A DNA stretch of 64,000 bases from the human T2T-CHM13v2.0 reference genome, Homo sapiens (GCF_009914755.1 NC_060927.1), one strand, 5' to 3'; shown: positions 1 to 64,000, numbered from the stretch's first letter. The notes: a model not told the origin generated them from the letters alone. A program made the numbers and translations.

Positions 1-205
1 TTCTTTCCTAAATATTTTCAACAAAGGATTTCTTTATGCATTCTGCCTAAATACCTATGCAACTGAGCCCTTCCTTCTCAGCTCAAGATTCGTCTGGTCT
101 TTCCCTACAGCTTTGTGTGTGCCATGGCCACATCTCCTGGGTACAGTTCAAGGAGACATCTTTTCTAAAAGGGTCTGCGTGATCATTAAAATATAATCAA
201 ATGTA
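1..205 (+). other. TF: Probable distal 3' UTR / poly(A) region of transferrin
   Basis: ATTAAA at 185-190 followed ~20 nt later by a GT-rich downstream element (210-240). The TF assignment rests on known gene order (TF upstream of SRPRB) and recalled sequence; no TF coding sequence is in the window. Confidence 0.5.
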
Positions 206-499
206 TACTGGTGTGTGTGTGCACGTGCGCGTGCGTGTGTCATGCTAAGGAAGGGGCAAGAAGGAGGATGCAGAGTGAGTTACAGAGATCAAGTACTCAA
301 GTGAGTACAGAAAGACTACAGAAGACTTACCTTTATTTGGTATTTTAAATGAATTCCATCAGGCTGAGGTCCTGATTCTAACTAGCTGAAAAAAGTGAAA
401 CACTGACATCTTTTTTGCTGAAAAGCATTCCCTGAGCTTGATGCCACAGCAGTTACTGCCCTGTCTCCTGCCCTTCTCAGCCCAGCTTCCTGTAAGGTG

Positions 500-1250
500 G
501 AGGCTGACTTTTCTGTCTCACTTATTATTGGCTGAACATACAGAATTTGGTCTTCTGCTTCACCAACTTACCTGAATGTACCCTGGCAAAAGTCACCGTC
601 TACCTGCCAACTGTTAAACCAATTCAGGTCTTCCATTCCTGAGCCCATTTCCTGCAGTTGATAAAGTTGACCACTCCCTCCTCCTTGGAACTCTTTTCCT
701 CAGTTTCTCTGACATGGCAGGTCTCTGCTTTGATTCCTACCTCTCTCTGTTCATTTGTAGTCTTCACTGTGGGCTCATCCTACTGGCCTGGAAACCTTAG
801 GGAAATCTTCCTGGGGTTTTCTCTTGATCTGGTCAGTGCTCCTCTCACTTTGCAGGCCCTCCTTCAGTGATGCTCATGACTCCTAGGCATCTGTATCTAT
901 AGCTGTGACCCCAGCCTCCAGCAGTATCCCTGCACTTATACATCCTACTACCTACCTGTGGGTCTATACTCGAGTCTTGCAGCAGTCAGAAACCCAACAA
1001 ATCAAAAATTGAAGTGATCATCCTGTTCTTCTCTCTCTTGCTTCCCTAAACCAACTGTTGTTATAGTATATTCCATATCAGCTGAAGACCTGGTCATCTA
1101 CCCAATCACATAAGCCATAAATAGAGGGGTGAAATTTCAGTTCGCCATTTTCCCTCACACTACATCCAGCGTCACCAAGTTCTGTTGATTTTGCTTTCTA
1201 AATAACTTCAGTTGGCTCCTTTCTTTTCCTGACTCCTAACACAGCCTCAT
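500..1250 (-). mobile_element. Degraded LINE2 (L2)-like fragment
   Basis: Pyrimidine-rich L2-like motifs such as CTCCTCCTTGGAACTCTTTTCCTC; boundaries approximate. Confidence 0.35.
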
Positions 1251-1929
1251 CTTATACTCAAATACAGAAGTGCAGATAAGGGGTATCTGGACACAACATT
1301 CCACACCTCTCTCAACTGTCTAGTATTCAAGAAAATAGGACTCTGGGTCCACTTTGCAGTCCAGACCTGATATGGACCGTTTTACACACAGCCCTGCTTT
1401 CCTCTGAGCCTATCAACGATCTGCCTTATTTAATATTAACCTAAACTTACCCCAAATCCTATAACTCTGCCTTTTCCTTTGTTTGGTGAGATACCCCATG
1501 GCTCCCCTGGGACGCAGTCTGTCTCATTGCAATGGATCAATAAACCTAATTTTATTACACTACAGGTATATTCCTGGAAGTCTTAGACAACTGGGCTAAA
1601 ACAAAAATATTCAACATCCATTCTTAATTATTAAATTAGTTACTAAAATAGGATAGACAGATGTTATTTGGCCATAATTTTATATACATGTAAACAAAAG
1701 CTAATACATACCTAATGATGAAGAAACAGAAGCATTCCTACTAAAGTTAGGAACATGAAAAAAATTGATTACTATCTATCTTATTTTACAGTGTTTTAGA
1801 ACAGGTGGCCAATCCAATTATACAAGAAAAATAAGTTATAATATTTAAAGAAATGCCAAAATTACTTTTATTTGTAAGTGATTATACACCTAGGAAATCC
1901 ATGAGAACCAAATAATAATAAAGTATTAT

Positions 1930-2548
<619 letters not shown>

Positions 2549-2919
2549 GTGGTAAAAGTGGTAAGATAAAATTCAGTAAAGTGAAAGGAAATATTAAAAT
2601 AAAAAATAACTTTCTTTTATACAAATAATAGTGAGTTAGGACAATAATAATTAACAAGAATAAATAAAATGTATCATTTAGTAAATTAATAAAAGCTACA
2701 TTTAAACCACACTTATCAAAGTAAAAAATAATGTAAAGAAGACATATTGCTTTGGATAGGAAGACTCAGTATTGTAAAGATGTCAATTCTCCCTAAATTA
2801 ATCAATATACAATTTTTTAACTTGACAAAATGATACTAATCCTCAACTAAAAAACAAAAGTGAGACAGATAAGAAAAATTCTGATGAGAGTGGAAGAGCT
2901 CTTCCAGCTGTTAAAATGT

Positions 2920-4420
2920 AATGATAAGCTCCTGAACCTTGGCCTTAGCAATGATTTTTTGGCTATCACATCAAAAGCCCAGGCCACAAAAGCAAAAATA
3001 AATAAATGGGACTACATCAAGCTGAAAAGCTTCTGCATAGCAAAGACAACAAGCAACAAAATGAAATGGCAACCTATGGATTGGAAAAAATATTTGCAAA
3101 CTATATATCTAATAAGATACAACAAATTGATAAAGAACTCATACAACTCAATAGCAGGAAAACAAATGATCCCAGTTAAAAATGGGCAAAAACCTGAAAA
3201 GACATTTCTCCAAGAAGAAAAATGGCCAAGATGGATATGAAAAGGTGTTCAACATCACTAATCATAAGGGAAATGTGAATTGAAACCATTATGAGACACT
3301 AGATAATAATAGGATGACTATTATCAAAAAGTCAAAAGATATTAATCATAAACGTGGATAAGGGTGAAGAGAACAGAAAACCTTTGTGCATTGTTGGTGA
3401 GAATGTACAGCCATTGTGGAAAACAGTATGGAGGTTTCTAAATAAACTGAAAATAGGGCTACATATGACCCAACAATCCCTCTTTAGGGGATATACACAA
3501 ATAAAATGAGATAGCCACCTTGTAGAGATAAATGTGATCCCACGTTCATTGCAGCATTGCAGCCAATATAGGGAAGCAACCTAAATGCCTGTTGAAGAAT
3601 GAATGGATAAAGAAACTGTATACACACACACACACACACAATGGAATATTATTCAGCCCTAAAAAGAATATCTTGCCATTTGCCACAACATGGATGAAAC
3701 TGGAGGATATTAAGTGAAATAAGGCAGATACAGAAAGAAAAATATTACACGATTTCACTCACATGGGGAATCTAAAGAAAACACTCAAATACAGGTATAC
3801 AGAGATAACAAAACCTGAGGTGGAGGAGGGTGGAGAGATGTAGGTCAGAGGATACAAAGCAGCAGATAGGAGGGCTAGGCGCAGTGGCTCACTCCTGTAA
3901 TCCCAGGACTTTGGGAGGCAGAGGTGGGCAGATTGCTTGAGTCCAGGAGTTTGAGACCAGCCTAGGCAACATGACAAAACCCCATCTCTGCAAAAAAAAA
4001 AAAAAAACAAAAAAAACCCCAAAAAACCAAAACAACAACAAACAAACAAGCAAACAAAACACACACACACAAAAAAAATTAGCGAGGAGTGCTGGTGCCC
4101 ACCTGTAGTCCCAGCTACTCAGGAGGATGGATTGAGCCTGGGAGGTCGAGGCTGCAGTGAGCAGTGATTTGATCGTGCCACTGCACTCCAGCCTGGGGAC
4201 AGGAGACCCCGTCTCAAACAAAACAAAACCAAGTAGCAGATATGCATGATGAACAAGCCTAGAGATCTAATGTACAACATAAGGACCACAGTATAGGTAA
4301 TAAATTCTACTTTATTTGGGATTCCTCCTTCACTGTAGTAATCTTTTTTTAACTATGTATGTATCTCATAACATGTTGTATACCTTAAATATATTCAACG
4401 AAGCTTATTTTAAAAAATGA
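2920..4420 (+). mobile_element. L1 3' portion (ORF2 end and 3' UTR, L1M-type), interrupted by an Alu
   Basis: ORF 2860-3240 contains the L1 ORF2-like stretch KAQATKAKINKWDYIKLKSFC; L1 3' UTR motifs continue on both sides of the Alu at 3873-4230. Confidence 0.85.
3873..4230 (+). mobile_element. Alu (AluJ-like) with an expanded A/CA-rich middle linker
   Basis: Alu arms separated by ~85 bp of A/CA repeats; flanked by AAGCAGCAGATA / AAGTAGCAGATA. Confidence 0.92.
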
Positions 4421-4904
4421 AATGTATAATGATGACTGGAAAGGGTGGTAGTCACATGGAAATAATGAAGCAGAATAAAAGTTCCAGATATTAAATGCAA
4501 ATGAGAATTTATTACATGATAAAGCTGGCATTATACTCGGGGGGGACAGATAGGCTACTCACTGAAGTGTTTAGAAGCAGAGTAGCTGAAAATTTTGGCG
4601 CAGAAGAAAATCTCGTGGACCTCCAACTTACCGGTTAAAGTAAAAACTTTCGAAACGTATAAAGGTTTAAATATAAAATTAAAATCGTAAAAACAATTAC
4701 TATGTTAACATATTTCTTATATAGTACTTAGATTTTCCAACATTCCACAAACCTAGTAGCAATTAAGGAAAATATTAATTTCAGATCATATAAAATTCAG
4801 AAGTCCTGTAAGACAAAAATAGACAAATAAAATGTGAAGATTTTTAAGAAAGAACAAAGGGCTAATCTATATTTTGAAATCAGTATAAAAAGACGAACAG
4901 AATT

Positions 4905-5480
4905 TGAGATGTGAGCGCGGACAGCTCTGCTGGGCCCTCCAGGCCCTCCGCCCGGTAGAACCCGGAGCCCTGGCCGCGGCTGCCCCACCGGGCCCATTTC
5001 TTGAAGCAGCGGCGAACCACTTTTCCTCCCCGACCTGCCGGCTGCAGGGTCTCCCCGCCCAACCCTGCCAGGCTCAGACGAAGCTTCTGCTGAGCCGCCT
5101 GGACGCAGCGCCCCTGGGTGGCGGCAGGTATAGCAGGGCGGGAAGCAGGGAGGCGGCCCCAACGCCGCGGAGGCCACCAGCGGGTGCAGAGGGCCAGGAA
5201 AGCTGGTCTGCGCGCGGCTCAGCTGCCTCCGTAGGCCATGGAGCCGAGCAGATCCGGGTCTTCGGGTGGCCGCAATGTCCCAAGTGGACGACACCCACCT
5301 AGTCCCGAGGACAACCGACAAAGTCCTTAATGGGCCCAGAAGGTGAGGGGAGTCCGGCAATGAGGGGTGGTAGGGTTAGCGGCCATCGCCCAGCTCGTCT
5401 TCCTTCTACCAGACGCTGGTGCTGGAAAAGAGAAGTGTAAGAATAACTTGCGCCATTAGGCCCATCGGAAAGGCCCACCA
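4905..5480 (+). promoter_or_regulatory. CpG-rich island (5' end of the NORAD retrocopy), candidate promoter / alternative first exon
   Basis: Dense CpGs in an otherwise CpG-poor region; strong donor AAG|GTGAGG at 5342/5343. Confidence 0.6.
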
Positions 5481-5668
5481 CCCTTTAGGAAGATTACTGG
5501 CTGTTTATAGAAGGCCCGTGTATATCCTATGAAGAAGCTGCTCTCAACTTCCCCCCCAGCCTTTTAAAAGAAAACATTTGCTACATCGAGCCGTTCTAGG
5601 TGTAAAGAGGTTGTGACTTATGATAGAGTTAGAAAATCACACATCTTGTAAATTCCCATTTGTTAAAA

Positions 5669-5669
5669 A

Positions 5670-5706
<37 letters not shown>
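5669..5706 (+). repeat. (AAT)n microsatellite
   Basis: About 12 AAT units. Confidence 0.95.
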
Positions 5707-5811
5707 GGACATAAATGGCTTCTGGAGATGACTTTTTGCAATGAAGTTGTTAGACCACCTCTGGAAGTGACAGCAGGAGCCACACATCCACGTTTATTAA
5801 GTGAGTTAGAG

Positions 5812-5980
5812 CAGGAGTCCCCAACCCCTGGATCTAGGTTGCACGCTCCTTATGAGACTCTAATAATGCCTGATGATCTGAGGTGGAACAGTTTCATCCT
5901 GAAACCATGCCCCTACCTTCCATGGAAAAATTGCCTTCCGTGAAACCATTCCCTGGTGCCAAAGAGGTTGGGGACCACTG
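5812..5980 (+). mobile_element. MER1-type hAT-Charlie DNA transposon (internally deleted)
   Basis: Termini CAGGAGTCCCCAACC...GGTTGGGGACCACTG; 8-bp TSD AGTTAGAG (5804-5811) / GGTTAGAG (5981-5988). Confidence 0.85.
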
Positions 5981-6136
5981 GGTTAGAGGACATGGGGCAG
6001 AAGACCTGAGAAGGAAGAGAGGACAGTTCTGTGCCACACTGGTCATATTTAGAAGACATTTTCATATTCCAACCATTGTTCTGTGTGTGCATTTTATTTC
6101 TCACGACTGTATATGTAGTTAACAATACTATTTTTT

Positions 6137-7438
6137 AGGGAGGTGGGGGGGTCAGCCCCCCGCCTGGCCAGCCGCCCCGTCCGGGAGGGAGGTGGGGGGG
6201 TCAGCCCCCCGCCCGGCCAGCCGCCCCGTCTGGGAGGTGAGGGGCGCCTCTGCCCGGCCGCCCCTACTGGGAAGTGAGGAGCCCCTCTGCCAGGCCAGCC
6301 GCCCCGTCCGGGAGGGAGGTGGGGGGGTCAGCCCCCCGCCCGGCCAGCCGCCCTGTCCGGGAGGGAGGTGGGGGGGTCAGCCCTCCGCCCGGCCAGCCGC
6401 CCCGTCTGGGAGGTGAGGGGCGCCTCTGCCCGGCCGCCCCTACTGGGAAGTGAGGAGCCCCTCTGCCCGGCCAGCCGCCCCGTCCGGGAGGGAGGTGGGG
6501 GGGTCGGCCCCCCGCCCGACCAGCCGCCCCATCCGGGAGGGAGGTGGGGGGGTCAGCCCCCCGCCCGGCCAGCCGCCCTGTCCGGGAGGGAGGTGGGGGT
6601 GTCAGCCCCACGCCCGGCCAGCCGCCTCGTCCGGGAGGGAGGTGGGGGGGTCAGCCCCCCGCCCGGCCAGCCGCCCCGTCCGGGAGGGAGGTGGGGGGGG
6701 TCAGCCCCCCTGCCCGGCCAGTGGCCCCGTCCGGGAGGTGAGGGGCGCCTCTGCCCGGCTGCCCCTACTGGGAAGTGAGGAGCCCCTCTGCCCGGCCAGC
6801 CGCCCCGTCCGGGAGGGAGGTGGGGGGGGTCAGCCCCCCCCGCCCGGCCAGCCGCCCTGTCCGGGAGGTGAGGGGCGCCTCTGCCCAGCCACCACCCGGT
6901 CTGGGAGGTGTGCCCAACAGCTCATTGAGAACGGGCCAGGATGACAATGGCGGCCTTGTGGAATAGAAAGGCGGGAAAGGCGGGGAAAAGATTGAGAAAT
7001 CGGATGGTTGCCGTGTCTGTGTAGAAAGAAGTAGACATGGGAGACTTTTCATTTTGTTCTGCACTAAGAAAAATTCCTCTGTCTTGGGATCCTGTTGATC
7101 TGTGACCTTACCCCCAACCCTGTGCTCTCTGAAACATGTGCTGTGTCCACTCAGGGTTAAATGGATTAAGGGCGGTGCAAGATGTGCTTTGTTAAACAGA
7201 TGCTTGAAGGCAGCATGCTCGTTAAGAGTCATCGCCAATCCCTAATCTCAAGTAATCAGGGACACAAACACTGCGGAAGGCCGCAGGGTCCTCTGCCTAG
7301 GAAAACCAGAGACCTTTGTTCACTTGTTTATCTGCTGACCTTCCCTCCACTATTGTCCCATGACCCTGCCAAATCCCCCTCTGTGAGAAACACCCAAGAA
7401 TTATCAATAAAAAAATAAATTAAAAAAAAAAAAAAAAA
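6137..7438 (+). mobile_element. 5'-truncated SVA retrotransposon (young, D-F type)
   Basis: GC-rich VNTR (6137-~6890), SINE-R, AATAAA at 7406, poly(A); perfect 16-bp TSD AACAATACTATTTTTT (6121-6136 / 7439-7454). Confidence 0.97.
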
Positions 7439-9288
7439 AACAATACTATTTTTTGAACTATCTACCCTTTCTAGATGTTCTGAAATGCCTATGTTAAAAT
7501 TAGAGATAGTAAAATAACACATTTTGTAAATCTTTTTGTTAAAATTCATATGTAATGTTGTTTTGGTTGGGGGGGGTGGCCAAACCACCTGTTAATAATA
7601 CACATTGTGTTTGTGCACTGGTTCAGGGGAGGAGAGAGGAAAGGAAGTGTAAGAGCTCTATGCCAATGTGCTTATAGTGAGGCAAGGTTAACCATTGTCT
7701 CATGCCTGGGCATTTTGTTTTACTTATCTGGGTATATTGTGGATCTAAAGGACAAATGAGTCCTGACTTTACATCTAGTCTTTCTAGATGTTAAAGAGGT
7801 TGCTAGTGTATGACAAAAGTAGTTAGTAAACTAATATATTTTGTACATTTCGTTTTAAGATTCCCAGGAAAGACAGTCTTCTGAAAATTTGAGCATTATT
7901 GCCCAGTGGGTTGATGGAGATGGGAAGGTGTAGGCCAGAATGTTCATACTTGGAAGACTCAGTCATAACTGTTTTTACATGTGTTCACTTTATTCAAGAC
8001 TTCTGTGCATATAGTGGACGAATTAACTTCTTACCTGAAACATCTTATCTATGTAGATGTTCAGAATTGCCTGATGTATGTTAAGTGTAGAGGTAGTAAA
8101 ATATCACCTTGTAAATATCTTTTTGCTAAAATTCTTGGGAAGTACTGTCTTTTGGAAGTGGAATTGTGAAGCCACCTCTGTAAGCAGTATAGTACTGTCT
8201 ATACTTGTTCAATGGTTTAGAAATGGGAGGGAAGAAATTGCCAAAGGTAATATGCTAGTGTGTTCATACTTGGACATTTCACTTGCCATTTTTCTGTCTG
8301 TTTTGTGCATTTTGTTTTGCTGTGTATGTAGAGTACATAATGGACAAATGAGTCCTAATTTTGCAACATTTGGTCTCTAGATGTTTAAGAAGTTGCCAGT
8401 GTATGACAAAGTATCTAGTAAAATTAGCACATTTTGCACACTTTGTATTGAAATTCATAGGAAAGCTTGTCTTCTGTAAATGATTTTTGGGTATGAATTT
8501 GTTCAGCCATCTCTAAGCGTTACACATGCCTGTACCTGTCCACTGGATTGAAGACAGAGAGAAGGGAGTGAGGAAGGACTGGTTCAAGGTCAAAATTGTC
8601 ATATTTAGAAGATACCTCCGATTATAGCCACTGATACATGTGCAATTTTATTTTACAGTGCTATGTACACAGTGGAAAGTTATATGAAATATCTGGTCTC
8701 TCTAGATAGTTAGAAATGCTTGATGTATTTAAAAGTAGAAATAGTATAATAACACTTTTTGTAAATAGCTTTTAAAAACTGATGGGAAATACTGTGTTTG
8801 CAAGTGGGATTGTTAAATCACCTCTGTGAACAGTGTTACTTGTTCATTCAGTTGAGGAAGGTGAGAGGGAAGAAATTACAAAAGATGTTTTGCTATTGTG
8901 TACTAGAAAATTTCAGTTTATCCATTGCCTTATATGTTAAATGCATTGCAAGTAACTTTGCTATACTACATATTGTGTTATATACTGGAAAAATGAGTCC
9001 TAATTTTAAAATATCCACTCTCTAGATACTAAAGAGGTTGCCAATGTATGACAAAAATAGTAAAGTAACACATTTTGTACACTTTGTGTTAACGTTTATA
9101 AAAAGACTATCTTCTGAAAACGACTTTTGGAAGTGAAATGATAACATCAACCCTAAGTGACACATGGGCCCATATCCACCAGGTTGGTGGTGCAGAGGAG
9201 CTGGAAGAAATGAAGGATTCTAGATCAGAATATTCCTATTTAGAAGACAGTTTAAGATAAACCATGTGTGTAGTTTATTCAACCCTAC

Positions 9289-9755
9289 TGATGCAAGAGA
9301 ATAGGGTCTGGAGGCAGGAAACATAAAGCAGATTCATGCAGACTTCCTAGAAATAAATGAAATGGAAACACATCAGCTATGACAGGACATATACTCTCCA
9401 ACAGAGTAAATGACTTTGTAACTTTATTTCATCCTCTCCATTTACATAGGGCGTACATCAAGTAAATGACTAGGGTGTATACTAAGTAAATGACTTTGTA
9501 ACTTTATTTCATCCTCTTCATTTACATAAGGCATATACCAAGTAACCAATGGAAACCTTGAGAGGGTATTTAAACCCGAGAAAATTCTGTAACTGGGCTC
9601 TTGAGCCCCTAAGCACAGGCCTTCTCCCACCCTGTGGAGCGTACTTTCATTTCATAAATCTCTGCTTTTGTTGTTTCATTCTTTCCTTGCTTTGTGTGTT
9701 TTGTCCAATTCTTGGTTCAATATGCCCAGAACCTGGACACCCTCCACTGGTAACA
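9289..9755 (+). mobile_element. 5' LTR of the provirus
   Basis: TGATGCAAGAGAATAGGGTCTGG...CTCCACTGGTAACA, with internal tandem AGTAAATGACTTTGTAAC repeats. Confidence 0.92.
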
Positions 9756-12700
9756 TATTTTGGCAAGGCAGCCAGGAGGTAAGCCCAAAGTTTGGGATTT
9801 TTCATCTTTTCTTTTCCACTCCATACAGGGGAATCTCTCCCTCTGTCTCTTTTTCCTTTCCAACTCGGGACCCTTGGTGGGCAGCGCCTAAACACGGAGG
9901 CAACCGCAGGTTTCTGGGTGGGGCCATCCTGAAGGACTTTTTTCTATCTTTTCTGGTTGTGGTCCCTGATTCCTATGTGTGGCGCAGCTCAGGGCAAACT
10001 TGCAGCTCAGGGTGAACTTGCATGTGTTTCAGGCGACGGAAACCCTACTTGACTGGCTAAGGACAAAAGAAGCCTACTCAGCTTCCATTTCCTATCATTA
10101 CAGTTCATGGCTATCATGCTAGTGGAACAGGAAGCATGGGATAATGTGGCCTTATCAAATTATAAGGATGCTAAACGCCAGTGATTACACCCAGGAACCA
10201 AAGGACAGCTCACAATTGCCTCTGGAGGGAAAATATGCAAAGCGGCACTGGTGCCCACGTAAGGTCAGAGATGCCTGACACTCTTAAGACTGGACCCCAA
10301 AGGGGGATTCCCCAGGGGATCCTCCAGACTTCAACCTCTCCAAAGGGGATGCCCTTGGCAGCAGTTCTAAGGACTAGTACTAAGCCCTCCTTAGAATTTT
10401 CTCTTGCAGTTGCAATACTGTTTGGCCCCAATATGGTTTGGATTCTGGCATTTGCTGTTGAATGGGAAAGCGGGATGCAGTTGCATGTATCCAGGCTTTG
10501 GTGCTGCTGTTCTAAGCAGGGGCAGGCCTAGTTATTATGTGATGTTCTCCTTTGGTGCTGTTTGACCCCAGTGTTCTTTCGAGTCTGGGGAGGTTTGGCC
10601 TTTAAAAATCAAACTGCCATGGAAATTGCTTTACCTGAAATAATAGTTCACAGCCTTCATTGGATTGCTTATTGGGTACACAAAGTAAAATTGGCAAGCT
10701 TGTATTGCTATCTCATGGTTAGGGTTCCAAGGTAAAAGCTATTGAATCTTCATTTGTGTGTGTGTATACACATGTCTAGATGTGTTTATTTGCACATTTG
10801 TTATATGTTGTGTTTTGGCATATAAGTAAAAGAGCACTCATAAATTAAGTAAATAAGTCGAAGCAATTTTCAAGTTCACATGACTTAAGTATAACTTTCC
10901 TAAACAGGCTAGTTTTAAAATTATTGGTGAAGTAAAAATAGAAATGCCTTCAGAATTGTCAGCATATATTTTTGTCTGGGTTTTATATTTGTCTCTGCTA
11001 GATATTTTGAGGTGTTAGGGTTTGGCATAGAAGGTTATAAAACTATAAACCCAGCCAAAACAAAACGATCTCGTTTGCGTTTTTTTTTTTTTTTTTTTTT
11101 TTTTTTTGACAAATGAGCATAATTTAATGTTAGCTAAATCTTCTGGGTTACTGGCAAAAATACGTATGTATTAACTTTGAGGCTCTTACTTAGGTTTAAG
11201 TGCACACCTGGCTATTCAAAATGTGGTTAACAGGGAAATAACTGACTTTAAAAGATAGTGTCTAACATTTCGGTTTACAGAGGTAATCTAGATAAACTGT
11301 TAAAAGTGAAACAATTGAGTACAGTGAATGGGACAAATGTTTTAGATAAGCTTTTTGTGTAAAGTCTTAAAATCATTTTTGATGCTCATTTAAGATCTGG
11401 GCCATTTCCAATTAGAAAGGTTGTGATATGGGGAAATATGTTTCTAAAATTGTGGAATTGTTCTTAACTATAAATTCCCATATCTGATAGTTCAGGATTT
11501 CTAGCTTTTTAGCGTTTCACTAAAGTTTTAGGTTACTAAGGATAAGAATTCTAGTTAACACATAATTCTGTATACAAAACATGCCAGAAAGTTTGTGTTA
11601 TTAGTGAGAAAAAGAATAATTTAGAAGTTATCTAAAAGTTAGTTCAAATTACAGATTTGAAAAGGTTACTTATGAAACAATGTAGTAAGGAACCAGTAAG
11701 TAGAGGAGAACGATATGGAAAAAGTTTAGATAATAAAATATTCTTTAAAACCTGATAGAGAATTGGAGATATTTGGCTAATTAACATTTTCATAGTGAAA
11801 GCTGTTAGTCTTGATAAAAGTAAAATAAGCATTGTAAAGAAATGCATCGGCAGTTTGGCAATTCCTTTTTACTATAGTTAAGCATGAAGCCGGATTTGGT
11901 GTGGAGCCAAATTTCACATACATGCTTGCATTGCTTCACACTGTTTACTGTTTTGTGTGGATAGTGCTGGCACTGGAGTACTTATTGGTTATGTGCCTAT
12001 AGTGTATTTCTTGATTGCACAGGATGTATGGTGATATTGGTGAACTTAAGGATACTGAATTGTGTATCAGGAACAAAATATTCATTATGTGGGTTTTGGG
12101 GGGCCCTAGGTAAACACTGTAGCCTCCAGGGTAGATTGAGAAGGAAAAATTTAGGGTTGGGTTCCTATTTGTTTTTGCTTCTAATTTTCATTTGTTTGCC
12201 ATTTATTCTCCTCTGGCTTTGCTTGTGTATGCACATATAAAATCATATATATTTTTTTTAAATTTCTAGTGGAAGGCTTTTATTTGGTTCTGTGAATAGT
12301 TATTTTGTTCCCTATGCATTTCTAGCAAGTCATCATTTGTTCCATTTATCTGGAATTCCTAGGCTACCTTTGTCAGGCTGGCAGGAATTGATGGAGCACA
12401 CCAGCTTTTTAACCTTGAACTAACTCAAATTCTGTTTATGATACTTTAAGTGTGTTGAGTATATTTTCATAAACAGAATTTGAGTCATATTTCTCTGTCT
12501 GCCCATTTTCTCCAAAATTCGTAAACTATTTGTGAATATTCTTAATTCATGGCAATGTGTTTGTTTGCATATAGTCAAGCAGGGTTCCTAGGGCTGCTTT
12601 GGGAGACAGAACCCAGAAACCTGGCATACTGGCAAAAGGGTAAGAATTTCTTACCAGCCAGACTCTGGTCTCTGTCTCTCTGTGCAAACTGCATAAATGA

Positions 12701-15700
12701 ATAGTAAAAGTCACTGTTTATCTCCTCTGTAAAGTTTTGATTAATATAAAAAAAGAATTCTGAGGCCGATCTTAAGCTGTAGTGAATCTGGTGTGCTTTG
12801 TGTCTTTCTGTATTGTTTTGTCATAAAGAGGGGTACCTTAGAATAAAATGTGTGCTTAGGACCCCATAGACCTGCTGTTCAAGACACACCAGCAGACTGG
12901 TCAGTCATGTCTTTGGGAGCTTGACCTTGTAACCATGTGGCCATGCTTTCTCTTTTCACAGTGGCAGCCTGGGTTTAGGGTTCAATTCCTGGCTTAGGGA
13001 ATGAGTCCTTTATCTTCTGTCTGTGTATTTATATGTGTTGTGTGTGTACTATAAAAGAGCATTAATTAATTAGCTTAATAATAATAAGAGCTTAAATCAA
13101 ATATTTTATCAGAAAAGTAAAAAATGTAATGCCTTCTATTTACTTCATGTAACTTAAGTAATCTTTGGGAAATAAAGACAGTTTTAAAGATTATTGGTAA
13201 AATAAAAATATCTTCAAAATGTAAATATTTAGTCTAAATTATGCAGGTCAGATATTAGATTTGCAAAATGCTTTAAGGTCATAAACCGCTTCTTTGACTT
13301 TTAAAAATTGCTCAATTTATTTTGGAGCATTAGATTCTAGATAAGGCCTGGGGACAAATAGAATTAGCCATGTCCCCTAGCTATGCAAAGAAGGTTATAA
13401 AGAAAGGAGATTTTATATAAGAAAGGATCTTATATCGTAAATTCGTGTCCTAAAGTAAAATAAGCGGTTGTTAAAAAAGAGGGATGTTTAGGACAAGTTA
13501 GAAAGTCAAAGCATGTCGTAGATGGTCTGTGTAAGTCATGAAATAATTTACAAAAGAGAATTTATGCAAGAAATATACAATTTAACGGTGATTAGACCTC
13601 CTAAATGCTTCATAAAATGCCACTATGACTCTTAACTCTACAACTTGCCTGCTTTACAGCTCGGTAAGGCCTGAGACACGTGGAGTCAGATGCTGGAGTC
13701 AGACCTTAAGTGTACTTCTCTCTGGGTCCTAGACTCCACAACTAATATATAATTAAAATCCTTAACTTACCAAAGTTTTCACCAAAAGTAAAACTCGCTA
13801 AGAGTTAACATTGTAACATGTAAGTGAGACTACTGAAGCAACAGTTTTACATGCAAGTTACGTAAGAAAAGTGAATGCATTTTCAGTGAAAGATTATAAC
13901 AAGGCATGGGAATGTAGATTTTTTTTTCTGTCTAAAGGGTTAAAGGATTGTTTTAAGTTAGGATAAAGCTAAAAGTTTGAATGAGTTGTGGAAGATTTAT
14001 AAAAATTAATATTGTAAAAAATTATGTGTGTGAACATATTGACTAAATTTAAAGGGGTATTTTCTGGTTTTTCCATAAATTGAACATCAAAATAAAAGCA
14101 CAAACAGGGTTTTCTTAAAGCACCGATCTGCTCTTTAACAAACATTTGTAAAGGATTATAAAAGGTTTATGAGAATCTCACCTTATGGTCAAACGGATTA
14201 AGATTGGAAAGATATGTCTACAAGGTTTTCTTAAAAATTGGGGTTGACATTAATAGCACACTAATGCAAGGGTGAAATTTGGCTTTCTCTCTTGAACAAG
14301 ATTTTCATGCAGTATTAAAAGATAATGAAAGATCTTTGTTTGCCTTTTGAATAAACTACCCCCCCACCAAAAAAAAGGAAGGGAAAGACAAGAGACAGAT
14401 TGTTTGTAAAGTAAGTCTTCCATCTATCAACATGGAAAGGTTTTTGCCTTTTAAAACATTTTTGAGTCATCATTTTGCTAAATGAATGACTATGGTAACC
14501 TGGAATTCCATTTCATAATGTCAAGTGTTTTAAATCTTTAACATATTTAATAGGCTTCCCAAAATCAAATTTCAGCTTCAAAATTGTCTTTTCTAACCTC
14601 TAACTTTGAGATGCTGCAGAGGGCCCCTGAAGCATCCAAAAGAGAGGTAAACAGAATTATTTGACATGTTTAATTACATGGGAAGCATTGTCAAAAAGAA
14701 AAAAATTTAATCTTCTTCAGGTTATATTTTAGTGAATAATATTAATATATGTTCCAAAATTGTATGAGATTTCTAAAATTCCAATATGTCTGAGTATATG
14801 CTATCAATCATAATTATGATTATTATGTTATTGTAGACCACAGAAATAACCAAATTTCCTTGTCAATTGTGTTTTTAACTATAACTATTTAAAGTCATTT
14901 CCACAGTTAATTGCTTAATGCTGATGCAGTTTCTGAAAACTTCACAAGCATGCAAAGTCCTAGAATATGGTGTCTTTTAGGAGATTCATGAAAGATTGGA
15001 AAGGACCCTAAAAAGCACTCTTGAATACAGGTTTCTAATAAGTTTAGAATTATATCATTTGAACTGGGTAAGAATTCCTGGAACTTTAATGAAAAGACTG
15101 ACTGAGTTCTAAAACTGCTAACCCAAGTAGAACAAAAATTAATTAAATACCAAGAAAATACTTTGCCAGATTTTCATGCTAAATCAGCTGATACTGAAAC
15201 TGTTTAGATATAAAATTTGAATAAACTCCATCATTTAAATCAAATTACCTATGATAACCCATCAGTTATCAGTGTTATGCACCTAATTTGGGGAAACAAC
15301 TGGTATTCAAGAGGATATGAGTCTAATGTTAATTAAGCATGAACTCATGGAGAACCAGGATGGCCACCTTGTCCTTCCTAAGTCGTTAAAGCTTTTGTTA
15401 GTAAAATTTCTGCATTACATGACTCGTCACGGAAAAGATAAAATGATCCAAATTGAATATATTGATGTGGTGACTTATAAATTGCTAAAATAGTTTATAA
15501 CCAATGTTTGGTCCCATATTCCTGGGAAAACAATCAAAGCTTCAGGTACATCCAGTCACCTGATAGGCCATTTAAACATTTTATAGAGGGATTTTATTCA
15601 ATTGTTATTTTCAGTGCATGTTTTCTGGTTGTATAAAAGCTTTCCCATGCAAGAGGGCTGATGTTATAACACTAAGTTATTATGCCACCAAGTATTTTCA

Positions 15701-16712
15701 CAAGGTAAAGAAAGCTTTTTATGGTTCACTGAGGACAATCAACTCCTTCACAACCTAGAAACTGAAGATTGTATCTTCTGAAAACATTGGATAAAGACTG
15801 TCCTTGCCATCCACACTACAGCAAAACTTCTGGACTTTGAACTTTGGGTTCATGATCTCACAACTGAGAAGAGTCCCTCCACACTCTTGGAACTGTACAC
15901 CCATTGGAACCCTTAAGGTAAAGCTAACCAGGGAAGTTTCTCTCCCGAAGAAGATGGCATCCTTGATGTGAACAGCTTTTCCCAAGATCATGAATCAAGA
16001 CTTCTCTATTATCATGAGACTCTTATCTTTGAATATTTTTTCCTTGCTTTTGCCTCTATGAAGAATAGAAGTGGAAAAAGGATCTGTTGTGTACAATTAT
16101 GGGTTATACTTTTATTTGTGAAGAATTTTGCAGCCAGCTTTAGGTCCTTTTTCCATGATTTGGAATAAAAGAGGCAAATGTATCCCTCATAATAGGCTCC
16201 ATAGCAGTTTACTGTAAAGGCTATGGTTACATAATAGACTAAATTATCTTAAGAAAGTTATGCTAAATAATAGAGTTGGCTAAACAGAAGAGTATCTGTG
16301 CAGCTGCTGGCACTCATGGCCTATGGAGAAAACATCAGGTATTATAGAGATTCAGTTGTAGCAAATTAATGAAGAGACTGCTTAGTTAAGTGAGTAGACT
16401 CTTTAGCTCATTGTTTAATCTATTTGAGTTTAGGAGGTTTGGTTTATGGTGACCCTGGATAAGGAGCATACTTACTCTCAACTCTTGGTATTATCCTCCT
16501 GATAGTCATAATAATAGTCTCCCTGGTGTGCTGTATTCTCTCAACGGTTTTAAATGTTTGCATGCTGCCACCTCTAGAATGTCAAATGGCCTCTCTTCAA
16601 CTGGAATGACAAGAGCTGAAAGAAATTGCAGCCATGAGGACACTGTAACCTACGAATGATGTGCTGAGTCCAAAAGCCCAAAGTGTTGGTAACTGAGAGT
16701 GGTGCTAAGTAA

Positions 16713-17074
<362 letters not shown>

Positions 17075-17568
17075 AAAAAGGGGAATTTTTTTTAAACAAA
17101 ATTATGGGAGGTCATTTTTTTGTACTGAGCCCATGCGCCAGGCCCCAACAGACCAAACTAAACCAAAACGGAGTCACGTATGCCAAGACCTTAAGGAAAC
17201 ACATAGATCCTAGAACAGACCACAGGCCAGGTTTTGTTTTTCTCCTACAAATCTCTATAACAAACATTCCTGACAGCATAGATATCCACCCCCTGAGTTC
17301 CCATTAAATCTTTTAACCAAATTAATTTCCTCTCGCCAAAAGACCATCAAGCTTCAGATGATCATGCAACAAAAGTTTCATCCAGTTCCACCACCCCTGG
17401 CCATCAAGGAGCTACCCTGCCTTCACTAGAAAGAGCAGAGCAGGACTTCTGTGATCCTCAATAGGTAGGGACTAGGCCTCAAGCCAACATGAAGCAGTTA
17501 CAAAAGAAAGACCATCGGCCCCTCCACCTCCCATAAAGATTTATGGGGATCCCATCTCTGGAGGGAAA

Positions 17569-17921
17569 TGAGGCAGAAGAATAGGGTCTGTAGGCAAGGA
17601 ATATAAGGCAGATGCATGCTCACTTCCTAGAACTAAATCAAATGGAAACACTTCAGCTATGATGGGAAATGTCTTCTGTATTTACATAGGGCATACACTG
17701 AGTAACCAATGGAAACCTCTAGAGGGTATTTAAACCCCAGAAAATTCTGTAACCGGGCTATTGAGCCCCTATGCTCAAGCCCTCTGCCACCCTGTGGAGT
17801 GTACTTTTGTTTTCAATAAACCTCTGCTTTTGTTGCTTCATTCTTTCCTTGCTTTGTTTGTGCATTTTGTCCAATTATTTGTTCAAGAAGCCAAGAACCT
17901 GGACACCCTCCAGTAGTAACA
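17569..17921 (+). mobile_element. 3' LTR of the provirus (intact AATAAA at 17815-17820)
   Basis: Homologous to 9289-9755 but 114 bp shorter. Confidence 0.92.
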
Positions 17922-20900
17922 CTACTGGACATATAGTGGACAAAATTAAGTCCTTATTTGAAACATCTAGTCTTCTAGATGTTTAGAAGTGCACACAGTA
18001 TGTTAAAAGTAGAGGTAGTAAATAACACATTTTGTAGATATCCTTTTGATTCATATGAAACATTGTCTTTTGGAAATTGATCAAACCACTTCACATTATA
18101 TTTATGCTGATTCAGGGAGGAAGGAGCAGAAGAAAGTGCAAAGGGCTTTATATCAGTGTGTTTACAGTATGACACAATTGACTGTTGTCCCTTATATCTG
18201 CATTTCCTTTTACTTTGCTGTGTATACAAACAAACATTTACATAGCTTTGGAATTTTGAATTGGTAAATATTCATGATGTGTGAAAAAGCATGATACATA
18301 CTGTATGATCCCAATTGCATAACATTGGATGGTGTCCTAATTTATAACATCTAGTCTTTCTAGATGTTAAAGAGATTGCCAGCATATAACAAAACTAGAG
18401 TTAGTAAACTAATACATTGAGTACACTTTGTGTTAAAAATTCATAGGAAAGATTGTTCTTAAAAATGCTTCAAAAGTAGAATTGTTAAAATCCCCCCTAA
18501 GCATTACAGATGTTTATACCTGTCCACTGGATTGATAGAGATAGGAAGGGGAAGGGCTTTAGGCCATGTTCCTATTTAGAAGACACATCCAAATTATAGC
18601 CTTGCTTTGTATGTGCACCATTTATTCAATGCTACTGTGTATAAAGTGGAAAACTCAAGTCCTATTTAAAACACCTAGTCTTCTTAGATGTTTAAAAGTG
18701 CACAATATAGATTAAAAATAGAGGGCTAAAGTAACACCCTTTATGCATTTTTGTGGTTGGTGTTATTTCCTAGGGATGGTTGCATTTGAGAATGGAATTT
18801 TTAAACTTGATGCTGACTGTTCATCAGGTGTCGGCAGGTGGGAAGAGGAGGAGGTATGCAGGGAGAAGGGTTCTGGGCCCGTGAGTTAGATTAGTTCAGA
18901 TGATCTAGCCATTGTTCTGTATGTGAATTTTAGTTAATATTGGTGTGTTTTAAAGAATAAACAAGTCTTAATGCTCAAGGTAGTTTAAAAGTGGAGGTAG
19001 TAAAATATCCCTTTATAAATGTCCTTTTGTTAGTTTTTAGGAAGACCTGCCTTCTGGGAGTAATCTTTGTTAATCCACCCCTTGGAGCTAGACATAGTCC
19101 TGTACTTAGTCACTGGCATGCTAGAAGAGGGAGAAGGGGAAGGGTGAAGGGAAGGGCTTTTTGCTAGTATCTCGGTATCCAGAAGATAGTGTGAGATAAC
19201 AGCCATAGGTCTAACAGCATTTTAGTAAAGTGCCTGCATTTATTGTGGACAAAGTTTATTTTTTGGAACACTTAACCTTTATGAATGTCCTGAGGAGACA
19301 ATGTATGATTAAAAGTAGAGCTAGCGAATTAGCCAATTTGTAAATATCTTTTTGTTATAATTGATAGAAAAGATGCATATTGGACATGGAATTGTTAAAC
19401 CACCACTGAGCAGTGTATATCAGGACTTGCTCATTAAGTTGGCAGCAGGGGGGCAAAAGGAAGCATAAAGGGAGAGATATATGCAGATATACATTTACAT
19501 TTTGATGATAGCCACTGATGTATGTGCATCTCTTTCGGCTGTACTATAGGAATACATTAAGTAATTCAGTGAAAATATGCCTTCTTGCTAATATTTTCAT
19601 GGCATAGAACTACTAATGAATTCTCTTAGAAACATTATACTTAGTGTATTCTGTTGCTTTATGTTTCATTTTAAATTGAACATTAAGGGAATGCAGTATT
19701 TTAATTGGAACTCTGCCAATGCTTTTATCTCAAGGTATGATGCCATTTTTGTCTTTTATAAAATTTTTGTTCCAAGAAAGGCAGGATTACATTTTTTCCT
19801 AATAGATTGAGTTGGTGTAGTGTTTTCTTGACTATCAAAATACTCATATAGCTTTAGGATTTTGAATTGGTAAATATTCATGATGTGTAAAAAAGCATGA
19901 CACATAAAATTGCATGATCTCAATCCCATAAATTTGGATGTTGTTGTCTATACACACACAGGACCTAGAAGGACAAGTCAAACTGTAAACTGCCTGTGAT
20001 TGTGGATGACTTTGCTCTTTGCTTCATGTGTTTTCCAGTTTCCTAAAATGCACGTTAGCTTTTTAAAAATAAAAGATATTTTAAAAACATTAAAAAAGAG
20101 ATGAACATTGTGATAAAAAATAGGCAAAAAATACTAGAGACAGTTACTAGATAACACACATAGAGCCAACACACATCTAAAATTTGAAGCAACTCACTCA
20201 TAAAGAAATAGAATGCATGAGAACATGCACTTTTTTAGATCAGCTAAAGTTAAAGAAAAACTACTAATACCCAGAGGTGGGAAAGGAATAGAGAAAACAG
20301 TTACGGTTACTACTTTTGATGTGACTCTAGATTGGAGAAATCTTTCTCTAGAGGGATGTTTCGCCAAATCTATTATACTTCAAACACATATGTCCTTTAT
20401 TCTTGATTGCACTTCTAGGAATATATCCCATGGAAGTACTCTCACAGGGTGTTTATAATAAGGTGAAAAAATGAAATCCTAAATTTCCATCATTAGAGGA
20501 CCACAGTGATTTAGGATATATCTAAACACTGGGATACTCTGCAGCATTTACAGAGAGTGCAGTAGAGCTATATGAACTGCTGGGGAAAGGTGGTTCAGTA
20601 AAACAAGTTTCATAATCAGATGTATAGTATATAATCATATATTTGAATAAAAACATGAACATATATGCTTGCGTGTGTGTGAAAGGACAGTTACATATGA
20701 GCAGTAGCCTTGGAAGGACAGAGAAAAAAATAATTATTTTAATTTTGCATTTTTATGTACCATTCAACTTCTCAAAATGAAGATCTATTACCTCAATTAC
20801 TTTTTTCAAGTGGCTCTCGGGGAGAAGTTTAATAGTAAAATAATCTGAATTTTGCAGTTCCTGGTATTATGCAATTGTGTATTTTAAGGTCTAAGGAAAG

Positions 20901-23321
20901 TATGCCCAGATAATTCTCCAAAGGTCCCAGCTAGATTCTGTTAATATCAAGAAGGATTTAGAAGTAGAAGAGACCCCTTCTGTGTTTAACAGACAAAAAG
21001 TTATCCTTGAATGTGAAGGAAAAAGTGCCATTGGGTGGAAAAGGCTGGGAAGGATGAACAGAAGTTGAATGGAATGTTCCCTTGTAGAACACCATGGTTC
21101 CTCTTCTCATCTACGTCACTGTAACGCCAGCATGTGCACTTCCACATGCCAGCGAGCAGTAATGACAGCACGCTTTCAGTAAAGCCAGGACAGCTGTGGC
21201 TGACATCATCTTCCTTCTTCCCCCAGGGACGAACCTAGAAGTGTGGCACTGTTCCTCTGTAGTACCAGGCAGCCTATGACTGAGGCTCAGGGCTGTAATC
21301 TGGCCTGGCCTTAAATCCCCCTCCTTGGTCTCAAAAGGTTAAGACATCATTTGTTCTCTGTGCTGCTCCATCAGCAGATAGGGACCACCTAGGACCTCCG
21401 GGTGTTTCCTTCCCAGATCAAGTCATTTAAATAAGTGCAAACTGGGTGCCTGCTAAGAGCCAGCAGTTTTGGTATAGAGCCAGACCTTCCCTATGCCTAC
21501 ACCTGAAAAATGAATGATTACATTGTACAATGTATGCTGTGGGACTGTCCAAAGTATCAGAGCTGAATAAGCTTAGATATGGTGCAATCAAGTGAGTGAG
21601 TCAGCTCTGAAGTGGAGCTCTTTGTCAGGACCTCTTGTGTTTCCAGTGGACTCACCTTTCTCCCCTTCCATCCTTTAAGGGACTGGAGGGAGCTGCCCAA
21701 GCTGCCTGGCCAGATGTCTGTGGACTAAGTGTGACTGATGGATATAGGGGACTGATCCTACTTGTATCTGACGAAGAATATTGAATGATGTTAGAGAAAA
21801 TCCTAAATGGTGCCTCTATTCAGATGTAATTATTCTTACCAGCAGATTCTACTTTCTGAGAAGCTAAAATTAGAAATTAAATTTGGTAGGCTAGGGTGAC
21901 ATGTCCTCAAACCCGCTAAGGCAGGGATGTGAAGCAGGAGGATGTCAGACAGGAGCCTGGGGCACAGCAATGGACACAGTAGGCCTGGGATCATTCATTC
22001 AACAGTTGACCAGTGCCTCCCATGAGCCAAGTACTGTTCAGGGATGGGGAATACAGAGGTGCATACTATAATCTCTTTAAAAATAACGTGTTCGTTTGTA
22101 TTTACTGCTCTTATCCATACAGCCTTCTTATTAGTACATATGTACAGAGGAATGTCTTAAATATTTATCAGATACTATAGGTAGAAAAATAGAGGTGATT
22201 TGTGGCTTTCATTATTGCTTGAGTTTTTAATATAATAAGCATGTGTTAAATTCTGTTTTTAAAAATCCTCTAAACGTTTTTTTAAACAAAGCCATAGCAG
22301 GGGAATCCCATGATTGGTATCCCTAGGTCTGAGGTATGTTCCATTGTACATTGGAGCTTTGGGGAGCGGATGGAAGAAGGTGTCTGGTGAATGGGACATT
22401 TTAGTTTATGGAAGAGAAGAGAAAAATTCCCTGACTACAACTGGTTTCATTGTAACTTTCCATCTGCTATTGGAATCAAGAACTAAAAACTTATCAGCAG
22501 GCAGCAGTCAGTATCGCATGTCCTTCCTCTGCATTCGTGCCCACGGAGCTCCTGATGGAGATGGGTGAGTACAGGGAAGCAACTAATCTCACCCCTCCTG
22601 CTCATTCCTGAGAATGGGAGTGCTAACTTCTCACTGAGTGTGGGAGCTGTGCACATTTCTTCTGCCCAGGAAACATACTGAAGAAAAAAAGTCTCTTTTC
22701 TTGAACCTTTTTTCTTCCTTTCCCAACTTCACCACCACGGCAGCCCTCTTCATTCACATAGCTCTGACCAAATATCCTCAGCGAGTTAAGACAGTTACGG
22801 TTGGAACTCTCCGTGTCTGGCTCTTCCTTCTTCCCTGCATCTTTGGTCCCCAGTCAGGAGGTCTAATGGTAATATCCAGTGATTTTTCTAAAGAGGAATC
22901 AGTGGTTATATTATACAAGGGGTGTGTGCGTGTGTTTTGGGTGGTGAATACAGAGCAGCGGTTAGGACCATAAGAAATAAGAGAAATGGAATGTGGCATG
23001 ACCGCTGCCAGTTCTGATATTTTTGAAATTGGTAATTTAAAATAAAGTAGTTGGTTTACTTACTTAAGCCTCACATCTTAACCGTCCTTCCTTGATCTGG
23101 AGTTCCTATCGCCTACCTTTATCAATTAAAAATGCCTTGAAAATGAATCCTACTATGTTAAAGCATACGGTTAAGTAGATAGAAGCCCAATTGCCTGGGA
23201 TGAAGTCCCAAGTCTGCTCATTACTATATATCCTTGGGGAGGTTACTCAACCCTGCTTCAGTTTCCCCTCTGTAAAATTAGAAAATGAGTCAGTGTGAGA
23301 ATTAAACAAATTAATACATTA

Positions 23322-23615
23322 GGCAGGGCGTGGTGGCTTGTGCCTGTAATCCCACCACTCTGGGGGGCTGAAGCAGGAGGATCACTTGAGCCCAGGAGCT
23401 CAAGACCAGCCCAGGCAGCAGAGAGAGACTGTGTCTCTACAAAAATAAAAATAAAAAAACTACCTGGGCATGGTGTTTGTGCCTGTAGTCCCAGCTATTT
23501 GGGAGGCTGAAGCAGGAGGATCACTTGAGCCCAGGAGTTCCAGGTTACAGTGAGCCCTATTGTCACTGCACTCCAGCCTGGGCAACAGAGTGAGACCCTG
23601 CCTGAAAAAAAAAAT
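23322..23615 (+). mobile_element. Alu (AluJ-like) within a MIR-like remnant
   Basis: Dimeric Alu with A tail; CTTCAGTTTCCCCTCTGTAAAA MIR-like core upstream. Confidence 0.9.
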
Positions 23616-24448
23616 TAAAAGTATTTAGAATGATGCTTGGCACCAGGAAGTGCTCATTAACATTAGAAACTATCTTCATGCCCCACTGTCTTCCCCATAC
23701 ACCATAGTCTTGCTTCCATCCCCACACTGCCCCATCCCTTGCTTATCCCCTTGAGCTCAGACTCATTCAAAGCCTTGTCAAAGGAGCCTCTCTGCTACAG
23801 AAGATGCTACTGACCACTTATAGGACATGTCTGTTTTACTCCTGTGCCACTGACTCTTCCTTCTTAGGCTTTTTTGTGGGTTCCTTTCCTCATTCTTCAT
23901 GTTCTCCATGATTTTAATGACCACTTATTTATTCCTGACTCCCAAATGAAAATCTAGTATATACTTGTGGAACTTTATTTGTGTTTACTCATCACTTGCT
24001 TGACATAAGCTTTTAGATTTCCCAGAAGCACCTAAAACTCAACATATAGAAAAGAGACAATTTTCATTCTGGCTACTCTTACGTTGGATCCACAGCCCCA
24101 AGCCCTCTCCCGTTGAGGTCCCTAATTCATTTAATGGCTTTCTCATCTTCCTAGTCACCCACACCCACCACCTAGGATGCAGCCTTGATAACATTCCTTT
24201 TACTTAATTCACAATATCCAACTAATCACATCCTACGTATTTTAACTCTCAGACATCTCTCAAATTTGTGCTCTCATTTTCATACCTATTTCTGTCTCTG
24301 TATTAGACTCTGAGCATCCTTTGCCTAAATACTGCATCTTTTGCCTAAATGCTCTCAGCTGGTCTCTCTGTCTGAAGTTTTTTTTTTCCTCTCAAGTCAT
24401 AGTCCTCCATAGATCTGTCAATTATCTATGTCACCCCAAATGAAACTT

Positions 24449-24484
24449 CTACACTTGATCTTAGCCAAAAGGCCGAGAAGCGAT
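24449..24484 (-). pseudogene. U2 snRNA 5' fragment (nt 1-36), tailless retro-insertion
   Basis: Minus strand reads ATCGCTTCTCGGCCTTTTGGCTAAGATCAAGTGTAG (U2 5' end); 17-bp TSD CCCCAAATGAAACTTCT at 24434-24450 and 24485-24501. Confidence 0.93.
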
Positions 24485-24857
24485 CCCCAAATGAAACTTC
24501 TTATTGCATTCTGGACAAACTCTTAAGTTCCTCAACATAGCACAGAAAATCCCTTCTGGTCTGATTCCTGCCAACCTTTCTAGCTTCATCTCCTGTCACT
24601 CCTACTTAAATTACTGCTCTAATCAATTTTTATAGATTTTATAATTGATGATTTGGCATCTGTTGATCACTAGGCCAAACTAACAGCCAACATTGTTTAC
24701 ATTTCCCCTGTGGCCTGGCTTTTGAGGGTGTGCCTAAATCATATTGCAAATCTTCCTAATACAACCCTTAACATCTGTGTTTCGCTTCTTGCCCAATCAA
24801 AAACATCTCTATCTAGCTACTCGCTGACACATTAGTAATAAAGGAAGAGTCCCAGTT

Positions 24858-25972
<1,115 letters not shown>

Positions 25973-26689
25973 ATGGCAATGTGGAACTGTAATAAACTTT
26001 TTTCAATCTTTCAGTGACACTGACATCTTCATGTCTCTACTCAGCCATACAATTAAATTAAATAATGTGTACATTTTAAAACAATGACAGCTGTTTAATG
26101 ACAGAGACTGTGAACTGGGACCCTCTAGGCTGGCCACTTTTGGTGTTTTATTTGGGCCACAAGTTTTTGAATGCTTTCAATTACCTACAGAAAATTTCAA
26201 AAGTGGAAAATTTCCTATAAAAATCTGCCTTTATTGCTTCTCTTGAAAACTGGAAGAACCGGCCACCCAGGTCCCATAACACCTACCTGGCTGAATAGGG
26301 TCGGCCCTACTTTCAGCAGAAATACCTCCTGCAGTTTTCAACAGCCCCAGCTCTCCTGGGCGTTGATTTTCCTAGTTGCTTCCTTTAATGCAGACATTTG
26401 AGTTTGCAGCCCTAGATTGACAGTGTAGGGGCACTGAATTACTTAGGGTTCCCACATACATCGTTTCTTACACTCATTTTCTTCTGCACAGCACCTTTTT
26501 TTCCTTTAACCACTCGCAGATGCTAACTCATTCTTCAGGACTCAATTCCAATGTCCAGAAGCTTTTCTCTGAACTCATGATGGACTCCGCGTCCCATTAT
26601 GTATTCCCACATCGCTCCGTACATCCATCTGTCACATCCCTTGTCACATTAAATTCAGATTAAATGTTTGTAGGATGCTTGAGTTCTTC

Positions 26690-27560
26690 ACAAGTCTCAC
26701 GTCACTTAGCGACGGTCGGGAACTCCTCAGTGGTAGTTTCGGGAGCCATTCATTCATTTTATTCATTTCATCATTCTTTCAACAGTCATAACGTAGGTGA
26801 CGACGACTGACTCATCTCTTAAAAGATGTGTGTGTCCCTCGACAAATAACCTGTCTGCCCCTATCGTTCTGTAGGAGGACGGAGTCCCAGAGAACTACAA
26901 CTCCCATCAAGCACTTGGGGGATCGCCGCGGCTGAGGGAGAGACTATGGCTTAGGAACCACCATTCGCGTGAGGCTCTGCTCCCCGCGCCTGCGCAGAGT
27001 GCAGGGCCACGTCGCTTTTGCTGTACCGGGGACCACGCGTCTCATCCATGGCTTCCGCGGACTCGCGCCGGGTGGCAGATGGCGGCGGTGCCGGGGGCAC
27101 CTTCCAGCCCTACCTAGACACCTTGCGGCAGGAGCTGCAGCAGACGGACCCAACGCTGTTGTCAGTAGTGGTGGCGGTTCTTGCGGTGCTGCTGACGCTA
27201 GGTAAAAGGCGGCCGGTGGTCATGGCGGGTTTGGGGCGGGCAGAGGTCCGGGCTTTGGCTGCACCGCTGCAGGCCGGGGACGCGGGGCTGAGAGGGCGCC
27301 TTGAGGGCATCAGGAGGGTGAGACCCACCCAGTCTACACCCCACCCTCTCTCCTGAAGCAGCGGCAGCAGCTGGGCGTTAAGGGGGATGCCGGGCAACCC
27401 CCGGAGTTAACGTCCTGGTCCTTGGGGCGCAGATTGCTCTTCGTCATCTGCCCTGTTACGCTTGAGCGCGCTGTTCCTCGCCTTCCGCTGTTCTCACTGC
27501 AAAGACTCAGGGTCTTGACACCAACTTTCAGCCTCCCGTGTTTGCGTGCGGGCGCTGGGA
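26690..27560 (+). promoter_or_regulatory. SRPRB CpG-island promoter
   Basis: CpG-rich. ZNF143/THAP11-type ACTACAACTCCCA (26894-26906), NRF1-type GCGCCTGCGCA (26986-26996), UPRE/XBP1-like TCACGTCA (26697-26704) and GCCACGTC (27006-27013). Confidence 0.8.
27048..27201 (+). CDS. SRPRB: SRP receptor subunit beta, coding exon 1 (start codon, TM anchor)
   Basis: MASADSRRVADGGGAGGTFQPYLDTLRQELQQTDPTLLSVVVAVLAVLLTL; donor G|GTAAAA. Confidence 0.97.
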
Positions 27561-27807
27561 TACCAAGGTAGTGAGATAGCACCTGAGTCCCAGTCAGAGT
27601 AAGGACTGCAAAGAAAAGTTGACAGTTGACAGTGCCTGGCTCTCAGTGGATCCCTAACAACAGCAATAGTAACCATTATGATAAAAGTCAGTTCCAGGTG
27701 AATGAGGTGTTTCGTCACAGACTTCTGTGAATTTCCCCACCCCAGCCATGCACATATACTGATTCCCAAGGCGTAATTTTTGTTGTTTTTCTCTGTCTAT
27801 TCCACAG

Positions 27808-27902
27808 TCTTCTGGAAGTTAATCCGGAGCAGAAGGAGCAGTCAGAGAGCTGTTCTTCTTGTTGGCCTTTGTGATTCCGGGAAAACGTTGCTCTTTGTCA
27901 GG
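27808..27902 (+). CDS. SRPRB: SRPRB coding exon 2 (P-loop GLCDSGKT)
   Basis: CAG| acceptor and AGG|GTAAAT donor; frame preserved. Confidence 0.97.
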
Positions 27903-28448
27903 GTAAATGATTTCATTGACACCCCTGTTAAGCTTAATAGAAAATTTTATAGATCCCAGTATTCCTGTCATCTCACGGTTTATTTTGTAAAAGAAGCTGA
28001 TGCTGTTAAATTTGGAAGTTAATTCTTGACTTACTTGGGAGAACAAAAAGACTCGTAGAAACCCATAATTGAGAAATATTGGTCATTTCTCCTTTTTTTT
28101 TTCTGTTTGCCCTTGCCAGATGCTGATATTTAGTCTTTATCACATTCAAGGATTTTATTTAATTAGTTTCATTCCAGAATAGCAGAAGGCATAGAAGCTA
28201 GTGTCCTACAGTTTATAATTCCTTCGTTAACAAATTCTTAGGACAGTTTATCGAAGACACTTTTTCACAGGGTGATCCTTCTTTGACATAGTGGGCTAGT
28301 TAGGCTTCTTTTTACTAATATTTATTTTTAATACATTTAGTATTTTTAACAGTGTATTTTAATGTGGTGAATAGGAGAGGTTTTCTGCTTTTTAACTCTT
28401 CTTTTTGAGAGTATAAATTATTTCCCTTCCATTAAAGAAATACCTCCA

Positions 28449-28666
28449 TTTTTTTTTTTTTTTTTTTTTTGAGGGAGTGTCTCACTCCAATGCCCAGGCT
28501 GGAGTGCAGTGGCGAGATCTCTGCTCATTGCAGCCTTGACCTCTGGGACTCAGATGATTCTCCCACCTCAGCCTCCGAGTAGCTGGGACTACAGGCGTGC
28601 AACACTACGCCCGGCTGATTTTTTATATTTTTTGTAGAGATGAGATTTTGCCATGTTGCCCAGGCT
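28449..28666 (-). mobile_element. Truncated Alu
   Basis: Poly(T), antisense right arm and partial left arm. Confidence 0.88.
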
Positions 28667-28944
28667 TCAAATCATTTTTGTTGGTTAAAAATCTTTACAG
28701 AAGCTTGGCAAATTTGGCCACTAACTGTCTTTTGAGAATAATGTTGTTTTTATTCCACTGAGGAGTAAAATATGCAATTAATTAGATTTTTTTCTACAGG
28801 TAAAAAAAATCAATATCGTCTTTTTCACCTGTCGGAAGCAGCATTCATTTACTTAACCTTACACCTGGGAGACTTAGAATAATATAACTCAATTTAGGTG
28901 TGCTATTAAAATGTTGAATATCACCCATCTTGTTTTTTTTACAG

Positions 28945-29022
28945 TTGTTAACAGGCCTTTATAGAGACACTCAGACGTCCATTACTGACAGCTGTGCTGT
29001 ATACAGAGTCAACAATAACAGG
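28945..29022 (+). CDS. SRPRB: SRPRB coding exon 3
   Basis: LLTGLYRDTQTSITDSCAVYRVNNNR; canonical AG/GT; 78 nt. Confidence 0.96.
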
Positions 29023-29807
29023 GTAAGATGTTTGTGGAGTTTTGGAGTCTGACAGTCTTACTTTACTGTGGTGTGTCAGTTAAGGACATTTTTAGGATGA
29101 GTTCATCTGAGGATGTAAGTACCATTTGTAGCTTATTTTTATGGAGAAACATATTCTTTGTGACAAATTCTCTTGACAATCTGTACAGTAGATTTAATCA
29201 TGCCCTCCTCTGCATTGTTGTACCTTAATGTACAGTAATGTTATATCACATTTTATTCTTATTTTTTGTTTCTGTGTCTTCTTTCCAACTTTACAATGAG
29301 TTCTTAAGAGTGGGCATTAAACCTTTTAAGTTTTGAATAGGTAATACATGCACATGGGACAAAAATTCAAAAGGTTAGAAAAGATATTTGGTGAAAAGTA
29401 ATTTTTCCTTTCCTTTCCCCACTACCTAGTTTTCTCCTCAGAAGCAGTGACTTACTTTTTTTTGTATGTAGTCTTCCGGATGTTCTGTGCATATACAAAC
29501 ATGTCTGTATATCCTTTATTGTTGTTTTTTTTTAAATGCTGTTCTGCCCATTATTTTTCTCATACGGCTGATACAACTTGGGCTTTTCTTATTGTCCTAC
29601 ATTTGTATACATAGTACCATCTGGTTGGTTTATGAGCTGCATAGTACTCCACTCTGTTGCTATACCATAAAATTAAATTCTTACTTAATCTGGACCGTGT
29701 TAATAGACATTTAGTTTTGTTATTATAACCTTTGCTTTTACAAACAGTGCTGCAATGGATATCTTACAGAGTATATATGAGTGTATTTCAAATATAAGGA
29801 ATCATGG

Positions 29808-30103
<296 letters not shown>

Positions 30104-30158
30104 ATATAAGGAATCATGGGAAAGACATTTTACATACCTCTGTAACTTCAGAATGTAG

Positions 30159-30507
<349 letters not shown>

Positions 30508-30829
30508 TGAGTGAGTGGAGTGAGGGCTCGTTGGAGGATGTGGATGGATAGATGGATGAATTAGAATTGTGGTTTGAGACCTTTTCTTCTTCTCTTTGTC
30601 TTCTTTCCCCTTTCTCATGCCTCCAGAATTAAAGATTGTAAAGAAAAATAAAGGGACATGTTTTTAAATATCTTAGCGATATCTTTGTTTTTTTTTTCAA
30701 TGATGACACTCTTTGTGGCCCAGACCTTTTTAAACTCCCAAGGATTCAGATTTTGAAATTCCAGGTTTGCAAGATCATCTAGTACCTGCACTAGATTTTT
30801 AACTTAGGATACTCCAGGATATGCTTTAA

Positions 30830-31150
30830 ATCTGTACCTTCTAATATGTAGCCACTGGCCACATGTGACTGTTGAGCACCTAAACTAGGACTAGTCCAAA
30901 TTGAGGCATGCTGTAAGTGTGAAGTACACACCAGATCTTGAAGACTTAGTATGGAAAAAAAGAACGTAAAGTATCATTAATAATTTCTTTTTTTATTACA
31001 TTTTAAAAGATAATATTTTGGATATATTAGATTAAATAACTTAAAATTAATTTTACCAATTTCTTTTTACTTTTTTATTATGGTTACTGGAATATTTAAA
31101 ATTACATATGTGGCTTCTGTTATTCTATATTTCTACTATATTTCTATTCT
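30830..31150. mobile_element. MER33/MER3-type hAT remnant
   Basis: GTAGCCACTGGCCACATGTGACTGTTGAGCAC motif. Confidence 0.55.
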
Positions 31151-32315
31151 ATCAATATTTCTACTGAATATATAGAGCATTTTTCCCTTCCCTCTTCACT
31201 CTTTCTCCTACCCCCTTACGTTTTCGATCTAATCTCTTTAGATAGTAATATACCTAGTAATGTATCTTCCAAATTGCTTAGGGTGTGTGGTATAGTGCTG
31301 CTTTTGAAATGGAGCAGTTAAGTCCCAACCTGGGATCTCCAGACTCTTAACAGTACTTAAAAAAAAAAGAGAGGGACTAATAAAAAACATATTTGTCTAT
31401 AAAGAAATGCACAGGCTATGTGAAAGGTAAGGTCATAATAAACCCAGCTGGAATTGTGTTAAATCTGTGCAGGATACTGATTGCCTGCTTCTGAACTGTG
31501 GGTATGGTTGGCTGTGGATAATGTAGAACATGTAAGAAATGATGGTCTGCTGCATGTACCAGGCCACATCTAAGAGTCTTATTGTTGAGCACAGCCACGT
31601 TTACACTGAATATAAACTTTATTCACCATTCCAGGCCTTGACCTTATATTCAGGAATGGCAGCCTGGCATGGTGAATAGAACTTATTAGGGTGCATCGTA
31701 GATTTGCTCAGTAGGGGCTCAGGAATTGACACAAATGCTGACGGAGTTGGAACAAGTAAATTATATGTCTGGAAGATAAATATTTAAATAATTAGATTAA
31801 GGGTGGAAATGATAAAAGTGTACTTTGTTATAAAGATTGGAGATCCCAGTAAGAGTAATATGCTCTATGAAAAATTGTAAGTTCTTATATTACATTATTA
31901 GTTTATGAGTACTTGTTACTGTTTTCACATTTTTGCTTATACTCATACAGTACTCCTACTTTGCTATACTCACACTGGTTTATCTCCCAAGCCTCAGGTA
32001 GATCATGCTTCCCTGACTCCCCCAGACAGGTTTTTCCTGTACCCTCAAAACATTTATCAGTGTTCTCATTTTATATTTATGTGTAATTTTACATTATGTT
32101 CACCTTTCTCATAAATTTTGCCAGATCAGGAACCGTGTCTTTGGCCACTGTTACATCCCCAGAACGTTGACTAGTGTTTTATGAGTAGAAGATGCTTTGT
32201 GAACATTTGTTTGGTTAATTAGGTACCAGTTTGGTAGCCAATATATGATACTAAAGGTTTATATTGTGAACGTGGAACTGTATTGAAACGTTAATGTTAT
32301 TGCTGCCATCCCCAG

Positions 32316-32398
32316 GGCAATAGTCTGACCTTGATTGACCTTCCCGGCCATGAGAGTTTGAGGCTTCAGTTCTTAGAGCGGTTTAAGTCTTCAGCCAG
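32316..32398 (+). CDS. SRPRB: SRPRB coding exon 4 (DLPGH G3 motif)
   Basis: GNSLTLIDLPGHESLRLQFLERFKSSAR; AG/GT boundaries; 83 nt. Confidence 0.96.
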
Positions 32399-32752
32399 GT
32401 AAGAAGGAAAGAAGTGAAGTGGGCTTGTCTAGGTCTGTATCTGTATATCAAAGCCACTCATGTGATTTGCTCTGGTGGTGTTTGGGAGGCAGCATGGTAT
32501 CCTGTGGTAGACCTTGAGGTGACCTTGGGGTCAGCCAGTTCTGGGTTGCAAGTCCACCTTCACCTGGATGATGAGGATTTTATGGGATTAAAATGCTTAA
32601 AAAGTGTTTTTTAGTGTTTAGGAAATGTTAACCCTTCTTGTCATTGTTACTAAATGTTTGCATTTATTCTGAAGGTGAATTTAATAATGTATATGACTAT
32701 TAAAATCTGAAAAAAGAATTTTAAAGCTGGGATGAATCCTAGCAGTTTTTAA

Positions 32753-33080
<328 letters not shown>

Positions 33081-35331
33081 CATATATATTCTCAAATTAC
33101 GTAAAATTGATGTTTCAAGAAGTACAGAACAATATTTCCATATTTCTTTTAGTGTGTGCTCTGGTGTTACTGACTCTTAAGTTCTTCCCTAAAAAGTCTT
33201 ATGCTGCAGTTTCAGATGCTTCTTTTTTGGTCTCTAACATTAATAAGAACTGAAGAGGAAAATCAGTATGCCACATTTCACTGATTTGAAGACACATTTT
33301 AATATCTCTGAATTTAGAATATATCTTATAGTTGATGGTGTCATAGTTTAATTGGCAGTATTTTCTCTTAGCGGTCCCTAAAATAATGTCTTTAATTGGC
33401 AGCATTTTAGTTTTGATGGAATGAAGTAGTAGATTCTTTGCCTTTTATTGAAGATGTCTAGACTGAAATTTCATTATTGCATCTTTGCCCACAAGATGGT
33501 GGTGATGAACAATTTGTCACAGATAAGAAAATTCCTTGGACAATTGAGACAAATCTAGAGCTGGTAAATTTTGCCATAATTGGGTTTTTATTTCCAATTA
33601 AATGTTTTTTCTTTTTCTATTGCCAGTTCTAAATATTTTATGATTTGCAGTATAACTACTCTGTGATTCATGTATTTTGGGTAAATAAAACATGCAAAAT
33701 ATGAAGATAAAACTTAGTTCAAATAAATTATAATCATGATAACATGCAAGTTGAAAAGACATTTACTATATTGGTATGTGACTTTTTTTTAATCCTACTT
33801 TCTGGCTTCGCCAAGTTTCCCTAGTGGCTATTTTCCCTCTCCTGATTTGAACATATGCTGTTGCTGTTCTTATCATGGTTCCCCTCCCCCATCTTTTAAA
33901 CATTGCCTATTTGATTGTCTGAATCCAATAATATCAGTTTCCTTTTCCTGAACCTTAAACACTTTAACTTTCATCTTCCTCACATCTTCCTTTTATTTAT
34001 GCTCCTTTTTAACCCCCATCCATACTTTTTTTTCCTCTTACATTCAGTGATGAGAATTACCAGGATGCTTATGGTCTTTTGCTCCCCATTGCTTCTTGAA
34101 TTTTACTTCTTCCCTTTAGATTCAGTTTTCCCTCACTGAGTATATCTTTTAGAAGTGTTTCCAGAGAGGGTGATGAGTAGTCAAATGTTTTCAGTCTTTG
34201 TTCATTTGTAACTCTATTTGGCCAGCATTTTGGAATGTCTCTTTTAGCTGAGTGCAGAGTCCTGGGTGGCAGCCGCATCACTCCTGACCTCATCCATCTG
34301 TTGCAGATGAGAATGTTTTTGCCAGTCAGTCTAATTGTCATTTCACTGTAGTAAGTCTGCCTGATTTGACCTTCTATCCAGGGATAGATTTTCTTCTGTT
34401 CAAGGATGGATTTAGCTTTATCATTCTTGGAATTCAGTTGTGCTATTCCAAACCAAAGATTCTCCTCAGTTTTGGAAAATTCTCACCATCGTTTCTCCAG
34501 GTAGTGCTGTTTCCCCATGATCATTTCTCACACTCTGGAATTCTTATGAATGTTATTGAACCTTATTATTTTTGCCTTTCTTGTTTCCTCTCTATCGTAT
34601 CTTCCAGATCTTTCTACTTCGCATATTGTAAGATTCCCTCAGATTTGTTTTCTAGTTTATTACATTATTTTCAGCTGAGCATGATCTCTGCTTAACTTTT
34701 CCATTGATTTATTAATATCATTTACTATATTTGTCTAAAATACTTACCTTTTCAAACCAGCCTGTTTCTTTTTATACTATTCTATTTTTTATTGTAGTTT
34801 GTAGTATTTTCTTAAATAATTTTAAACATTTACTTTATAGATAGCTTTATTATCTTAGTTTTGGGGTGCTGATTATTCTCTTTGGGGTACCAGTTATTCT
34901 CCCTCATAATTATTTTATTCTGTGCCTTGTAATTTTTGCTCCAGAACCTTTCTTCAAGAGTGACACATCATTGATATTGTGGTGGTTCTTTAATCCCGTA
35001 GGATATGAAAGCCTTGCTCCATAAGCGGTTCATAGTTCCTTCTGTTGGGGCCATAGGGCTTCAATAAGTCTGGCCCAATTTTTATGTAAGCCTTTCCCCT
35101 TGGGGGTCTTACACCTGGAGAGAGTATAAATTCATACCCTATATCTGTGTGAGGCAGTGGAGGCCCGCTGTTTCTAAGGGAACTTTTTTTGCAAGCCCCG
35201 ACCTCCCTGAGACTATTTTAAGTTGTAGGCTTTGTGCAGGGCATTCAGTTCTAGCTCCCCAGCTGCATGTTGGCCATTGCATGTCTCTTATCTCCACCTG
35301 GGCATTCAAACCCTTGTCCATAAGGCTTGTA

Positions 35332-35629
35332 TTTTTTTTTTTTTTTTTGAGACGGAGTCTCGCTCTGTTGCCCAGGCTGGAGTGCAGTGGCGCGATCTTG
35401 GCTCGCTGCAAGCTCTGCCTCCCAGGTTTACGCCATTCTCCTGCCTCAGTCCCCTGAGTAGCTGGGACAACAGGCACCCGCCATCACACCAAGCTAATTT
35501 TTTGTATTTTTAGGAGAGACAGGGTTTCGCCGTGTTAGCCAGGATGGTCTCGATCTCCTGACCTCGTGATCCGCCCGCCTCGGCTTCCCAAAGTGCTGGG
35601 ATTACAGGCGTGAGCCACCGCGCCTGGCC
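35332..35629 (-). mobile_element. AluY-like
   Basis: Antisense Alu with TGCAAGCTC and CGCCATTCTC. Confidence 0.94.
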
Positions 35630-35631
35630 GG

Positions 35632-35937
35632 TTTTTTTGTTTTTTTGTTTTCTTTGAGATGGAGTTTCGCTTTGTCACCCAGGCTGGAGTGCAGTGGCAT
35701 GATCTCAGTTCACTGCAACCTTCGCCTTCTGGGTTCAAGTAACTCTTCTGCCTCAGACTCTCAAGTAGCTGGGATTACAGGCTCCCGCCACCATATCTGG
35801 CTAATTGTTATATTTTTAGTAGAGATTGGGTTTCATCATGTTGCCCAGACTTGTCTCGAACTCCTGACCTCAAGTGATCTGCCTGTCTCGGCCCCCCAAA
35901 GTGCTGGGATTACAGGCGTGAGCCACCGCACCCGGCC
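35632..35937 (-). mobile_element. AluS-like, tandem with the preceding Alu
   Basis: Full antisense Alu. Confidence 0.93.
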
Positions 35938-36271
35938 CCCTAAGACCTGTTGTCTGCAGTTTCCCTGGGCTGCTGCACTTTAGCTTTGATATCTCTTTGT
36001 TTCTGTCACATGAGGAGTCCCACTATGGCTGCCTTAGTTCAGGCCCTACCTGGTCACTGTGCTTCTAGTTCAAGCGCCCTCTAAGATTGCTTTGTCTTCC
36101 ATTTAGGCACCAATATTCTTCATAAGACAGAAAAGCATGAACTCCACAGGTCATTGTGTCACGCCTCACTGTCTGACTTGGTTCTCCTTCATTTCCCCAT
36201 CTCCCTGTGTACCAGCTTACCTTGACTTCCCCAGGGAATGTGTTTCACGTATTTGTGGCTTGAACATACTG

Positions 36272-36361
36272 TAGGCTGAGTATCCCTTATCCAAAATGCT
36301 TGGAACCAGAAGTGTTTTGGATTTTAGACTTTGGATTTTTGGATTGGGGATACTCAACCTG
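36272..36361. mobile_element. Tigger4/MER46-type miniature inverted-repeat element
   Basis: TIRs AGGCTGAGTATCCC ... GGGATACTCAACCTG followed by TA. Confidence 0.7.
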
Positions 36362-36788
36362 TACTTTCCAGACAGCCTGTGCCCCAATTTTTGGTCTAGC
36401 TAAGATTCAACTCAACTGTTACATTCTCCTTAAAGTTGCCTTTGACCTGGTCTCATTTAAATGATCTTTCTCTTTATTCCTGTTACACATGTGCATAGTT
36501 TTGTCTTGGCATTTATCATATGGTTCTCTATATGATGATTTGTCTTGGAGGACAGGCATCATTTCTTACTGTCTTTTTTCAGCTTCAGTCATTGATACAC
36601 AGTAGCACTCAATAGTTCCTTGTTAAATGAGGATTTATGTTATATGATAACATATGCACAGACCTGCATGTGTGTCTGCTGAGTGTTAATCACCAAGATT
36701 GACTTTGAAGAAGTTCAGGATAGTTTTTCAAGATAATGATGTCCTGTTACACGTTCACATGCCAGTTTTTCTTGTTTTCTCCCTCCAG

Positions 36789-36925
36789 GGCTATTGTGTT
36801 TGTTGTGGATAGTGCAGCATTCCAGCGAGAGGTGAAAGATGTGGCTGAGTTTCTGTATCAAGTCCTCATTGACAGTATGGGTCTGAAGAATACACCATCA
36901 TTCTTAATAGCCTGCAATAAGCAAG
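36789..36925 (+). CDS. SRPRB: SRPRB coding exon 5 (NKQD G4 motif spans the junction)
   Basis: AIVFVVDSAAFQREVKDVAEFLYQVLIDSMGLKNTPSFLIACNKQ; 137 nt. Confidence 0.97.
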
Positions 36926-38076
36926 GTGCCATCATGTTTTCTTGCAATAATAATTGAGTTTTTTGGGGATTGCTGCTACTAAGAATTATTTCCATTATTT
37001 ACAGTTGTTATTATTGAGGATGAGATACAATTGCTGTAAAGAACTATAAATTGAAGGATTTTTAATCTTAAAATTTATTTCTACTCCTACCTTTTCACCA
37101 GTCTTCTAACCAGAAGACCAAGGAATGATAACCAAGTGACTGCTAACTGATTTTTCTTTGATACAGTGTTTTTTCTGATTATAAATTATTTTACTTTACC
37201 AAGTTAAGTTCATCAGATTGACAATATGTGATATCAGATGCACAGTTTTGCAGGGTGGAGTTTCTGCTTTCAAACAAGTTTACTGTACAGCACATTTTAT
37301 CAAGGGAAGTTTGCTGAAGTTGTTTTCTTTTAACCTGATAACCATTGAAAACTTTTCTAGTAATCCCCAATAAAACTGGGCTTCAGTTCCGTTACCTGTA
37401 CAATAAGACAGACTAGTGGATCTCTTCAGGTCTCTTCCAGATCTGAAATTCTGATTCTATGAAGAGTTCAAGGCATTTCTCAGAAGTGACCAGATAATAT
37501 TGATAATGCCTTATTGGGAATGCAATTAGCGTCATTACCTGACCTCTTTATTTCCCTGATTGAATATAAGGAAGGGAGTTATTGTTTATTTGCCATGGGC
37601 TTTGTGCCAAACCAGAGCTTGTTTCTTACCTTTAGTACACTTAATGCTTTAAACATACCGTCTTAGGATCAATTGGAAACATGCTAAGTTTACTTTAAAA
37701 TGACAGATAGGGCACTGTCTTTTGGCATGTGAAGGCACTTCTCATAATCACAGCACTGGTAGGTTTTCTTTCTGTTAAACTGAGTAAACTTATATGTTTT
37801 GAATTGAAAGGTCTATAAGGTGTGGAGAACTTTAGGGAAAGCTAAAGTCAGTTTTAGGGTCACCAGCATAATATGTTTATAAGCATTATCTTGGGAAAGC
37901 CCCTAGTGCAAGTATAAAGCTTACTTTGATAGAGAAGGAACTAGTGATAAAAGGTCTTTTTTTAAAAAAAGAGAAAAACTTACTGGTTTAAATAGGAATT
38001 TTCCTTCTGTGTAAGAAGTCTTGGGGAAAAAACTCATTCTCGTTTAAACTACAACAGTGTCTTTATTTCTTTACAG

Positions 38077-38131
38077 ATATTGCAATGGCAAAATCAGCAA
38101 AGTTAATTCAACAGCAGCTGGAGAAAGAACT
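38077..38131 (+). CDS. SRPRB: SRPRB coding exon 6
   Basis: (D)IAMAKSAKLIQQQLEKE(L); TTACAG| acceptor, |GTAAGT donor; 55 nt. Confidence 0.96.
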
Positions 38132-39982
38132 GTAAGTGTGAAAGAGGCCTGTTGGTTAATTATATATCTTAACACTTAGACTGTAAGCAGCATATTCATG
38201 TTTCTTTTGTTTGGTTTTATGTGATTATCACAATTATAGACTGAAGATTAGTGTGATAAATATTTGTTAAATAATTTACAAAATAATGGAATCACAAAAA
38301 CTTACTAGGGTGCTTATAGATATTTTAAAATTTCATGGAAAGAAGATTTTTTTGAAACCATAAACTTAATTTATTTTACCATTGTTACTAAATCATTTAT
38401 AGTTGAAAGGTTTTAGAAGCTAAAAAAGTTTACATGCCAACTTGAGAACGGTGTTATTTCAGTGAGTGGAAGTGTTTGTTCACCACTCAATAATGCCTGT
38501 GAAGTGGTATTTAAGGATGCATGTAAATAATAAAAAATAAAAACTGAGAATCAGGAAAAAAGAAATTAAAACATTTAAAAGCCACTTTGGAAATTATTGT
38601 TGACAGAATAAGAACAGAACACTGAGGAAGACTACAAGTCTTTGATACTACATTATAGCTTCTTAGATTGTTAAAATACTTGGCAATATTATATATCCTG
38701 CTTTGAGTGTTTCAAGGTTTGTAAATTGAGCTATAAGCTTTTGAATTTTAAGGCATCTAGCATGTCTTCTGCGTTATGCCAATTTGTAAGAGCTAGCCAA
38801 AAGCTGGTGTAGAAGAAATGATCAACATTTATAGTAAAGCAAGTTATGTTTTCTTATTGCTTTTGTGTAAGGCCTTGAAAAGGATCTGATGAGGAAAAAC
38901 TGTATAAATTCAACTTTTAGAAACTTTTCTCCCCACTATGACTTACTGACTCCCTTATTCATTTAAGAAGCACCTGTAGTGCATCTAGTGGATGCCAAGA
39001 CTGCAGTTGGGAGCAGCTGTAGGAGGAAATGTGTTCCTGTACTCAGGAGCTTAGAGTCTGGTAGAATCTAGTCAGCTTCGGGCATTGGCAAACTCCTGCC
39101 TGGGCCTGCAAGCCAAGAGTAAATCGACATTTTTAAAGGGCAGGTAAAAAACAGAAGAAAAATATGCGACAAAATATTTAATTTCTGGCTCTTTGCAGAA
39201 CAATTTTGCCAGCCCTGCCTATGCCATTTTCAGTGGTTCCTTTCCCGTCTGGAGCTGCGAGTTTATCACCCTGTCCTCCTGTGCTCTTGATGCTCACTCT
39301 CTTGGATTGTATCTGTTGCTGCCATTAGGTTAATAAGGACATTGGAACAATTGGATGGTTGGGTTTTTCTAAAAATTCTCTTGAAATTGTTGGGAATTGT
39401 TTTGGGGAAGCCAAAACTGTCATAATGTTATTTGTGAATCAGTCTTGGGTTATTTTTAACAGTACAGTCCAAGTCTCCCGTGGTTAAAACACATGTTTTC
39501 CATAGGCTGTTTGCTTTTCACTCTATAGACTTAGAGAAAAACAATACAGAAGCCAATCCTTTTTTAAAAGCATTGAAAGGCAATGCTTTCTTAAAAGGCA
39601 GTGAAACAAAATGTTGACAAATTGTAAAGGTTAACATCAGTTAAAATTCGGAATCTGACTAATTTTAATCTCAGATTTATGAGAATTAGGCCCTGTTAGC
39701 TTAGAGGCATTTCATAGTCTCTCAATAACACGGTATATTATATTTACATGGCCTTGTGGCAAAAGCTGAATACATGTTTTACTTTTTTCCTTAAAAAATT
39801 TTTATTGTAAAATATCTTACTTATAATAGTATATATGTCACATGCATTAAGCTTAAAAAATATTAAAATGAATACCTATGTACTCACCACCATGCCTAGA
39901 AGGCCCCTGTTTCTCCCCAAAAGCTTTTCCCTCAAGAGGTCAGCAATATCCAGTTTTGTATTGTTTTTTAAAAATACTTTTA

Positions 39983-39985
<3 letters not shown>

Positions 39986-40017
<32 letters not shown>
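39986..40017 (+). repeat. (TG)n microsatellite
   Basis: About 16 units. Confidence 0.95.
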
Positions 40018-40019
<2 letters not shown>

Positions 40020-40747
40020 CCTTCCTAAACAAGGTATTGCTTAGTTTTGCCTGTGGATTCTTCACTAATTTTGAAGCAACTTTACAGAACAAGAAATGCT
40101 TTATTTTGTAAGAAAGAAGATTGGCAGCATGTATTCCTCTGCTTCTGGATAGCAGAAAGGGGAAGGGGAGGCCGACAAATGAGTGTTGCTTATGCACCCT
40201 TTATTAGGGCCAGCAGGTGGCAGTAAGGGGCCTTACATTGGGAAGGTTTTGGTGGTTAAAGAGGTTGGATAATAGTAATTCTGCCCTAGTTAGATATGAG
40301 AATCTGGAGTTGGTGGATTTCTAAACTCCATATCCAAATAGACTCAAGATAAAAATACATACCCTGTCTACCCACACTTAACTTTCAGAAACTTATGTTT
40401 TTATAACACTTAAAGCATGTATTTTAAAAATATATTTTTAGACGGCTTCATTCAGTAGATCCTCTTAGAAGGGGGCCTTGGGCTGAAAGAAAGTTGGTGT
40501 GACCTGGTCTACTGCTGACCTGCCTTCTAGCCCTGTGAGGTCTGACCCCCCCAGCCCGCCCCACCTACCTCACCTCTCTGTCCAAGAGAGGGACTTATAA
40601 ATGCAAAGGATTATTCAACAATCTTAATAGCATAATTGGCAATTCTATAGTTAAGTTTTAAATGAGTGCTGAAATGTTTAGAAACTAATATGATTTAATT
40701 GCTGTATAAAAATTTTGCCTCCTGACTTCTTTCCTTTTGCCCCACAG

Positions 40748-40961
40748 CAACACCTTACGAGTTACCCGTTCTGCTGCCCCCAGCACACTGGACAGTTCCA
40801 GCACTGCCCCTGCTCAGCTGGGGAAGAAAGGCAAAGAGTTTGAATTCTCACAGTTGCCCCTCAAAGTGGAGTTCCTGGAGTGCAGTGCCAAGGGTGGAAG
40901 AGGGGACGTGGGCTCTGCTGACATCCAGGACTTGGAGAAATGGCTGGCTAAAATTGCCTGA
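40748..40961 (+). CDS. SRPRB: SRPRB coding exon 7 (stop)
   Basis: NTLRVTRSAAPS...LEKWLAKIA*; the seven exons total 816 nt = 271 aa + stop. Confidence 0.97.
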
Positions 40962-42690
40962 GAGGCAGCTCTAAAGCACAAGACCTGGATGTGTGACACA
41001 CAGTTTTGGAAAAAGGTCTGTGGTAGTCTGGAGTTGATGAGGAAGGGGTACAAGATGTGGTTAGAAACATTTCTTTGTTCTGGAAACAAAGTACTGTTGA
41101 AACCAGCTTGGAATTTTTTTTTTTTTTTTTTTTAAGTTCAGTTCTCCCTTATGGCTGCCTTTCAAACAAGTACCTTTTATCTGATGCCTGTATCTTCCCT
41201 TTGTTAAGGTGTAACTTGATGTAGGGTCAAGGTTTTTGTGACAACAGGCAGACTCCACACAGAGAGGATATGATGAGAATATGGCCATCACCTGAAAAGT
41301 TTTCTTATCTTCTGTGCTTTTGGTCCCTGGAAACAAATCCGCCTATGTATGAAGCTAGTTGATTTCCAGTTGCACTATTTCCAGTTGCCTCTGAAGTTCA
41401 CAGGCAATACATTGTCTAGTCCTTTGCGAATTTCTCTGATTTGTGGGCACAGTTATGAAGTTTCCCCACATGTGAAGACAGGTACAAAATAGCAGAGCCA
41501 AGCAGACAGTGGGTCTATTCTTCATTAGCTCAGTGACTTGTCCACACTCGTCTTAGCACTTACGTTTCAAAAGCTTGTCACAAACCCTTGGAGTCATTCC
41601 CAGATAATAGAACTGGAAATGATAAATCCCCTAATGCCAAGGGTCTAGTGTGTTCTTAGTGGTTATACTGGGAAGTGTGTGGAGATTTAGGTGCTGCTCT
41701 GCTGCTCTGGATGGCTGAAGGCTCCTGGGCCATCTTCATGTGCTGCTTGAAGAGCTCCTATTTTGTACTCCTGGCTAGAATGCTGTGGAACAAATACAAA
41801 GTGAAAAAAGTTCTCTGTAGATTTCTGAAGTGCATATTCATTGATGCCAAGAAAAAAAAAAAGTTGCCTTTTTGAAGTGATGTTTTTTGCTGTCTTCTTA
41901 AACACAAGGCTTTTTTGAATGATTAGTATATTTCATGGTAAAGAAAACAGCCTGTCTGGCTCAAAGCAATTAAATAGAATGTAATGGTGAGTACAAATGA
42001 GTGCACATGTCAGGACTCAGGTCTAACTCCTTGTCTCCTGAGCCTAAAGATTGCAACATACACAAGAACACACTCCTATTCCTACCCCACACACTCAGGG
42101 ACAAGCCCAACTAAAGCTTACAAGGAGACCAGGGTGGCTCTGTCCAGGGGAGAAGCCAGTTATGGAACAGTGCATTGAGAGCCATGGTAGGAGAGGCCCA
42201 CAGTTCTCTGGAGCATGCAGCAGGGGCACCCCACCTGGCCTTGAGGATCAGGGGGAGTCAAAGGATAAAGCATGGGGCTGATGACGTCTGAGGGAGTGTG
42301 ATCCTCCATGTATGGCCTCTGCCTGCTGTCTCACATGTCCCTTCTGGTGGTCACTTGGGCTCTAGGAGTATACGTCACCTCAGACCATCTGGCAGAAATA
42401 CTCCAGGCTCCTACCCCAAAGCACATGTCAGCCTTGCTGCTGGAGCACGAAGACAATGTAAATGAAACATGAAATGGAGGAGTTGTGAGACCCTGACCCT
42501 GAGTCCTTACTTGAAAGCTGCTGCTGGTGTTCTGAGTGTCTTTTGGACTCTTATTTCTTGCCCTTTTCCTTATTAGGCAAGCAGTAACTTAGGAAGTAGG
42601 TAAGAGCAATAAATGTGACATGTTATGTCATCATAGTAGGAGCTCATGGGAATAAAAGTCAGTGGCTTGATGCTTCTGTTAGAGGCATGT
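40962..42690 (+). other. SRPRB: SRPRB 3' UTR with poly(A) signals
   Basis: ATTAAA 41969, AATAAA 42608 and 42651, followed by a T-rich tract; the exact end is inferred. Confidence 0.65.
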
Positions 42691-42844
42691 GTCCCTCTCA
42701 GCCTCTTTTATTTTTTTCTGGTTAATATCTTACTTTATTGGAGGAAGCAGCACACCAGAAAAAGTGACTGAAGAAGGGCTGCAAGTTTGAGTTTGATTCA
42801 AGGCCTAAAGAAGGTCTTCCAAAAAAGGATAATTCTATCTGGAA

Positions 42845-42980
42845 CACTGGTCTCAAATGTTAGTGGGCATCAGAATTACCTGCGATGCTTGTTAAACTGA
42901 TTTGAGGACCCTACTCTCAGACAATTTGATTCAATAGCAAGTCTGGTATTGCCTCAGGAATCTGCATGCTTAATAAGTCT
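42845..42980. mobile_element. MER5A-like hAT remnant
   Basis: GCATCAGAATTACCTG...CTTGTTAAA...CAGGAATCTGCAT motifs. Confidence 0.6.
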
Positions 42981-44456
42981 TTTGTCAGTCGCATGGCACC
43001 CCTAGAGATGATCTGGCCTGGAGTGTCACGTGTGCCTTTACTTTGTTTTTAAAGTCTCTTGGGGCACACACCCTGCTGAGTTTTTCTGACAGGGTCAAGT
43101 CAGCAGGCATGGGAACTCTGACCTTGCTTCTTACTCCTGTACTAGTAGCAGGCATTCCGTTCTTGTGGCTTTGGGCCAGGATGAGGTCATGGTGACTAGT
43201 CTTTGGGAACTGGGAAGGGTTTTGATGGGAGGTCAAATGTGCTCTCTCCACTCAGGTGGTGCCCTTTTGTGGCCCTGAGGGCATTTGACTAAAGTAGGCC
43301 CATTTCATGAGATGGGCAGGTGTGGCCAGAGTAGAAGGATGGATGTCAGGTCTTGGAGACGGGCCAACTAGGCACGACTGTATGACATAGATGAGACTTT
43401 TGAGCTTGAAACACCTTGGGAACATGGCAGTGTATGGACACCGAGACCTCCTAGGACAGCAGCTGCCTAATGCAAATGACCCTGTTCCCTGCTAAGGCTG
43501 CAGTGAGATGCCCTCATGGAGGGGCAGCTGTGATGAGTGAGCCCCAGGCACTCTGTTGGTGAATATGTCCACTTCTGGAATGGAATCTCCCTAGTGGGTA
43601 TGGACACGGGCAGACCCAGAGGGGTCTAAGCACTGCACTGTTTCTTCCTTTGGCTCCTCTCCAGTCCGGGCCTTGGTAGCCTCTCCACTACCAGGTGCCT
43701 GACAGTCTACTGGGGGTTCCTAATCAACAGCAGCTGCTGTTGGTGGGGAGTCCCTGGGGTCTGTCACTTCTTCCCACTGCCTCTGTCTCAGTGCCTCCTG
43801 GGCTGTCAGTGTTCCCCTGTGGTCCTGCCTTGTATGAAGCGCTGGCCATGCTCTGTTGACTTAGATCATTTCAGCCAGTCTATGTTTTTTCTTGTTTTTG
43901 AAGTTTTGGGTTCAGCACAATTGTCAAAGCTTCAGTTGGCTCATGCCTGTCCTCACCTGAAGGCCATCAGTGGCAATTAAGATGCCTATCTCTTTATCTC
44001 ATCCCTTCACACATTTAAGGAAAGGTGATCACCCACCTACCTTCATTTAAATGCGCAGGAAAACAATCCCACTTCCCTTCAACTGTAAACCTCGAGAAAC
44101 TTGACTGCTCACAAGAGCCTTGTACGCATTTATCCATTGGGTAAAGGCCACGCCTTGCAGCAGACCATGGAAATACTAAACAAAACGCAATTCCTGCTTT
44201 AGAGGCTAGTAGCCCCATTCTGAGGTTAAGAAACGTGCCCTTTCAGTGTGGTTTCCCTGCTCTCTCAGTAGTGTGAGCTCCATCACTGCTGCACTTGACT
44301 CCTAAGCGCTGTGTGGGCTTGTGGTCAGCTGCCAGCCATGCAGCCCCAACGGGACTGCCACTTTTCCACTGGCCTCTGAAGTGCCAGTGTTCCCATGATG
44401 CTGATGTGTGAGGCACATGGCCATGTTCTGTTGACTTGAATATATTGTTTCAAGGG

Positions 44457-44682
44457 TTTTTTTGTTTTGTCGAGACAGAGTCTCACTCTGTCGCCCAGGC
44501 TGGAGTGGCAGTGGTGCCGTCTCGGCTCACTGCAACCTCTGCCTCCCGGGTTCAAGTGATTCTTCTGCCTTAGCCTCCCCAAGTAGCTGGGATTACAGGC
44601 CTGTGGGACCACTCCTGGCTAATTTTTAGTAGAGATGAGGTTTCACCATGTTGGCCAGTCTGTTCTCAAACTCCTGGCCTCA
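44457..44682 (-). mobile_element. Truncated Alu
   Basis: Antisense Alu lacking its 5' end. Confidence 0.88.
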
Positions 44683-45434
44683 ATGTCTCTTCTAATCAAA
44701 GATGGCTTCCTTGAGGTGGTAGCAGATTGGAGGGTGTTCTGGAACCTTTATAAGCTTTAAAAGGAAAGGTAATTAGTGAAGTTGGACTTGAAGAAGAGTG
44801 AGATTCCCGGGCAAGGGCAATTTACCTAATCTTGGCCTTTGTTCCTCTTTGGATTGGTCCCAGGACTGTGCTGGCTTTCTGAGCATCTTTTAGTCTGGAG
44901 ATAACTGAGACCTGGAGGGGCCACTCAGGGATGTTCCTAACTGGTGTGGTGTGGGGCTGGGGATGGAATATGGCAGCTAGATGTTGTCAAAGGTCATTAT
45001 AGTTCACCTTAAGTTCTTGCCTTTAAATGGCTTTCTGAAAATCACCAGAAGCATGAGAGATCCAGTCCCTGTACCCTCTCCCCCCTTCCTAATCCCCTAG
45101 CCATGGCAAGCAGAGTGGGGATGAAGGAATATATCGTACCCCTGACTCAGTTCTGCCTGGAGGCTCCCTTCCCATCAGCCTTTCAGCAGAATGGAGATTA
45201 GGGGAATGCGTGTGGATTTACTCTCATGAGTGTGTCCCATCTTTACCCCTTCGGAGTTGGTGGACAGCCCAACTCCACCAGTAGGAGGAAGAAGCAAAGC
45301 AGCAAAGGGCTTTAGGTAGTGGACATACCACCCAGGCATGACAAAAGGGACTCTGTGGAGCACACACTTCAGGAACTGTTTTTGAACCCCCCCATTTATG
45401 ACTGCACCACTTAAACACAGACAAGAAGCTTTGT

Positions 45435-48400
45435 TTTGAGAATTAGGACAGTTTATTGTTTGACCAACATGCTGAGTCTTTTCCACATTTTACACAGTTT
45501 AATGTGAAATCAACATGGCGGCTATGTCTTCTGAGCCCATAACAGATGGAATTGCCACCCTCTGTGCTCCTCACAGCCAATCACTTTAAAGGGATGGGTG
45601 AGGGGAAAGTGAGGGGAGAAGTGGACACACACCGCGAGATGCAGGCTGGCCTTCAATGCTATGGAGGCTTCCCACCTCCTGAAGGAACCATCTAAACCCC
45701 TGCTGCAAGGATTTCCTGATGAAACCACACACTGCTGGGAGTGCCAACCAGACAGGGGTCTGGAGTCCAAGGAGTTTGCACATTGAGATCCCAAGGTTTT
45801 GGAACACCTAAATAGTTCATGTCAAACAAAAATTCAAAGGGTGTCCTGATCTGTGTGGGTGCCCATGACAATCAATCAGAGTAGACTTGGGGACTGGCCC
45901 TTGTGCAGTAGAGGAGCCCAAAATACCACCAATATTCTCACTCATATGCTGGGAAGAACCTAGTGTCCTAACCAAAAAGAGTAGAGATGGTCTGAGGAAC
46001 ACACCCACACACAGCAGTCCTTGCTGTGTAATAAATATGGAGTCACATTTGTTCACACACAGGGCAGCAATGGATGAAAAATGGAAACTTCACTGGTTCT
46101 GATCACTCCTAACTTGCTGGGTGATCTTAATAAGCAAGTTGCCCTTCTCCATCCTGGTTTTCCTGCCTGTAGACAGGAAAAGTTGTGACAGCTCTGCTTC
46201 ACATAGCTGTAACAAGGTGACAATGCCTCACATTCTTTGGGGAGAGGCAGTTCGGAAACGAGTGTGCGCACAATCTGCTCGGTTGATGCACACAGACATC
46301 CTTCTGTTCAGCTGCCCCTCAAGTGGCTCAGACATGCCTCACTGTCCTCGGCTACCTGGTCCCATCTCATCCTGACATCCTCACCTGCCTTCCATCTTGT
46401 GAAGGAATGAGGCTGCTCTACCTGCAGGATGCTGAAGCCAGGAGGGCCATCCCTTTATTGTCACAACTGGTATCCCAGGGCAGGGCCTCCCCGCACTGGC
46501 TAGCCACCAGGATGATGCAGACGTTGCACCCCAGATGTGTCTGCACTCTTAACTACCACCATTTCAATCCTTGTTTCTGTTGCCAGAGATACTGAAACTG
46601 GTCTGGCCATTGCTCCCCTCAGACCTGGGAACATGACTGAATGTTTAAGGATGACAAGAAGAGAGCAGCGATAGATAGCAAGGAGGCCTCTGACCAAGGG
46701 AAACTGCTGCCAACAGCTACCAAGCCAACTAGCCTTGGATCACACAACTGCAGCCATGGTGCTCATGATTCTGATGTCACACCTTCATGTTGATGTATGT
46801 ATGATCACCCAGCAAGTTAGGAGTGATCAGAACCAATGTGTTTCCACTTGTAAATAGGCTGTTTGCTTTTTCCATCTTACACTCAACTTTCCTGATGCCT
46901 GCAGAACAGGAGCTTTGTTGATAAGCTTTTAAGATTCACCCCCTTCACTCCCACCATCCCCAAAAAAGAAGGCCAAGAGGATCCTGCTAATCTGCCAGGT
47001 CACGTCTAGTCTTTGGGGAGAGGGACTGAATTGCTCAATTGAGAACATTTCCTCAAAGGAATCCTCCAATTTGCCCTCTGCTAACCCATCTGGATTCAGC
47101 AAAGATGCAATGCTCTTGCTGGGGTGCTGAGGCAATGCCATGACATCTTCTTCAAGAGCACCTAACAGTTTATTATGGAACCTTAACTCTGTGCCAATTC
47201 TACCTGCAAGCAAGGGGACAGGGATGGTGCCTGCTCAAGACAAAAATCAGGGAACCAACAACTTCTGAAAAAGAGGTCTGGCTGCCTTTCCACACCCCAG
47301 GAAGGGAGGGGCGGAAACCGCACGTGCCGAAGGGAGCGCCATGGAACCACTGAGATGGGAGGATGGGAGGAAGCCACCCTCAGCCTCAGAGGCCAAGGGG
47401 CTGGGGAGAACCCAAACTCAAAGAGAGGATGTTGTGTGCATGCTAGGAAAGGCAGGACTCACTAAGGCCATGTCAAACCAAATGCTATCTTTTACTGCTC
47501 CTCTAGGCCAGGATGGAAACACAGTCCACGGTGCCTTGGATGTGTGTGCCCCTGAGAAGGGAACTGAGTTTCTACTGTTTTATGGGATGTTTTTTTAAAA
47601 AAGCTAATCTTTAGTGCCAAGAAAATAAAAATCTACCATACGTTCATTCACTGAGACCCAGTGCAGATTCCTGTAAATGGGGCGGTCTCAGAGGCCACAG
47701 GTGATGGCCCCCGCTGCCAACCAGGCAGGACACTGTCATGTGGACTCCTGTAAATTCTCTCGAGGTAAGTAAGCACTCTTCCAACAAGCACCACTTGGGG
47801 GTGTGCCCATGGTGGGGGGACACTGGCCCACACAGGCATGCACACCCGTGCATATAAAGTACATAGAGAAATGGTGGAGATATTCCCGTGGGCTATGTTT
47901 GCCTGTAGTTTAACACAACTATGCATTATTTTATTGATGGCAAGACAATCACAAGTTATTTGACAATATTAAGTATTTCTTATTTCAACACGTTGCAGTA
48001 CTTTTGAATTTCCAAAACTTATCACAATGCAAGTTCCAACTTGAGAGCAGGAGAAACAAGAATATACATTGAGCACATGTATCTCCGTGAGGATGTGTTT
48101 GTGGAAGGTGTATACACAAGTCTATCTCTATATATAATTATGTACACACATATAAAAACTAAACACATGACATCTGAAACACGTTCAAACATTGGTCCTT
48201 GCCTTCTGCAAGAGGTGCTCAGTGGGATCCTGCTTCCTCTCTTCTTCACCTGAAGATAAATTCCTTGCTAGAGATGAGCTCTGGCATACAGCCTCCTAGG
48301 CAGAGGGTGTGTGGCAGGCCCACTGCACAAATATCAGTCCTGCCAGATTCTGCTGCACTTACTGCCTGCCATTTCAGATTAATTTCTGAGAAGTTTCAAA

Positions 48401-49981
48401 ATTCATTCCAACGACCTTGTGGAGTTCAGCCCACCATACCCCAGATGGTCATTCATCCCATCTATGACATGCCCAGCAGCAGCCTGGAGGGAGAGCCAAT
48501 GACAGCAGGGAGGGTGGGGTTTACATTTTGGCCAGACTCACTGCCCATTGCACCTGGCTCTGTGCAGGCTCAGGGCAGTGAGTCTGAGTCTATTTGGAAT
48601 GCTGGCCAAGTAGGTTATATCACTTAGTGGGAAGAGAGAGTTCTCTTCAGAGACTTTGCAGATTCTCAGGACTAAGCCATTCTCAGGAATGAATCAAAAA
48701 TGGAAGAGATGGCTCTCTGGGGGCAAGCAGCCTTCTGGAGACCCCACCTGAACCACATCCTCAGGTGACCACAGCGCAGCCACAGTAGCCACAAAGATAT
48801 GTCCACAAAGACTTCAACTGCGCCATGCCACTGGGGTGAAAACATAGCAACAAATCAGCTTTTCCAGAAAGCACTCAACAATATTAGCAGCTGAGGCTCT
48901 AAGAACATGGATCTTTCAAGGTGGTGGTTCTGCAGACAACACCCCCCCCCCCCCCGCCTCCCCATCACAGAGGATCAACTCCAGGTGGTCCAGCTTCCCT
49001 GACATCCAGGAGGAAGGCTTCAGGATGGCACACTGCCCAACATCACACACTGAGTTTCTTAGACTTGGCCCAGGCATGTGTACTGACTGCTGGGTGGGCT
49101 GGTTAAAATATTTTCAGAAGTACACATGGCACCCCAGTCTATAAACCACGCACCACGCAGCTGCAATTGCCAACAGCACCTCGTCCTTCTGATGGCCTCT
49201 TGCTCTGCCAGTCCCTGAGGGCACAGAGAACACAAGGTTGCCTGTACCCTCAACCCCCTTCAAGGCTTTTCAGGGAAAGAGAAGGAGAGGTGGGAGCAGT
49301 TCCTCTGGGGGCTGCTGCCGGGCTGCCTAGAGCCCACAGACCTTGGTCTCAGCTCCACACGAGGTTGACGACCCACTCTGGCCATGGAAAGACAAGAGTC
49401 AGAGCTACCTTTTCAGAGGCTGATGTGTTCAACCAATGTTTGATTTAACTGGAGTAGGGCCTAGAGAGTGGGGCCAGATGGCCCCAGACTGAAGCCTAAT
49501 TAATTTGCTCAGTTAATTGTTTTAATTTATTGGGCTGGGGATAGGAGGAAGGCAGAGGTGATGAATGGTTCAAAGAGAACAGGAAGGAGGAGGTGTGTGG
49601 AAAAGGTTCTCTATAAGTTTACAAATATACAAAAACAAAAAGCACATCTTTCAAATAAAAATGACTACATTTTTATCTGGCAAAAAATTGTATACACATG
49701 ATTTAAATTTTTTTTAAATTTTAACAGTTTTTGGCAATCTTAATAAAGTACAATATATTACAACCAAACCAAAAAATAGTTGTTTAAGTAACAGCCGTTA
49801 AGAGTGATGTGATCCCTGATGCCCAGCCTCCCTCCCCATCCCACCCTACTCCTAAAGACAGAGAGAAAAGAAAAATCCTCCCATCTTGATAACTCGGTTC
49901 CCTCCCCCCTTAGGAAGCTAGCCAATAGGAAGCAACACAACAAGCAAGGAGTGTCATGGGAAGCCACAGGTCGGCTCTGCA
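45435..49981 (-). other. RAB6B: RAB6B long 3' UTR (~4.5 kb)
   Basis: Follows the stop at 49982-49984; minus-strand AATAAA at 45452-45457 (also 47169, 47930, 49526); the distal end is inferred. Confidence 0.7.
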
Positions 49982-50046
49982 TTAGCAGGAGCAGCCGCCC
50001 TCGCTGGCCGGGGGCTCCTGGGGTTTGTCCAGCTTGATGTCGATCA
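49982..50046 (-). CDS. RAB6B: RAB6B last coding exon (C-terminal CXC prenylation motif)
   Basis: (M)IDIKLDKPQEPPASEGGCSC*. Confidence 0.96.
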
Positions 50047-51975
50047 CTGCAGGGGGACGGGCTAAGGAAGATGACTCTCCTGGACAAGCTGCCACCCCAC
50101 TTAGCCCTGTGCACTGTACCCTTTGGCTACTGCTCTGTTTCTCTGCAAACACCTAGGGACTTGGCTCTTGGTTTGGCTGGGCTAGGAAGGATGCAATACC
50201 AACTCCACCTTGCCTCCTCTTCCCTTCACCCGTCCACTTCCCCCAGCGCCTGTCCACCCAAGCAAAGCCTGTCTTGCCTGGGCCGTGGGATCACCATCTA
50301 TACCAAGGCCAGGGAGTCCCTTTCCCAGAAGCCTTCCCTCGACCAGTGCTCAAATGCCAGCTCCCAGCCCTGGCCTCAGCCCAGTTACCTGTCAGCCCCA
50401 CTCAAAGTGCAATGGAGATGAAGAGCCTGCTGGGTTCACATCTCAAAGCACAGGGGTATGTGGGCCTTGCCTAATTGGCAGCAGGAGCAAACCCTTCAAG
50501 CTTTAGTCAGAACACATCACTTAGATCCTGAGGATGGTTACTGTAAGAAGCCACATCCATGGGGCCTAAGCACAGCCCCCTCGCCAGCCCTTTCCACTGG
50601 TGCCCCCGGGGGCTGTGGGCTAAAGAAGCACTTATCAGAACCACCACAGGGACTGGTTCCAAATGCACAGCCAGGCTGGCCCTCTGCCTTCCTCATCGGG
50701 CTCAAAACCAACACTGTGAGATTTTAGCCTTGCATCAAACCAGACCTAATTATAGCTGAGGATCAGGCCCTTTGATACCTCACAGAATTGCTCTTCCTGG
50801 ACAGGGATTGCCTTAAGACAGGGGTGTGTGGGGTGTGGTGGTATAAGAAACACTGTTTTGGAACTTCTTGCTGGCATCCTAAGGATGCTTTTGTGGCTCC
50901 TATTTGAGGACAACAGGAGAGGTTCTTTTGTTTTAAGTACTATGAAAAGCCATGCTTCTCCTGAAGTTCACATTCTCTTTCCTTGCCTTGGCTGTGAGGA
51001 TGCTCAGAGCCAACTTTTTGGCCACCTCTAACAACCATGCGGCCATGGCATACATTTTGAGTATGACTTTATCTCTGACTTTTCTTTGCTTTTCCTACCT
51101 TTATTTTCCCCATGTGTGTGTGTACACACATACACATACAACTTTATCTTGTATGTATATGTATCTTATACCATGGCAGCCTATAAATGAGTAAATAGAT
51201 ACTAAGCCAGTGCCTTCCTTCCCACTGCCCACTGCAGCCCACCTTTTGTTCTCTCTACCCTAGTCAAGCAGCCTGCTTCTCTACTGCCCATCATTTTTGG
51301 TAAACCCACTGCCAGGAATGCCCTGCTGTTTCTCTCTGCCAGCTGCAGTTCTATGGCCCATGCCGGCAGTGCAGTCCTGTTCTGTATTGCTGGCCTGGGC
51401 ACAGGCCTCCTTGAGGTCTCCTGGTCTTCTCTGAGTGCCCCTCTGAGCCCAGCCAGCTCTCTCTCAGCATGGTGGCTTCCCAAAGCCAGCTCTGGTGACA
51501 ATCATGTCACACTCTGCTACAGAAACAAAGTGTCCACGGATTTCTCACTCTGGCATTTAAGGCCTCCCCATTTAGGGTCACCCCAAGCACCTGTTGACGC
51601 TAGCTTATCCCCTTCCCTCAATCACACACCAAGGCTCCACCAACCAGATTTTCCCTGCTTTAAACACGTCCTATGCTTTCCTTCTTTCCTTTGTTCATGC
51701 TGTTCTTTCCTTCTAGAAGTGATGCTCCCTCCCCCACACCCAGCCTTCCTCCCCATCTCCACCTGTAAAAATGTCCTCATTCCTTGGGCCAGGGTGCACG
51801 CATTAGTGGCCTCTCCTGCTGAGAGCTACCTCACTTCCACATTAGACCTCGTGCAGTGGGGAGTAAAAGAGCCACCTTCCAGCTGGGAAGCTGAGGTGCC
51901 CAGGTACAAACCCAAGGCTATCTTGACCCCAGCCTTCTACTTTCACTGACCTGGCTGTGCTAAGCCCCTTGTGGA

Positions 51976-52209
51976 TGGGCTTCTCAAACTCAACACTACT
52001 GACATTTTGGGCCAGACAATTCCTTGTTATGAGGGCGTCCTGTGCACGGAGGATGTTCAGAAGCATCCCTGACCACTATCTATGAGATGCCAGTTAAACC
52101 CCATTCCCCCTCCCCCAATTTATGGTGAGCCAAAACGTCTGAAGACATTGCCAAATGTCCCCTGTGGGGAGGGGAGGGAAGGGCTATCAGTCCTGGTTGA
52201 GAACTAGTG
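51976..52209. mobile_element. MER20 hAT element
   Basis: TTCTCAAACTCAACACTACTGACATTTTGGGCCAGACAATTC...GGTTGAGAACTAGTG. Confidence 0.75.
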
Positions 52210-52329
52210 GTCTAGCTTGAAGGTTGGCCACTGTTACAGCATTACGTTCTGCCCAGTATTGAAGTCACCTACGACCACTAAAAAAATCTCATGCGCAATT
52301 TGATCACAATACTTTTGTACACTGCACAG

Positions 52330-52706
52330 CAATAGTTCTCAAATGGATTGCATCAAAATTTTCTGGGATGTTTGTTAAAAATACGTCTCACTGGGTCCTA
52401 CCTTGGTAGATGTGGGGATGGGCCCCAGATGTGTGTTTTTAACAAGTTCTTTGGAGAGTCCCAATGCACAGACATCCGGGAAACCAATTCTACTGATACT
52501 TCTAGAACAGCACTGTCCAAAGAACTTTCTCCAGTGATGGAAATATTCTATATCTGCACTGTCCAAGATGTCACCATTAGCAACATGGGCAACTGGGCAC
52601 TTGCAAGGATGCTAGTGCAAGTGAGGAAATGAACTTTTAATTCAACTGAATTTTAACTAATTTAAGTCGGAACACCCACATGTGGCTGCAGAATTGGAGA
52701 GCACAG
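52330..52706. mobile_element. Adjacent MER5A-like and MER3-like hAT remnants
   Basis: MER5A-like ~52330-52492; MER3-like CAGCACTGTCCAAAGAACTTTCTCCAGTGATGGAAATATTCTATATCTG from 52508. Confidence 0.6.
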
Positions 52707-55700
52707 GCCCAGCTCTTCCGCTAGGAGCCTTCCCAAAGGCTCTCATTTAATGACACCTCCTTCCTTGTTACGCCACATGCTGCTGAAATGCAGTGCTCAG
52801 GGGCTGCCCGCTGATTGAGAGGACAGGGAAGAATGACTGGACCCATGTCTAAATAATGTCCCAGAAGGGGAAACTCACGGTTTCTCACAAGCCTCAAGAG
52901 GTTAGATATGTGCCTTTCCGGCAGGCATGGCCAGAGCACACCCGCCTCTTCCCTCTGGGTCAAGTGTGGCCCATCACGGGCCACATTCAGTGCCCAATGT
53001 CCCTTCTCCCTGGTTCCTGGAAGTGATGGGTGGGCCCAGACAGCCTGTTACAAACTTACCCCCTACTGCTGGATATGCTTCCCCAATCCCAGTGCCTCTG
53101 ACTCTACTGCAGCACAATCCTGTCTGTATCTGGAATGTCAAAGCACACCACAGCCCCATCAGAGAGTGCAACAGGGCTGTGGAATCCAGTCATTTGGATG
53201 TGGTTCCAGCTCTGAATTAAGGAGCTGGGAGGCCTTGAGCATGCTCTATCTGGTTTGCGGCGTCACTGTCCTCACCTGCTTAGAGCCACTTCATGAAGTG
53301 CCCACACTACTGCTCTTTCTTTGTGTAAGCCAGCCTTGTTCAGAAACAGTCTGGGGCCCATGTGATGGGCGCATACTGTATTTGGGTAGAAAGTGGGGGT
53401 TGGGGGGTTGTGTATGTAGAACCAGTAAGGGGCTTATGGCTCTACCATTTGGTGGCCCCTTGGCTCCTACTTTGTTGAGAGCAGACCAGTGGAGGGTGCT
53501 GCTGGGCAGAAGTATTGGCCAGAGCGGCCCTGAGGGGTCCTCCTGTCTTGAACGTGAAGAAGAGGTGCAGCAGCCCCCCATCTAGACCTGCAAGCAGCAG
53601 ACGGAAACCTCATGCCACACATTCACCAAGTCCTGAGCTGAGCAAGTGAGGCCAGGTGTGAACAGTTTATACAGCGCCACAAAGCAGTGCTTCTGTGTGG
53701 CTGCTCTCAATGTGGAACACAATTATGAACATGACCCCAAAGCACACACCTTCAAAACACCTGGATTTGGACTGTGAGTAAGCAGAAATGCCAACACCCC
53801 ACCCCGAAAGAAGCAGAATGACGGCTGCCTCTGCCTGGTCCCTCTGGGACCTCTGGTGGCCGCTCTAGCACCTGCCTCGTGAGAGGCCCAGCAAGCTGGC
53901 TCCTGGGCAGAAGTGAAAGGATGGGGGTACATCTACCCAGATGAGGGGACCCCTTAGCTAGAAAAAGGGACACAGGTCACAACACCCTGTGCAGTCTGTT
54001 TGCAACCTGCCATGTATCCTTTCTCCCAAGGGGCCCAAAGGTCAGTGGTAGCTGGATGAAACGCTAGGCATACCAGGACGATGACGAGCTCACTGTCACC
54101 CTGCACTCAGCCCAGTCTGACCTGACTGTGGGCCCAGCCTGGAGCCCTCAACAGCGCGACTCTGGGAGAATGTGAATGAAACGATCACCACTCACCCCGG
54201 CCAGTGTGCCACACCTTGGGAGCTGGTGGGATGGAGAGCGGGCAGTGCAACCCTTCCCCTTGCTGGCAGGCACAGCGGAGATCGCCTGCACCTTGTCTGC
54301 CCCTCTCCCTTGTTCCTGCTCCTATGTTTGCCCTTCAGGTTGGCTTCTGTATGTTCCTGGAACCTCAAAGGAGTCCCATGTGACAGGTGATTCCACAGGG
54401 GCTCTCTCCTGAGCTCTGGAGCCTGTCTCTGCTACTGAGAGCCGTGGGGTGCCCTAGTTTAAGTTTCTGAGCCTCAGTTTCCTCATCTGTGATTGGAGTC
54501 TCATAACTGACCAACCAGGAGATACTCCTCAAACCCCCTCCTCTCGGCCACTGCTTGTCCTCTGGTGACACACAGACCGTGGGACTGCTGGGGCACCTGC
54601 TCCTTGGTGAGCCTTCCTGACCCCCCCGGGGGGTGGGTCTCGAGTCTGCTCTGAGAGCTCCTTGAGCAAGGCTGGAGAGGCCTAGCTTCCCTCCAGGCCT
54701 GTGTCAGGCTCCCCCTTGCTGCAGCCCTGGGACTCCTGGTGTCCTGCCCGCCCTGCCCCAGCAGCTCCATGAGGCCTCCAACATTAAGCTGTGTGCTTCT
54801 TTTGCTTTTGATTCTCATCAGCCCAAAGGTGCCCTTCCATCTTCCCAGGGCCCTTCTTTGATCTGTCAGGGATGTCTACCCTCAGAGGCCTATAGGATCA
54901 GTGGGGGATGTTGGAGAGCTGCTGTGTAGGGACAGGTCCACTGTAAAGGATGCCAGCCAGGGATCTGCATGCTTGTTTTCTGGTGGCTTACTCAGGCAGG
55001 GACATCTGACTAGATGCAGGGGAGGCCCAGGTGTGGGCAATGGCTTCCCCTGCTGAAACAGTTTTCATCTGATTCTCTCAAATGCCCTTAGAGGGACAGT
55101 GTCCCACATGGAATAGGGCTGGATATGGAGGAAGCAAGCCTGAGTGTGAATCCTAACTGTAACTTACATGCTGTGTGACACTGGGCAAACCAGACTACCT
55201 CTCTGAACCTCAGTTTCAGCATCTAGGTGTCTCTTCAGGTTGGGGCTGGTTTGTGGGTGATGCGCAATGGTCCCACAGATCAGTGGGGAGCCTCAGGAGC
55301 TGTTCAGGGCTGGGTAGAGAAGGTGGGCGGGACAAGGAGGGGGCATCTGTCTGAAGGGGGGAGCTGTCTTGAGTAGACTGAACCACGTTGAGATCATATC
55401 CCCAGTGACAGAGACTTCCCTGCAGTGGAGACTCTGCCTGTGTTCATGAAACCCATAAACATGCTCGCTGTAAAGAAGGGCAAAGTCGCTGTTTCTCACT
55501 CCCCACCCCACAGCATCACTCTGTGCACACCCCTTTGGTATCTTCCTGCTATTCTGGAAGAAGAAGTAGATGGTTAGAGCCAGACGGGGGCTCCAAACCA
55601 TAGGGTTCAGCTGCATCCCGCCTAGAGGAGGCCCCGTGCCATTCGCGGCAGACCAGGGAAGGCTGGGCGGGGACTGGGCGAGTGTCTGTCCACTGCACTA

Positions 55701-55764
55701 ACATATTCAGTGAATAAATGGCTTCTATACATCTTTTCACTCACTTGTCAAAGGAAAAGGATAC

Positions 55765-55831
55765 TCCCTTCTTTGCTTTTCTCCTGGACATTCTCCATTC
55801 CGGGTAGAGCCGACGCCACACGTCGAAAAAG
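55765..55831 (-). CDS. RAB6B: RAB6B coding exon (LFRRVASALPGMENVQEKSKEG)
   Basis: 67 nt; CAG| acceptor; U12-type donor. Confidence 0.96.
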
Positions 55832-56364
55832 CTGGAAAGATGAAGAAATGCAGTGTGAACCCCAACCCTGGCTCTCCCCTCTGCTCCTCACTGCACCTGC
55901 ACCCTCACCCCTCTTCCCCTCCCAACCTGCAGCTTTACTCTCCCATCTGCCCAGCGGACGGTGCCCTCAAAGGCAGGGGCTGTGCCTATGTTCTCTCTCC
56001 CCCACCTCTCACAGCATTGGGTCTGGGCAGGCCTCAGTAGCTTGTGGAAGGAAGGAACAAAGCTGTGGCCTCTCACCCAAGCAGACTGGCCATAGGGTCA
56101 CTGGGATGAGCTTAGGTCATGGCAGTGACTGCAAGGGACTTCCTCTGGTGCAGAAAATGGTTTGGGCCTCTGGGTGACAGGCCTTAAGGTGGGCTTCTGC
56201 AAACAGCCCTCATGGGGACCAGGCATGGGGAAGTGACTTGCCCTTGAGATGAATGACTCTGCTTGGGGAGCCCTGCAGGTCCGGCGCCAAGGCAGCGAAC
56301 AGCAGGGCCAGGGCTGCATGGGCACAGTGGCGAGGCTTCTCTGAGAGCGCGAGGGATGCAGGAG

Positions 56365-56658
56365 TGTGAACGCAATTTTGTGGGCTTGTTTGGATGTGTA
56401 GGAGTGTGAGTTGTTTATTGTGTGTAGGAGTGTGTGTACAGTGTATGTGTTTTATCTGTAGGACTGCGTGGAAAATGTGTGTGTTGTGAGTGGTGCGTGT
56501 GGGTAGGTGCATGTATGTTTGTGTAAGCATATGGGGGAATGTTTGAGTGTGGTGTGTGTGAACGTGTGGCATCTTTATGTGTGTGTTTGTGTAAGTGTGG
56601 GGGGAATGTGTGCATAGTGTGTGTCCTTGGTAAGGTGTGTGTCTGCGTACATGTGGGT

Positions 56659-56689
<31 letters not shown>

Positions 56690-56700
56690 TTGGGCAGGTG
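56365..56700 (+). repeat. GT-rich low-complexity tract with (TG)n
   Basis: Degenerate GT repeats. Confidence 0.85.
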
Positions 56701-56807
56701 TGGGTGGCAGGGGACAGGTGGCAAGTGGCAGATGGGGTGCTGGCAGAGATGGAATCTTGGAGGTGACAGGTACGAGGCAGAAGTATGAGGCACAGAAGAC
56801 TCTGAAC

Positions 56808-57165
56808 TGCTAGGTTCTGAATGCCGGTCCCCCTGCAAATTCCTATGTTGAAACAGAATCTCCAATGTGACAGTATAAAGAGGTGGGGCTTTAGGAGGTG
56901 CTTAGTCAGGAGGGTAGAGTCCTCATGAACGGGATGAGTGCCCTTATGAATGAGGCCCGAGGGAGCCTGTCTACCCCTTCCACCTTGTGAGGATGCAGCA
57001 GGAAGGTGCCATCTAGGAGGAAATGGGCCCTCACCAGACACTGAATATGCCTGCACCTTGACCATGGAGTTCCCAGCCTCCAGAGCTGTAAGCAATACAT
57101 TTCTGTTGTTTATATGCTACCCTGCCTATAGTGATTTGTTACGGTAGCCTGAAAGGACTAACCCA
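56808..57165 (+). mobile_element. MLT1A-type MaLR LTR
   Basis: CAAATTCCTATGTTGAAAC...GAGGTGGGGCTTTAGGAGGTG...CCAGCCTCCAGAGCTGTAAG motifs. Confidence 0.75.
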
Positions 57166-59264
57166 GGAGCACTCCCGCTGTCCTCACAAATATGAATTGC
57201 AGGAACTGGGTGGGCTCTGGGCTCATACCCTCCACTGCATGAGCTCTCTGAAGACAGGGTGAGTCTTATTCATGGCCTCACCCCAGAGCCCAGCCCCAGC
57301 TGAGCACCCGGGCTGGGTGACAGGGCTAAAGGCCATGAGGGCCCAAGGGGGGAAGCTGCTGGTGGGCCCAGCATGGTGTGAGACCCTTGTGGGCGGGCTG
57401 CAGAGGAGGCTCTGCAGTGGGGTAGCCATTAGTAGGCAAGGGTAAAAGGGCCCAGGCCATCCTTCCTGAGCTTTCCTTCATGGCATTGGCCCTGGGCGGC
57501 TCTGATCTGCCTGTCTGGCTCTCAAAACAGTCACAGCCTCTACTAGTGGCCAAAATGCCACTAGGGATTTTGAAGGGTGCTCTAGGATCAGGTATGGGTT
57601 TCTAGGGTCAGGTATGGGTTTCTGTGAGTGGATATGCTCACATTTAGATCCAGGAGTCTGCACTGCATGGACACTCCTCTGAGCCACACAGGGTTCGAAA
57701 CTGACCACATTTAACTCCTGCTAAACCACTGCATGGGTTCCAGAGCACTCTGGGGGTAGGGGCATCAGTGCCTCCCTGACCCTGACGGCTGAGGCAGATG
57801 CTACCTGCCCTATGGACCTCCTGGTGCTGCCCTGCCCTCCCTCTGCTTCCCTGCTTCCCATGACTTTAGGGCTCCCAAAGAGTAGCAGCCCAGTCTCTCC
57901 TGCATGCCCCCAGGGAGCAGGAAGGACCATGACAGCTTCAGCCCCACACCAAGGGAGGCTGGGAACAGATGGGAGTGAGTGAAGCCCTGATGAGGACACT
58001 CTAGTTAGGGTGGGGCACTGAGTCCTGGAGCTTTGGGGCCCCCAGTGTCACATAGTGTCCCTTCCACCCTTCTTGTCTCTTCTTGTCGTTCTGCCAGCCC
58101 ACCTTCCCCACTGCCACCAGCACTGTCCACACAGGGCAAACCATCACTGCATCCAGAAGGCCAGTGCTGTATACACAGCTTGCCAAGGGTTCCCAGCAAT
58201 GCTGGGGTGGCAGGGCAGAAGCGACCGCCAGGCCAACCACACTCCTCACCCAGAGTCCCCTCCCCACACCTCGGGCACCCTGCAGCCACACCTTTGCTGC
58301 TCCCCTGCTTGGCATGCCCTCCCTCCTCACCACCTCTCCAAGTCCTTCTCATCCCCAACGGCAGGAGTTCTTAACCCTTCCGTGAGCCAAGGACCCCTCT
58401 GGCAATCTGGTTAATCCTATGGACTCCTTTGAAGTATGTGAAATCAATTACATAGGATGATAAAGGGGACTACTGAGTACTGAAATAAAACTTCATCGAC
58501 ATTTGTGCTTCCTTATGAAACACATTGAACAGCGAGAACTAGCAAGAGATCTAATAAGTAGTGTGATGCTGAAACACTGATAGATGTGAAGTTCAAGATA
58601 CCTGCAACACTATGAGGTGATGGGAAGGCATCTGTGATTTCTATTGGTGGTAAAGCCATAGGCACTGCTAATGTGACTGAGTGTCACTGCCTACATTCAT
58701 CATTGAAGGACAAATCAGACGTCCTTCAGTGCTACGGACGGGTCAGTGGTTAGTGAAGATAAAGGTGCAATGTTTTCCAGCCCTGTCTGCTGACCTGCTA
58801 AATTCCACCCATGGACTACTCAGGGGCCCTCATGCTGCAAGGCTCAGCCCTAACTCCACTGCCTCGCCCTCCTGTGAGTTCCAACCACATCATGGTAGGC
58901 TCTTTCCCCCAGGCCTGAGTTGCCCTCCACAGCCCTGAGCACTTGCTAAGCGCAAGGCATGAACCCCAAATGCTGATCAGATTGAATTTTCCTGCACCTG
59001 TCATCCAAAGTGGGGTGAGGGGCTAGGGAACCACTGCTTCCCTCAGCCTCCTGGAAGCTGGTGGCTGGACACTCTTAGGGCCTGCTACGTGGGCCGTGAC
59101 TGGCAACTACTACGGTGGCTGGTGACTTATGTTCTCCAGATGCCATGCCCGGAGTGGTCCCTCCCTCTTTTGGGCTTTACCAGCTCCGGAAATTAGCTCT
59201 CCCCTCCCTGGGCGCATCTATGGGTGTTCTGGTTGGCTGCCCCAATCCCATCACCAGCCCTTCA

Positions 59265-59540
<276 letters not shown>

Positions 59541-60678
59541 TCAGTCCTGAAGACAGGCTCTGATCCCAAGGGTCCCTCCCGGGCACCAACCACAGTCTCG
59601 CTAGCACAAAGCAGGCACCAGGGAACAGTAGGACACTATCCGCTTCCCCCACTCCTTCCTTTGTGTCTTCTCAGCTTCAAAGCAGGCCCTGGGGTAGGGC
59701 TGCCCCATACCTGCCTTTCCCAGTAGTCACTACTGCAGAGCCTGTGCTTATGAAGAGATTCAAGCCAGGCAGTGCCACTCTGGGTGGTATTATCAGTCGC
59801 ATTTTCCCTGTGAGAACACTAATGCTAAAAGTGTCTCCCCCAGGGCCACAAAGCTACTTAGCAGAGAGGGCTCCATGATGGGGCAGGCAGAAGTGGGTGA
59901 GGGTATGAAGGGCCTGGGTACCCTTTGTACTGGGATTTGAGCCCAGTTTTCCTTACTTTAAGGACAGAACTCTAGTAAAGCAGGCTCTAATTCAGATGAT
60001 TCCTCAGGTGGTCAAGGGACGCTGCAGGAAGCCCACACTGCTTGCTGGAGTCCATGGCCTGTCACTTTATCTGCCCAAGTCAGGGTCATGTAAAATGAGT
60101 GGACAATGTACACACATGGCACCTCAGTTCTCCCTGTGCATGGAGGGCAGCATGGAGGAGCCTCTTCAGAGAAAGCTTCATGCCAGACGCAGCCACAAAC
60201 CAGGCTAAGCAGGCTACGGCCATAGGTTTGTGGTCTGAATGCTCTGCATGCTCACACCTAGGGCCCAGGGCATTCACAGCCCCACGCACATTGGTGCAGA
60301 CACTTCACAGGCACAGACAGTTCACAGTGCACACGCTGGGGCCTAGAGGACTGCTGTGTCTGGGGCAGGGCTGTGGCCATGGCAGGGCCTTAGACCATGC
60401 ACTGCTGGGTCAAGCCAGGTGCACACTGCTCTGTGTAGACAGCAAACGGAGAAGTGCCCCGCCCCTGCCTGGTGGTGGAAGACCGGGCTTCACAGATGAG
60501 ATACCCATGGATGAGAGTCTACCAGGTGTCCTCAAAGCTCCTAGTGTCTCAAGGGACCTTTTCCGGATGCATGGTCAGAAGCACAGACACACCACCCATG
60601 CATCCCAGAGCTCCCTGTCCAGGAGCAGTTACAGAGGAGTGGAGGGTGGCACCCTGCACCTGTGTGCCCTTGCACCTA

Positions 60679-60897
<219 letters not shown>

Positions 60898-62453
60898 TCA
60901 GATACCCAGGGAGGGGTGTGAGCTCAGTCAACACAGATCAGCTGGGTAGGGCCTTTCAGAGGGAACCGGGCCCTGCCCTGCGGCCCTGGGGAGCCACTTG
61001 CACTGTTCAGCCACCCTTTGTGGGAGAAGAATCACCCCATCTGGAAGATCACAGTGTCATGATTTGCCACATGGAATAGTGGCTTTAGGGGCCCACCTGA
61101 GAGACCTGACTCTGGGGATTCAGAGTGGAGAGTGAGAACTGGGTCACACGTGTGTGTGCATACACACACACACACACACATGCGCGCGCGACTTGGCAAG
61201 TTTGGGAACAGTGAGGGTGGGCAGAGGAGGACACAGCAGCCTCTAGGGAAGGAAGGGCCCTACTGAGTGGTGTCCCCACCATGGGAGCTCAGGAGAGTTT
61301 GGGGAAGGCCAGAGGGGTTTCTGAAGAGAACCCTCAGGCTCTGCAGATGAGAGGAGGGGAAAGGTGGCCCCGGGACTAGTCAGGGGAGCCAGGTGCACTC
61401 AAAAATCCAGGAGAGACAAGGCCACTTCTGGGCAGCCTGACCCCCCTCAGCTGCCATGATAGGCCTTGCAGGGCAGAGCAGCTATAAGGCAATACCCACC
61501 ACTCGGCAGCCTGCACACCCAAGGGGAGGGGAGGTAGCTGTCCTCAGAAGCCTCAGTTTCACACAGCCTGGTATCCCTTCTGATGTGCCTCAGGCCATGT
61601 GAACCCAGGCCCTTGCGGGCCCAGCTCCCACCTGCACTCAGGTGTGGAGGGGGCCTGTGGTCAGAAGAGAGGTGGACAGAAGGGGTGGGCAGAGCCAGGG
61701 CAGCAGGCTGGGTGGCGGGGGCATGCACCAGCGCGGGGACATGCATGCTTCCTTGTGTGATTTTTAAGGCTGTGGACAGCACCTAGGGCATTCGCCCACT
61801 TCAGGGTAACCACAGCCCTGAGGGCTTATCAGGTGTGTTCCATTACAAGAGCCTTGCAGGTCTGGCCTCTGCCTCGGCCCCCCACCCCCACCTCTGGCCC
61901 TGTGCGCCCTTGAGGCTGTGCAGTCCTGTTAAGAACACCTGCCCTGGCCTGAAGAGCCACAGTACTGGAGAAGGGTTACCAGCCTACTGCGCTTCCAGAC
62001 CCCCTTGCCTACCTTCCCAGGGAGTCCTGCACCCACAGCTGCTGGGCCGGGGTTGGCCTAGGGACCAGCGTCTTCTCCCATGGTGACACACATATAGAAG
62101 TAGCTCCTTAGGGAGCTTTCTGACAGCCAGGGAGAGGGAGGGTGCAGAGAGGCTGGAGCAGGGCCAACCTTGTGAGCATCTGCTCACACCACAAGCTGGC
62201 CTCCACTCCGAGCAGGACCAACCTGGCCCTATAAACCCCTGTCGGTTGCAGGAGGGTGGGGAGCAGTGGAAACCATGTTGGTGTTCAAAGGCAACTCACC
62301 ACTGCTCCCTGCCTTTCTGCATTCAGGGAGCAATCGCACACACATGTGTGTGCACACACATGCGTGTGCACACACATGCACACAGGCCTGGCCAGGGTCA
62401 CACCTGGGCCCTGGACCCCCTATGAGCCACCCTCCCTTAGGAGCAGAGCCTCA

Positions 62454-62699
<246 letters not shown>

Positions 62700-62783
62700 T
62701 CAGTGGTGCCCAGCTAAGGGTCCTAGGGGATAAGCCCAAAGGAACCCTCCCTGCCCCTCCCAGTCCTGATATTAGGTGCTCAC

Positions 62784-62837
62784 CGTGCGGTCCTCCAAGT
62801 ACATGGTTTTTGACAAGAAGTCAATCCCAATGGTTGC
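62784..62837 (-). CDS. RAB6B: RAB6B coding exon (switch I, ATIGIDF); upstream exons lie beyond the window
   Basis: ATIGIDFLSKTMYLEDRT; 54 nt with AG/GT boundaries. Confidence 0.97.
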
Positions 62838-63609
62838 CTGTTAGAGAAAAGCACAGAACGGTCAAAATCAAAAGGTCTCATGCAAAGGGGCAAAAGCCTA
62901 GCGACCACAGGTGGTGGCATAACCAGCAAGAGGGGACGCTCATGTCAGGTCTAATGTGGCCATGCTCTGTCCTCCCTGCCCCTCCCTGCTACCACTCAGC
63001 GGCTCTCTCACTGAGGGATCAAGCTGAGGAAAGATGAGGGTGGCCTTTATAGGGTGAGATCTTCTCTGGAGAGGGCAAGTGCTTCAGAAGCAGTGAGAGC
63101 GCAGTGGTGAGGAGGCCTCCCCAGGAGCAAGGCCACTCAGGCCACTCAACGCACATATCCTGCCCTCCCCACCTGGACTCCCTGCCTTGTTCCCTTCATG
63201 GCCTAACCTGCAGCTTCCAAAGCCTCTTCCCTCTGCCCTAAAGCATGGGCCTGGGCTCAACACTGACCTCGGGAGGGTGGGAGGCAGGGGGCAGGAGCAG
63301 GCAGCTTGCTGCTGTGTGGGTGCAAACAGCAGCATGGCTTTTCTCAGGTGCAGGCACTGCAGACCACCCAGAGTGGCCTCTCGCTGGGAGGCCCCACTGG
63401 CTCTTTTCTCCCCAAGCCAAAACACTGGAAGCTGTCACCAGCTCCCCTGTGCCACACCTATGCCTCTTCTGCCCTGGCACCTGTGAGAGGCAGCCAGCCT
63501 TGTGGCCAGATGGCCAGGACCCACCACTCACTTGCTGTGTGGCCTTGGGCAGGCAACCAACCTCTCTGGGCCTCACAGGCACCCGGTACCTGTCAGTAGG
63601 ACTGAGATG

Positions 63610-64000
63610 CTGTCAATGTAAAATGGAGATATCACTGCTATGTAATCAATAATAACAAAGACTTGGACACAGCCTGAATGTCCACGGCACTAAATAAGCA
63701 TAGTGTGGTATATCCATGTGATTAGAACCCTTGGCAGCTGTTAACAATCACATTCTTGAAAAAATATTTAAGGATTTGGGGAAACGGTTATCCAGTTAAA
63801 AAAACAAATAAACAAAAAACAGGTTATAAAACATCATGTGGCGAGTGATCCCAATTAGATTAACTCAAATAGATCTATGAGTATTTTTCATGTTTTCTTA
63901 GACACTGAAGTGAAGGGAATCTGCTAACATGTTAATAGCATCACGGTCTGAATAGTGACAGAGCATTTTCTTTCCTTCATTACACTCCTTCATTACACTT
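63610..64000 (+). mobile_element. Old L1 (L1ME-like) 3' remnant
   Basis: AAAGACTTGGACACAGCCTGAATGTCCA...TGTGGTATATCCATG motifs. Confidence 0.5.

What the first reader, a model, noticed from the sequence alone, without database searches (positions are those of the whole stretch)
46082..46846. Perfect 33-bp long-range inverted repeat in the RAB6B 3' UTR
Seen: TGGTTCTGATCACTCCTAACTTGCTGGGTGATC (46094-46126) is the exact reverse complement of 46803-46835, 676 nt away; pairing extends past a small bulge (TGGAAAC 46082-46088 with GTTTCCA 46840-46846). It is not Alu-derived. The left arm lies in heavily decayed MIR-like sequence, so a perfect match is unexpected. Competing local hairpins exist (GATCAC..GTGATC within each arm; AACTTGCT 46111 with AGCAAGTT 46133). 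Inference: either a selected ~40-bp mRNA duplex or switch (Staufen/ADAR substrate, localisation or stability element in a neuron-enriched transcript, present only in the long poly(A) isoform) or a template-switch footprint.
Basis: partly seen in the sequence, partly recalled or inferred. Interest (0 to 1): 0.75.

Follow-up and report, generated by a model that had tools for sequence, protein, structure and literature searches.

The report
Unique inverted repeat in RAB6B 3' UTR
A short stretch of the RAB6B gene's untranslated tail is repeated backwards about 700 bases away, so the RNA can fold on itself there; it is most likely a leftover of a DNA copying slip, and a function is not excluded.

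Summary
46094-46126 is the exact reverse complement of 46803-46835, with a 676-nt spacer. Homology runs over 46079-46132 / 46796-46849: 55 columns, 49 identical, and all 6 differences lie outside the 33-bp core. The pair is unique in the whole assembly, is not Alu, and its spacer is single-copy, so it is not a repeat-family or transposon feature. Both arms lie in the annotated RAB6B terminal exon. In the sense RNA they are predicted to form 10 bp, a 1x2 internal loop, then 36 bp (-82 kcal/mol, pair probabilities about 1). No inverted similarity remains beyond the arms.

Best reading: a one-off local inverted templated copy (template switch), with the RNA duplex as a by-product. A 200-kb control block from chr2 held a comparable genome-unique inverted pair, so such footprints are not rare.

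Not settled: the age of the copy and any selection on it, because no other mammalian genome was available. The differences cluster in the flanks (P=0.018), which fits either a conserved core or error-prone ends. The MIR claim is only weakly supported. The searched full texts report no editing, Staufen binding or duplex at this site. The idea of a switch between this duplex and the local hairpins has no thermodynamic support.

The parts
46079..46132 (-). Left arm on the + strand, which is the 3' arm of the duplex in the RAB6B sense RNA. The perfect core is 46094-46126.
   Evidence: Pair probabilities are about 1 for 46079-46088 and 46091-46126. Similarity to a MIR consensus is weak: Smith-Waterman p=0.015 for the arm alone and p=0.009 for 46060-46260. 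The profile HMM is not significant.
46796..46849 (-). Right arm on the + strand, which is the 5' arm of the duplex in the RAB6B sense RNA. The perfect core is 46803-46835. It also lies inside the SRPRB alternative exon 46587-49768 on the + strand.
   Evidence: one search reports 90% identity over 51 nt. Its flanks show no MIR-like or inverted similarity.
46133..46795 (-). Single-copy spacer, which is the loop of the predicted long-range duplex.
   Evidence: A whole-assembly BLAST of 46130-46799 finds only the sequence itself. There is no residual inverted similarity between the inner flanks: p=0.37-0.75.
46454..46459 (-). AATAAA hexamer inside the loop. If it were used, the transcript would keep the 5' arm and lose the 3' arm.
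   Evidence: Hexamer scan. Usage was not tested.
45452..45457 (-). AATAAA hexamer 22 nt upstream of the annotated RAB6B 3' end (45430). It defines the long isoform that carries both arms.
   Evidence: together with the hub annotation.
46585..46587 (+). AG acceptor and first base of the SRPRB alternative terminal exon. It lies inside the loop, so on the + strand pre-mRNA the two arms bracket this 3' splice site.
   Evidence: The sequence CCTTGTTTCTGTTGCCAG|AGATAC and the hub annotation. The + strand arm duplex is -76.8 kcal/mol.

Best explanation
The two arms are the product of a single local mutational event. During replication or break repair, about 54 nt were copied in reverse-complement orientation from a template about 700 nt away on the same chromosome. 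This is template switching of the FoSTeS/MMBIR or polymerase-theta templated-insertion kind. The left arm is weakly favoured as the source. Because both arms fall inside the RAB6B terminal exon, the longest mRNA isoform by default carries a very stable long-range helix: 10 bp, a 1x2 internal loop, then 36 bp, closing a loop of about 660 nt. That helix is an incidental by-product. It may well be bound or edited by dsRNA-binding proteins, but it did not arise for that purpose and need not be maintained for it.

Shown here: the repeat, its uniqueness, its sharp edges and its predicted folding.

Inferred: the mutational mechanism, the direction of copying and neutrality.
For: - The exact 33-bp inverted match and the 55-column homology.
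- Only these two copies exist in the 3.1-Gb assembly, and the spacer is single-copy. A repeat family or a transposon with terminal inverted repeats is therefore excluded.
- No inverted similarity survives inside or outside the arms: 6 comparisons, p=0.36-0.80, against p=0.001 for the arms themselves. It is a discrete patch, as a templated copy would be.
- Base-rate control: in 354.6 kb of sampled human DNA, 5 of the 60 longest perfect inverted-repeat rows (23 bp or more, within 2 kb) were unique in the sample. They belong to 3 loci: this one, a chr2 pair and a 25-bp hairpin. The chr2 pair is also unique in the genome: 112 bp, 96% identity, spacer of about 950 nt.
- In print, template switching creates perfect reverse-complement stems in one step. 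Patterns of up to 59 bp are reported, and the authors say a longer source-target distance is possible (PMC8794818, passages). [quoted passage not shown]
- The arms contain no CpG, so 0 changes in 33 bp is compatible with a neutral age of up to about 21-45 Myr (rates recalled).
- For direction: the left region aligns collinearly with a MIR consensus over 46085-46225 (p=0.009), while the right arm's flanks do not. At 46090 and 46093 the left arm carries the consensus base (alignment).
Against: - All 6 differences lie in the 22 flank columns and none in the 33-bp core: P=0.018 under uniform placement. If the 4 flank substitutions are ordinary later mutations, the probability of a clean core is 0.0014. 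Explaining this neutrally needs an extra assumption, either error-prone synthesis at the ends of the tract or a later re-copying of the core.
- Two of the 4 substitutions are G.U wobbles in the RAB6B sense RNA. This mildly fits preserved pairing, although it happens by chance with P=0.25.
- Inverted duplicated sequences are reported to be depleted from mature mRNAs (PMC7006430, abstract and passages). One that persists in a 3' UTR is therefore in a class under some selection.
- The template distance of about 700 nt lies outside the +-100-200 nt range in which template-switch events have been catalogued.
- The base-rate control rests on a single other example.
- The MIR evidence for direction is weak: the HMM gives E=0.68 in a 2.3-kb search space, and the non-arm part alone gives p=0.13.
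Confidence: 0.6

Rival explanations
1. A selected long-range mRNA duplex. Whatever its origin, the helix of about 46 bp is kept by selection in the long RAB6B 3' UTR isoform as a platform for dsRNA-binding proteins (Staufen 1/2, ADAR). It would affect localisation, stability or editing of a neuron-enriched transcript.
For: - The duplex dominates the MFE, the centroid and the ensemble, at -82.3 kcal/mol.
- Both arms are inside the annotated exon (hub annotation).
- The differences avoid the core (P=0.018; 0.0014 under a flank-calibrated clock).
- Two of 4 substitutions are G.U in the sense strand, and the sense-strand duplex is the stronger one: -82.3 against -76.8 kcal/mol.
- STAU1-bound 3' UTR duplexes are often long-range. 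1332 of them span more than 100 nt, the main peak of spans has a mean of 252 nt, and some span kilobases (PMC10164587, passages).
Against: - No conservation data could be obtained.
- No paper in the searched library links RAB6B to a 3' UTR inverted repeat (0 papers). The 6 papers holding both RAB6B and Staufen and the 4 holding RAB6B and 'RNA editing' were not relevant, judged from their titles and abstract starts.
- RAB6B occurs 0 times in the main text of the hiCLIP atlas paper, and its supplement was unreadable.
- A perfect helix of 33-36 bp is far more regular than typical STAU1 duplexes, whose median is 20 paired bases. Near-perfect dsRNA in mRNAs is generally selected against.
- The clustering statistic is modest, and non-selective explanations for it are in print.
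Confidence: 0.22
2. An old imperfect inverted repeat that was later made perfect. An earlier inverted copy of about 54 bp diverged, and a second template switch between the arms (quasipalindrome correction) then re-homogenised the central 33-40 bp without selection.
For: - The pattern of a clean core with diverged flanks.
- Homogenisation of the arms of imperfect inverted repeats by template switching is described (PMC8604942 and PMC13100816, abstract starts in the listing; PMC8794818, passages).
Against: The described cases have closely spaced arms. Nothing here shows two events rather than one, and this cannot be told apart from the other readings without outgroups.
Confidence: 0.1
3. A repeat-family artefact: either two independent MIR (or other interspersed-repeat) copies in opposite orientation, or the terminal inverted repeats of a DNA transposon.
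For: The left arm weakly resembles the MIR core.
Against: - Only two copies of the arm exist in the genome, and the spacer is single-copy.
- The right arm's flanks show no MIR similarity: its tiles rank 201 and 435 of 638, and the flank scores are at null level.
- The right arm shares the left arm's departures from the MIR consensus exactly over 33 bp.
- No matching target-site duplication flanks the arms (read).
Confidence: 0.03

Closest known systems
Template-switch mutations under the four-point model, which create reverse-complement repeats and RNA hairpins (Loytynoja & Goldman 2017, PMC5453318; Walker et al. 2021, PMC7954356; Monttinen & Loytynoja 2022, PMC8794818)
   Same: A discrete fragment is the reverse complement of nearby sequence. 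It creates a perfect stem in a transcribed region in one step. The fragment size of about 54 bp is within the reported range, which reaches 59 bp.
   Different: The source and the copy are about 700 nt apart. The published scans looked only within about +-100-200 nt. The result here is a long-range duplex with a loop of about 660 nt, not a local hairpin. The ancestral state was not observed here.
STAU1-bound long-range 3' UTR duplexes (hiCLIP atlas, PMC10164587)
   Same: An intramolecular 3' UTR duplex that spans hundreds of nucleotides, with few bulges.
   Different: No binding data exist for this site. The helix is longer and more perfect than is typical, where the median is 20 paired bases. 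RAB6B is not mentioned in the main text, and the supplement could not be read.
Inverted-repeat Alu pairs in 3' UTRs and other inverted duplicated sequences in mRNAs (Barak et al. 2020, PMC7006430)
   Same: An inverted duplicate within one mature mRNA that can form near-perfect dsRNA. This class is reported to be depleted from mRNAs, and its surviving members are often edited.
   Different: The arms are not Alu or any other repeat family. At 33-54 bp they are far below the >300 bp class discussed for MDA5. RAB6B is not listed in the 3 supplementary files of that paper held as text.

Membership tests
Template-switch mutation footprint (four-point model) | A fragment that is the reverse complement of nearby sequence on the same chromosome | tested here: met
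   A 33-bp exact match within a 55-column homology
Template-switch mutation footprint (four-point model) | A discrete patch, with no extended homology beyond the copied fragment | tested here: met
   Inner and outer flanks give p=0.36-0.80, against p=0.001 for the arms
Template-switch mutation footprint (four-point model) | Short range: the template lies within about +-100-200 nt of the mutation cluster, as in the published scans | tested here: not met
   The spacer is 676 nt. The scan ranges are quoted. The authors say longer distances are possible.
Template-switch mutation footprint (four-point model) | An ancestral or sister sequence lacks the copy, so that the copy appears as a mutation cluster on one lineage | not testable with these tools
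   No other mammalian genome is held. Scans of genome contigs and viral contigs for the 26-mer gave 0 hits.
MIR SINE (context of the left arm) | A significant match to a MIR profile | tested here: inconclusive
   An HMM built from 30 genomic copies finds 4 MIRs in the window but not this site at E<=1. With relaxed filters the best hit, 46106-46124, has E=0.68. Smith-Waterman against the consensus gives p=0.009 and rank 11 of 638 tiles.
Inverted Alu pair (IRAlu) | The arms are Alu elements | tested here: not met
   The arm has 2 places in the genome. Its median 12-mer count is 2, against 19-77 for Alu-type pairs.
DNA transposon or MITE with terminal inverted repeats | Multiple copies in the genome and a target-site duplication | tested here: not met
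   The arms and the spacer are single-locus. The flanking bases do not repeat (read).
STAU1-bound long-range 3' UTR duplex | An intramolecular 3' UTR duplex that spans more than 100 nt | tested here: met
   Met by prediction only: MFE, centroid and pair probabilities of about 1, plus the hub annotation of the exon
STAU1-bound long-range 3' UTR duplex | Cross-link or proximity-ligation reads that join the arms | not testable with these tools
   RAB6B occurs 0 times in the main text of PMC10164587, and its supplement was too large to read
ADAR-edited dsRNA | A-to-I sites within the arms | not testable with these tools
   No editing database is held. The 4 papers with RAB6B and 'RNA editing' were not relevant by title and abstract start.
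Curated RNA families (Rfam 15) | A match to a covariance model | tested here: not met
   An E-value scan of 45400-50100 returned only CopA at 47555-47639, with E=0.23 and 25.4 bits against a gathering score of 60. That is a chance hit.

The most novel reading that the evidence does not exclude
The inverted copy predates the primates, and its 10+36-bp helix has been held intact by selection as a dsRNA platform specific to the long isoform of the neuronal RAB6B mRNA (Staufen and/or ADAR). The differences between the arms would be tolerated only where they give G.U pairs, one small internal loop or the helix end. The same pair, read on the other strand, brackets the 3' splice site of an SRPRB alternative terminal exon and could influence its use.
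Probability: 0.15. Interest if true: 0.6.

Novelty: new member of a known kind. Interest (0 to 1): 0.35.

Why it matters
If neutral, it is a clean example of a templated inverted copy whose template lies several hundred nucleotides away. The published genome-wide template-switch scans did not search that range, so such events may be under-counted as a source of long-range RNA duplexes.

If selected, it would be a rare case of a near-perfect dsRNA helix of 33 bp or more, not derived from a repeat, that is tolerated in a mature neuronal mRNA. Inverted duplicates as a class are reported to be depleted from mRNAs. It would also be easy to test with compensatory-mutation reporters.

Tried and rejected
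- **Rfam:** the E-value scan of the terminal exon gave only a chance CopA hit.
- **Cross-species evidence:** none could be obtained. A 26-mer from the core gave 0 hits in genome contigs and 0 in viral contigs, and the assembly has no relatives held.
- **MIR identity:**
  - Single-sequence nhmmer of 46060-46300 against the window found only the sequence itself, the right arm and a weak self-palindrome.
  - The 16-mer core motif had 0 matches in the window at up to 3 mismatches.
  - The profile HMM gave no hit at E<=1, no hit with --max, and E=0.68 with relaxed filters.
  - Only the Smith-Waterman score was above null.
- **Remnant of a larger palindrome:** rejected.
- **Transposon with terminal inverted repeats, or two independent repeat copies:** rejected.
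- **Thermodynamic switch with the local hairpins:** rejected. The local folds are -23.8 and -43.3 kcal/mol for whole 111- and 131-nt regions, against -82.3 for the duplex, and the long-range pair probabilities are about 1.
- **Literature (full-text library):**
  - RAB6B + UTR + inverted repeat: 0 papers.
  - RAB6B + SRPRB + antisense: 0 papers.
  - RAB6B + Staufen: 6 papers, none relevant by title or abstract start.
  - RAB6B + RNA editing: 4 papers, none relevant.
  - RAB6B + alternative polyadenylation: 2 papers. The one I read in passages concerns an intron-loss isoform in melanoma, not the 3' UTR.
  - One search was swamped by general ADAR papers and gave nothing on RAB6B.
- **Supplements:** the Barak et al. 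files hold no RAB6B or NM_016577 entry. The hiCLIP atlas supplement was unreadable. The original hiCLIP paper was not held under the id I recalled.

Full report
**Observation**

The window sequence shows TGGTTCTGATCACTCCTAACTTGCTGGGTGATC at 46094-46126. Its exact reverse complement lies at 46803-46835, 676 nt away.
- A pattern search allowing up to 3 mismatches finds only these 2 places in 64 kb. None of 100 dinucleotide-preserving shuffles gave any match.
- A gapped alignment extends the homology to 46079-46132 against 46849-46796. It has 55 columns: 49 identical, 4 mismatches and 2 single-base gaps.
- Among the 25 longest perfect inverted repeats within 5 kb in the window, this is the only one that is neither Alu-type nor a simple repeat. 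The 12-mer copy counts support this.

**Uniqueness**

The window's own assembly is held (3.1 Gb).
- BLAST of 46060-46200 against it returns only the sequence itself and the right arm (90% identity over 51 nt, minus strand).
- BLAST of the spacer 46130-46799 returns only the sequence itself.

The tool warns that counts of repeats are lower bounds. Even so, a two-place result for the arm and a one-place result for the spacer rule out three things: an Alu origin, any abundant repeat family, and a transposon family with terminal inverted repeats. No direct repeat flanks the arms (read).

**Anatomy**

Similarity stops sharply at the arm ends.
- Smith-Waterman comparisons of the inner flanks (100, 200 and 330 nt) and the outer flanks (100, 200 and 400 nt) in inverted orientation all score at null level (p=0.36-0.80, 1000 shuffles each). 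The arms themselves give p=0.001. The pair is therefore a discrete patch of about 54 bp and not the surviving centre of a larger palindrome.
- All six differences lie in the 22 flank columns, and none lies in the 33-bp core. With six differences placed uniformly in 55 columns, a clean run of 33 or more occurs with P=0.018 (200,000 simulations).
- The arms contain no CpG, and the core is 48% G+C.

**RNA context**

By the hub's annotation, both arms lie in the RAB6B terminal exon (45430-50046, minus strand, coding sequence ending at 49982), which places them in the 3' UTR.
- Folding the sense RNA of 46050-46880 puts the long-range helix in both the MFE and the centroid structure (z=-7.7 against 20 shuffles).
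- In a 2171-nt context (45430-47600), the pairs 46079-46088/46849-46840 and 46091-46126/46838-46803 have probabilities of 0.70-1.0, mostly above 0.98.
- In the sense strand, two of the four substitutions are G.U wobbles (46081/46847 and 46093/46836). The helix is therefore 10 bp, a 1x2 internal loop, then 36 bp, at -82.3 kcal/mol. The 33-bp core alone gives -64.5 kcal/mol. The same arms read on the + strand give -76.8 kcal/mol. Two wobbles out of two transitions has a chance probability of 0.25, so I give it no weight.
Whole-region local folds are -23.8 and -43.3 kcal/mol.
- AATAAA/ATTAAA hexamers on the minus strand lie at 49531, 49526, 47935, 47174, 46459 (inside the loop), 45503 and 45457, the last being 22 nt from the annotated end. 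Only the longest isoform would contain both arms. Which sites are actually used was not testable.

**MIR claim and direction of copying**

I took a recalled 20-nt MIR core motif. It occurs 253 times in the assembly, against 0 for the reversed control. I fetched 30 copies and built a profile from them.
- The profile finds four MIR copies in the window (around 23176, 55109, 63514 and 54465) but not the left arm at E<=1. With --max it reports nothing. With relaxed filters its best hit in 45900-47050 falls at 46106-46124, with E=0.68.
- A Smith-Waterman alignment of the profile consensus to 200-nt tiles ranks the left-arm tile 11th of 638, with a collinear alignment over about 46085-46225. The right-arm tiles rank 201st and 435th.
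- With 1000 shuffles: whole left region p=0.009, arm alone p=0.015, non-arm part alone p=0.13 and out of register. The right arm's flanks are at null level.

MIR context is thus weakly supported. It gives a slight lean towards left arm as source and right arm as copy, and at 46090 and 46093 the left arm carries the consensus base. The direction is not established.

**Base rate**

As a control I fetched a 200-kb chr2 block, chosen without regard to its content.
- The sample was 354.6 kb in all: the window, the chr2 block and the 30 MIR loci. Of the 60 longest perfect inverted-repeat rows (23 bp or more, within 2 kb), 55 are Alu-type or simple repeats by 12-mer copy number.
- The other 5 rows belong to 3 loci that are unique in the sample: this one, a chr2 pair (45+27+26 bp), and a 25-bp hairpin in L023.
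- The chr2 pair is also unique in the genome: 112 bp at 96% identity, inverted, with a spacer of about 950 nt.

One comparable example in about 290 kb of other DNA is a very rough rate. It does indicate that local, locus-specific inverted duplications at spacings of about 1 kb are an ordinary feature of human DNA.

**Literature**

- Template switching is documented as a one-step source of perfect reverse-complement stems, with patterns of up to 59 bp. The authors note that longer source-target distances are possible (PMC8794818, passages).
- The process may maintain apparent secondary structures without selection (PMC5453318, passages).
- The genome-wide scans searched only about +-100-200 nt, so this event could not have been catalogued there.
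- STAU1 binds many long-range 3' UTR duplexes: 1332 span more than 100 nt, the main peak has a mean span of 252 nt, and the median number of paired bases is 20 (PMC10164587, passages). RAB6B is not in that paper's main text, and its supplement could not be read.
- Inverted duplicates are depleted from mature mRNAs (PMC7006430, abstract and passages). RAB6B is not in the three supplementary files of that paper held as text.
- Searches pairing RAB6B with inverted repeat, Staufen, RNA editing, SRPRB antisense or alternative polyadenylation found nothing that bears on this element. These searches cover full text only. Unread supplements of duplex-mapping and editing studies may hold relevant rows.

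**Weighing**

The anatomy (a discrete, unique, inverted patch of about 54 bp) and the control favour a single templated inverted copy, with the RNA helix as a by-product (0.6).

The one feature that resists a simple neutral account is the clean core between diverged flanks.
- Using recalled rates of 1.0-2.2e-9 per site per year, zero changes in 33 bp allows a neutral age of up to about 21-45 Myr.
- Four flank substitutions would imply about 45-100 Myr, and the probability of a clean core at that age is 0.0014.
- Three explanations remain: the flank differences arose with the event (error-prone synthesis at switch points, recalled from the MMBIR literature and not read here); a later template switch re-copied the core; or the core is under selection.

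These cannot be separated without outgroup sequences, which were not available. I therefore keep the selected-duplex reading at about 0.2.

**Verdict**

It is most likely a new example of a known mutational product, lying at an unusually long template distance. A functional role is plausible but untested.

Noticed in passing
window 46585-46587 (+), with the arms at 46079-46132 and 46796-46849: The acceptor of the SRPRB alternative terminal exon (46587-49768) lies inside the loop. On the + strand pre-mRNA the left arm is intronic, about 455 nt upstream of the acceptor, and the right arm is exonic, about 210 nt downstream. The duplex (-76.8 kcal/mol on this strand) would therefore bracket this 3' splice site.
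   Followed up: partly
window 46587-49768, both strands: By the hub annotation, the SRPRB alternative exon (+) and the RAB6B 3' UTR (-) overlap tail to tail over about 3.2 kb. This is a far longer potential intermolecular dsRNA than the 33-bp repeat. No paper in the searched library holds RAB6B, SRPRB and antisense together.
   Followed up: partly
L049:6547-6646 and L049:7652-7751 (G000:C2:100166500-100167759): A genome-unique inverted duplication in the chr2 control block: 112 bp at 96% identity with a spacer of about 950 nt. Its differences are spread evenly, with perfect runs of 45, 27 and 26 bp.
   Followed up: partly
L023:42-66 and L023:90-114: A perfect 25-bp inverted repeat with a 23-nt spacer, unique in the sample, beside a MIR copy. 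It could be a hairpin created by a short-range template switch.
   Followed up: no
window 46042-46155: The neighbourhood of the left arm is weakly self-palindromic: nhmmer matches query positions 12-130 to the minus strand at 46155-46042 with E=0.0048. This agrees with the local AACTTGCT/AGCAAGTT hairpin.
   Followed up: no
window 23176-23321, 55109-55224, 63514-63640, 54465-54492 (+): Four MIR SINE copies were detected with the profile built here, at E from 4e-12 to 1e-3.
   Followed up: no
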